Shown one piece after another: positions 1-48,871 of a stretch of DNA of 48,871 bases (position 1 is the first letter of the stretch; each line of letters opens with the position of its first letter). Origin of the DNA: Pelomyxa schiedti (Eukaryota > Protista > Evosea); assembly GCA_020536535.1 (NCBI GenBank), contig JAHLWZ010000782.1, positions 1 to 48,871 of the forward strand, in the 5' to 3' direction. Under the pieces are notes generated by a model, which saw nothing but the letters and a program-made list of their open reading frames with translations, was not told the origin of the DNA and did no database searches. The translations under genes were made by a program, and so were the position numbers.

Positions 1-121
1 CTCGTGAGTCAATCTTGGTGGGCGGAGTTGCAGCCACTGGCGGAGGTTCATTTGGCCGCATTGCACCCCCCCTTAGGAAGTCTTCCAACTCCAAATGCCC
101 GCCCCCTGCCTTGCCGTTCAT
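1..121 (-). CDS. Possible 5' end of a hypothetical protein running off the left edge
   Basis: ATG at 121 opens MNGKAGGGHLELEDFLRGGAMRPNEPPPVAATPPTKIDSR, open to base 1. It lies head-to-head with the TM9SF gene, matching the divergent-pair pattern elsewhere in the window. No homology recognised. Confidence 0.3.
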   Translation of the reverse strand, partial: MNGKAGGGHLELEDFLRGGAMRPNEPPPVAATPPTKIDSR

Positions 122-369
122 GTGTTTGTTTATGCCCAACTTGGGGGTTCGGAGAGGAGAGTGCTTTGAAAACCCTCGAACCACCATGAAAGACGCGTGA
201 AGTACCTAGCTAGGATTGCCCCGCAGCTCCACGCTCAGCTCTGCCATTTGATCAATCTGATGACAACAGAACTGCGAAAACCAAAAGAACAAGAAAACAA
301 TCGCACAAAAAGCGCCCGACGCACACGCACCCACTGACGCGTGCCAGCGGTACCCTACAATACTCGCCG

Positions 370-3198
370 ATGATGATGAGGAGAACAAGAGCAGTTGGGG
401 CGACGGTACTAGTACTCGTCGCGATGATTACCACGGCGACGCAGGGGTACTACTTGCCGGGGGTCGCGCCGGTGGACTACTCGCCGGGCGAATCGATCAA
501 CGTGCACGTGTCTAAGCTTACCAGCGTGAAATCGCAGTTGCCCTACTCGTACTGGANNNNNNNNNNNNNNNNNNNNNNNNNNNNNNNNNNNNNNNNNNNN
601 NNNNNNNNNNNNNNNNNNNNNNNNNNNNNNNNNNNNNNNNNNNNNNNNNNNNNNNNGACGCAGGGGTACTACTTGCCGGGGGTCGCGCCGGTGGACTACT
701 CGCCGGGCGAATCGATCAACGTGCACGTGTCTAAGCTTACCAGCGTGAAATCGCAGTTGCCCTACTCGTACTGGAGCGCACCGTTTTGCCAACCAAAGAA
801 GATAGTGAAGCAAGACTCAAACTTGGGTGAGATACTCAGGGGCGACAGGATCACAAACTCCCTCTACAACGTGTGTACTCCCTCCTTTCTATCTTTTTTT
901 TTTTTTTTTTTTTTTTTTGGAAAATTCTCATTGTTTGTATCAGGTTATTGTCGGAAAGGATCAAAAGTGTGTTGTTTTGGGTGCGGGAGAGGAAGTGAGG
1001 GCACGAGGGAACGCATCAACTTGCACGAGAGAGTACAACCTCAAGGAGGTGCAGAAACTGAGACGATTCGTAAAGGACGACTACCGAGTTAATTGGTAAT
1101 TTATTTGTTAATTTCTATGGAATGTAATCTACATCCAGTGAGCTTGATAATATGCCAGCAGCACAGCCAATGATGTCTGGGACAGACATAGTATACGCTA
1201 TTGGATTCCCAATGGTATAAATACTGTATTCCCCTTGTTGAGCTTACCTTAAATTCCAGGGAACCGCCAGTGGCAGTAAGGTCTACTCTGGTACATCTTA
1301 CCTGCACACACTAATTACTTTTTTTAGAAGGACGTACGGAAACTAACCACGTCTGTGAACAACCATCTCGCTATTACTGTTAAGTATGCAAACCTTATTA
1401 CGTAGCAATTTGGTGAGAAATGGTAAAAAGGTACCACGCAGAATCTGGGAACAAATCCAGGATCACTGGGTTTGAGGTGGAGCCCCACAGGTAAACCCCT
1501 CACTTCATCCTTCATCCCAAGTTACTAATTCTTTTTTCCTTTTTTTTCTTTTAGTATTGATTATGAGCTCCGGCATTTACTGAAGGCGCCTGACTGCCAA
1601 TATAACCAGGGTCCAGTCCTGTATCTGTCATACAACACCTCAAAATCAATTGCCTGGACATATTCTGTCACTTGGGTGGTATGACATCACTCTTAACTTG
1701 CCTCGTTTATAATTTCCTTTCAGAAGGACACAGTTGAATGGACAGACAGATTTGACAGGTACTTCAGCAATGCTGACACCCACATACACTGGTTCTCCAT
1801 TATAAACAGCCTTATGATTGTCCTTTTCCTGTCAGGTGTTGTAGAGAGTTCGTTTCATTCCCAAATATCTGACTGACTCCACAGGAATGATCGCTATGAT
1901 TATGATTCGCACGCTTCATGCTGATATCCTGAAATATTCCGCCAAGGACGCCGAGACTGATGCCGAAGAGACTGGGTGGAAGTTACTTCATGCCGACGTC
2001 TTCAGGGCTCCTAAAAACAGGATAATTCTCTCTGTTTTTGTTGGGTTTGGTTCCCAGGTCTTCGCGATGACAGTTATCACCCTTCGTACGTTTTATTTCT
2101 TTTCAGCTTACTCTCATGGCTTTTCTTTTTAGTGTGTGGCCTTGTTGGATTAGTATCTCCAGCCAATAAAGGAAGTGTTTTGTCTGGTATGATTGCTCTC
2201 TTCGTGCTTATGGGGTAAGACATATTTGAAACGAGTTTTTGTTGATAACAGTATTTCGTATGAAGCGCGGTTGCTGGGTATAACACGTCAAGAATCTACA
2301 AGATGATGAAAGGACTTTACTGGAAAAAAGCGGCGTTGATGGTTTGGCAATTCTTCAAATTCCCAGTTTTTATATGGTTCTAGACAGCATTTTTGTTCCC
2401 CACTATAATTTTTGCTGTATTTATGTTTATTGACTTCTTGATTCTTGGGCAGAAGTCCTCTGGCGCAGTTCCTTTTGGTATCGTGCTCCTGCAGCTGTAT
2501 TTTAATAACTTCACACAGGAACGTTCATGATCATCATCGCTCTTTGGTTTGGAGTTTCTATTCCTCTTGTTTTTGCCGGTGCTTTCTATGGCTATAAGAA
2601 GGCGGCCATTACAATTCCCGTAACCCGAATCAACCCCATTCCGCGCACAGTACCGTCTCAGGTTGTGTCGCAGTTCCATAGAAAACATCTAATCTCACAA
2701 CAAGGTCTGGTACATGCACCCGGTTATAAGCGTTGCCATGGGTGGAATACTTCCATTTGGAGCCATTTTCATTGAGCTGTACTTTGTTCTTACGGCTATT
2801 TGGAACCAGCAGCTTTACTACATAGCAACATTCCTGTTCATTGTCTTCTTAATTTTGTTTGTCACCTGTGCCGAAATATCTGTTGTCATGTGCTACTTCC
2901 AGCTGTGCTCCGAGGTTCCACCTCACTTTATTGTGTCACATAACGAAGATAACCACAGGACCACCACTGGTGGTGGAGGTCATACTTCACCTCCGCGTCG
3001 TCTGCGTTCTATCTGTTCCTATACAGTGTGTTCTACTTCTTCACCAAACTTGAAATCAGCAACGCTGTCAGCGGCATGATGTACTTTGGATACACGGCTA
3101 TCTTCACTCTGATGTTCTTTGTTCTCACCGGCTTCATTGGCTTCTACTCCGCACTGATGTTCGTAAGAAAGATTTATGGCTCTGTCCCCCTCAGTTAA
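370..3198 (+). CDS. TM9SF: Transmembrane 9 superfamily (EMP70/nonaspanin) protein, TM9SF2/4-like, multi-exon
   Basis: Signal peptide followed by GYYLPGVAPVDY, KLTSVKSQLPYSY, NLGEILRGDRI, VNNHL, IHWFSIINS, RTLHADILKY, EETGWKLLHADVFR, GGILPFGAIFIELYF and C-terminal FVRKIYGSVPLS* (TAA 3196-3198). Exons join through GT-AG introns such as 871-943. Interrupted by the N gap at 557-656. Confidence 0.95.
438..775. other. Scaffold gap (100 N, 557-656) flanked by an exact 119-bp duplication (438-556 = 657-775)
   Basis: Identical sequence on both sides of exactly 100 N, typical of an unmerged contig overlap. Confidence 0.9.
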
Positions 3199-3303
3199 AG
3201 TCACCATCCCAACAAACCTATCACACCAAAAAAAAAAAATGTTTACTGATAAGCATTTTAACAAAATTTCTTTATCTTCCAAAACTCCCCAGTGAATGTA
3301 TAT

Positions 3304-4067
3304 TCATATTGACGAGAAGTCATTCCTTATCTCCTGGTAGAACTTTCTGTGCTGGTACCACTGAGCCAGCCTGTTTGCGCCATACAATGCAGCAGTCATC
3401 CCGGCGGCCACAATGACCAGCCCAAACACGAGGGCGAATCCCAGGGCAACCCACTCCCACGACGGGATGCCAACCACCGACTCGTCGCTGGGCGACACAA
3501 CCTCTGACTCGCTCTGTGATGTGGGCACGTGTGAGGAGGATGTGGATGCAGAATAGGAATCCGAATCGGAAGCAGCATATTCAGACGTGCTGCTGATACT
3601 GGTGCTGCTGGGGCGTGTGGGTGCAATGGTTGCTGTTGCTGGAATGACATCCACTTGGTTCCCATCAAAATCGACATCAACATCGGCGGTGGCACGGCCA
3701 TTTTGTACTTGGGCGGCAGCTGNNNNNNNNNNNNNNNNNNNNNNNNNNNNNNNNNNNNNNNNNNNNNNNNNNNNNNNNNNNNNNNNNNNNNNNNNNNNNN
3801 NNNNNNNNNNNNNNNNNNNNNNGTGCTGCTGGGGCGTGTGGGTGCAATGGTTGCTGTTGCTGGAATGACATCCACTTGGTTCCCATCAAAATCGACATCA
3901 ACATCGGCGGTGGCACGGCCATTTTGTACTTGGGCGGCAGCTGCTCCACCCCCACCACCACATGCGCTTGACGCCATTATCATCGCAATGCCAACTACAA
4001 CAACATAGGCCACAGGGGTCAGTCGTCCGGTGACCGTGTGATGTGGTTGTTCGTAGAGGGCGGTCAT
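3304..4067 (-). CDS. Intronless orphan type I membrane protein (N-terminal hydrophobic segment, Ser-rich stalk, TM, short tail), about 180 aa after collapsing the gap duplication
   Basis: MTALYEQ...VAYVVVVGIAMIMASSAC, then an S/D-rich region, TM WEWVALGFALVFGLVIVAAGMTAALYGA and tail HRKFYQEIRNDFSSI*. Removing the 221-nt gap plus duplication leaves a 543-nt in-frame ORF. An upstream TTG start at 4106 is possible. Confidence 0.7.
3602..3943. other. Scaffold gap (100 N, 3723-3822) flanked by an exact 121-bp duplication (3602-3722 = 3823-3943)
   Basis: Same artefact pattern as the first gap. Confidence 0.9.
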
Positions 4068-4166
4068 GGCAAGAACAACCAAATCTGGTACCCAGTATAA
4101 TGTCAAGGTCGTTGTCGTTCGTCGTCTACGACGTTCGTTTATAAAAAAAAGGGAAAGAAACTTAGC

Positions 4167-7100
4167 TTAGAAATTTTGTGTTGCGGGAGGCTGTGATGGG
4201 GTTGTTGTTGTAGTTGATGATGCTGCTGATGTAGTGGTGGTAGTGGTTTGTTGTTGTTGCAGTACTGCGGCCTTTGCGGCCTTGTCCTGTTCCTCCTTGA
4301 TGTGCTCCGCCCCAATCTTGATGGCGAACTCTAGTTGTTGCCTCTCTTCAGGTGTTAGTGTTGTCCACATCTGTGTGTACACGGGATTCTGCAGGGGTCC
4401 ACTCAGTATGCCTTGTTGAAATGTTAGTTCTATGTGACGTGATCGCAATGTGATGGGGTACTTTTGAGGGCTTCATAGAAGTAAATGCATTCGTCAACGT
4501 GATTCACTGGAGTTTCGTACTCATCGTCATCCAGCTGATCAAAATCATCGTATTCACCTGACTGATGATTCTCGCGGAATGCGGCGACCTTGGAAGCGTC
4601 AACTCACAAAGCAAATACTGAAGTATGGGCGGGAATACCTTCCCGGCAATGTCCTCGAGAGTGCCGTCGTCATGCGCGTCTTCGCCATCTGTCAAATCAG
4701 GTTGGTCCCACCCTGGATCATCAGAGTCATCAGCCTCATCTGACTCCGCGGCGGCTTCTTCGTCACTATCGTCATCATCTTCTTCGTCGTCATCTTCCCC
4801 GTCATCATCATCGCCTTCAGCATCTTCCGCTTCCTCCTCTTCTTCATCGTCCTCCTTTCCATTTGTACCGACATTGGCCAGCCTTTCGGCCTCTTTCTTG
4901 TCCCACTTGGCAACTGCTTCGTCAATTTCTAGTGAATTTGTTAGCAGAAGCCTTAATTGTGTTGGGTAATACGTTTTCTGTGCTTTTCTAGGGATCGAAC
5001 AAATTTAACTGTAGTTATCACAATCAGCTTCAGGCCAGTAACAACTACAGGTGGAAGTTGAGCGACAGGTACAGTTAGGATGGAAGCAAGCCCAAGGACT
5101 GCAAGTTTCTTGTCATAAATTCTGTACTTTCTAATCAGAGAGAAGAAAATATTTCGTCAGAGGTAACCTGATATACTTCTTCCTCAATTCAAACCATAAA
5201 GAGAATACTGGTTGTGTTGCGGTCATCGATTCAAGAGTGTTCAGTGTAAGCAGTGGATTGTAGTACAAAGAATTGGCTATCTTCATCACACTGGTCAGAT
5301 GGTGGATGCCACAAAGGACAAGATACCGAGTTGATTAATAATATTTTCATGGAGAGGAATTTTGCCACAGCTAGTCTCCTAACTGCAACTTGAAGGGATT
5401 GTACCATAAAATCGTCCACTCTCCCCCTTGAGTGTAATTATTTTGGGCAGCTCATATTTGTGTATGAACCTGCAGTGTTGCAAGACAACCTCGACGAGTT
5501 GAACTCCTGGCAAGGCATCTCGTTCTTCAAAGTTTGTGTCGCCAACAACCTGAAGGTGTAAGTGGTAAAAAAATGCATCTTCTTTGACAATACCCTGTTG
5601 TACATTGTAAAAATAACTCCAATATATTCGGGATTGGATAAAAAGGCGTCAGTGGAGCGAGATATGAAGTTATCAAACGCAGCCAGCATTGCTGTTGTTT
5701 GTTTTTAGTTTTTTGTACTGGACGAAGAAATAGAACCATCAAGGTAATCAACAGCCTCTTGAAAAGATTTGTACATCAATCCAAATAATGACCATATCTC
5801 AGGGGTGAAAACAGGAGTAAAGTAGGTCAGCAAAACTATGCCTCGGAAGACATCATCCATAAAATCTAATTTCCATGTCAATTTCCTATTTCCAATATTC
5901 AACTTACCCATCAACATGACGTCCCCTCCAGTAAGGATTCTCGTCCACAATGGGAGTAAGACAGTGCAAAGTTGGGGATACACCTTGAAAACTATTATCA
6001 CAAAAACAGTCTTTACTTGGGAGCTACCTGTGGAGTATTTTTCACAGCTTCGAGAACAGTGCAAGTAGTCTCAAGACATCCGACAGCTGCGAGAACTGCT
6101 GCTTGATGCTGGTCAGAGCCGACATCATCATCATTATCCTCTTCAAAGTCGGTGCGTTCACAGGCAAGGTACAAAAATGATTGTGCCTAAGTATTCTCTT
6201 TTAAGGTTGCTTATCACTTAGCAAAGGTACGTACAAGACTGGCACATAAAGACACAGCATAGGGGGCAATTTCATCTTGGAAAATTTCAACCAGAACTTC
6301 CAGAGCAGTAAGGAGATCATCGCTGTCAGTCTTCTTCAATAAAGAAAAGTACACTAAAGTAAAAGTTACACCCAAAAAGTAACCCAGTTTTTCAAACCTT
6401 CAAACATTTGTGGAAGGAAAGGATGCAGTGTTTCTTTTCCTGATCTCTGTTAGCGATGGCCACTGTTAGATGTGAAACAAACCAACTGGAGTTTGCATAA
6501 GGAGCTTCAGTCCCAGGGCAGCGTTTATTTGCACCGGTAGGGCAGAATCCTGAGTCATCTTCAGAATATGTTCAACACATTGTCCGAATTTGACTTTATC
6601 AGAAAATTGAATTGAGGCATATCGACTGAAAAGCCAGCAAGCCTGTAAGTTTTCGTAAATGCAAGTTGCAGTTTTAGTCGCTTTGGTTTTACCTTGGCAC
6701 GCAGTAAAGGGTTTGGAGAAATGAACTCTGGTACGACATGCAGGTAAAGCATGTTCTCCAGTTGTTCTTTGAAAGGAGATGTTATCAGGAGTTTTTTGCA
6801 TAATCCTCCAATTGCTGTCATTGCTCCGTCTTTCAAGCATGCATTCTGAGGCTCTTGTGGAGCTTGGTGGAATCTAATTCGAGGTTACGGCCCATAGTCG
6901 TTGCAATTGAACAAACTTGGCGAGTATTCCAGAGAGAAATGCCATCATAGGAAGCAAATGATTCATAGCTCGGTATCTAATTAGGTCAACAGTCAGGTTA
7001 AGGGCACCATGCTTCTCAGAGAAAACGTTATCAAAACTAACTGTCGGAGGGTTACTCCCTTCCTTAACTTGAAGAAAGTAATACCAAATTCTTGCCAGAT

Positions 7101-8712
7101 GTACTCATCAGGGTTTTCAGTGAAAAGAGTAACGTCGCTTTGGGTATAACATAGGTACGGGAACAGGACTTCCTCAAATAATTTGTTCATATGTGGCATG
7201 CAGATCTTGTATGTTGATGAATAGCGGCATCTTTCCAAATAAATGAGTAAATTCGGTACAAAAAAAGGCCCATAGAAAAATACCCAAGACCAATGGAGAA
7301 AAGAGTCATGTGTATCACTTTAGGTGCAACATAATTCCCCTGCGTGCGTCAGAATAGTCAGAAATTGGCAAGTAACCATACATTTCTTGGTTGATAGGCC
7401 ATATGAAAAAGAGAGGGCATTAATTGTGGGGCATAATTGGTGATGAAATCAGTGCAAAATGTTTTCATTTTCTTCCCTCGTTGGTATTTTGTGCCATACC
7501 TGGGAGTATTAGAGAATGTAGCATAATATTTAGTCATTACTTGGCAAGCCATCTGGCAATGGTGTCGGCTGCCCTCAATTTAAGAAGCCACCATGGATGC
7601 CGGGGGTCACTTGTAATATCGGCCAGTGGTATAGTTGGAGGAGGTGTTAAATTTTCCATGATGGTCTTGAGAAAGCCCATCCATCTCGCGAGTATGCCTT
7701 CACCCATCATGTAGGGTGGGAGGCACATCTGTGACGGGATTAGGGGACAAATAATTCATTCATATTCTCACTTGAGTGGAAGACCAGAAAATTTTAACTG
7801 TGATGTGCTGCAAAACAATAGATTCATAGGTATTCTGGCCGATAAGTTGCATAAACAATTGCTCCAAAACGGGAAATATTTGCGCAACGATGCCATTCAC
7901 AAATTTCCTTTCCTCTTGTTTCCCCTCCCACTTAGCTTTTTGAAGTGAATATTGTGGAACATACTGTCATGCTCTGTGGAGAATTCGTAATTTCTTGTTA
8001 CTCCACGAAGTGCTGTTAAGGCACTCTGTAAAATCACGTGATTGTTGTGCTGTTGATGAGTGGTGATATAGTTTAGAAGCTTGGGGGTCAGTTCAGGCCA
8101 CCCTCCATCTGATAAATCGAAAAAGGCAATTTTTTTCAGCGCTTCGTGCAGCTGTTTTCTACCGGATAGTTATTCTAGGAGGAAAAACGAACGAAAGCAC
8201 ACTTAGAGAGGGTGGAAGCATGGATGGTGGCTTCGACCAGGTTTGCTTTGATGAGGGCTTTCTCATCAGCAGATAACGAGTCAGCTGGCTTTTCAGTCCT
8301 CCATCTTAATTTTACGGCGTTTTTGAACTGAATTGCTTGGGCTCTGGTTAGAATACGAGAAGTAGAATTGCGGACAGTATTACCAGCAGCCAGTGACAAA
8401 TTCTGATCTACACCGGGCGCCACAACTATCTGCAGTAGCATTGTAACAAACCCAGGTACTCCATGAAGCTAATTTGGGGTATTAGAATGACCTAATAGGG
8501 TCAAAAAAGAATCAATATCTAAATAAATAAATGACAAAGACAGGTCATCCTTAATCCACAAATACATTAACTACCACTCACACACTCACAGAGAACAAAG
8601 TCTCCTCAGCCCTCTTTATTTTATCAGCTTCCAATGTTTCACGTAGTGCCTGCAACACAATTTGTTGTTGTTGTTGTTGCTGCTGTTGCTGTTGTTGGGC
8701 GGCGCTGTCCAT
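4167..8712 (-). CDS. IPO7: Importin-7/8 (Sxm1/Nmd5-like) karyopherin-beta family protein, multi-exon
   Basis: Starts MDSAAQ12IVLQALRETLEADKIKRAEETL. Has the IBN_N motif AIQFKNAVKLRW...DEKALIKANLVEA, plus KDGAMTAIGGL, LENMLYLHVVPEFISPNPLLRAK and long acidic loops near 4700-4900. C-terminal exon ends PPATQNF* at 4167. Confidence 0.88.
8662..8697 (-). repeat. (CAA/CAG)12 coding microsatellite, polyQ at the importin N-terminus
   Basis: 12 consecutive Gln codons directly after MDSAA. Confidence 0.9.
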
Positions 8713-9036
8713 TGCTAATTCTAATTAATTCGTAATGCGACTTCCTTATAAGTGACAGGTAGCTCTGGCAGGACCGACGGGTCGGGTTGGACTGCCTGAC
8801 TGGTCGCGGCGGGTACGATGAGCTCCCTTTCTTGATTTGTGTAATTAGTCCCCCGACATGCAACTGCACATTGATTGGAGTCGCCAGCCAAGTTTGCTTC
8901 CTCGCGCAGAAGTGCAACGCCCTGACAGGTGTATGCATTGTGCATTGTTGGGTTCGCACGGATGTGGTTCCTGGATGACTCTACTCTGCACAATCACAAC
9001 AACAAACAAAACGAAAACCAGTCGGCGAAGGGGGGC

Positions 9037-10043
9037 ATGGGTGACATCAACGCGAGGACGAGTGCAGGGGTTTGGCTGCCAGTGAAAGTCACGCCATCAA
9101 CGTCGTCGTGGTCGTGGCGGGTGGTGGGTCCGTTTCAGTTTATCGCGGGGGTGGTGCGGCGCAAGGTAGTGGGCACCAGGCGGACCGTGGTGATGGCAAT
9201 TGTGGGACTCGCGGGGGTGGCTGGGTGCTTGGTGTTAATAAGGGCACTCTTGATATCTTGGAGAAGAAGACGTGATTTGGCCAAGTTCCTGGCAACTGTA
9301 CTTGCTATTAATAACCCATTGATGCTTAGTAAAAATACTAATTGTTCATTGTAATGTTACTGTGTTAAAGTAGTGCTGGTGGTTTTTTTGAAGTCTCAAT
9401 ACTCCGTTTACAGCCACCGGCATCTGGGGCTTCGATTCTGCAGGAACATATGCTCTACCAGCAACTATTATCGAACAGTGGAGTGAAGAAGCGCCTGCTC
9501 CCGGTCTACATTCCATCCCGAACTCCCAAATCACCCACATGGGCCCGCCGCTCCTCCCCGCCCCTAGAACTCAACTCCGACCTTCCCCCGCTCTCCCGCA
9601 CAAAGCTCAAGCTCTCTGACTCACCCAAACTCCCCAGCACCTCCGGTTCCGTTACTCCCAATCGTTCCCACCGGGGCTCCAGGATCTCCTCACGCCGCCA
9701 TCACTCGGCTTCACCACCACACACCGCCGTCGCCTCCGAACCCACAAAGCCATCCCGCCGCGCCAACCACAGCAGCGGCAGCCCCAATCCGCACCGGAAT
9801 TCCTCCACTTCCTCCAAAGAAAAGGCAGATGTATCCAACATAGTTCCCGATTGGGTAGGAACGCTTGTGCAAGAGTCGCAGAAGCCACACCAACCGCTGC
9901 TACACCTCAATGCCAACAAGCGGCAGAGGGCCATGTCCACATCCGAGCCACCCGAAAACTATCCTGACACTACTACTAGTACTGCGAATGACAAGACCAC
10001 ATCACCAACACCCGAATCCTCGCCTCCCACAAGCAACCCTTGA
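9037..10043 (+). CDS. Orphan membrane-anchored S/P-rich protein (paralogue A), exons 9037-9297 and 9414-10043
   Basis: N-terminal TM VVMAIVGLAGVAGCLVLIRALLISW followed by RRRR. A phase-0 GT-AG intron at 9298-9413 joins it to the 9450..10043 ORF. Carries the motif IVPDWVG...QPLLHLN. Confidence 0.65.
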
Positions 10044-10276
10044 CAATCCCATACCCACCCTTTGTTTCCCTCAGTATTGTTTCAAAAATGTGGCTTACCT
10101 CACAACCACCAAACATACTTCCTAGTCCAACCCCCACAATGCACAACTAGTGACCGATGTTTTGTCTAGATTGATGAATCGGATTCACATAAATCAGAAT
10201 TAATTGGTGCCGCAGGGCGCCGAGTGCTCTCGACTACAGTAGGCTACGACCCCAGGGAACCAGATCGACACCAACA

Positions 10277-11799
10277 ATGGTTATGATGCAGCTGTGGCGT
10301 TGGTTGCTGGGGAAGCTCCTACCCGCGGCGAGGCACCTCGCTGGCCCCCCCGCAGCCTCTGCCCCCCACAAACTGCAGCGGGGCGCCAGGGACACGTGGG
10401 AGGGAGGAGGGAGGGGCGGGGGTGGGAGGGCCAGCGGGAGCAAGGGACGGCGGTGGGTGCTGGTGCACGCGGGGGGCGCCGCGGGGGCCTACACGGCTGT
10501 GGTGCTGGCCCTGTGTGTGGTTGGGTGGCGGGGTCTGCGGCTGGCGTGGACAGCGGCGACCTGCGGGTGGGCCGCCGGGGCCGCGTGGATGATGCTGAGT
10601 ACCGGGGGGAGGGACCGCGAGGGCGATAGAGATAGGGGTGCAGGCAGTGTTGGCGGTGGCAGGGCCAGCGGGAAGGGGACGGGGACGGGGAGGGCGCAGC
10701 GGAACGGGAATGGGATGATGTTGAGGGCTGGGGCCGGTGGGTATTGGTGTGACTGGGACGACTACCCCTGCGATGACGTGTATTGCCCCGATATGGCCTG
10801 TCAAACGGTATCGTGCCCCCCAAAAGCCTTTTTTTTTTTTGGCTCTAAATGTACACATTTTCTTAGTGTGGCACTACCAACGAAATCTCTCCGCTGCCAC
10901 AGGAGCAGAGAGTAACAGGGCGAGGGGAAGATAGGCAGGAGCCACACCACACTGACAATCATATGGCTGAACTTGAGACTTTGGTCTCTGCTGATCTCGA
11001 CAAGGAACAAATACCAAGCCTCCCCCAGGCTATCCTGAAAGATGAAAGAACTGTCCCAGCGACCCAACTGCCCGTACCTCCTGCGGCGGAACCAAAACAA
11101 CCGGCCGCGGAAAAGCCAGTACCACCGCCATTGCCAGAACCTGTTAATACTGAGGATATGGCATACGGGGAACCCCTTCCAGAAAATAGCCAGATAAATA
11201 CAGACTCCATTCCCGCATCACCTTCTGTCATGACACCTGCAAATTCAGAGTCACAACCACAAGAAATCGTACAACAAGATCCCGCTGCCATTCCCGAGCA
11301 ATCCATCTCTCTAAATATCTGTGGCTCAACCTCAGCTAGCAACACTAATTCCACCCCAAGTGAAACCCCCACAAATTTGGCAACTGAACCAGCAGATAAT
11401 TATAATTCCTACACAGCAACAAACCTACCAGTCTCTTCCACAATGACTGAAACATCAGCGGACCCCACCGACACAGTTCCAAAGTTATCTGTGGAAATCC
11501 CTATTGTAGATTCTACCCCACTAACACACGATAACAACCTCCAACAACAACAAGTACCACCACTGCCAAAGCCACACAAGAAAGTCTCTGGCCACAAGAA
11601 ATCCCAATCACTCCCCCCAGCCCTAATACCTACATGGGTTGACCTCATGACCACTAACTACAAGAAGAAGCAAACACCACAACCATTATTGCACCTCAAC
11701 AGCCCTAGTCCCTCAACCCCCAGAGGTAGAAACCCCAATTTGTTACTTCGGTCATCCCACAATCCCCCTGCTCACAACCCCAACAATCAGTCTCTTTAG
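10277..11799 (+). CDS. Orphan membrane-anchored P/T/S-rich protein (paralogue B), exons 10277-10807 and 10867-11799
   Basis: GC-rich first exon with hydrophobic segments (YTAVVLALCVVGW, AWTAATCGWAAGAAWMML). A phase-0 59-nt GT-AG intron at 10808-10866 joins it in frame to the 10963..11799 ORF. Carries the motif LIPTWVD...QPLLHLN. Confidence 0.65.
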
Positions 11800-11930
11800 C
11801 CTGTTGCCAACTGGAACACTCCCACACAGCACACAAACAACATAGAAAAATCCCAAAGAATGGTGTTTTTCTTCAACTCTTTTGGGTTGGGGCATATTGG
11901 ATTTGTGCATGTAAATATGTTCCGGGGGAT

Positions 11931-14392
11931 TTAGTCAAAGTGTCCAGCATAAATTCTTTTCACAAACACTTTGCTGCCACAGAAACCGACGGCACCTTAT
12001 TGCTTGTATGAGTTCAGGTAGAATTGGATAAAAGGATTTACCGCAAATGAGACCAATTACGCTACAGAGCAAGATTACTGTTCCAAAATAGTATCTGTAC
12101 CACAGTTATTGGGTAACCATGGAAAAAGGTAACGCACATCGTTTGTAAGAATCCACTCATGTCCGTTTTGGTAATGAAGTAGTAAGCACTGTACATGAGT
12201 ACATACAAAGCGGTCGATCCGGCTGACATGAATGAGTTCCACTGCCAGCGGGGGTCCTCGTTGTTAAGCAGCATGTACATCGACACAATTGTTACACAAA
12301 CTATGAAACCGGTTAGAGAAGTTAAGCTTTACGGGAGAACAACTTGTGACAATTATAAGGATGAGGTACACCAGCAACAAAAATCCATAAACGTAGTAGT
12401 ATTTGTAGTGCCATAGCGAGGTGAATATGAAGTACATCTCTATGAAAATAGATCCAAATGGAAGAATGCCTCCAGCAAGAATATGGGCCCAACCTCCAAG
12501 GTACCTGAACGGGATAAGAAATGGAAATTACCTCAGTCTTACCATTTTTTGGGTTCAGGAACTTTTGGTACTGGGCTGACAAGACCTTTTCCTGACGTTG
12601 GCGGAATAAGTGCACGCCCTGCCAGTGTTCCAGCAAAGCATAGAGGTACATTTACAAACAACCAAATGAACCCTACTAATACCTGAAAGGGATGAATCGT
12701 AGGTAATAGTCTAAGTTACGCTGTTGCGTTACCTGTGTGGAAACGTGCATGCCCATGACATGGTACAAAACTTGCATGAAATTAAGCACAACCACGACAC
12801 CAAAACATATTGCAGGGAACAAAGATGAAGTAAGAAGCGCCGTTTTAATCCAATTCTTTCCTACCGAATTGTGAAATCCCTGTAAAAAAAAGGAAGCATG
12901 TACCATTGTTTTCGGCATAGTAGGATCCGCTTGTGTATCCGCCCACAAATGATGTCACGGCGTAGACACCAACAAAAGTAGAAAGAATTTTACCTCTCCT
13001 GAGTGAAGTTGGTTTCTGTGTTACTGGAGAAGGTTCTCACCTGGAATAGAAAGTTCCCATCGAAGCAATTACGATAACGAACAAACACAGAAAAGCGAGT
13101 TGCATGCCGGTGCCATAAATGGAGCTGAACCAAACAAGGTGTGGTGGGGTGCGAAAGACTTCAGCCCGTACTTTCTTCCACCCACTCTCATCAATCTGAA
13201 AAGTGTGGGAACATAGGACGGTAAAGGGTGCAACATACATCATCTCCTTCTTCATCTCCGTGAACAGCAAAATCTTTGTGCAAAATCCTCATAAGTATCA
13301 TTGCAACCAATCCAACAAGGAAAATAACCTTGAAGGTATTGTTGGAGGAAAAAACGAAGCAGAGGTTTATACCATCATGCAGGAATTGAATATACTAAAC
13401 CAGTGAATCTGTTACAGTGTTAACACACTCCTAAACGAGCAGTAAAAGAGTACCTGATGCTCAAAAAAATTGTAGTCCAGGTACTTCTTGAACCTATCTT
13501 CGAATTCTACTGTTGTAGGCACCCAAGTTACGGAATAGGTGAAGTTCAGGGCCAGAGGCACTTGTGTTACTGGAACAGGCTTGCTGTAGTTCAAGCTAAC
13601 CTCGATGACCTGGCGAACAGGTTATTTTCATTGCCACTGTTGTTTGAGGTACATTGTCCATATTATATGAGATGATAAAGTGCTTATGGGTAAAAACTAA
13701 TGGCACTAATTTGCCAGTATTTGCATCAAGTCCTGACTCGCCAACCATTCCCCACACTGGCAAATCATCTGGGAAAAAGGTCACTATTTTTTTGCGGTGC
13801 CGTAAGGTATTACCATAGTAAAACTGGTACCAGTACTGGTGCATTACAGCTTTCTTGAGGCGATTAGCCGCTGATTGAGTCAATTCTTCATTGCACTCAG
13901 ACCTCTCATTAACATCAACTGTAAATTATGGTTTGTTTTTTTTTAAAAAGGATGGAGTCCTCTTAGAAGGGAGAGACCTGCAAAAGGAATCAAAATTGAG
14001 GATTTGACAAGCTCGTAGCCCAAAAGTTGCTCTCCAAGTCCCTCGGGGCGCCCAATGCGCTTTTCGGGCTTGCACAGTGGTAGATAGTAGTAGCCGTAGG
14101 TTTCCTATGAGGAAAGGAAAACCAATGGTTAATTTCTCAGCACGAAAGTGAAGTGAACGGGAGAAACACTAAACAAACAAGGACAATAAGCAACCTGGGG
14201 GTTACGGTAGGGCCCCACTTTATTTGCCCACACGACGGTCTCCTCGCCGACCTTGTGGGAGTACTTGTCGTGGTGGTGACGGTGCTTTGTCTCGTCGCCC
14301 GCAACGTTCCCGGCAAACACGACAACCAGCACTAGTACGAGTGCCACCGCTCCGACGACCCGCCTCATCACAACCCACTCACCACTCTGCAT
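11931..14392 (-). CDS. TM9SF: Transmembrane 9 superfamily protein, TM9SF1/3-like, multi-exon
   Basis: Signal peptide, then [66 protein letters not shown] and C-terminal [12 protein letters not shown] (stop 11931-11933). An alternative ATG lies at 14368. Confidence 0.93.
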
Positions 14393-14578
14393 TCTTTGTT
14401 GTTTTATGATGAAACCATAAACTGAAACAAAAGGCAGAGTCGCGTTTGGCGCCTCCTGTCAATGTGTAAACTGACATTCCTTAACCCTACTCCTTTTGGC
14501 ATCAGGTGACTGTCCTGAGCCTCAGGTGATCAGAAATCGTATTGCCTTTTTTTCCGTAAAACATCGTTGTACGGAACA

Positions 14579-15881
14579 ATGAAAGGGCGACGTAAGGGTA
14601 AGAGGGAGAGCATGAGCACTAGCACATCTGGGGGTAGCTCGAGATCTACCAAGCAACCTGTGGTTGTGCCTGCCACAACCAACCAAAGCGAGGACCGCAT
14701 TATGGGACTGGTGTCCATGGCGCTCCTCGCACTGCAATTTGGACTACAACCATTCTTAACGAAGGCACTTTTGTTTGTTTCATTTATTAGTTGCTTTGTA
14801 ATGTTTTATGTGTTTGCCTGACTTACAGACAGACATTCACGTCTGGTTCTGCTAGTAAGATATCAATTGTACTTGTATGCGAGGTATTTAAGTTTGGTGT
14901 TGCATCGTGTGTGTTATGCAGTACTGCAGCGGGGAGACTATGCGTGAGGCTTTGGGAGTGGAAAACAAGCCTGGCCTGTGCGCTGGTTCCTGCTATGATT
15001 TATGCTGTTCAGAATATTTGCCTTCAGGTTCAGAATGCACTCACTACTTTTTTTTTTATTTCATCATCAAATTAATTTGTGAGGCGGTCTGTAGGTGGCA
15101 TATCAATATTTGAATCCCACTACATTTCAGCTCATAAACCAGACAAAAATTTTATGGACAGCTCTATTTACTTTCGTTGTTCTTTCCAAGAAGTATTTCC
15201 CTCTATACTCCCGTCTAGAAGATATTTATCCCGCACAGACAATCCAGAGCACAGTGCGCCGCACTTGTTGTACTTGTATTTTCTGCAGTATTGATCACTA
15301 CTGGGGGGAAAGACAGCGGTCACAAGGTTGACGACTTGTATATCGGTAAGACTTTAGGGTAGGTGCAAAAACTCACTGGTTTTCCAGGTCTTATTCCCGC
15401 ATTTGTGGCGGCACTGCTATCTGGTCTCGCATCTGCTCTTTCACAGTGGTCTCTACAAGGAAAGAATAGGAACACATATTTATTCAGTGCCGAATTGGCT
15501 GTCTACACCTCCCTGGTTTTACTTGTTCAAAGCGGAACAAGTGCTGCGTGGAGCGGAGACTGGAAATTTGTCACGGGATTCTTTACCGGTTGGACCCCGA
15601 GCACACTCATACCAGTTGCAACGAATGGTGTTGGAGGGGTCATTGTGGGACTGGTCACCAAATATGCCGGCAGCGTTTCCAAGGGCTATTCCATTGTTGC
15701 CGGAATCCTTCTGACAGCCACAATAGAGATTCTAGCAGGCAGTGAAAGTACCGCAGTTCCAGCATGGAAACTATGCGTGGCGGTACCTCTTGTAGCCATC
15801 AGTACCCTCGTTCACACACTGTATCCCCCTGCCCCTGCTCAACCAATATCACAACCGGAAAAACCACACAAGAAAGAGTAG
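14579..15881 (+). CDS. Nucleotide-sugar transporter, SLC35A family, ROCK1/UDP-GlcNAc transporter-like
   Basis: LLALQFGLQPFLTK, VLVCEVFK, VPAMIYAVQN, TTFQLINQTKILWTALF, GLIPAFVAALLSGLASALSQW and GFFTGWT...NGVGGVIVGLVTKYAGSVSKG match Nuc_sug_transp motifs. By recall they are closest to the plant ROCK1 type. Confidence 0.88.
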
Positions 15882-16604
15882 CCTCTGCTTTCCCATAATC
15901 GCCAGCCGGCCCTAACTAGTAATGACTGTTTGTTTCTTTTTTCTGCCCTATTTTTGCACTCAGTGGGTAGTGGGTACCTGTGTTAGTGAGGCTCCCACAC
16001 TATGTACTGATGCAACAAGTACTTAACTGATTTGTTTAAGACCTCTGAGGGTTCCCTCCCTGGTGAAAAAATTGTCAGGTACATCTTTTTTGTTCCCTCC
16101 CATAACAAATAACCCAGGGTACTGCGCACTACACCAACTGAGAGTCGCGCAGTCACGCAGACTGCCTGATAGAATTGCCCTTGTGGGTTCTTTCTCACTG
16201 AGGGTTTATCAAGTCAGGGCACACCATTTCCTGTTTGCTTTGACGACATTCCTTGGTGTGTCTCTACTCACCAGGGTCACATCTCAGGAATTACAATTGT
16301 TTTTTTTCCCATAACTTCCTCGTGACGACCATTCGTTAGTACCAAACGGATTTTGTGTTGAGATGACACTGCACATAGTGTGTAGTGAGGCTTCCATTTG
16401 CCGAGGTTCCCACAAGAAAACCTGTGCAATAACAAACCCGGTCTGGCTACTCTAGAATATGGGAGGAAAACACCCTACCCATAGGCATATTAGAAAGACA
16501 CAGTACAAGTGTTTTCTTATGTTTTTTTACTTAGAAGGAAAGGGGAAGTTTTTGCTTTGGTTTGTACCCTTTTTATAAAATGCCTTGTCTTGGGTCTGAT
16601 CCAT

Positions 16605-17871
16605 TCAGGGAATGTCTCCAACTTTTTTTAGGAAGGCCATGAGACGGGCTTCAGACCTGCGGGCTCTGTTGCTTGTTGGAATGGGTCTGGGTTTGTGTTG
16701 TTTTTGTGATTTTGTTGCGGTTGCGGTTCTGGTTGTTGCTTCTGTTTCGTTACTGGTTCTGGGAACCTTTGTGCCTTGTTCCTCTGGGGCATCAGTCCAT
16801 TCACCATTCCAGTTGTTGGAATTCTTCCCACCACCTCCTCCATCAACCCAGGCTGATGTAGCAAGGAGGGGATCTTCATGGATATGCGGTGTGACCTGCT
16901 TCTTTCGCTCGATCGGGGTCTTGGTTGGGTCGCGGGGGCCAAGACGAAGTTTGATAGGTTTTGAGTGCGAGTCTCCCTTGTGCGCTTCAAGGCTGTCATT
17001 GTATGTATCAATAGCTAGCAAAATATGCCGCAGCGATTCCCTGTCGGGGCAGGTAAGCTGGCATTTCAGTTGGAACATTCTAAATAGGGATGAGAATAGG
17101 AATTCATGTAGAACTCAGTACACACCCAAACCGGTCAGTAATGGGTTTAATTACTACAGCGGGATTAGGTGGAATCCCTTCGACGGTGAGTAATTGCCTT
17201 ATGTTGGAAACAGAATGCATGATAGACCGTAAATTCGACAACTGCAAGTAACATGGAAACTGTAACATCGCATAAGCACAAGGCATAATATGACAGCAAT
17301 AAAATAGGAAACAAATGCGTACCACGATTCTGTTCAATAATCTTTCAGTAGGAGAGATATCATCAGCAGCAACAGAATCGGCACCCAGTTCCGCGGAATC
17401 ATCCTCATTGTTGTGTACAGTATTCGCGTCGCTTTTCGGTAGTTCCGAAACCTCAGGCGGTGCCGATGTCTGTGTTTGTGATTGTGATTGTGGGTCCTGT
17501 GAAGGTGGTGCTGGTGATTCTAATTTAATGACAGGGGTTAGTGGTGATGCCGGCTGCTGTGGCGGGACTGTTTCGCCACAACCACGTGGTTCTGTTGATG
17601 TTGGTGATGGTGATGGTGACGTGGGTGTGGTTTGGAATAGCTTCCCAGGCACCTTGTTCAGTCTCTCCTTTTTAATCCTTTTGCATAGCGACGTGGCGTT
17701 GTGTGTCGGAGCACGTGGTGCACGAACCGGTGATGGCTTGTTGTTCCTAGTTAGTGTGTTATCGTCGGTGCGGCTTGACAAGAAAACACAAGAAACAAAC
17801 AACATCAAGGACGCTCACTTCTTAGCGGGATCTCCCCTGGTTGTGACAACACCCCCGCGGTCTTTCCCCAT
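16605..17871 (-). CDS. Hypothetical basic/low-complexity protein, multi-exon
   Basis: ATG 17871 (MGKDRGGVVTTRGDPAK), GT-AG intron, then the 17104..17808 ORF frame (KRIKKERLNK, P/S/Q-rich). It splices on to the 16605..17078 ORF (FQLKCQL...RLMAFLKKVGDIP*). No recognised domain. Confidence 0.55.
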
Positions 17872-17947
17872 CGCTTTAATTAAGAGCCGCAAAGCAACTG
17901 ATTGAACGCCCAAGCAAGAAGAAACAAAACGAAACGAAAAACATTTG

Positions 17948-20900
17948 ATGGTTCGCATTACACCGGCCGTGGGCGTTGGTTGCACCCCCAACGAGCAGTA
18001 CCACCACCACAACCACCGCGTTGGCCCCACCACCCCCCCCGCCCACGCCACTACTGCTCCCTCGACAACAAACAACCCCCATCCTCCTCCCCTGTTGCAG
18101 CGCCCTACGCCGCCACGCACCGCCGCGGCCGCCACCACCACCACCACTGCCAGCAGCAGCAACCCCCAAGGGGCCGCGCGTGTGCCACAGCCGCCGCATG
18201 GGGCCCCTCCTCCGCTTTCGTCCCTCGCCACACCGTCCGGCGGGGGTGGGGGGGGACCTGGCCCCAAGCCCCCCGGTGCCCGCCCGCAGCCAGCTCCCCC
18301 TGTCTCGCCCCCGCCGGGGACCACAGCGACAGGGGGGGCCAAGGCACCACCACCGGTGGCGTGCCCGTCGTGCCTGACTGCCCTCGTGTTTGGTCGCCAG
18401 ACCACATCCACCTCCGAGTCACAACCACGAGGAACGGGCGGGGGAGGGGGAGGGGCCGAGTGGAGGAGGGCGAGGGTGTCCGATGACAACGTGGTGGCTT
18501 TACAGATGAGGAATGTCACTGGCACTGGGACTGGCACTGGCACTGCGGTCGAGGTGCGGCAGGGGCAAAGTGATGCTGCTGCTGCTGGATACCGTATTGT
18601 TGTTGGCGATGTAGATGATAACATGCCCTGCTGGGTGCTGGCTACTGCCGCTGACCAGAGGGGTACTACGTCGTCGCCTATTCATCGTGATTTCTTTCTT
18701 ACTTGCGTAATAGAAATCGACGATGACTGGCTATTCATTCTGGACCTGCTTGTTACTGTGTTCCCGCAGTGCATGGAATCCCCAGCCTGGTCCGAGACCC
18801 TGCCCAAGGGTACTGGTTTCACCTGGGCCAAGATTCCTTGACTGTTTGTAGGTGGTCTGGAGTTACTGAATAAAAGGAAGTTTCTTGTTCACTATTTGCA
18901 ACGGCGATTGAAGCCTAATTCCCCTCAGCCTCCAAGCACAACTACAAACAGTGTATCAAAACTTCGTTCTCTTCCGACTCCAAATCCAGTTTCCCGTTCA
19001 CTACCAACCTCTGTACCCTCCACACCCTCCCTTCAGCAGCAACCTGCAAGTATTATTCCTCCGCCTCCCTCTGTGTCGGACTGGTATATCCCACCACCAG
19101 TTGCCGAATCTACTGCAACAACAAAGGTAAGGCATCTCACGCTAAGGATGTCAAAAATTTCGCGAGACATGATACCTATTCCAGGGCAATGCTGATCTCT
19201 TTGCCGAAGTTGCGAGATGGGACCTCAAGAAAGAAGGACTGCAACAGGTACCTCGTCAGAGGTTTGACTCAATCTTATTCACCCATAGGCCCTTAGGCCC
19301 ATACAAGATCAGACAATGAAGGCATTGGAACAACTTTACCAAGGTTACCAACAAAAAGTAAGAGCAATCATTGCCACGCAATTTGACCACGTGAGTTAAT
19401 TTAGTCTCTATCCCCTTCTCAGATTTAAATGACAAAAAAAAAAAATATCAGGGAGTTGCAACTCAAGTTCAATCAGATATGAAAAAGGCGGAACAAAAGC
19501 ATTTAGAGGCGCTTAAAGAAATGTGGGAGCACCAAAGCACTTTTTTTTTTCTCATTGCTCTAGTATGTTTGGAAGGAATTCACTGTTGAGCCAATCAATA
19601 GAGGAAGAAAGCAAAAAAAGAAAGGATGCCTATCTGGTATTTTTACTTTTACAAACCGTTACTCAAAATCAGAAAGTTTAGCCAAAAAGTTATTACTGTG
19701 CAGCGACTTGTCAAAGGATGGCTCACAAGAAATAGATACCAAAAACTAAGTACTTCAACCAGTAATAACACTTCATTAACATTCATAAAGAGAAGACGTG
19801 CACAATCAGAACTAGGACAGTACAAGAGCTGCTGGTTACAGAGCGGACCTATGTTGATTCCTTAGCTATCTTAAAGAAAGTGCGTTTTTTTTTTTTTTTT
19901 TAGTAAATGGCTTGCCACTCATCTTTTTTTTTTTGGTGCAGGAGTTCAGCGAACCCCTCAAACTGAATCTCCATACAAGTAAACCATTCATTACAGCAGA
20001 GAATGTAAACGCGTTGTTCTCAAATTTTGAGAAAATACTTGTTATGCACCAAGGTTTTTTTTTCATTTCATAAATACCCCAAAATAAGTCCCTCACAGAG
20101 CTACTTGGTGAATTAACTGCCCGAGTAGCGAAATGGAATGTCTGGAAAACACCTATTAGTGATATATTTAATGACATCATGCCCTATATGAAGTCATACT
20201 CACTCTACATCAACTCATATGACAAAGCTATTGCAACACTAACTGGTCTCACTTCCTCCAATCCAGAATTTGCATCCTGGCTGAATGTATGTTTGACTTT
20301 TCCCGTTTTTGGGATAACCAATAAAGATGGTCCAAGCAAAACCGGAGCTCAAAGGGAAATTGCTCAACTCGTACCTGATATTACCTGGTCTTTTATTCCC
20401 TTTTTTATGCACCTTTTTTCCAACCTATAATCAACAATACAGTTCAAAGGCAAGTCATGACTACCCATACATAATTGGTAACCTGCCACGACAGGATCCC
20501 GCGATACCAGCTACTTCTTCAGGAGATTCTGAAAAATACCCCGACTGATCATTTCGACTATGCACCACTCACCAGCACCCTTACTTCTATAAAGAAAGTA
20601 GCCAGTGAAATAAATGAAGCAAAACGTAGAGCTGAAGCTCAAGAAAAAGTGCTTTTTATCCAGCACGCTTTGGGTAGTCAAGCACCTGTGTGAGAATAAA
20701 TACTCTGACCAAAACCTCACAAGCAAACAGGACTTGTATCAACCACATCGCTATCTCTGCAAAGAAGGGCCGGTTATGCAAGAGAAAACAGATGAATTAG
20801 TGCCAGTTTTCCTCATACTCTTCACGGGTAGTGTGCTCTCAATGTTTTCTATTTGCTAACAGAGAGCAGACAAAATTCTTATCACTCTGAAAAAGAAGCA

Positions 20901-22084
20901 AGAAAATAGTGAAAAATTCACACTAACAAAACTTGAAGATTGGAACCTTGCACCTTACTGTGAAGCGATTGCTTTACCTGCTAAACCCAGTTAGTATTTC
21001 GCTTTTAAAGCCATCTTATTCTTATGTCTAAAAAAAGTGTGGCGTTTTCAATTTGGTATGCACATTAAAACCCGACGAAGTGAAGGATTTTTCTTCATGG
21101 AAGACCAGCAACAAAGGGACTCCTGGCTGGAAATAATTTCTGCTGTGGCTGAAGCAATTAAAAAGAACACCCTTTCCGTTTTGCGTATGAAGCCTCCCTT
21201 CCTCAAGCAAATCTTTTTAACGATTTTTCAGTTGGCAAGTTAGAACAATCGCAACAGCTGAACACATCAACAACAATTGAATCCCCGCCACCAGCACCAA
21301 CCCGGGAACCGTCTTCCAGACTTTCTGTATACCTTGACCCAACCTCTCTTCTGAGCTCTTTTATAAAAGGAGCTCAGCGGTCCTCCACCAACAATCTTAC
21401 ATCACCGGCACCTTCTACAACTCCGCCACTTCAGTCTATACAATCACCCCGGCAACTTACCACCACCAAGGTTCCGACTGAAGAGAAGAGGAACTACAAA
21501 GTGGAATCCATGATTTCTCTGTACAAAGAAGTGCTGAAGCTTCATTCCGAAGTCATGAGTACACAAGTGGACCTGAGTACTTTATTCCCCAGCTACTTCA
21601 ATAAACTCCACCCTGACTTGACAGCAAGACTTAGAGGTACTTTTTTCGAATTTTTGTCTTTAATCGCTCTCACAGGGAAAGCGGACCTCTTATTATCGAA
21701 ATTAAAAGAAATGGAGTCCATTTCCACTCAGGCTCTGGAACTTATCAAAGAGGAGAGCCACTTTTCTCAGTTTGATGAACAGCTCTCTGTAATTACATTC
21801 CCTTGAGCAATCTAAAATAAAAACCTTACACTTCCCACAGAAGGGATTGGAATTCATTGACCCAGTTAGAATGTGGGTGATTGCACTCTGTGATGGAACA
21901 CTCAACACACCAGCCGGCCCCAAGTTGGTTGAACAAAACCCAAAGAGATTAATGGCGCAGCTGTTGGCTTGGTATCTTCGCCTGGTTCAAACACAAAACT
22001 TATATTCCCAGGTTCCTTGAGACTAAGAAATTGTGGGAAGTTCTTACACAGAGTGACCTGGACTCAATCTGCAGTGTGCCATAA
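17948..22084 (+). CDS. Dbl-family RhoGEF: P-rich N-terminus, possible PX-like region, IQ motif, DH-PH, helical C-terminus
   Basis: DH motifs ELLVTERTYVDSL, LFSNFEKIL, MPYMKSYSLYINSYDKA and RIPRYQLLLQEILKNTP...IKKVASEINE. PH motifs HRYLCKEG, FLILFT and RDSWLEII. IQ motif VITVQRLVKGWLTRNRY at 19689-19740. Last exon ends DSICSVP* (TAA 22082-22084). Confidence 0.85.
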
Positions 22085-22304
22085 CAAACCGGACCCTCAC
22101 CGAGAGCTCCAACCGCACAAAGTTACTTTGGGTGGGATGTCTGGCAATCAACGGACCAGACAGGTTTGCTGTTGGGTCTGTGTGTGCTTACGGTAGCCAA
22201 ACCAAAAACGGCAAGAGCTGTTTCGCGCATAAACAGAAAAAAAAAGCCTCCTTCCATTTATAAACTGAAGAACAAACACAGAATCAACAAAAGGAAAACA
22301 AAAA

Positions 22305-23221
22305 ATGCCGGTGTGCGAAACGTGTAGTAGGGAGGGACACACTTGTGACGCGGGGAAATGCAAAGGTTGCGGATATCCGACAATGTACAAGTTGTGTGCT
22401 GGGTGCAGTACGACTTTGGGCCTGTGTATGTACTGCGGTGTGACACAAGTGGCAGTCACACCACCACCTCCGCCGCCTGTTGCTGTTGTGCATCATCCCC
22501 CTCCAAGAATGATGGGTTCTATCGCTCCCCCAATTCATCGACCTCCCATCATGGTAAGCCTTCAAATTTCGTTGTACTAGTGTCTAACACACACACAACC
22601 CAAAAAAAAAAAAAAACAACTCAATAGCCACCAATCCGAGGGGATCCGATCCCACCGCCGCTTCCACCTGATCCCTTCACTCAGAACAGAGAATGGGCAG
22701 TAATTTTCCAAGCTGCTGGTTTCACAGAAGCCCAGCTTCAGTTCCCGCTTGTTCGTTTGGCTATACTTCGACAAGTTCACAGAAATTCCTCACCTCCAGA
22801 GCATATGCCTTCCACCTCTTCAATCCCAGGAAAGCTATCCCACTACTTTTAGTGCGACTGTTAATTGTGCAACAGATAAGGCTTTCCTCATTACCGATCT
22901 TGGAAACCTGCGAACGCGAATTGACAGGAACCTTCCAAAATTGCGCTGTCGTTCAGGTCACAGCTTGTCTGCCAAATCACCAGCCCAGTTGACAGATGAA
23001 AATTCGGGCTATTCTTCTGGGTATGAAATCCAACATAAATGCATCTTTTGAAAACAACAAAGGTTCCACTGTGACCTTTGTTCTGTTACATATCCGGATA
23101 AGAGGTCCATGCATTGCAGCATTTGCCAGTAATCTTCACATCTAACATAACACACCCCTAACTGGAATGCCAAAGGTTCGACATGTGCGAAAAGTGTGGC
23201 CTTAACCTTCTTGAGGGATAA
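22305..23221 (+). CDS. Cys-rich zinc-binding protein: CRIPT-like N-terminal finger, Pro-rich linker, C-terminal ZZ-like finger; internal splicing unresolved
   Basis: MPVCETC...CKGCGYPTMYKLCAGCSTTLGLCMYCG, then PPPPPP, then CRSGHSL...SG, FHCDLCSVTYPDKRSMHCSICQ and FDMCEKCGLNLLEG* (TAA 23219-23221). Confidence 0.6.
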
Positions 23222-23360
23222 AAACCATATTTATTTCCTTCCCTACCTCACACACTCGCTACTACAGTCTACACTGGGCAAAATCTATTTATAAAGAAAT
23301 ATTTACGCATCAATTCCCTCAGATCAGTTTCGAGGAAGCAATCAAATCAAAACACAACAA

Positions 23361-23900
23361 TCAAAGCGATTGTATTTTTCTTGAGAATACTTGCACATGA
23401 TGCAGTCTCTTCACAGACTTCCTGTCGCCCTTGTTCTCGTACCACATAACTTCATAGTGGGGACCCAGGGCCCTCCCCAGCTCGTTGTCAACCTCGGCCT
23501 CGGTCAAGTGCCTCCCACTCCACAGCACCTGGTGCCGTATGCCATCAGCGACCCAGTAGGGGTAGTCGTTGTCGCTCAGCTGCACGAACGTGGCTTCATC
23601 GTACCACTCAGGCCTTCGCGCTTCCATAACACCCCAGGGGATTGTTGCCAGGGTTGCTGGTGTTTCGGTCAGGTGCGGGATCCAACCAAAGTGCTTCACA
23701 AGAACGAAGTCGTCGACTGATTTCCAGGTGCCCTTGAGTCCTCTCATCGTATCTACATACAGAGCCAAAATCTGAGGGTCACGTCCAAGCAGTTCAGTCT
23801 TTCCCGATTCAAGTATCTCCCGCAATTCGTCCCACGAGAATCCCTTCGTCAGTGGCACAGAGTCCACGACAGGGAAAAATTGTGTGTTGTCTGTTTGCAT
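23361..23900 (-). CDS. DUF3605 (Gig1/Htc1 HIT-like) family protein, intronless, 179 aa
   Basis: FSWDELREI...LGR, NDYPYWVADGIRHQVLWS and WYEN...KSVKRLHHVQVF match the family pattern W..L..I..LGR / NDxPY..H...WS / N...KS....H.HV. Confidence 0.8.
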   Translation of the reverse strand: MQTDNTQFFPVVDSVPLTKGFSWDELREILESGKTELLGRDPQILALYVDTMRGLKGTWKSVDDFVLVKHFGWIPHLTETPATLATIPWGVMEARRPEWYDEATFVQLSDNDYPYWVADGIRHQVLWSGRHLTEAEVDNELGRALGPHYEVMWYENKGDRKSVKRLHHVQVFSRKIQSL

Positions 23901-24138
23901 TTGTTTTTATAATTTGTTCTTTGTTATTGTTGGTGGTGTCTCGTCACAAGGGCCTTGTCACACAGAAGCCACGTGGCCCAAGAACCCCAAACAATTTGGA
24001 ACGCAACAAGAATGTGTTTAATGTTTGTCAGCTTCAAGCGACTGAGAGTGATTCCCTCAGTGGGCAGCGCAACCTTCAGGAAGAGATCTGTTCTTTTTCT
24101 CAAAAAACCGGTTGGTTTTTGAAAGGAAAAAAAAAAAT

Positions 24139-25331
24139 ATGGCTAGTACCACGACGGGGTCGTCGTTGCTCAATGCGGGGATTGATCTGTCAGGGCCTCT
24201 GCGTAGGTCCATGGTTAACCCCGGCAGGGTCGATAATTTCCTAGTACGTTAGCTAGTGTGCAACATTTTGGAGCCCATAAGCGCGTCGCGGTGTTATGTA
24301 CCTATTTGATAACGGCGACAGGTGATGGGCAAAAGTGGAGCTGGGAAGCAGCCCAGAATAGATGCGCTGAGGAGAATATTTGGACTTACGCAGCTATCAA
24401 CCGGCACATTGTTCAGGACTTTCTTGGGAGCTGTATGCTTTTTTTTTACTAAGTATTATTAGTAGTGCACTGACTTCATTTCCTTATGTTTTCCTGAAAA
24501 CAGGCCTCCAAAGTAGGGTACAAGGGTGATATTTCTGCGTTTTATGATGAGAGTCATGGGCAGTTCATTCCAGATGAAGAAATTCTGGCAAAGCTTGGCC
24601 CGTTGGATGTAATCTACTCGTGCAATATCTTATGATTTATCTATTTTGTTCCAGGGACATGACCAAAGCACAGTTCTTCTTGGCATGAAGGCGAAATACT
24701 TTGTTGACAAGGGTTTATTTGTTCCAGATGAAGTTACTAACAGGATTTTTGAGGAGTACTTCTCCAGGTACATTTACGATTGAGTACAAGAATTACAAAC
24801 TAATTAGTGAAGGTTTGGATACCATGGCCTCATCCTTGATGGATATCCACGCACCTTGGAGCAGGCTAAATTTGTAGTGGACCTGTGTGAGCGGAAAGGC
24901 ACCAGGATTGATTGCGTCTTGGTTGTCGACAACGACGACACTACGATTCTAACCCGAACTGTGGGGAGAAGGATCTGCCCCAAGTGCGGAAAGGTCTATC
25001 ATGTTATCTCCAAGCCCGCGATTGAAGGGAAGGTACTGAATTCCATTCAACATTTCCCAGCTTGGCTAATTCCGATATCGCGCAGTTCTGTGCCGCCTGC
25101 GGAACCGAAGTTATACAGCGGTCAGATGACCATGAGGATAAGATAAGAGCCCGGCTTCATGAATTCGAGACCAAGACAATGCCGGCAATCAAGTGGCTGA
25201 GATCCACACCACATGTTCCTGTGTGGTCGTGCCCCGGAAACCTTCCTGTATTCACTGATGAGTCGGTACTGGCCTCAGTCAAAGAAGCCCTTGGCCTCCC
25301 TTCTGATACTCCTGCTCCCCATTCCCTCTAA
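24139..25331 (+). CDS. adk: Adenylate kinase (long form with Cys4 zinc LID), divergent P-loop, multi-exon
   Basis: Exons 24139-24243, 24322-24432, 24504-24608 and 24655 onward. FLVMGKSGAGKQPR (P-loop), LSTGTLFR, GLFVPDEV, ILDGYPRTLEQA, GRRICPKCGKVYH, CAACG..VIQRSDD...RLHEF. Confidence 0.88.
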
Positions 25332-25441
25332 TTGGAGAAATTCTTTTTTAAAAAATGGATTTCCCTTGTTATTAAACACTTAAAATTGACAACAATAATT
25401 TAAATGCCACAGACAGGTACGTGATTCTGAAAAGCAAGTCA

Positions 25442-26991
25442 TCAAGGAGGCCTAATGATAAACAGCTCGCTGTAGCATAACAGATACAATTTGTGATCGT
25501 CGAACCTGAGGTCCAGTACGCGTTGGAACTTCTCATTGAGGAAGGGGTGTATCTCTAGTTTCGGGAGACTAGTGGCTTCACTTGTAATCAAACGGCAATT
25601 TCTAGGAACTTTTCTGAGTGGCTCTTGCGGTTCACAGGAACAGTTCTCAGGTACTTATTGGAGTCAGAGCGACACAAGGGAGTGAAGCAGGTACCTTTTG
25701 TGAACCAGAGCATAAAACTTGCACTTTCACACTCTTTCTTACAGAACACCAGCACGTCTATGTCGTTCTGAAGGCCTGGGCGCCATATCCGGAGGTTGAT
25801 AACCGCTAGTGACGCGATTGTAGACTCCTGGAAGTAACGCGTACCTGTGGAAAGTGAGGCAGAACATTTGTATTAACAATGATACCATTGACCTCAAGGT
25901 AAGCGGGATTACTGACTATTTTGTGTTCACCAGAACTGTAGATCCAGTCGGCACCGTCGGGAATACTTCTTTCTTTCTGCCATATCATAATGGCCGTCTC
26001 TGAGGAAAGGTAGTCGGCAGACTGCGGAGAAAGGACCCAAGTAGAATTTACAGTTCCAATGTGAAATTCCGGAAGGCATTTCCCTTCCACGGGAGGGTGT
26101 ATGGTAACGCATAGAATTCTAACCCCCCTGAGCTGTTCATTCTGGTACACGTGAACTGTTCCTTCATGGAAGTCAATGAGCTGGAAGCAAGAGGTTTTCC
26201 CATCCACGAGAGCCAAAAGGTCTTGGCAATGTGACATGCAGGCCGGGTGGACAAATATCACGTCTCTCAGGGGAATGCGCAGACTGGTACTAAAGGTGAC
26301 AGGAGGGGAGCGTATTTTTCCTGGCTTTTCATGTAGCCTCTGTAGTGCATCCTCTAAAAAAATCTTCAGTACAATAGTGAATAGGATATAACGCATGATA
26401 ACCTGCTCTATGAAATTTGAGAATTATTCCCTCCCCAGCAAGAGTAGCTTGTGGTTCAGGAACCTCCATGATTGAGATATACAGATCACCAGTAACGCTG
26501 TCAACGGCAACTCGCCCATACAATGAATTGAGCACAGGGTGACCTAAAGTGCATATGTAAAACTCCACCTCATCATAGAGTGCACATACAAAATCGTCGT
26601 ACTATAATGTGTGTCCGTGGCACTAGGCCATAATACAATGGAAACTTAGTGCCCCTGGCTGAAGGTACCTTCAGACTGTTCTTTCGAAGGGTATGTGCTA
26701 CTGTTTTGTCTACAAGCGCCCAGTGTACTCGTGTCCCTGCTCACATGTCAAATGGGGAAAAAAAAACGCAGAACCAACTTTGCCTAGATCGAGCCCTATT
26801 CCAACCAATGTTTGTTGTCGCTGCTGACATGCAATGGCCTTTCGTGGGCGTTGCTCCTCTATTGATAATTTCCTAAAATCAGGCTGGTCCAAGTCGAGAC
26901 TTATCGGAAAGGTAACTTCCCAACTTGAAGTTACACAAAATCAGATCCCGCATTTAGTGCAAGCGAGATACCATCGCGCATTTCCAATCAT
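25442..26991 (-). CDS. Hypothetical beta-strand-rich (possibly beta-propeller) protein, multi-exon; 5' end uncertain
   Basis: Minus-strand exons join to give RVAVDSVTGDLYISIME (NHL-like), the 196-codon open frame 25806..26396 and terminal KFQRVLDLRFDDHKLYLLCYSELFIIRPP* (TGA 25442-25444). Confidence 0.5.
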
Positions 26992-27046
26992 CACACGCAG
27001 ATGACTAACAAGGGCATAAACAAAACATAAGAGAAAGATTCACACG

Positions 27047-27988
27047 ATGATAGAGGCGGAGGGACAACAACAAGCACATCCGGCACAGCCCCAACTACAA
27101 TCACAACACATGAGGCAGCCACCCGAACCGAGCCGCGACGACCTGCACCGCCGCGGCCTCAGGATCGACAGGGCCGCCTTTGCCGTGTTCGTGATCTGCG
27201 CTGTGGCCTTCGTAGCCAGTCAGATACACGTCCTGAGCCAGGCCAACACCGCCGCCCACCACAGGGTGGTCACCGCGGCCACGAGCGACGCTGGGCCCAG
27301 TCGATGGGGTTGGTTGTCCGGAGCCAGATCGCCCGTGCCATTCCCCCCCTATGCTGAGCTGCTCGTGATCCACACCGAGTATGGCGCTAATGAGGCCGCG
27401 GCTCGTGCCTGTGAGTATGATTATGGGTGTAGGCAGAAGAAGAGGGCTGGTGTTGCTGGGCCTATTTCTGGCACTGCTGTTGATGTCGATGATGGTGGCG
27501 AGATTGGAAGTGGGATTGTGAGGGCCGGGAGGGCTGGTGATGGTTTGGCCAGAGGTGACAATGATGAGAATAGAGTGGGGAAAGTACAGCGGCAGCAAGG
27601 CGATGGCGCTGAGGACAGAGACAGGATTGGTTATGCACCGGCACTTGATGATGATGGGGTGTATAGGGAGGTGCAGCGGGAACAAGGGGTGGTGGGGAAA
27701 GCCATAAAGAAGACAGCGGAGAAGGTGAAGGAAGAAGTAGGGAGGGCTGTTGAGAGCTTGGAGGAGAGCGTGGATAGGACAATTGGCAAGGCAGAGGAGA
27801 AGATATGTGACCAAGTGTGCAAGGAGAAAGCTGGGGACGGATTGAATCCAAAAGATACAAATGAAGATTCCCAGGGAGCACAAAGAAGTGCGCAGGAAGC
27901 GGGGAGATTGGGTGGATATCTTACGGAAGATGAAATAAGGCAAAGTATGTGTAACCATTCCCGAAATGAAACTAATTTTCCTCAATAG
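27047..27988 (+). CDS. Intronless orphan type II membrane protein, 313 aa
   Basis: Single TM AAFAVFVICAVAFVASQIHVL after RRGLRIDR, a G/D-rich region and an amphipathic helical stretch VGKAIKKTAEKVKEEVGRAVESLEESVDRTIGKAEEKI. Confidence 0.7.
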   Translation: MIEAEGQQQAHPAQPQLQSQHMRQPPEPSRDDLHRRGLRIDRAAFAVFVICAVAFVASQIHVLSQANTAAHHRVVTAATSDAGPSRWGWLSGARSPVPFPPYAELLVIHTEYGANEAAARACEYDYGCRQKKRAGVAGPISGTAVDVDDGGEIGSGIVRAGRAGDGLARGDNDENRVGKVQRQQGDGAEDRDRIGYAPALDDDGVYREVQREQGVVGKAIKKTAEKVKEEVGRAVESLEESVDRTIGKAEEKICDQVCKEKAGDGLNPKDTNEDSQGAQRSAQEAGRLGGYLTEDEIRQSMCNHSRNETNFPQ

Positions 27989-28064
27989 GGTTCCACACAT
28001 GGGCTAAAGAAATGAAGCCGCGTTAAGAAGCGAAACAGAAAGAAGATCCGTTGAGTTTTTTTGT

Positions 28065-29614
28065 TTAGAGTAAGAAAAGCAAAATAAGAACAGCAACAAT
28101 GAGAACTGCAATCAGTAGTTTGATGATGAAGTAGCGTTCCTTCCGGACTTCCTCGTATTCTTTTTCTATAATGTCATGTGTTTGGTCGACATGGTGTGAG
28201 GCCTCCTCAATGTTGTCATCAATCCTACATCGGGTTAAGTTGGCCGGAACTTGTTCGACTTTAATACCTTCTAACCATCTCGCCTTGCTCTACAACCAAG
28301 TGTGCTATTTTGGAATAAGAAACGGGAAAAGGAAAAAAACGGGATCACCTATTGTTTGGACAGTTCTGTTCACATCGCGGAGGTAACCCTCTACTTGGAA
28401 CTAAGTTTCGCTGTAATTGGTCAATATCAAATACCAATTGTATTCATCGCCGTTACTCTGGATGCATAGTAGTCTGTTCTCGAGGTGGTCTGAGAAACGT
28501 GGCCAGCTGGAGGAGACTCATCACTGTCGCTACTATCTACGCATATACTTACTTGGCCTGCATCACTCTCCGCTGGGCTTCTACTATTTATATGCTGTTA
28601 CGTTTTGGACCTTTTTTTTCAGTTTGTTTTCATACTGTAGAAGTCTATGAGGTCCCTCAGTTTGTAACAGCGATCGATGTCTCAGTATTTGTTTTGCCGA
28701 CAAGTTGTTGTCACCCCACTCAGAAACTTCTGTGGAAGGTGCGCGAGCTTCAAGCTTGTTTTTTCTTTCCTGTTGTTGCTGGAGAACCTTGAAGAGGGTT
28801 AAAGGGTTACACCTGGAGATACTATACCTCTGCTCTTGTTCGAAGGATATCCCTGAAGTCGGAAGTAATTGCTTGCATCTGCAGCTGGGAATACGCCACA
28901 ACGTTTTCAATAAAGCCACAAATGCTGTATGTACAAATGCCAGATGCCGGACCACTGGTATGTCGAGATTTCATACGAGTATGTGCAAGCGAGCGAGCTT
29001 TTTCTCCCTTAATTTCAACTTGAATTATATATAAGAAGAAGAATAATTCAATTACCTCTTCAGACATCAGTCGGAGTAATGTGGTGAGGTTCTGAATCTC
29101 CTTTTAAGCAGGTCAGATATAAAAAACATGAAGTCCGGAATCATACAGCTGATATTTGGGCAGTGCAGGCTTCAATCTGTGGGGCCGCCGTATTCTCGTT
29201 AAACAAGGATGTGCTGGATTTGACCACTGGTAATAAATGTGAGAATATTAGTCAGGAATGATAATTCCAATAACGATTCTTTTTTTATCCAATAGCATTA
29301 GAAACATACAGCTTCTGAGCAGTATCAATTTCTGGTTCACAAGCCTTCCCTTTCCAGCAAATGAATTACAAGCCACCATAAACGGAGCCGGCGTTGATTC
29401 AACTAACACAATGTGTGTATGCGAATGCGATAGAGTGTGCAATGGACCCACCCACAATTGCGCTTGTTGCAGTGGTTGACCCCTTGTTGTTATGTTTGGT
29501 AGCCGGCGGTGCACCCAACTTGGCCTCGGCCAGCAGTGACATGAAGTCTCTCGTCCTATCAACCCCATAATTCACAATTACCGCGTCGCCACTCCCGCTC
29601 TCCCACCCCTGCAT
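28065..29614 (-). CDS. STX5: Syntaxin-5 (Sed5)-like Qa-SNARE, multi-exon
   Basis: N-peptide DRTRDF, VKSSTSLFNEN, ENVVAYSQLQMQAITSDFRDILRTRAE, SNARE motif DYYASRVTAMNTI...AHLVVEQGEMVRRIDDNIEEA and C-terminal TM RYFIIKLLIAVLIVAVLILLFLL* (stop 28065-28067). Start codon uncertain. Confidence 0.85.
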
Positions 29615-29713
29615 CTCGTCTCGATGTTTCGAAATTCGCCGAAGAGTGAATCACCCAGAGTCTCCCTCTTGGAAAAAATCGAAATTTGTTGTGGCTTAAG
29701 GAGGGTTGCAGTG

Positions 29714-30922
29714 CTAATTTCTTGTGAAAGTTGCAAGAGCAGCACCAGAGAGGGCGTCATGAAGCACAAGTGGCACATAGGCTGTGGCGGTGAGTCTCAT
29801 GCTTGCTGTGAGGTCTGAACACAACGATGAAAGAGGTACGCTAGGCACAATTCCACTGTTGAAGGAGACAATTTGCTTGTGCAAACAAGGGCAGTGAAAG
29901 GAATGAAGAGGCTTCCATAGGTCAGACACGTGGTACACGTCGAATGTGTCCTCCGTGATGGTGCAAAGGTGTTCTGTTCCCAGTGTGACGACATTATCAA
30001 CAAACGGCCTTATGAAGCTGTGAACAACTTCCTTGGTATCACTGTTGTAAACCCTAAACGAACTTGGATGTCGATGAATGGTGAACAGTTTTCCAGTGGC
30101 TGCGTTCCACACGGCATCCACTGGGTGGCCTGGAACACCAAACGTCGTGTAGTAAAGAACACTCTCAGCGTCAAATGTCTCCTGCAGTGCAAGATACCAC
30201 ACGCGCCCCTTGTTCCTTCTGTTTGTCAACAACACCAGGGTATCCTCACCACCCTTTTCATCCGCAAACTTGCACCCGCACACCACAGTCTTGGTGTTCG
30301 GCAATTTGATTGCCCGAACGTCATTTTTCTCATCAGTCCTCCACACATACAAGGTGTCATCTTTGCCCATGACAATCCACTTGGAGTTCCACCTCACAAA
30401 TGACAAACTGTACCTGGAAATTCCCGCCACTTCCTTACCCCTGCCTTGCTTGTCGACGATAGATAGTTGCCGCTGCCCAATAAGCTGAGATATGACTGCA
30501 AACTGATCGCCTTGCAGTGCTGTAACTACAAAGCTATTTGACCAGTCGCCAGACCCGGGGCTACAGAACGCAGTGAAGCACCCACTGGCCACAACCCCCA
30601 ATGTCGGTGACAAGTCCATCCACACGTGGTCCTTTGCCGAGTATGACCTTGATGAGCCCAGAGTGACAGCCACCCTCCTCGACACTGACACTACCCACTG
30701 CCTCCCAAACTCGGCCATCAGTGCTGCTATCGACGCCATATTGTGCACTGGCCTCACTTCGTGACCACCATCTTTGTTTGTTTCTGCCCCTCCCTCTTCA
30801 CTCTCACCATTCGAAGCCTGTTTTCCCCTCCAACAACAACACCTGTGTAATGATGCACATGCTATTGCCAGGAATTGATCCCGGGCATCCAACACAACCC
30901 GTATTCTGTCAGTGTTCATCAT
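29714..30922 (-). CDS. Intronless ARDQ-motif orphan family protein (beta-rich C-terminal domain), about 402 aa from ATG 30922
   Basis: Long uninterrupted ORF (the track extends it to a TTG at 31063). MMNTDRIRVVLDARDQFLAIACAS...FGRQWVV...WNSKW...DVYHVSDLWKPL...DALSGAALATF. Motifs are shared with 45888..47054. Confidence 0.8.
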   Translation of the reverse strand: MMNTDRIRVVLDARDQFLAIACASLHRCCCWRGKQASNGESEEGGAETNKDGGHEVRPVHNMASIAALMAEFGRQWVVSVSRRVAVTLGSSRSYSAKDHVWMDLSPTLGVVASGCFTAFCSPGSGDWSNSFVVTALQGDQFAVISQLIGQRQLSIVDKQGRGKEVAGISRYSLSFVRWNSKWIVMGKDDTLYVWRTDEKNDVRAIKLPNTKTVVCGCKFADEKGGEDTLVLLTNRRNKGRVWYLALQETFDAESVLYYTTFGVPGHPVDAVWNAATGKLFTIHRHPSSFRVYNSDTKEVVHSFIRPFVDNVVTLGTEHLCTITEDTFDVYHVSDLWKPLHSFHCPCLHKQIVSFNSGIVPSVPLSSLCSDLTASMRLTATAYVPLVLHDALSGAALATFTRN

Positions 30923-33900
30923 CCTTCGGAAAAAGGAAAATGATGGAATTCTTGGAATGTGATGGGTAGTGGTGCTGTGCCGAACTGGTCGTTCATAGTG
31001 AATTGAGGGTTTTGTGGTCTTGGTGGTGTTGCACGGGTGTGTTCTAGGGCAGAGAGTAGCCAAAGGAACCCATCGATGAGGCCATCACCGGTAGTGGCAC
31101 ACGAGGGCTGGCACAGCCACATTGGGTGTGACATTAGTGCCAGATTATCAAGGTGCAACTGGCGGGACAGCTCATGAGCTCCAACGGCCCCGGGGATGTC
31201 CTGCTTGTTGGCTGATTGTGTGTGTGTGTTAGTTGTGAACTTATGGGTGGTGATTGTTGGGTTGGGCTGGCGATTGATATTTGGTGAGGAAGGTAACTCC
31301 CCGCGGTTCGTTTGAAGGGTTGAGGTACTTGTGGTTATTGTATTGTGGGATTGGCGATTGGGGATGAAACACACACCAAATATTAGAAAGGGGAGACCGC
31401 CGAGTCCCGGCTCGTTGGCTGTCTGATTGGTGTTGGTTACGGTATTATGGGAAAGTGTAGCAGAATACCCGGAATAGTTCGGCTTCTGTCTCTGGGAAAC
31501 GATAGGGGTCATGGCAGTCCACTACCCAAATCACTGCTGATGTTCCGGCATAATCTTGATGTGAATTAGACATACAGTGTTACTGGTGTTTGGGATTTGT
31601 TTGTACAAATTCTCCAGAGGGGGCGAATTTTGTCCGCTGTTCACATGGGTGACAATTTAAAAATGGTAGGAACATCGTAGTATATACCTCCACCAACATC
31701 CTTTACAGCCATGAGGGAAAAAAAAAAAAAGACACAGAGACTTACCCAAACAACGATGTTGATGGCATTCCATTGGATGGTTTCCACATCTGGGATATAT
31801 AAAAGAAATGTGGATAAAAACCAGAAACGTACTGAAACCAGTAGTTGGAATGGTGGTGGAAACAGTTCCAAGCCCAATTTTTTGCATTATACTAGTTTTA
31901 CCTGAAGAATTGAATGCTTCAGTACACAGCTCTGGGAAAAAAAATGAGTGAACCTGCAGCATCCAGACCGTTGACTATGAACCGGGTTTCTGGTGAGGCC
32001 CTTGTTTTGGAAAAAAATGAAAACGACTTGGGCAGAAGAGAGGAAAGAAAGGACTGTGGTGGAAGACTGTTCAAAAGCTCGTTTGTTGCTCTGACACCAA
32101 CATGAGATGCGTGTTAAAGGGTATTTACATACGAAGAACAACAAGCACCGCCAGGAACAGAATAGATTTTATCATGAGAAAGGGCAAAGAGATTCTTATA
32201 ATTCCCGTGGCACCTAAGATAATATAAATAACCTGCTGGGGAAAAAAAATAATAGGAGTGATACTGCGAAATCAAGGGCAAGTTCCCCAGTTTCATATAT
32301 TTTTTTATTGATGTGTCCCAGGGCTTTGTTATGAACAACTCCTTCCACAACTCATTGTTTGAGCACAGGTCATTGAGAGCGTGGCATGTTTGAGACAAGT
32401 GGCACAGAGAGCTCGGACCAAGATACTGTAGAATTTGGCTTCATTTCGAATTTGTGTTAAGTGATTTCTTGGTGTGGAATTTACATACAATAGTGTTTCC
32501 CCAGGCAAGGTACTGAAATCACCTGATAAAAAAAGATGAAGAGTAAGAGACTCAAATTGAAAAAGATGAAAAACCCATCAGACTGCGTGAAGGTGACCTG
32601 GGAGTGACTGCGAGTTGTTGTGGACTTTGAGCGATGCAGGCAGAGTGCAACCATCCGCAGGAAATCTTGATTATCCTTCGGCTTTGCAGGGCTAAAATGA
32701 CAGTTGGGATATTTCGATTCTCAAAGTCACCATGTCCTGTTGAAAGTGGGTCTCAGTTTTAAAACATGGATAAACGAACCAAGTTGACCACATTTGTTGG
32801 ACCCCCAGCTGTATGTGATACCTGTGTCACCTGCAACTGCGATGGTATGCCCTTGACCAAAGGCACCTCCAGCGGCAATTTGATGTACTCTCGGAATTCC
32901 ATTGACAAGGGTGGGGATGTTCCGCTGGGTCAAGTCACCAAGGCCGAGTTGGCCTGTACTGTTGTCTCCAAAGGCAAATAGGTGGCCTGCTTCAGAAACC
33001 GCCATTGTGTGATTATCACCACAGGCAACCATGTGCGCCCTCTCTGGAAGGAGGGAAACCCTTTCGGGGATGTTCGCTGTAGTCTGTGTTAGAGGGGATC
33101 AGAAAATGATAACTGACAGTAGGAAGTTTTCTTGTGGGAAAGAAGCATACGATTTCTCCCAACCCTAACCGTAGAGGAGATGAGAAAGGAGCAGAAAATA
33201 AAGGGAGGAAGAATTAGGAAACAGTTACCAAGTTGTCCAAGATTTCCATTTCCCCATGTGAATAGGTCTCCACTTTTGGATATCGCAGCAGTGTGCTTTC
33301 CTCCGCAGGAAATAAAAGATATTTGTTTGCCTGGGTCAAAGTGACAGAGCGTTAATTTCTCTCTGGAAATGATAAGTGGATTAAGGTTGAAAGAAGCATG
33401 GAGCCAGGAGATTACCGGTCTGTGGTGTCACCAACACCCAGTTGTCCTTTATCATTGCATCCTATTGTATAGGCTTGACCCTGAAATATCACCACAGAGT
33501 GCAGACTCCCGCATGCCAATGAAGTGTACGAGTCATCTGGTTTTTGTGAGTTAAATAGTTAGTATTGTTGCTCTCGTGATTCTTACCCCAGTTCGGTGGA
33601 TCGATATATTTTGGAAAGCAGTAACTTGCCCTCACTGCACCCACTCCCACTGGAGTAACATAATAGGTCTTGGACAGCTGGTCCGGATCCATATCCCAGC
33701 GTAAAAGAGTTGCATTTGAAACAACTGCCCAAGTTGAAAGAGCCCCACAAGCAATCCTATTGAGGCACAGTAGTTGTAGGAGAACACTGAGTTATAAGGG
33801 TATAGTGAGTGGATGTACCATCGTGCCAAACAGAAGTGATCCTGCAGCCACAGTGGTTGGGCACAACAGTGACCTCCACCCCATGACGTTAATTCCCCAT

Positions 33901-34277
33901 TGCACAGTGCTGATGTAACACTGGTTATGTTATGTTACCATTCAATAATTGAAGATTAAAATTATGTGAGTGCAGTATATTTTAAAACTAGTGCCTTTAT
34001 TTTATTTTCTGTTAAATACATTAAAAGGATGATGGGCGGAACCCAACCTTCCACCGCAAGCAACGTCGCTGGGTTCAAACGACGTCAACGCCTCAACTAC
34101 TCTCGGAATCGCTTGCCCTCGCGGTCCATCCTTATGGGTTGGTTGATATCAGCATAATATACACCTGAGGACAAAACGGGAGGGGGTGTTACGCGCACGC
34201 GCACCTACCAAGTTGGTCCGACCAAGCTGCCCGTGGTCGGCACACCCCCACGTCATCACCTCCTTGCGCCCCGTCAT
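30919..34277 (-). CDS. RCC1-repeat / F-box / Arf-family GTPase fusion protein, multi-exon
   Basis: ATG 34277. About 7 RCC1 repeats (VMTWGCADHGQLG, VACGG, ISCGGKHTAAISKSGDLFTWGNGNLGQLG, VACGDNHT..FAFGDNSTGQLG, ISCGWLHS). F-box FSTLPGETLFQILQYLGPSSLCHLSQTC..LCSNNELWKELF at about 32335-32460. Arf motifs GLDAAGKTS, TIPTTGFNVET, WDVGGADKIRPLW, VIWVVD, FANKQD and SCATTGDGL. Every junction I traced from the F-box through the Arf domain is phase-compatible GT-AG. TGA at 30919-30921. Confidence 0.88.
31688..31700 (-). other. 13-nt microexon (GATGTTGGTGGAG) encoding the Arf G3 motif DVGG
   Basis: Flanked by AG (31702-31701) and GT (31687-31686), with 45- and 51-nt introns either side. It is required to restore W-DVGG-x-DKIRPLW. 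Confidence 0.8.
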
Positions 34278-34345
34278 CAAACGAAACGACTTTTTCTTGG
34301 AACTGGTTTTTTTTTTCAGTAATCTGTCACATTACAAAACAACAA

Positions 34346-35350
34346 TCAAGACCCACCCCTCCAAACATTTGCGTTTGGTGTTTGTGGGGAAAGCCCTGGC
34401 ATCTGCTGCTGTTGTTGGGGTATTTGTGCCCCAGTGTTCATTCGGTTGGGTTGAAGTCCATGTAGATCCTGCTGCTGTTGTTGTGTGGGCAGCAGCCTCT
34501 GTGCCAGCATCAGGGCGTTGGCGATACTGGCAGGATTCGCTGGCCCCATCTGCTGTGAAGTGGTTGTTGTTGTTGTGGCTGCACTCTGGGTATTGTTGCT
34601 GTTATTCTTTTGGCGTTGCACACCAGTCAGCTTTGCACAGGTAAGGCACACAAGAAATGATGCTAGCTTTGCGTGGGTGGCTGATGTTGCCTGCTGTTGC
34701 TGCTGCTGCCTCATATCTGATGTAATTGAGGTTCCTAATGATTGGCCTGGCGTGGACTGACTTGCAGTCGGAGTCCTTGGCGGCGCCAGTTGTTGCAGTT
34801 GCTGTTGTGTCTGCAGTTGCATTTGTGGCTGCGGGATGTGTGAGGGTGATGACGTAGGTGGCAACTGCGAGGAAACGCTCCCAGAAAATCGGGATCCCTG
34901 AGTCATCATTGGAGTTGTGGTGCTGTGGCCACTGATCGTGGGGTTACTGGCCGAGTTTATTAGTAAGAAGGGTGGTAGCTGGTTGTTGCCTACACCAAGG
35001 GTGTTTTGTAGTACGCCGGGGAGTGGTGTATACAATGGAGAATTGAGGCTGGGGCTGTTGAGGCCGGTCCTCATATCTCGACTAGAAGTAGAAGTAGTAG
35101 TAGTACTGTGAATAGTAGTAGTTGAGGCGTCAGTATGTTGAGGGCCTTGCCTCACAAGGTGTACTTGTGGGTGCAGGTGCCTCTCAGTTGAAGTTGTTGG
35201 ATTAGTGCTGCCAATTATGGGTGATAATGTGTTGATTACACCGACGCGGGGGTCGTCGTCGACCGCAATGGGACAGGCGACGGCATTCGTCGAAGTTGTT
35301 GGGCCGGCCGACTGGCGCCGGCGTTTGTTTGTTGGCTCCTGTGGCATCAT
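34346..35350 (-). CDS. Intronless low-complexity Q/T/S-rich protein with a basic NLS-like patch
   Basis: The 389-codon ORF 34346..35515 probably starts at MMPQEPTNKRRRQ (35350). Q- and T-runs; no recognised domain. Confidence 0.6.
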   Translation of the reverse strand: MMPQEPTNKRRRQSAGPTTSTNAVACPIAVDDDPRVGVINTLSPIIGSTNPTTSTERHLHPQVHLVRQGPQHTDASTTTIHSTTTTSTSSRDMRTGLNSPSLNSPLYTPLPGVLQNTLGVGNNQLPPFLLINSASNPTISGHSTTTPMMTQGSRFSGSVSSQLPPTSSPSHIPQPQMQLQTQQQLQQLAPPRTPTASQSTPGQSLGTSITSDMRQQQQQQATSATHAKLASFLVCLTCAKLTGVQRQKNNSNNTQSAATTTTTTSQQMGPANPASIANALMLAQRLLPTQQQQQDLHGLQPNRMNTGAQIPQQQQQMPGLSPQTPNANVWRGGS

Positions 35351-35747
35351 TTTATCGGCGGGTAGTGATGGTTCGTTCTCGTGGAGATGTTGTGGGGTTG
35401 TGGGGAAACGAGCACGGGGGCACACAGGCCTGTGTGCTGTGTATTGGCGATTCGCTTTTTTGTGTGATGTTTTTACTGTTGAGGTATTACTGAGTTTGTA
35501 CTTCGTGGTAATCAATGGACGTGCGCCTTTGCACGAAAATGGTCTTTCCGCTACTCCGGAACCTGCAGGAGTTCTGCTGATCAGTGATCTTTAGACCCCC
35601 GGGTGAAGGAGAACGAAAGTTGTGCACAACTGATCAGGATCTAAAGCACTCGGTGGCGACGTGTCTGTGCTGTGGTGTCTGTACTGTTGGAAGGAGTTCC
35701 ATGTCTGATTAAAGAGGCTCCCGAAAAAGTAAAATTTTGAGCTCTCA

Positions 35748-36690
35748 ATGTCGTGGTGGGGCTGGGCGACCGGGTCATCACCACCGGCCAAGGACACAGC
35801 TTCATCTTCAACAACTAAGGGCCTTGGTTTGTTATTAAACCCATCACCACCCAAATCCGGCTCTGCCGCGCAGGGAACTAGTGCCTCCGGGGCTGCGTCC
35901 CCTGCTCCTTCTTGCATTTGCAGTTGCAGTGGCAGTAGTAGTGACGTGCTTACCAGCTTTGACGAAACAACGCGATGGTGCTACGCCCAGTCACCTGTTG
36001 TGGACAACGTTGCGTGCGAGCCCCCTCACAAACGACCCTCTTGCCGTGTCAGACCCTCCGCCTCTATGGTGGCAGCCGTGCGGGATGTCGATTCCGAAAT
36101 GCAGCAAGCAAAGGTACTTTGCCTGTCCAGTAGGAACTTTTGATCAATTTAATTTGTAACTAGCGGGGGTTGCCAAGAGTCTGTAGTAAGATAACGTGCA
36201 GGTTTTCTTTGAGGAAATGAGGGCTTCTATGGTACTCCCTTCTCCTTTTGGAAACAACGCCGAGACATCGACGTCGCCATGCCAGCCGGCAACCCAAGTC
36301 TGTACGACTGGGCCCTCGTCCCCTCTCCCGAAATTTCATGAGGACATGAAAACCATTGCCCTACAAACAAAGCAGCTCCTCGCACAACACCTCCACTACA
36401 CTCCGCCCTCATCACCATGCTCCCCGCTCTCGTCGCCAACGCAGCACTCTCTCACATGCCCAAATAATGTCCATATCACACATTCTTCACCAACATCACC
36501 TTGCACATCATCTTTCGAATCAGAATCACCACCACAATCCTCAACATCACCAACGGCACCACCAACACAGCAGCACCCACAATCCGCAATCAGCGGTACT
36601 TCTCACCCTTTGACGTCGTTGTCTCCGTGTTGTGATATTAGCCGTGAATCTGACGAGGACTCTGAGGAGTTCTTCAGTGCCAGTGACTGA
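35748..36690 (+). CDS. Hypothetical S/P-rich protein with a C-terminal FFAT-like motif, exons 35748-36113 and 36202-36690
   Basis: A phase-0 GT-AG intron at 36114-36201 joins the two ORFs. Starts MSWWGW and ends ESDEDSEEFFSASD*. Confidence 0.65.
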
Positions 36691-36839
36691 AACAAACTTT
36701 CAAACAAAAATAGCAAGTAATTTCTCATCAAAAACTGACGCGTAATCTCGTGAAACGAGTTTGGCATAAAAACATAAAAAAACAATCGGAACGCACGAGG
36801 GGACGCACGTCTGTAGGTGCCTGTGAGTTTGTGTCGCGA

Positions 36840-39800
36840 ATGTCGGCGTCGGAGTTTGATGATGCGGTCATTAGCAGAGGGAGCAAATGCGATGCCAACA
36901 TGGAGCGTGAACTGAGGACGTGGATTTGGGAGTTTGTTCACAACTCGTCCAAGACTACGCCAAAGGGTGCGATGTACGCGGCGGGCACAAGCCTGTTGGA
37001 GCTGCTACGAGATGGAGTGGACTTGTGTGCCCTTGGTTTGTTTTGCAAATAACATGTTGTGGTATCTGGTCCCTCTAACTTACTTTCCCAAAGTAAACAA
37101 GCTGGCACCGGGGACAATCAGAAGAGTCCACGACAAACCACCTATACTACCATTCAGACAAATGGCACGACTATTTATTCGTCTACTAAACAATCACGGT
37201 TCTCTGTATGAATGAATAATTATTCTTACAGGAGAATATCACTTCATTCATTCGAGGATGTGAAGGAATAGGCATGAGCGGGTCCGTTCTATTTAGAACT
37301 GCCGATTTGTACGAAAAGAAAGATCCCAACGCGGTACCATGCATTTTTTGGAGTTTAATCTAAACAAAACAAGGTTTTTGTTGCTTTACACCACCTGCAA
37401 GTGATGGTTCAGAAAACCAATGGTGACTTCTCCCGATTCAGAAAGCAAGCACCTGGCAGACCTGCCCCGCCACTGCAAAATGCTCCAGTCTCCAGTATAA
37501 AGCCTACTACCTCGGTTACTGCTAAGCCAAGTGTTTCCACGTCTTCGTTTACATCAAACCCTACAACAGGTTGGTTGGTTGTTTGTACCTAATGGAGAGA
37601 AGATGTTTTAATTTCAGTGCAGCTTCCACAACTCCCAAGGAGACAACTTCTCCAGGCACTTCCTCCACCACTTCTTCGGTCTCTTTCTCAGCTCACAAGG
37701 ATCCAAGTGCATCGGTAGTTACTATAAATGAAGACTTGAATACAAAAAATCAGCTCAAATATAGGTATTAGCTCGCAGGGTTTACTTTAAATCACTTAAC
37801 ATACCCAAAGCCCAGAACTTGAAAAGTGTGAAAAAGTCTTGCTACTGGTTTTCATTCCCTTAACCTAAGTAGACTCATTGGTGACTGGATTTGTGCTGTG
37901 CTGGGTAATCCAAACCTTTTTGAAGGGAAAGCTTTTGTGCCAACAATAAAGAACGGTGTCATACTCTGCAAGTACGTTTTATACCAATGCTTACTCTATG
38001 TCTAAACTTCGAAGTCTCATGAACAAACTGAGACCAGGGATTATCCGAGTTAAACCATATGAAGGAAACATCGCCTTCAAAAAAATGGTACCTCTCTCTT
38101 GGTTTCCTTCAAGAGCCCAATTGTCCCCAAGGAAAATATCAGTTTATACCTGAAAGCTTGTAGAGATGTTGGAATGAATGAAACTGACCTATTCCGCGCT
38201 CCTGACTTGCATGAAGAAAAGAATCTCCCACTTGTTTGCTACCTTACTTAATTTTTGATCTTCATTCATGCTGAAAAGGTTATCAGTTCAATTCAAGTTC
38301 TGGCGCAGCACATGTCCCGACGTCCAGGATATACCGGCCCTCAATTACAGGTTTCCTTCTTGTGCAGTTAAATTCCAGTTTACTTCATTAGAGTACGTCA
38401 CATGTGAAGTCCTTACTGTCTACTGCTGTAATGGAGGCGCCGCTTGATGTCCCGCCTCCTGCGGCTCAATCAATCTCAAAAGAAGAATCTGACTTGGTTG
38501 AGTGGGTAAGTATGTCCGAAGAACGTAATCCCCAAGTAACAAAAGTAGATCAACAAAACCCTGAGTTCGAAGTCCCTCTCTATAAAGAACCTGAGCTCTA
38601 ATATCCATGACGGAGTAGCCCTTGTAAAGTTACTAGATGTACGCCCAATAACATTATGGACTTGCCTACTGACTTCGCACATGAATGTGCCAGTCACTTG
38701 CAGGGGGATCCCGGTTGCAATGTGTTGAGAACCCCTCCACTTTATGGCAATTCATGCAAAATGCGACAACTTTCATTGATACATTGTCTGAACAATCTGG
38801 CACCAAAATACACATCTGTACAGGACAAGGTGAATAAACAAACCTCTTGAATTATTACGTTAACTTATGAATCTAGACATTGTAAGTGGAAATACACCCA
38901 ATGTGATACAAATAGTTCAGTTCCTCCGGGATAAATTCGAGCAAGGATCCTTGTTTCGAGAGGTCACTTTTTTTTGTTCACATTGGTTCCTTACTTTTCA
39001 CAGGCCGCACCTGTAAAAGAAAGTATAATGACACAGATGCTACCTGAAAGTGCGGCACCAGACACTTCCCAACCACCATCTGTACCTGTCAAGCCAACAC
39101 CCACACGGCCTACTGGCAACGCGGAAGTACCCGCACCAGATACCCCAAAGGACACAACTGAAACAGTTCCACCTTCTACTCCATCTGACGCTACAGCACC
39201 CGTTTCTGTGGATAAGAGCCCTGAAACTGCCGTTCCTGCAAAAGAGGCTCCTGTTTCTCAACCGGAACAAACATCTGTAACAGCAGCCCCTAGTACTAGC
39301 AACACCGAGACTAGTGCTGCATCACATGACACTGACGACGACGATGACGACGACGACGACGATGATGACGATGATGACGACGACGACGCCGGAAAGGACA
39401 CTGAGGATGAAATGAATGAAAGCAAAGAAAAGAAGAAAGCAGACAAAAAAGGTTTGGAAATCTAAGACAATATGGGACTCCTTACATCAGGCCACAGATT
39501 CTTCCGAGGAAGAAACTGATGATGACGATGACGACGACGATGACGATGATGACGATGACGACGAAAGTAGTGAGGAAGAGACAAAGACAGCAGCAGTGGT
39601 ATAATATACACACAGTATTCCTCAAAGTAAAGACATTAAGGCTGAAAGAGTTGTGGTTCATTTTGACACAAAGCCCAATCCTCCAAAGAGAAGAAATAGT
39701 GTTTCACTTACTCCGTCACTCATTCTACCTGCTCCTTCTTCTACTACCTGTGCAGCAGCCCCTGTGGCAACAGCACTTCAAGAGGGCACAAGGAAAAGAG

Positions 39801-41168
39801 CTTTTTCAATTGGTTCTGGGACCCATTTGGACTTCTACGCTCAAGGTAGGAGGAAAGCGATTTATTTTTTTTAACTCTCCACAGAGGAGCGAGTGAGAGC
39901 CGCACAACAGGAACTGCGTCTGAAGTACACGAAAAAAATGATGGATTCTGAGGCCCTGTACGTCCAGCAGCTCAGTAATCTAGACAAATTCAGACAACAA
40001 CTATCCAAGTAAAGTACCAGGACTAATGATCTCGGCTAACAGAAAAAGGGCAACAGGGAAAAAACCAGTTCTTACTGAAACGCATGCATTCAAGATATTC
40101 GCCAATGTTGACGAACTGAAAACTCGGCATTCCGAGTTCTTAAATGCCCTCAAAGTGTTGATAAGCAATTGGGATGCAAATAGTGCGTCAGTTGGGGACG
40201 TTTTCTTGAATGAAGTATTCCTACTTACTCCTCAATTCTTCCTTTGAAGATGGTTTTAGGCGGAGTTTTTTGTTCAGTATGGTACATATCTTGTAAATTT
40301 CGATACTGCCCTCATCACAGTGCATCTTGTCAAATCTCTTCTTCCTCGTTTCAAAAATATAGTGGAGGTACCCATTCCACGCGTCATTAAATCACTTTGA
40401 CTTATCTTTCCCCTTTAGCAATTCGAGAATCACTTACATCAGACTCTTGAATCACTTCTCAGTCTTCCAACCGAAAGGTAATATCTTGAAAAGGTGCTTC
40501 TTCTTGATCGCTTTCAGATTGCCAAAATACACTAAAGCGTTGGGTGACATCTTGGCATATACATCTGCAACCCATCCAGATTACCATGCGCTTTGCGCCG
40601 CTCTCCGCAAAGCAAATACTATTACAGCAGCGCTGGCTGCGTCTGCCGATATTTCTTCTGCAACAGCCAATGCTAAGAAGCTAATAAGCATTGCCGAATC
40701 TATTCCAAATATAGAGGGCAAGGTTACCAAAGTTTCCCTTTTGTTCGTCAATGTCGACTTGCTTTCTAGAAACTACTCAAATCAGGAAGAAAGTTCTTGT
40801 ACGAAACAGATGCATCTGCTGTTATTACCAAAGATGCCTCGAGTATTGAACACCAGCGGTCCCGCATTTTCCTATTTGATGGTGACGCAACAATGGCTAT
40901 TTTTCCAAACTAACACCCTCATGAAGACATCCTCGTATTTTGCGTACCCCAAGAAGATAATCCCAGTCTATTTGCCATTACAGAGCAATACCGGACCGCC
41001 GATCTCAAGGGCATACACCCGGACCCCTCTGAGACGGCTTCCCGGATTTCATTAGACTTCAAGGAGGGGCACTGTGCCGTACTGACATTGCCATCCATTG
41101 AGCAGTCACAAGCCTTCCTTCTGCCACTGAAGTACACCCACTACAATGACTCTCCCAATTATCTCTAA
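36840..41168 (+). CDS. Calponin-homology (2, possibly 3 CH) DH-PH RhoGEF, multi-exon
   Basis: CH1: ELRTWI..LRDGVDLC..NKLAPG..ENITSFIRGC..LFRTADLYEKKD. CH2: IKNGVILC..NKLRPG..ENISLYLKAC..LFRAPDLHEEKN. DH: MMDSEALYVQQL, IFANVDEL, RLPKYTKALGDILAYTSATHPDY. PH: GRKFLYE..RIFLFD. Stop TAA 41166-41168. Confidence 0.85.
39334..39562 (+). repeat. Two coding (GAC/GAT)n tracts: D18 (39334-39387) and D15 (39518-39562)
   Basis: Direct inspection. The second tract is flanked on both sides by SSEEET. Confidence 0.9.
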
Positions 41169-44100
41169 CTTCTGTCCAGAAAAGTTGCCCAACTGTAATG
41201 CTACCCAAACACTGAGCAATTTTGGCTGTATGCTCAAGATTTCGGCAATAACATGCTGTGAGAGAAAGAACATGATAATTATTATTGCAATAATGCCCGT
41301 TGATTGTGAGATTGGTGTTTGGTTTCGCTTGTGGAAGTGACTGGATGATTGTAGGCTATAGGGATGACGAAGCAGAGTAGGAAGGCCGGAAAGCTGTTGG
41401 GTACGTTCCCTTAACCCACTTATAGCCCAGACCTGCATACATTGCGCTACTTGATGGTGATGATGGCGGCGTCTCGGGTTGTTTTGCCGCTGAGGATGAT
41501 GCTGAGGCCGAGGCCGAGGCTGATGGAAATGGTGGTTGATGTTCTGAAGGGTGTTCTATGTTAATCGGTTGTGTGGAGGATCCCGTTGTTGTTGTTGTTG
41601 TGGCCGATGCTGTTGTTGTTGTTGTTTGTGTTCGGGGTCCGGCTGACTCGCTGGAGTCGGTATCTGAAAGTGATTGTGACTGCGATGGCGAGGTGCCGGT
41701 TGTGTTTGTGGCTGTTGGTGTGTCTGTTGCCGGTGGTTTCTGGGGTTCATTGGGTTGAGCCGGAAGTTCCTCTGTTGTAGTGCCGGTGCTGCCGGTTTTG
41801 GTGCTGTCTGTGGTTGTATCCTTTGGCGTTGTGGAACTCTCACTGTCCGGGGATATTGGACTTGTTGTTGTGGTGCAAGTAGTTGCAGTGGTTGTTGCAG
41901 CGGAACTTGTAGTTGTTGAATAGCTAATGGTGGCACTGGCGTTGGGAGAAGGGACCGTGCTGACTGTTGAACTGTCATCCGTAGAACCGGTAGAACTGCT
42001 GGTTTCAATGGAACTGGGAGTATTTGTAGAACTACACTCTGGGGTAGGGGTGGTATTGGGTGCAGGAGAGGATTCCGGTGGAGAAGGACCAGGTATTACG
42101 TTTGGTTGCATAAGGGAGGGTTCAGGTGTGTCGCTTGCCGTTTTATTTGAAACTGAATTATTAGTTGTGGCTATAAGGTCGGATTTGTCTGGTATAGTCT
42201 CTGGAACCGGGAGGGTAGTTGTTGTATGACTTTCAACTGGTGGACAGGTGATTTCCTCTCCTCTTACAAAGACTGCAGTACAAATTTCAGTTTCAAGTTC
42301 TTGTGGTGTGAGATTTGCGACAGCTGACTCCACTGTGAATTTGCGAGCAACTTCCTCGGGCTTTTGTGATACTCTTATCACAGGGGGAGGGTTTGGGTCT
42401 GGTGCCTCGTCGTCTGGGACCCAGTCAGGGGGAAGAAAGCATTCACAGAACGGGTGGGTATCTTTGCTTAAGGGGGAGTCAGGTACTTCCTTTAGTTCAG
42501 CGGTGCTCCCAGTGTGCAGAAGATCCTCTGGGGATTTTGTATTTGCTGTAAGGTTGTCATCAATTTCGGCTCTGATAGGAGGTGAGGGAGCAGCATCCAG
42601 ATTGCAACTAAGCAGTGACGTGTAAAGGCTCATCAGTGCCTCAACCGGATCTGGTTTTATTCCACAGTTTCGATATGGTTGAAGATTCTCTCCTGCATGA
42701 GGTATCTCTGTAGCGGGTGCTTGCGACGGAGAGGGCTCTCTTTCAATTTTCTCGGTGCTTAAGTTTGTTTGATCCCGAGTTTCGGTTTCTTGCACGTATC
42801 CCTGACACGCGGGGATCACTTGATCAGGCAACACCTGTAAGAATTGAGAACGCGAAGCATGCTTTTGTTGCATACTATTTTAGGTATTTGCAGTCGAAGT
42901 TCCGCGACCATTTCCTGTTCTCTAGTGAGCCTTATATATTAAAGTGGTACAAACCTCTAGTTGTTTAATTTTTTCATTTTGTAGCTCCATTTTGTGGTTG
43001 ATAAATTCTTTTTCTTTGGTAAAAGCATTTTCTTGGCATTCCATTCTCTTCACTAGAGCTTGGAGGGCCGAGAAAATATCCATGTTCTGAGTAGTGTCGG
43101 GAATGGTGGGAAGTTGTGCTTTAGCTTGCCATATTTTTACATCCTCTATCTCTCTTTCCAAGCGGTTAATTTTTGCTTCTTGTATTTCAAGGAGAGCCTG
43201 TAAATTATCACTTTGCTGCCACTTCCGATCCGTTTTTTCTGGAGGATAGATTTCGTTGCTAATTCTTTCAGAAGGGGCTGATTCAACTAAATGCTCTCCC
43301 TCCTTTTCTGTTGGTTTCTCGCCCTCTTTCACTTCCGTGCTAAGTTCTAGGGTTCTTTGTACCTCAGTAAGAGGAGCAGGAAATTCCCCTGGTTCTTTAC
43401 TTAGTTTGGGGTTTCCTTCCTCTATCTTGGGGGGCATGGTGTCGTTGAGGTTTTTGCTCTCTTGAACTATCGTAGCTTCATCAAGCGAATTCAGGCTCCC
43501 TTCATTCTGTGAAGAAGGTAGATCCATTTCTCCCTCTTGGGTATCACCCCTTGCTTTCAATTTCTGACTCCCTTCATTTGCTTCATCCACTTGAGCAATA
43601 GGTTCCAAAGATTGTTGTTGCCTTTCTTCAATATGGGCTGTGGCATCGCCATTCAAGATAATAGAACTCTCACTTACTTCAATCTTGGGATCACTTGTTA
43701 TGGGCACCTTCCCCTCAGCCTCAGTGTGGCTAACCTCTTTTTTATCAAGTGTTGGGTCTCCTTGTACTTGCACACTCTCTTTTCCTTCTGGGGTCTTGGG
43801 GGTCACAAGTTCATCAACAACTTGTACCTCATCCTGCTTGGTACTATCTTCCGCACTTTCTTCGTTTTCAGTGCTTACTTTTTCCACTCTCAAACATACT
43901 TCTTTGGCACACTCTTTTTCTTCACAGATTTCTTTGGCACACTCTTCTGACACTCTTACTCTTTTAGCATGGTATTCTTTTTCCTCCTTGACACAGAGGT
44001 CATTTAGTATCTCTGCACTGGAGGCTGTGGTTCGCTCTTCCACAGTGTTCCCTTTCGAGATAGTTGGTACAGACTCTCCTTTCTTGACTTCTGTTTCTTC

Positions 44101-45698
44101 GTCAGTTGGTTTGGTGGTTTCTGAATGTATTTCAGCGCTTATTTCTGATTTGGTTGCAGGGTTCTCTGGGTTGGTTGGCTCACATTCTTCGATTGGTTCC
44201 AGCTCACTTTCAGACGACGGTTCCAAGAGGACGATTTCTGCTTCGTTGGGCTTGCTACTTTCATCAGTTCGGACAATCAAACTGTTTTCAACAGGCAGAC
44301 TGTCAAGGGGTCTTGTTGCTTCTTCCGTTTTTGTCACAGTCGATCCGCATTTAGAAGTGTTTGATACTGGTACAACAAATCAGAGGGAAATAGAGCGCGG
44401 AAAGGCAACCTGTCGGCGGTGCACGTGACTTGAAACTGGAGGGATCACAACGGATAAACTCGGAAACGTACCTATTTGACTCAGTAATGATATTTCTTGA
44501 CAGGCAATGCACACGTCATAATCAAATGTTTGTCAACGGGATGTGAAAGAACATGGGATGGATCGAGGAGCGCAGGTATTTGAAGTTTTAATTCGATTTC
44601 CTTGAACAAAGAATCAAGTCTCGCCATTAAATCGCTCTACACGGCTATTAGTAGCAGCAGAATTGTGAGGAACAACTATGGCTGAAATGGAGTTGCAGTC
44701 GATTGTGTCCGGACAGATACTATTTGCCAAAGAGGCAAAGTTTAACCCATCTCTCCAACTGAAAGGAATAAATCACTTTGGAATGTGACGAAGGGGGAAC
44801 AGACCTTTTGTCAAAATCATGAACTTTGACAGGTAATTTTGAATTCACCCATGCAAGGAGAGCCTCTTTTTCATTTTCTAGAGTGCCGGATCAGTAAAAT
44901 TCTTAAAAAAAAAAAGTACGAAAGTCTTACTTCTCTTCGAATGTAAGCTCCCACTGGAATTCCCAGTGTTAGTCATGAAAGTGTGACAAATTACACCCCA
45001 CAAGATATCAATGCCAATTTTTGGATCCTTTTCCAGAAGTTCTACATGGAAAGAGTGAATTTCGCTATCAAATTTTGATAGACCAAACACTAGCGTACTT
45101 GATGGCAAGACACCAGGTAATGTGACGCCAGCAGTTGCCAACATCCCAAAAGCAGCAGCAGCACTATCCAATGCGTGGAACGAAACCATGCTGTCACTTG
45201 CACCCACCATCTCACTCCCTCCACTCGTCACGACCTTTGTTGGCATCGGCACCTTGAACAGCACATGTGCCAGCTGTGTCAACAAACTCCCGTCCTAAAT
45301 AACAAGTGCGAATAGCACATTAGCATCATTTATACCTTCAAACGATCCTTCACTTCTTATTTCAAAACAAAAGGCAAAAGATGCAAAAAACAAAAAAGAA
45401 AAAAAATTGCAATGTGTGCACGCCGCCACGTTCCTAAAAAAAAAACCGAAACAAAGAATACCTGCAGGGCGTCATGAAGGAATGGCCTCTTTGACCGCAG
45501 GGGGTAATCACAGGGCAGGGCCAGGGCGTGGATGAGCCATCGGTAGTACACAACACCACGGTGCCTGTCCCCGTCCTCAACGTCGCTGCTGCTGCAACTG
45601 TTGTTGCTACCACTTCGTGTCCTGCTGCTGCTGTTGACAACAACACCCCCACTTGCACTAGTAGTCGTAGTATTTGTTGTACCGCTAGGGCTCGTCAT
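41106..45698 (-). CDS. Tandem-CH (actinin/filamin-type actin-binding domain) protein with a long E/K-rich and coiled-coil region and a T/S/P-rich tail; 3' end uncertain
   Basis: ATG 45698. CH1: YYRWLIHAL..DGSLLTQL..KIGIDILWGVICH. CH2: EKEALLAWVNSKL..SWRDGLNFASL..IPALLDP..IMTYVSEF. It splices into ORFs 42922..44337 and 41356..42873 through the phase-0 exon EMVAELRLQIPKI. The TAG at 41356 coincides with a splice acceptor, so the gene probably continues. Confidence 0.72.
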
Positions 45699-45887
45699 GT
45701 GTGTGCCTTAGGTTTGGTGTCGGTGGTGCCGATTCAAATCAAAATCTCCTTTACACGAAGGAGGTACCAGCAATCTCAGCGTCTGCTGCCACAGTAAAAA
45801 AACTGTTGGAAGCTCCTCCAGTATTTCCTGAACCAAACAGCAGCTCAAAACTCAACACGGAAGCAACAGAAACCACATCAACCAGAA

Positions 45888-47054
45888 ATGCCCCACACTG
45901 GGCTGGGTACCCACCTCACTTTGAGGAAGGGGATCCAGGCACGCGACCAACTGGCGTCGCTTCTTGTGGCGTCGCAGTGTTGTAGGTGCGGGAACAACTC
46001 GGCCGCGGGGGTGTTGGGGCCGGTGCTAGTGCGGCAATTGTGGGACACCTGGGGCATCGGCACCGAGAGGAAAGTGGTCGTTGCGGTTACGGCGACCAAC
46101 GGTGCCCTGTTGCCCATGGCAGTCAGGTTTGGTGTCTCAATCGCGCTTATGGGAATGACAACCGACGTGCACATCGCGTGCATATACGGATACTGGGTGG
46201 ACTACAACCTGAATGTGATGCAAGTTGGTGCCAATGTTCTCCGTCTGAGCGATGCCACGACTGGGGGGAGCAGGGAATTAGTGCCACAGCGGAGGTTTGC
46301 CATGAACCACTTGTGTATGAACGGAAAGTGGTGGCTGCAGATCAAAAGAGAAGGCCACTTGCTGGTAGTGACTAATTTGCAGGGAGATAACACTGGCGAA
46401 CTGGCGTTTGTCCCACTTCCCAAGACTCACAGTATTGTGAAGTCTATGAGCTTTTGCAAATTGTGTTCATCACAGTCACTGATGATTATGAAGAGAGGCC
46501 ATAAATCCTTGCTGTTTGTTGTTGATATTGCCAGAACCTATGCTACTAAGAGTCTGCAGATAGTGAGCTCAACTCAATGCACATGTGGCTATTTTGCAGA
46601 TGACTGCGTGGAACAGATTATTCTTATGAAGAACAAGGCTGAGCAAAATGTGTTCGTTGTTGAGATTACAATCCCGAACCCTCCATATAGTGTGGTGTTT
46701 GCAGTTCAACAGACTGGAGTGATGAGCAAGCTCATGAATCATGCAGAGCCTCCCCCAGGAGGAATTCTGAGTCAATTGAGTAGCTCCCTTTTCTCCCTTT
46801 GCACCCTGAAGAAGCTAGATATCTGGGACTGCAATGACACGGCCTTACCTCTGAGGACACTACAGATTTCAGCTGCATGCGAGGGCCCAGCATTTTCGGG
46901 GATCCTTTCAGGAAATGGGTTGATTTGCCTCAGAGGAGACAACAACCAACTGCTTGTGACTGAAGCAACATCAGGTGTTGTTGTTGCTTCCATTGACTTT
47001 CTGCAACCTGGATGGGACCTGGGCATCAGAGTACATCCATCCTTCCTTTGGTGA
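45888..47054 (+). CDS. Intronless ARDQ-motif orphan family protein, 388 aa
   Basis: Uninterrupted ORF. ARDQLASLLVASQCCRCGNNSAAGVL..LWDTWGI..MNGKW..DIWDCNDTALPL..EATSGVVVASIDF. Motifs are shared with 29714..30922. Confidence 0.82.
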   Translation: MPHTGLGTHLTLRKGIQARDQLASLLVASQCCRCGNNSAAGVLGPVLVRQLWDTWGIGTERKVVVAVTATNGALLPMAVRFGVSIALMGMTTDVHIACIYGYWVDYNLNVMQVGANVLRLSDATTGGSRELVPQRRFAMNHLCMNGKWWLQIKREGHLLVVTNLQGDNTGELAFVPLPKTHSIVKSMSFCKLCSSQSLMIMKRGHKSLLFVVDIARTYATKSLQIVSSTQCTCGYFADDCVEQIILMKNKAEQNVFVVEITIPNPPYSVVFAVQQTGVMSKLMNHAEPPPGGILSQLSSSLFSLCTLKKLDIWDCNDTALPLRTLQISAACEGPAFSGILSGNGLICLRGDNNQLLVTEATSGVVVASIDFLQPGWDLGIRVHPSFLW

Positions 47055-47362
47055 TTAAACAAAACCCATTTCCAGATGGGTTTTGTCGGGGAGGTCCACG
47101 AGCCCCGGGCCTGGCAGGGCGACGTCACCAATGCTACACCAGGGGGGGGGCGAATCAAATGAGAAAAACAGAATTTTTTAGTGAGCAAGGCAGGGTGAAG
47201 CGGCCCGATTTTGCCGGGATTTGTTGATGTTTTGTGCCGCGGGGCGGTTAGCGCGGCGCCGCGGCGGCAGCGCGGCGTGTGTGTTCGTTGAATCGGGGAC
47301 TAGCTTATAATTGTGCATGATGACTCCTACGTAATGTATTTTGGAAGAGAAAATTGTTGCAT

Positions 47363-48871
47363 TCAGAAGTGGTACACATTGCATGACAATATCCACTTGG
47401 ACCGGTCAAATCTGTGTTTCATTTAGCAAGCAGGTTGTTGATAAATGTTACACACTTGGAATCCAGAACTTTCAACAAAGGGTGTGTCATGTCATGTTCG
47501 TTTCGCTGTGAATCATGGGGTAAGTGTGATGCGGCTGTTTAATCTTGAACATACATTTCCATAGTAACTACGGCAAGAGAATTCGCGGCTCCTCTCACAG
47601 GCTTCACACAAGTCATAGTCATCGCACACCTTTTTGTTTTTGTTGGCTTTCTGTTGTTTGATCAAAGTGAGTGGAGGGAGGGCACACACACCAAGCACTT
47701 CCAGTTGATCCCAGTGCACCTCCTCATGCACTTGGAACCTTTCCCATCACATGAGGCACACCGCGGATTGTTTCCGCGTTGTTCTACATCATACAGTTCA
47801 TTGTCAGGAACAACAACCTCCCAGAATTTGGTGTGTTCATGTTCCACCGATCCCGCTTTGTGACAGCCGGGACATATTCTGTAATTGCTGCATTCGGAGC
47901 ACTGTTGAAAAGAGAGAAAATATTGGGAGAGTGCGGAGGAGGGAAAGAAAGAAACCTGATAAATGACTTCACCAAAGGAAGAGGCACAAACACTGCAAAT
48001 GCCGGTGTGAATTGCATATGTTGGTGCAAGCGTGATGTTTGGTTGTGACCAGTGGAATGGTGTGGATACTTTCGCCATGAGGTGTGTCCTGTGTGAAAAC
48101 CCGTTGGTTGGTGCACTAAAAATAATAATATTATGTATATTCATATTAATAGTGGAATAAGAAGAGGTGAAGACACAAACCTCGGGTGGAAGGACTCACA
48201 CTTTTCACACAAATAAACATCATTGCAGTGGAGGCACTTGAAGAACACTTCCATTGGAAACGCTTTGCAGTGGTCACATCCTCTGTTCGTTGGTTTTTTT
48301 GGGGGAAAAGTTTGAGAGTGAAAAGGAATTTTACGTGTGTGAGACATCAAAGAATATTTTCTCCCACCAAGAGGCATCATTGAAACCAGTGGGCAGAACG
48401 ATCCTGCTGTGTGAATATGCAACAACAGTTTCAATTTTGGAGGGAAGGGGGGCACCCTCATCTGAGTCCTCACCCATATCAGATTCTTCACCCATACCAG
48501 AGTCATTCAGGTCCACTGGTTCAGGCTCAGGAACGGAAATTGGGGGAACAACGGCAGCCGTAATTGAAGGGTTATTGGGATCAATTCCCAGGGATTCTGT
48601 TGAACCACTGGGTGTTGTGGTTGTTGGGGCTGGGGGAACAACAGAAGGCTGTGGCTCTTGCTCTCCACTCGGTGATTGATTCTGTGCCAGTTCCGCTGCT
48701 GCTGCAGCGGCGGCAGCTTGTTTCTCTCTTTCAACTTGCTCCTTAGCAGCTCTTCTTTGGAGCTCCCTCTCAGCTCTCTTTTTGGCACGAAGTTCTTGTC
48801 TCTCCCTCAGCACCTTCCTTCTCTCTTTCTCTTCTTCGATTGCTTTTGCCTCCAGTTGTGCCTTCTCCCTC
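47363..48871 (-). CDS. 3' part of a protein with a coiled coil and three ZZ-type zinc fingers (5' end outside the window)
   Basis: The frame is open at the window edge (E/R/K coiled coil). Then GCDHC..FKCLHCNDVYLCEKC, CSVC..YQCSECSNYRICPGC and CASC..WKCLVCDDYDLCEAC..HDMTHPLLK. The last exon is tentative (stop about 47363). Confidence 0.75.

What the first reader, a model, noticed from the sequence alone, without database searches (positions are those of the whole stretch)
30919..34277. RCC1 propeller + F-box + Arf GTPase fused in one gene: candidate self-contained GTPase-gated ubiquitin-ligase adaptor
Seen: the spliced model gives about 7 RCC1 repeats, then a textbook F-box, then a linker ending in an Arf-like amphipathic segment (SFSFFSK) and a full Arf G1-G5 domain, all in frame. 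Known: F-boxes recruit substrates to SKP1-CUL1. RCC1-like propellers act as GEFs or substrate-binding platforms (RCC1 for Ran, HERC RLDs). TRIM23/ARD1 is a precedent for an E3-Arf fusion. The F-box in the middle, with a binding domain on each side, is an atypical layout. Inference: the protein could target SCF to membranes in a nucleotide-dependent way, or the RCC1 domain could act on its own Arf domain. I do not know this three-domain architecture, but I cannot exclude that it has been described.
Basis: partly seen in the sequence, partly recalled or inferred. Interest (0 to 1): 0.88.

Follow-up and report, generated by a model that had tools for sequence, protein, structure and literature searches.

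The report
Amoeba RCC1–F-box–Arf fusion gene
This is a real single gene of the anaerobic amoeba Pelomyxa schiedti that joins an RCC1-like propeller, an F-box and an Arf GTPase domain, but it is already annotated, and a 2021 survey of Arf proteins already lists the same domain combination in related amoebae.

Summary
On the minus strand, 34277/34256..30919, twenty GT-AG exons encode one 714-aa protein. It has a 7-bladed RCC1-like propeller (residues 1-362), an F-box (382-427), a helical linker ending in an amphipathic segment, and a complete Arf domain (504-671).

The window is a Pelomyxa schiedti scaffold (JAHLWZ010000782.1). My independent splice model reproduces the deposited protein (P0012) except for the start codon and one 14-nt micro-exon.

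The fusion is not an artefact:
- At least 10 P. schiedti paralogs share the layout and the intron positions.
- The linker introns of two paralogs are 44 and 50 nt, so they cannot be read through.
- An intron-less 994-aa ORF from another organism (P0205) carries Kelch+RCC1+F-box+Arf.

The architecture is not new. Vargová et al. 2021 list 'RCC, F-box-like' Arf1-group proteins in Mastigamoeba, and Kelch+RCC+F-box forms in Acanthamoeba and Thecamonas.

One detail I did not find mentioned in that paper's main text: every fused member examined lacks the catalytic Gln of Arf (A here; E, G, P or S elsewhere), while the nucleotide-binding and switch motifs are conserved.

Most likely function (inferred): an SCF substrate receptor tethered or gated by a GAP-insensitive Arf module. 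Novelty is low and function is untested.

The parts
30919..34277 (-). Whole coding region of the RLD-F-box-Arf gene. The deposited CDS starts at 34256; an alternative in-frame ATG lies at 34277; the stop TGA is at 30921-30919.
   Evidence: Exons (high to low): 34256(34277)-34209, 34130-34048, 33920-33819, 33756-33587, 33536-33416, 33362-33229, 33164-33151, 33083-32780, 32736-32575, 32522-32489, 32438-32265, 32213-32133, 32090-31954, 31901-31833, 31789-31746, 31700-31688, 31636-31607, 31554-31469, 31422-31377, 31211-30919. These translate exactly to P0012, and all introns are GT..AG, 42-165 nt. The deposited gene call gives one 714-aa product.
32627..34256 (-). RCC1-like domain (RLD), a 7-bladed beta-propeller, residues 1-362 (exons 1-9).
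   Evidence: Pfam RCC1 3.2e-63 and WD40_RLD 7.8e-62. In the AF2 model, blades 4-7 have pLDDT >90. Foldseek TM(target) is 0.75-0.83 to UVR8, HERC1/HERC2 RLDs and RCC1 over 350-400 columns. Best PDB sequence matches are UVR8 9e-71, HERC1 RLD 2e-52 and RCC1 2e-34.
32330..32517 (-). F-box, residues 382-427 (FSTLPGETLFQIL...NNELWKELFI), split by the 50-nt intron 32488-32439.
   Evidence: Pfam F-box-like 50.5 bits (cut-off 24.3) and F-box 33.3 bits (cut-off 20.5). The nearest PDB sequences are the F-boxes of Legionella AnkB, FBXW7 and FBXL5. The segment is helical in the model.
32009..32329 (-). Helical linker, residues 428-503. It includes the conserved 'GN-WK-LF' motif and the amphipathic segment just before the G domain (FLSSLLPKSFSFFSK, about 32053-32009).
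   Evidence: Family alignment. Hydrophobic moment 0.49, above the 95th percentile of shuffles, 0.46. Helices 433-484 appear in the model, but pLDDT is low at 486-509.
32091..32132 (-). The 42-nt intron (GTATGT..CAG) in the linker between the F-box part and the Arf part. It contains the only in-frame stop (TAA 32116-32114) between the two.
   Evidence: An intron at the same protein position in paralog P0004 is 44 nt, and a nearby one in P0188 is 50 nt. Neither is a multiple of 3, so read-through is impossible there. Exon 13 has no ATG that could start a separate Arf protein.
31051..32008 (-). Arf GTPase domain, residues 504-671 (exons 13-20): G1 GLDAAGKT, switch I IPTTGFN, G3 WDVGG, G4 NKQD, G5 CAT.
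   Evidence: Pfam Arf 167.6 bits (cut-off 22.3). phmmer against PDB ARF1/ARF6 gives E about 2e-50. Foldseek TM(target) is 0.87-0.93, rmsd 1.6-2.9 A, to Arf structures.
31635..31688 (-). Split codon for Ala564 (G at 31688 plus CG at 31636-31635), at the position of the catalytic Gln (Arf1 Q71) in WDVGG-Q.
   Evidence: The alignment to solved ARF1/ARF6 shows 'wdvggA' against 'wdvggQ'. The same position is E, G, P or S, or degenerate, in all family members.
31688..31700 (-). 13-nt micro-exon encoding DVGG.
   Evidence: A micro-exon encoding DVGG lies at the same position in paralog P0004.
33151..33164 (-). 14-nt micro-exon encoding (G)LGEI, which completes the GQLGLG motif of blade 5.
   Evidence: It is present in the deposited protein and absent from my first model. 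Coordinates were verified.
30922..31050 (-). C-terminal tail, residues 672-714, Pro/Gln/Phe-rich and predicted disordered. None of the aligned paralogs has a comparable extension.
   Evidence: Alignment; pLDDT about 30.

Best explanation
The locus is one protein-coding gene of Pelomyxa schiedti. It belongs to a family, expanded to at least 10 paralogs in this species, of Arf1-derived GTPases fused behind an RCC1-like propeller and an F-box.

Most likely mechanism (inferred, not shown):
1. The F-box docks the protein onto SKP1-CUL1, making it an SCF substrate receptor.
2. The RCC1-like propeller is the diversifying substrate-binding platform, as in the F-box+RCC1 proteins yeast Saf1 and mammalian FBXO24.
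3. The C-terminal Arf module binds GTP. Through its conserved switch regions and the amphipathic segment in front of it, it places or activates the ligase on a membrane or on an Arf-effector complex.
4. The catalytic Gln is replaced throughout the family, so the module is probably insensitive to canonical ArfGAP-stimulated hydrolysis. It would then act as a long-lived 'on' tether, or be reset by some other means such as turnover or ubiquitination.

Shown: the gene structure, the three domains, the family and the motif pattern. Inferred: SKP1 binding, GTP binding, membrane association and the role of the propeller.
For: One gene:
- The splice model equals the deposited protein.
- The deposited genome predictions were refined with transcript data by PASA/EVM (PMC8887013).
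- There are 10 paralogs with the same Pfam order.
- Intron positions are shared with the 44%-identical paralog P0004, including the linker intron and the DVGG micro-exon.
- P0205 is an uninterrupted ORF carrying Kelch+RLD+F-box+Arf.

Domains.

Constraint on the Arf module:
- It is the most conserved part, with mean pairwise identity 0.54 against 0.40 for the RLD, 0.39 for the F-box and 0.24 for the linker.
- 33% of its positions are at least 90% conserved. These include G1, switch I, DxxG, DKIRPLW, NKQD and CAT, while the Q71 position is never Gln.

RLD as binding platform: the positions conserved among paralogs are almost all structural motif residues (G, H, P, C, W, GQLG). F-box+RCC1 receptors are known (Saf1, 10.1101/636902; FBXO24, PMC10932545).

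E3-Arf links are recurrent: Vargová et al. say so explicitly, and TRIM23 auto-ubiquitination controls its Arf GTPase (PMC12075517).
Against: - Nothing was tested biochemically.
- F-box pLDDT is only 53-68, and the amphipathic segment has pLDDT below 50 and contains a Pro.
- The hydrophobic moments of several paralogs are only near the 95th percentile of shuffles.
- N-terminal myristoylation, which normal Arfs need for membrane binding, is impossible for an internal domain.
- I could not check that P. schiedti encodes SKP1 and CUL1; their presence is assumed from their near-universal distribution in eukaryotes.
- The effect of Ala or Glu at the Q71 position is extrapolated from the classical Arf1 Q71L mutant (textbook knowledge).
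- Transcript support for this particular gene was not seen directly.
Confidence: 0.55

Rival explanations
1. Self-contained GEF-GTPase pair. The RCC1-like propeller acts as an intramolecular nucleotide-release or exchange factor for the fused Arf domain, and the F-box couples the loaded state to SCF.
For: [quoted passage not shown] 1996 and Garcia-Gonzalo et al. 2005, as summarised in PMC6692442). The RLD and Arf domains are always co-inherited in the family.
Against: All established Arf GEFs use Sec7 domains (PMC4644846). Positions conserved among the paralog RLDs are structural repeat residues rather than an obvious shared catalytic surface. P0009 and the L001 upstream gene keep F-box+Arf without any RLD. 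The model's pTM of 0.54 gives no support for a fixed RLD-Arf interface, though the tool reports no PAE.
Confidence: 0.12
2. TRIM23-like circuit. The Arf domain is itself the regulated target: SCF-dependent auto-ubiquitination of the Arf module controls its nucleotide cycle or lifetime, and the Arf module recruits the real downstream partner.
For: [quoted passage not shown] Loss of the catalytic Gln calls for another way to switch off.
Against: There is no RING or B-box here. The analogy rests on architecture only and nothing was tested. An F-box protein that needs SKP1-CUL1-RBX1 has a different geometry from a RING in cis.
Confidence: 0.15
3. Non-SCF SKP1 complex. The F-box only recruits SKP1, without a cullin, and the protein works in membrane traffic rather than as a ubiquitin ligase.
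For: From general knowledge, not tested here: yeast Rcy1 is an F-box protein that acts with Skp1 in endosome-Golgi recycling independently of Cul1. An Arf domain points to membrane traffic.
Against: There is no evidence either way in the sequence. Expansion to 10 or more paralogs with divergent propellers looks more like a substrate-receptor family.
Confidence: 0.13
4. Annotation artefact or decaying paralog. Two neighbouring genes (RLD-F-box and Arf) are wrongly merged, or this copy is a pseudogene.
For: The F-box/Arf junction depends on a 42-nt intron that is a multiple of 3 and contains the only stop. The gene needs 13- and 14-nt micro-exons. This copy has Ala at Q71 and a disordered tail of its own.
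Against: The Arf N-terminal exon has no ATG. The same junction is spliced through 44- and 50-nt introns in paralogs. Ten paralogs and an intron-less homolog share the layout. All 19 introns keep the frame, and all G motifs are intact.
Confidence: 0.03

Closest known systems
'RCC, F-box-like' Arf1-group proteins of Amoebozoa and Apusomonadida catalogued by Vargová et al. 2021 (MbaArf1e/f of Mastigamoeba balamuthi; AcaArf1g of Acanthamoeba and TtrArlX1 of Thecamonas with extra Kelch repeats)
   Same: The same three domains are present. In the Mastigamoeba entries the N-terminal RCC1 repeats run to an '...ACGWLSTACVVE' end of the propeller, like 'SCGWLHSACIAQ' here. The Arf domain is classed with Arf1. 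Mastigamoeba belongs to the same group, Archamoebae, as Pelomyxa.
   Different: Those entries appear only in a supplementary table, and no function is known. The Pelomyxa genome appeared later (2022). I did not find the expansion to 10 or more paralogs, or the family-wide loss of the catalytic Gln, described in that paper's main text. Orthology could not be tested by tree, because the stored supplement truncates the sequences.
TRIM23 / ARD1 (RING-B-box-coiled-coil E3 with a C-terminal Arf domain)
   Same: An E3-ligase module is fused in front of a C-terminal Arf domain. The Arf domain serves as regulatory and partner-binding module (PMC12075517). From memory only: TRIM23 also lacks Gln at the Q71 position (Lys458).
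   Different: A different E3 class, with a RING in cis rather than an F-box adaptor for SCF. It has no propeller, is restricted to animals, and arose independently.
F-box + RCC1-repeat SCF receptors: S. cerevisiae Saf1 and mammalian FBXO24
   Same: An F-box is combined with an RCC1-like propeller that serves as the substrate-binding domain (10.1101/636902; PMC10932545).
   Different: There the F-box is N-terminal to the propeller and there is no GTPase domain. Here the order is propeller, then F-box, then Arf.
HERC1 (HECT E3 with RCC1-like domains that bind and act on ARF1)
   Same: It links an RCC1-like propeller, ubiquitin ligation and an Arf GTPase. Its RLD is the second-best solved relative of this propeller (E 2e-52; PMC6692442).
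   Different: It has a HECT catalytic domain rather than an F-box. ARF1 is a separate protein, and HERC1 is a giant multi-domain protein.
FBXO8 (F-box + Sec7 domain)
   Same: An F-box protein tied to the Arf system. It is thought to control ARF6 through ubiquitination (PMC4644846).
   Different: It carries an Arf-GEF-type domain, not an Arf domain, and has no propeller.

Membership tests
F-box proteins (SKP1-binding adaptors) | Sequence matches the F-box profile above the curated threshold | tested here: met
   PF12937 F-box-like 50.5 bits (cut-off 24.3) and PF00646 33.3 bits (cut-off 20.5), residues 382-427. The LP..E, I/L core and LW motifs are conserved in the family.
F-box proteins (SKP1-binding adaptors) | Binds SKP1 and assembles with CUL1/RBX1 | not testable with these tools
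   Needs pull-down or co-expression. The presence of SKP1/CUL1 genes in P. schiedti was not checked.
ARF family GTPases | Arf profile match and Arf fold | tested here: met
   PF00025 167.6 bits (cut-off 22.3). E about 2e-50 to solved ARF1/ARF6. Foldseek TM(target) 0.87-0.93.
ARF family GTPases | Nucleotide-binding motifs G1 (GxxxxGKT), G2 Thr, G3 (DxxG), G4 (NKxD), G5 (CAT/SA) | tested here: met
   GLDAAGKT, IPTTGF, WDVGG, NKQD and CAT are all present and at least 90% conserved among paralogs.
ARF family GTPases | Catalytic Gln following DVGG (Arf1 Q71), needed for GAP-stimulated hydrolysis | tested here: not met
   Ala564 here. The position is E in 6 paralogs, G in P0014/P0015, P in P0205, S in P0009, and the motif is degenerate in P0180 and the L001 upstream gene.
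ARF family GTPases | N-terminal myristoylated Gly2 plus amphipathic helix | tested here: inconclusive
   Myristoylation is impossible because the domain is internal. A moderately amphipathic segment precedes the G domain in all members (moment 0.43-0.57; shuffle 95th percentile 0.46), but it is modelled with low confidence.
RCC1-like domain (RLD) propellers | Seven RCC1 repeats forming a closed 7-bladed propeller | tested here: met
   Seven WG/GQLG-type repeats. PF25390 covers profile positions 54-360 of 363. The whole-domain Foldseek alignment spans 350-400 columns with TM(target) 0.75-0.83.
RCC1 proper (Ran GEF orthologue) | Closest relatives are RCC1/Prp20, and it has GEF activity on Ran | tested here: not met
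   Best solved relatives are UVR8 (9e-71), HERC1 RLD (2e-52) and RPGR (2e-50). RCC1 itself scores only 2e-34. Activity was not tested.
RCC + F-box-like + Arf1 fusion family (Vargová et al. 2021, Suppl. Table 1) | RCC1-like domain, F-box(-like) and Arf domain in a single polypeptide | tested here: met
   for this gene. for the published entries from Mastigamoeba, Acanthamoeba and Thecamonas.
RCC + F-box-like + Arf1 fusion family (Vargová et al. 2021, Suppl. Table 1) | Common descent with the published members (one clade) | tested here: inconclusive
   In the Arf-domain tree, 8 Pelomyxa paralogs form one group (SH-aLRT 94), but P0188 and P0205+L001up fall among canonical Arf1-like sequences with weak support. 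Full sequences of the published members were not available.
TRIM23/ARD1 | RING, B-box and coiled-coil N-terminal to the Arf domain | tested here: not met
   No RING, B-box or TRIM families appear among the Pfam hits of P0012. The resemblance is analogy only.

The most novel reading that the evidence does not exclude
The fused Arf modules form a naturally GAP-resistant class of Arf switch. The catalytic Gln is lost in every member examined, while the switch regions stay under strong constraint. This class would have been recruited, in Archamoebae and at least one other, unidentified organism, to hold a diversifying set of SCF substrate receptors on membranes, with switch-off by degradation rather than by GTP hydrolysis. 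A bolder variant: the propeller is an intramolecular, HERC1-like nucleotide-release factor, which would make the protein a self-loading GTPase-E3 adaptor.
Probability: 0.2. Interest if true: 0.6.

Novelty: new member of a known kind. Interest (0 to 1): 0.3.

Why it matters
It adds little as a discovery. The gene is in GenBank, and the domain combination was catalogued in 2021.

Its remaining value is as a lead. Free-living Archamoebae carry an expanded, uncharacterised family that links the Arf membrane-traffic switch physically to SCF ubiquitin ligation. The Arf module is conserved in everything except the catalytic glutamine. If studied, the family could show:
- how an Arf switch works without GAP-driven hydrolysis;
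- how ubiquitin ligases are targeted to membranes in a lineage that includes the Entamoeba parasites;
- whether E3-Arf fusions (TRIM23 in animals, F-box/BTB-Arf in protists) converged on one logic.

Tried and rejected
- Exact look-up of the downstream 402-aa ORF, to reach the contig annotation: not on record.
- Word-index homology search with that ORF, to identify the organism: no hits.
- tRNA scan of the window: none found.
- My first splice model missed the 14-nt micro-exon and the 51-nt intron 32264-32214. Both were corrected with paralog P0001 and the deposited protein.
- tblastn mapping of paralog exons failed on the short exons. I replaced it with an exact-match exon mapper.
- Giant-virus origin of the intron-less Kelch-RLD-F-box-Arf locus L001: no relative in IMG/VR, so the idea is unsupported and the source organism remains unknown.
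- Paralogy of the two unannotated ORFs (29717-30922 and 45888-47054): BLASTP E 0.05, not demonstrable.
- Single origin of all fused Arf domains: not resolved by the quick tree.
- Reading the Arf parts of the published Mastigamoeba, Acanthamoeba and Thecamonas proteins: the stored supplement truncates the sequences.
- The spliced protein could not be handed to the search tools as typed text. I searched with exon references until the deposited protein id became available.

Full report
**Observation.** The region is eukaryotic and intron-rich. Three-frame translation of the minus strand and the DNA itself show, in collinear order:
- RCC1-type repeats (WG...GQLG);
- an F-box (LPGETL|FQILQYL...ELWKELF);
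- a Ser/Phe-rich segment (SLLPKSFSFFSK);
- all Arf motifs.

I built a GT..AG splice model by hand. Pfam on stop-free pieces given by reference already confirmed the three families: RCC1 best piece 1.8e-22, F-box-like 5e-11, and Arf profile segments 24-50, 79-107 and 122-172 in successive exons.

**Identity of the locus.** An exhaustive HMMER search with the F-box exon (32135-32437) found nine proteins. Two of them (P0001, 688 aa; P0004, 678 aa) have the F-box near residue 400 and carry RCC1 + F-box + Arf by Pfam. A third (P0009) has F-box + Arf only. All three are Pelomyxa schiedti proteins.

A follow-up search with P0001 returned P0012, a 714-aa 'ADP-ribosylation factor subfamily protein' of P. 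schiedti. It lies on a contig of exactly 48,871 bp, the length of this window. The contig look-up confirms record JAHLWZ010000782.1 (GCA_020536535.1) and one gene call at window 34256..30919 with RCC1, F-box and Arf hits.

My model equals P0012 except in two places. The corrected 20-exon model translates exactly to P0012, and all 19 introns are GT..AG, 42-165 nt. The genome paper states that Augustus predictions were refined with PASA/EVM using single-cell transcriptomes (PMC8887013). That would explain how 13- and 14-nt exons came to be called, but I did not see the transcript evidence for this gene.

**Is the fusion real?** The critical junction is a 42-nt intron (32132-32091) in the linker. 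It removes the only in-frame stop between the F-box part and the Arf part. Five observations argue against a merged-gene artefact:
1. The exon that follows has no ATG.
2. Paralog P0004 (44% identical over the F-box-Arf part) has an intron at the same linker position and the same DVGG micro-exon. Its linker intron is 44 nt and that of P0188 is 50 nt, so read-through would shift the frame there.
3. Ten P. schiedti proteins (P0001, P0004, P0010-P0015, P0180, P0188) show the same Pfam order.
4. P0205 is an uninterrupted 2,985-nt ORF with Kelch + RLD + F-box + Arf. It comes from an unidentified organism in a Logan assembly and sits next to a 271-aa F-box + Arf gene.
5. The same combination is published for other amoebae (see 'What is known' below).

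**Anatomy.**
- *Whole protein:* Pfam on P0012 gives RCC1 3.2e-63, WD40_RLD 7.8e-62, F-box-like 1.7e-13 (382-427) and Arf 2.4e-49 (504-671).
- *Model:* an AlphaFold2 model built on the family alignment has mean pLDDT 74 and pTM 0.54. It shows a seven-bladed propeller (blades 4-7 with pLDDT >90), a helical F-box/linker module (pLDDT about 45-70), a poorly defined segment at 486-509, and an Arf alpha/beta fold.
- *Fold comparison:* Foldseek aligns the whole propeller to UVR8, HERC1/HERC2 RLDs, RPGR and RCC1 (TM 0.75-0.83), and the C-terminal domain to Arf structures (TM 0.87-0.93). No solved entry covers more than one of the domains.
- *Propeller by sequence:* it is a generic RLD (UVR8 9e-71, HERC1 2e-52), not an RCC1 orthologue (2e-34).
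- *F-box by sequence:* its nearest solved relatives are the F-boxes of Legionella AnkB, FBXW7 and FBXL5.
- *Arf domain by sequence:* it matches ARF1/ARF6 at about 2e-50.

The residue after DVGG, the catalytic Gln71 of Arf1, is Ala564. In the family it is never Gln:
- E in six paralogs;
- G in P0014 and P0015;
- P in P0205;
- S in P0009;
- degenerate motif in P0180 and in the L001 upstream gene.

Yet the Arf module is the most conserved part of the protein. Its mean pairwise identity is 0.54, against 0.40 for the RLD, 0.39 for the F-box and 0.24 for the linker. G1, switch I, DxxG, DKIRPLW, NKQD and CAT are at least 90% conserved. In the RLD, the conserved positions are almost all structural repeat residues. 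The segment in front of the G domain is moderately amphipathic in all members (moment 0.43-0.57; shuffle mean 0.34, 95th percentile 0.46).

**Mechanism (inferred).** The best-supported reading is an SCF substrate receptor:
- the F-box binds SKP1;
- the propeller is the variable substrate-binding platform, as in the F-box+RCC1 proteins Saf1 and FBXO24;
- the Arf module binds GTP and uses its switch regions and the preceding amphipathic segment to place or gate the ligase on membranes or Arf-effector complexes.

Without the catalytic Gln, the module is probably resistant to ArfGAPs. By analogy with the textbook Q71L mutant, it would then be a long-lived 'on' tether, or be reset by other means.

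The rivals are:
- an intramolecular, HERC1-like nucleotide-release role for the RLD (PMC6692442);
- a TRIM23-like circuit in which ubiquitination of the Arf domain controls its cycle (PMC12075517);
- a cullin-independent SKP1 complex in membrane traffic;
- an annotation artefact or pseudogene, which is unlikely.

**What is known.** Vargová et al. [quoted passage not shown] Their Supplementary Table 1 lists:
- MbaArf1e and MbaArf1f of Mastigamoeba balamuthi (Archamoebae, like Pelomyxa) with 'RCC, F-box-like';
- TtrArlX1 of Thecamonas with 'Kelch repeats, RCC, F-box';
- F-box-only forms in Physarum and Acanthamoeba;
- a Euglena entry with 'RCC1'.

The main text of that paper mentions neither Mastigamoeba nor Q71/glutamine. 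I found no paper describing the Pelomyxa family.

**Phylogeny.** A quick maximum-likelihood tree of Arf domains groups 8 Pelomyxa fused domains (SH-aLRT 94). P0188 and the pair P0205 + L001up fall among canonical Arf1-like sequences with weak support. A single origin of all fusions is therefore neither shown nor excluded.

**Verdict.** The architecture is interesting but already annotated and catalogued, so this is a new member of a known, functionally uncharacterised kind. The modest additions here are the size of the Pelomyxa expansion, the conserved exon structure, and the family-wide loss of the catalytic glutamine in an otherwise strongly constrained Arf module.

Noticed in passing
window 29717-30922 (-): An intron-less 402-aa ORF whose ATG overlaps the stop codon of the RLD-F-box-Arf gene (GGATGATGA). 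The open frame runs 449 codons, far too long to arise by chance. It has no Pfam hit and no homologs, and it is not among the deposited gene calls; the next called gene is a SNARE about 100 nt further on. The in-frame codon score is only slightly better than in the other two frames.
   Followed up: partly
window 45888-47054 (+): A second long intron-less ORF (388 aa) of similar character. Its similarity to the ORF at 29717-30922 is marginal (BLASTP E 0.05, 18% identity). I did not check whether it is annotated.
   Followed up: partly
window about 370-1092 and 3396-4106: Runs of N (X in translation) flanked by duplicated sequence: the TM9SF-like N-terminus 'TQGYYLPGVAPVDYSPGES...' appears on both sides of the gap. 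These look like scaffolding joins rather than biology.
   Followed up: no
window 9000-11000 and 18000-19000: GC-rich islands (0.55-0.62 against about 0.45 elsewhere) with long overlapping ORFs on both strands, rich in Pro/Gly/Ala/Arg.
   Followed up: no
L001:141-4030 (Logan DRR438522): An unknown organism (contig GC 0.45) carries an intron-less tandem: a 271-aa F-box+Arf gene, then a 994-aa Kelch+RLD+F-box+Arf gene (P0205), then a GT10 glycosyltransferase (Pfam Glyco_transf_10) on the other strand. Intergenic spacers are 89 and 21 nt. No relative was found in IMG/VR.
   Followed up: partly
window 34256-34277 (-): The deposited CDS starts at the second in-frame ATG (MTWG...). The upstream ATG (MTGRKEVMTWG...) restores residues before 'TWG' that paralogs P0001 and P0004 have, so the deposited start may be 7 codons short.
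   Followed up: partly
P0010, P0015, P0180, P0179 (P. schiedti proteins): P0010 has a roughly 395-aa N-terminal extension. P0015 ends before G4/G5, so the model is probably truncated. P0180 has a degenerate G3 (DVCRA). P0179, named 'ADP-ribosylation factor 1', is 798 aa with two Arf domains and is probably two tandem genes merged.
   Followed up: no
window 31688-31700 and 33151-33164 (-): Micro-exons of 13 and 14 nt lie inside a gene whose introns are mostly 42-67 nt. The DVGG micro-exon is conserved in a 44%-identical paralog.
   Followed up: yes
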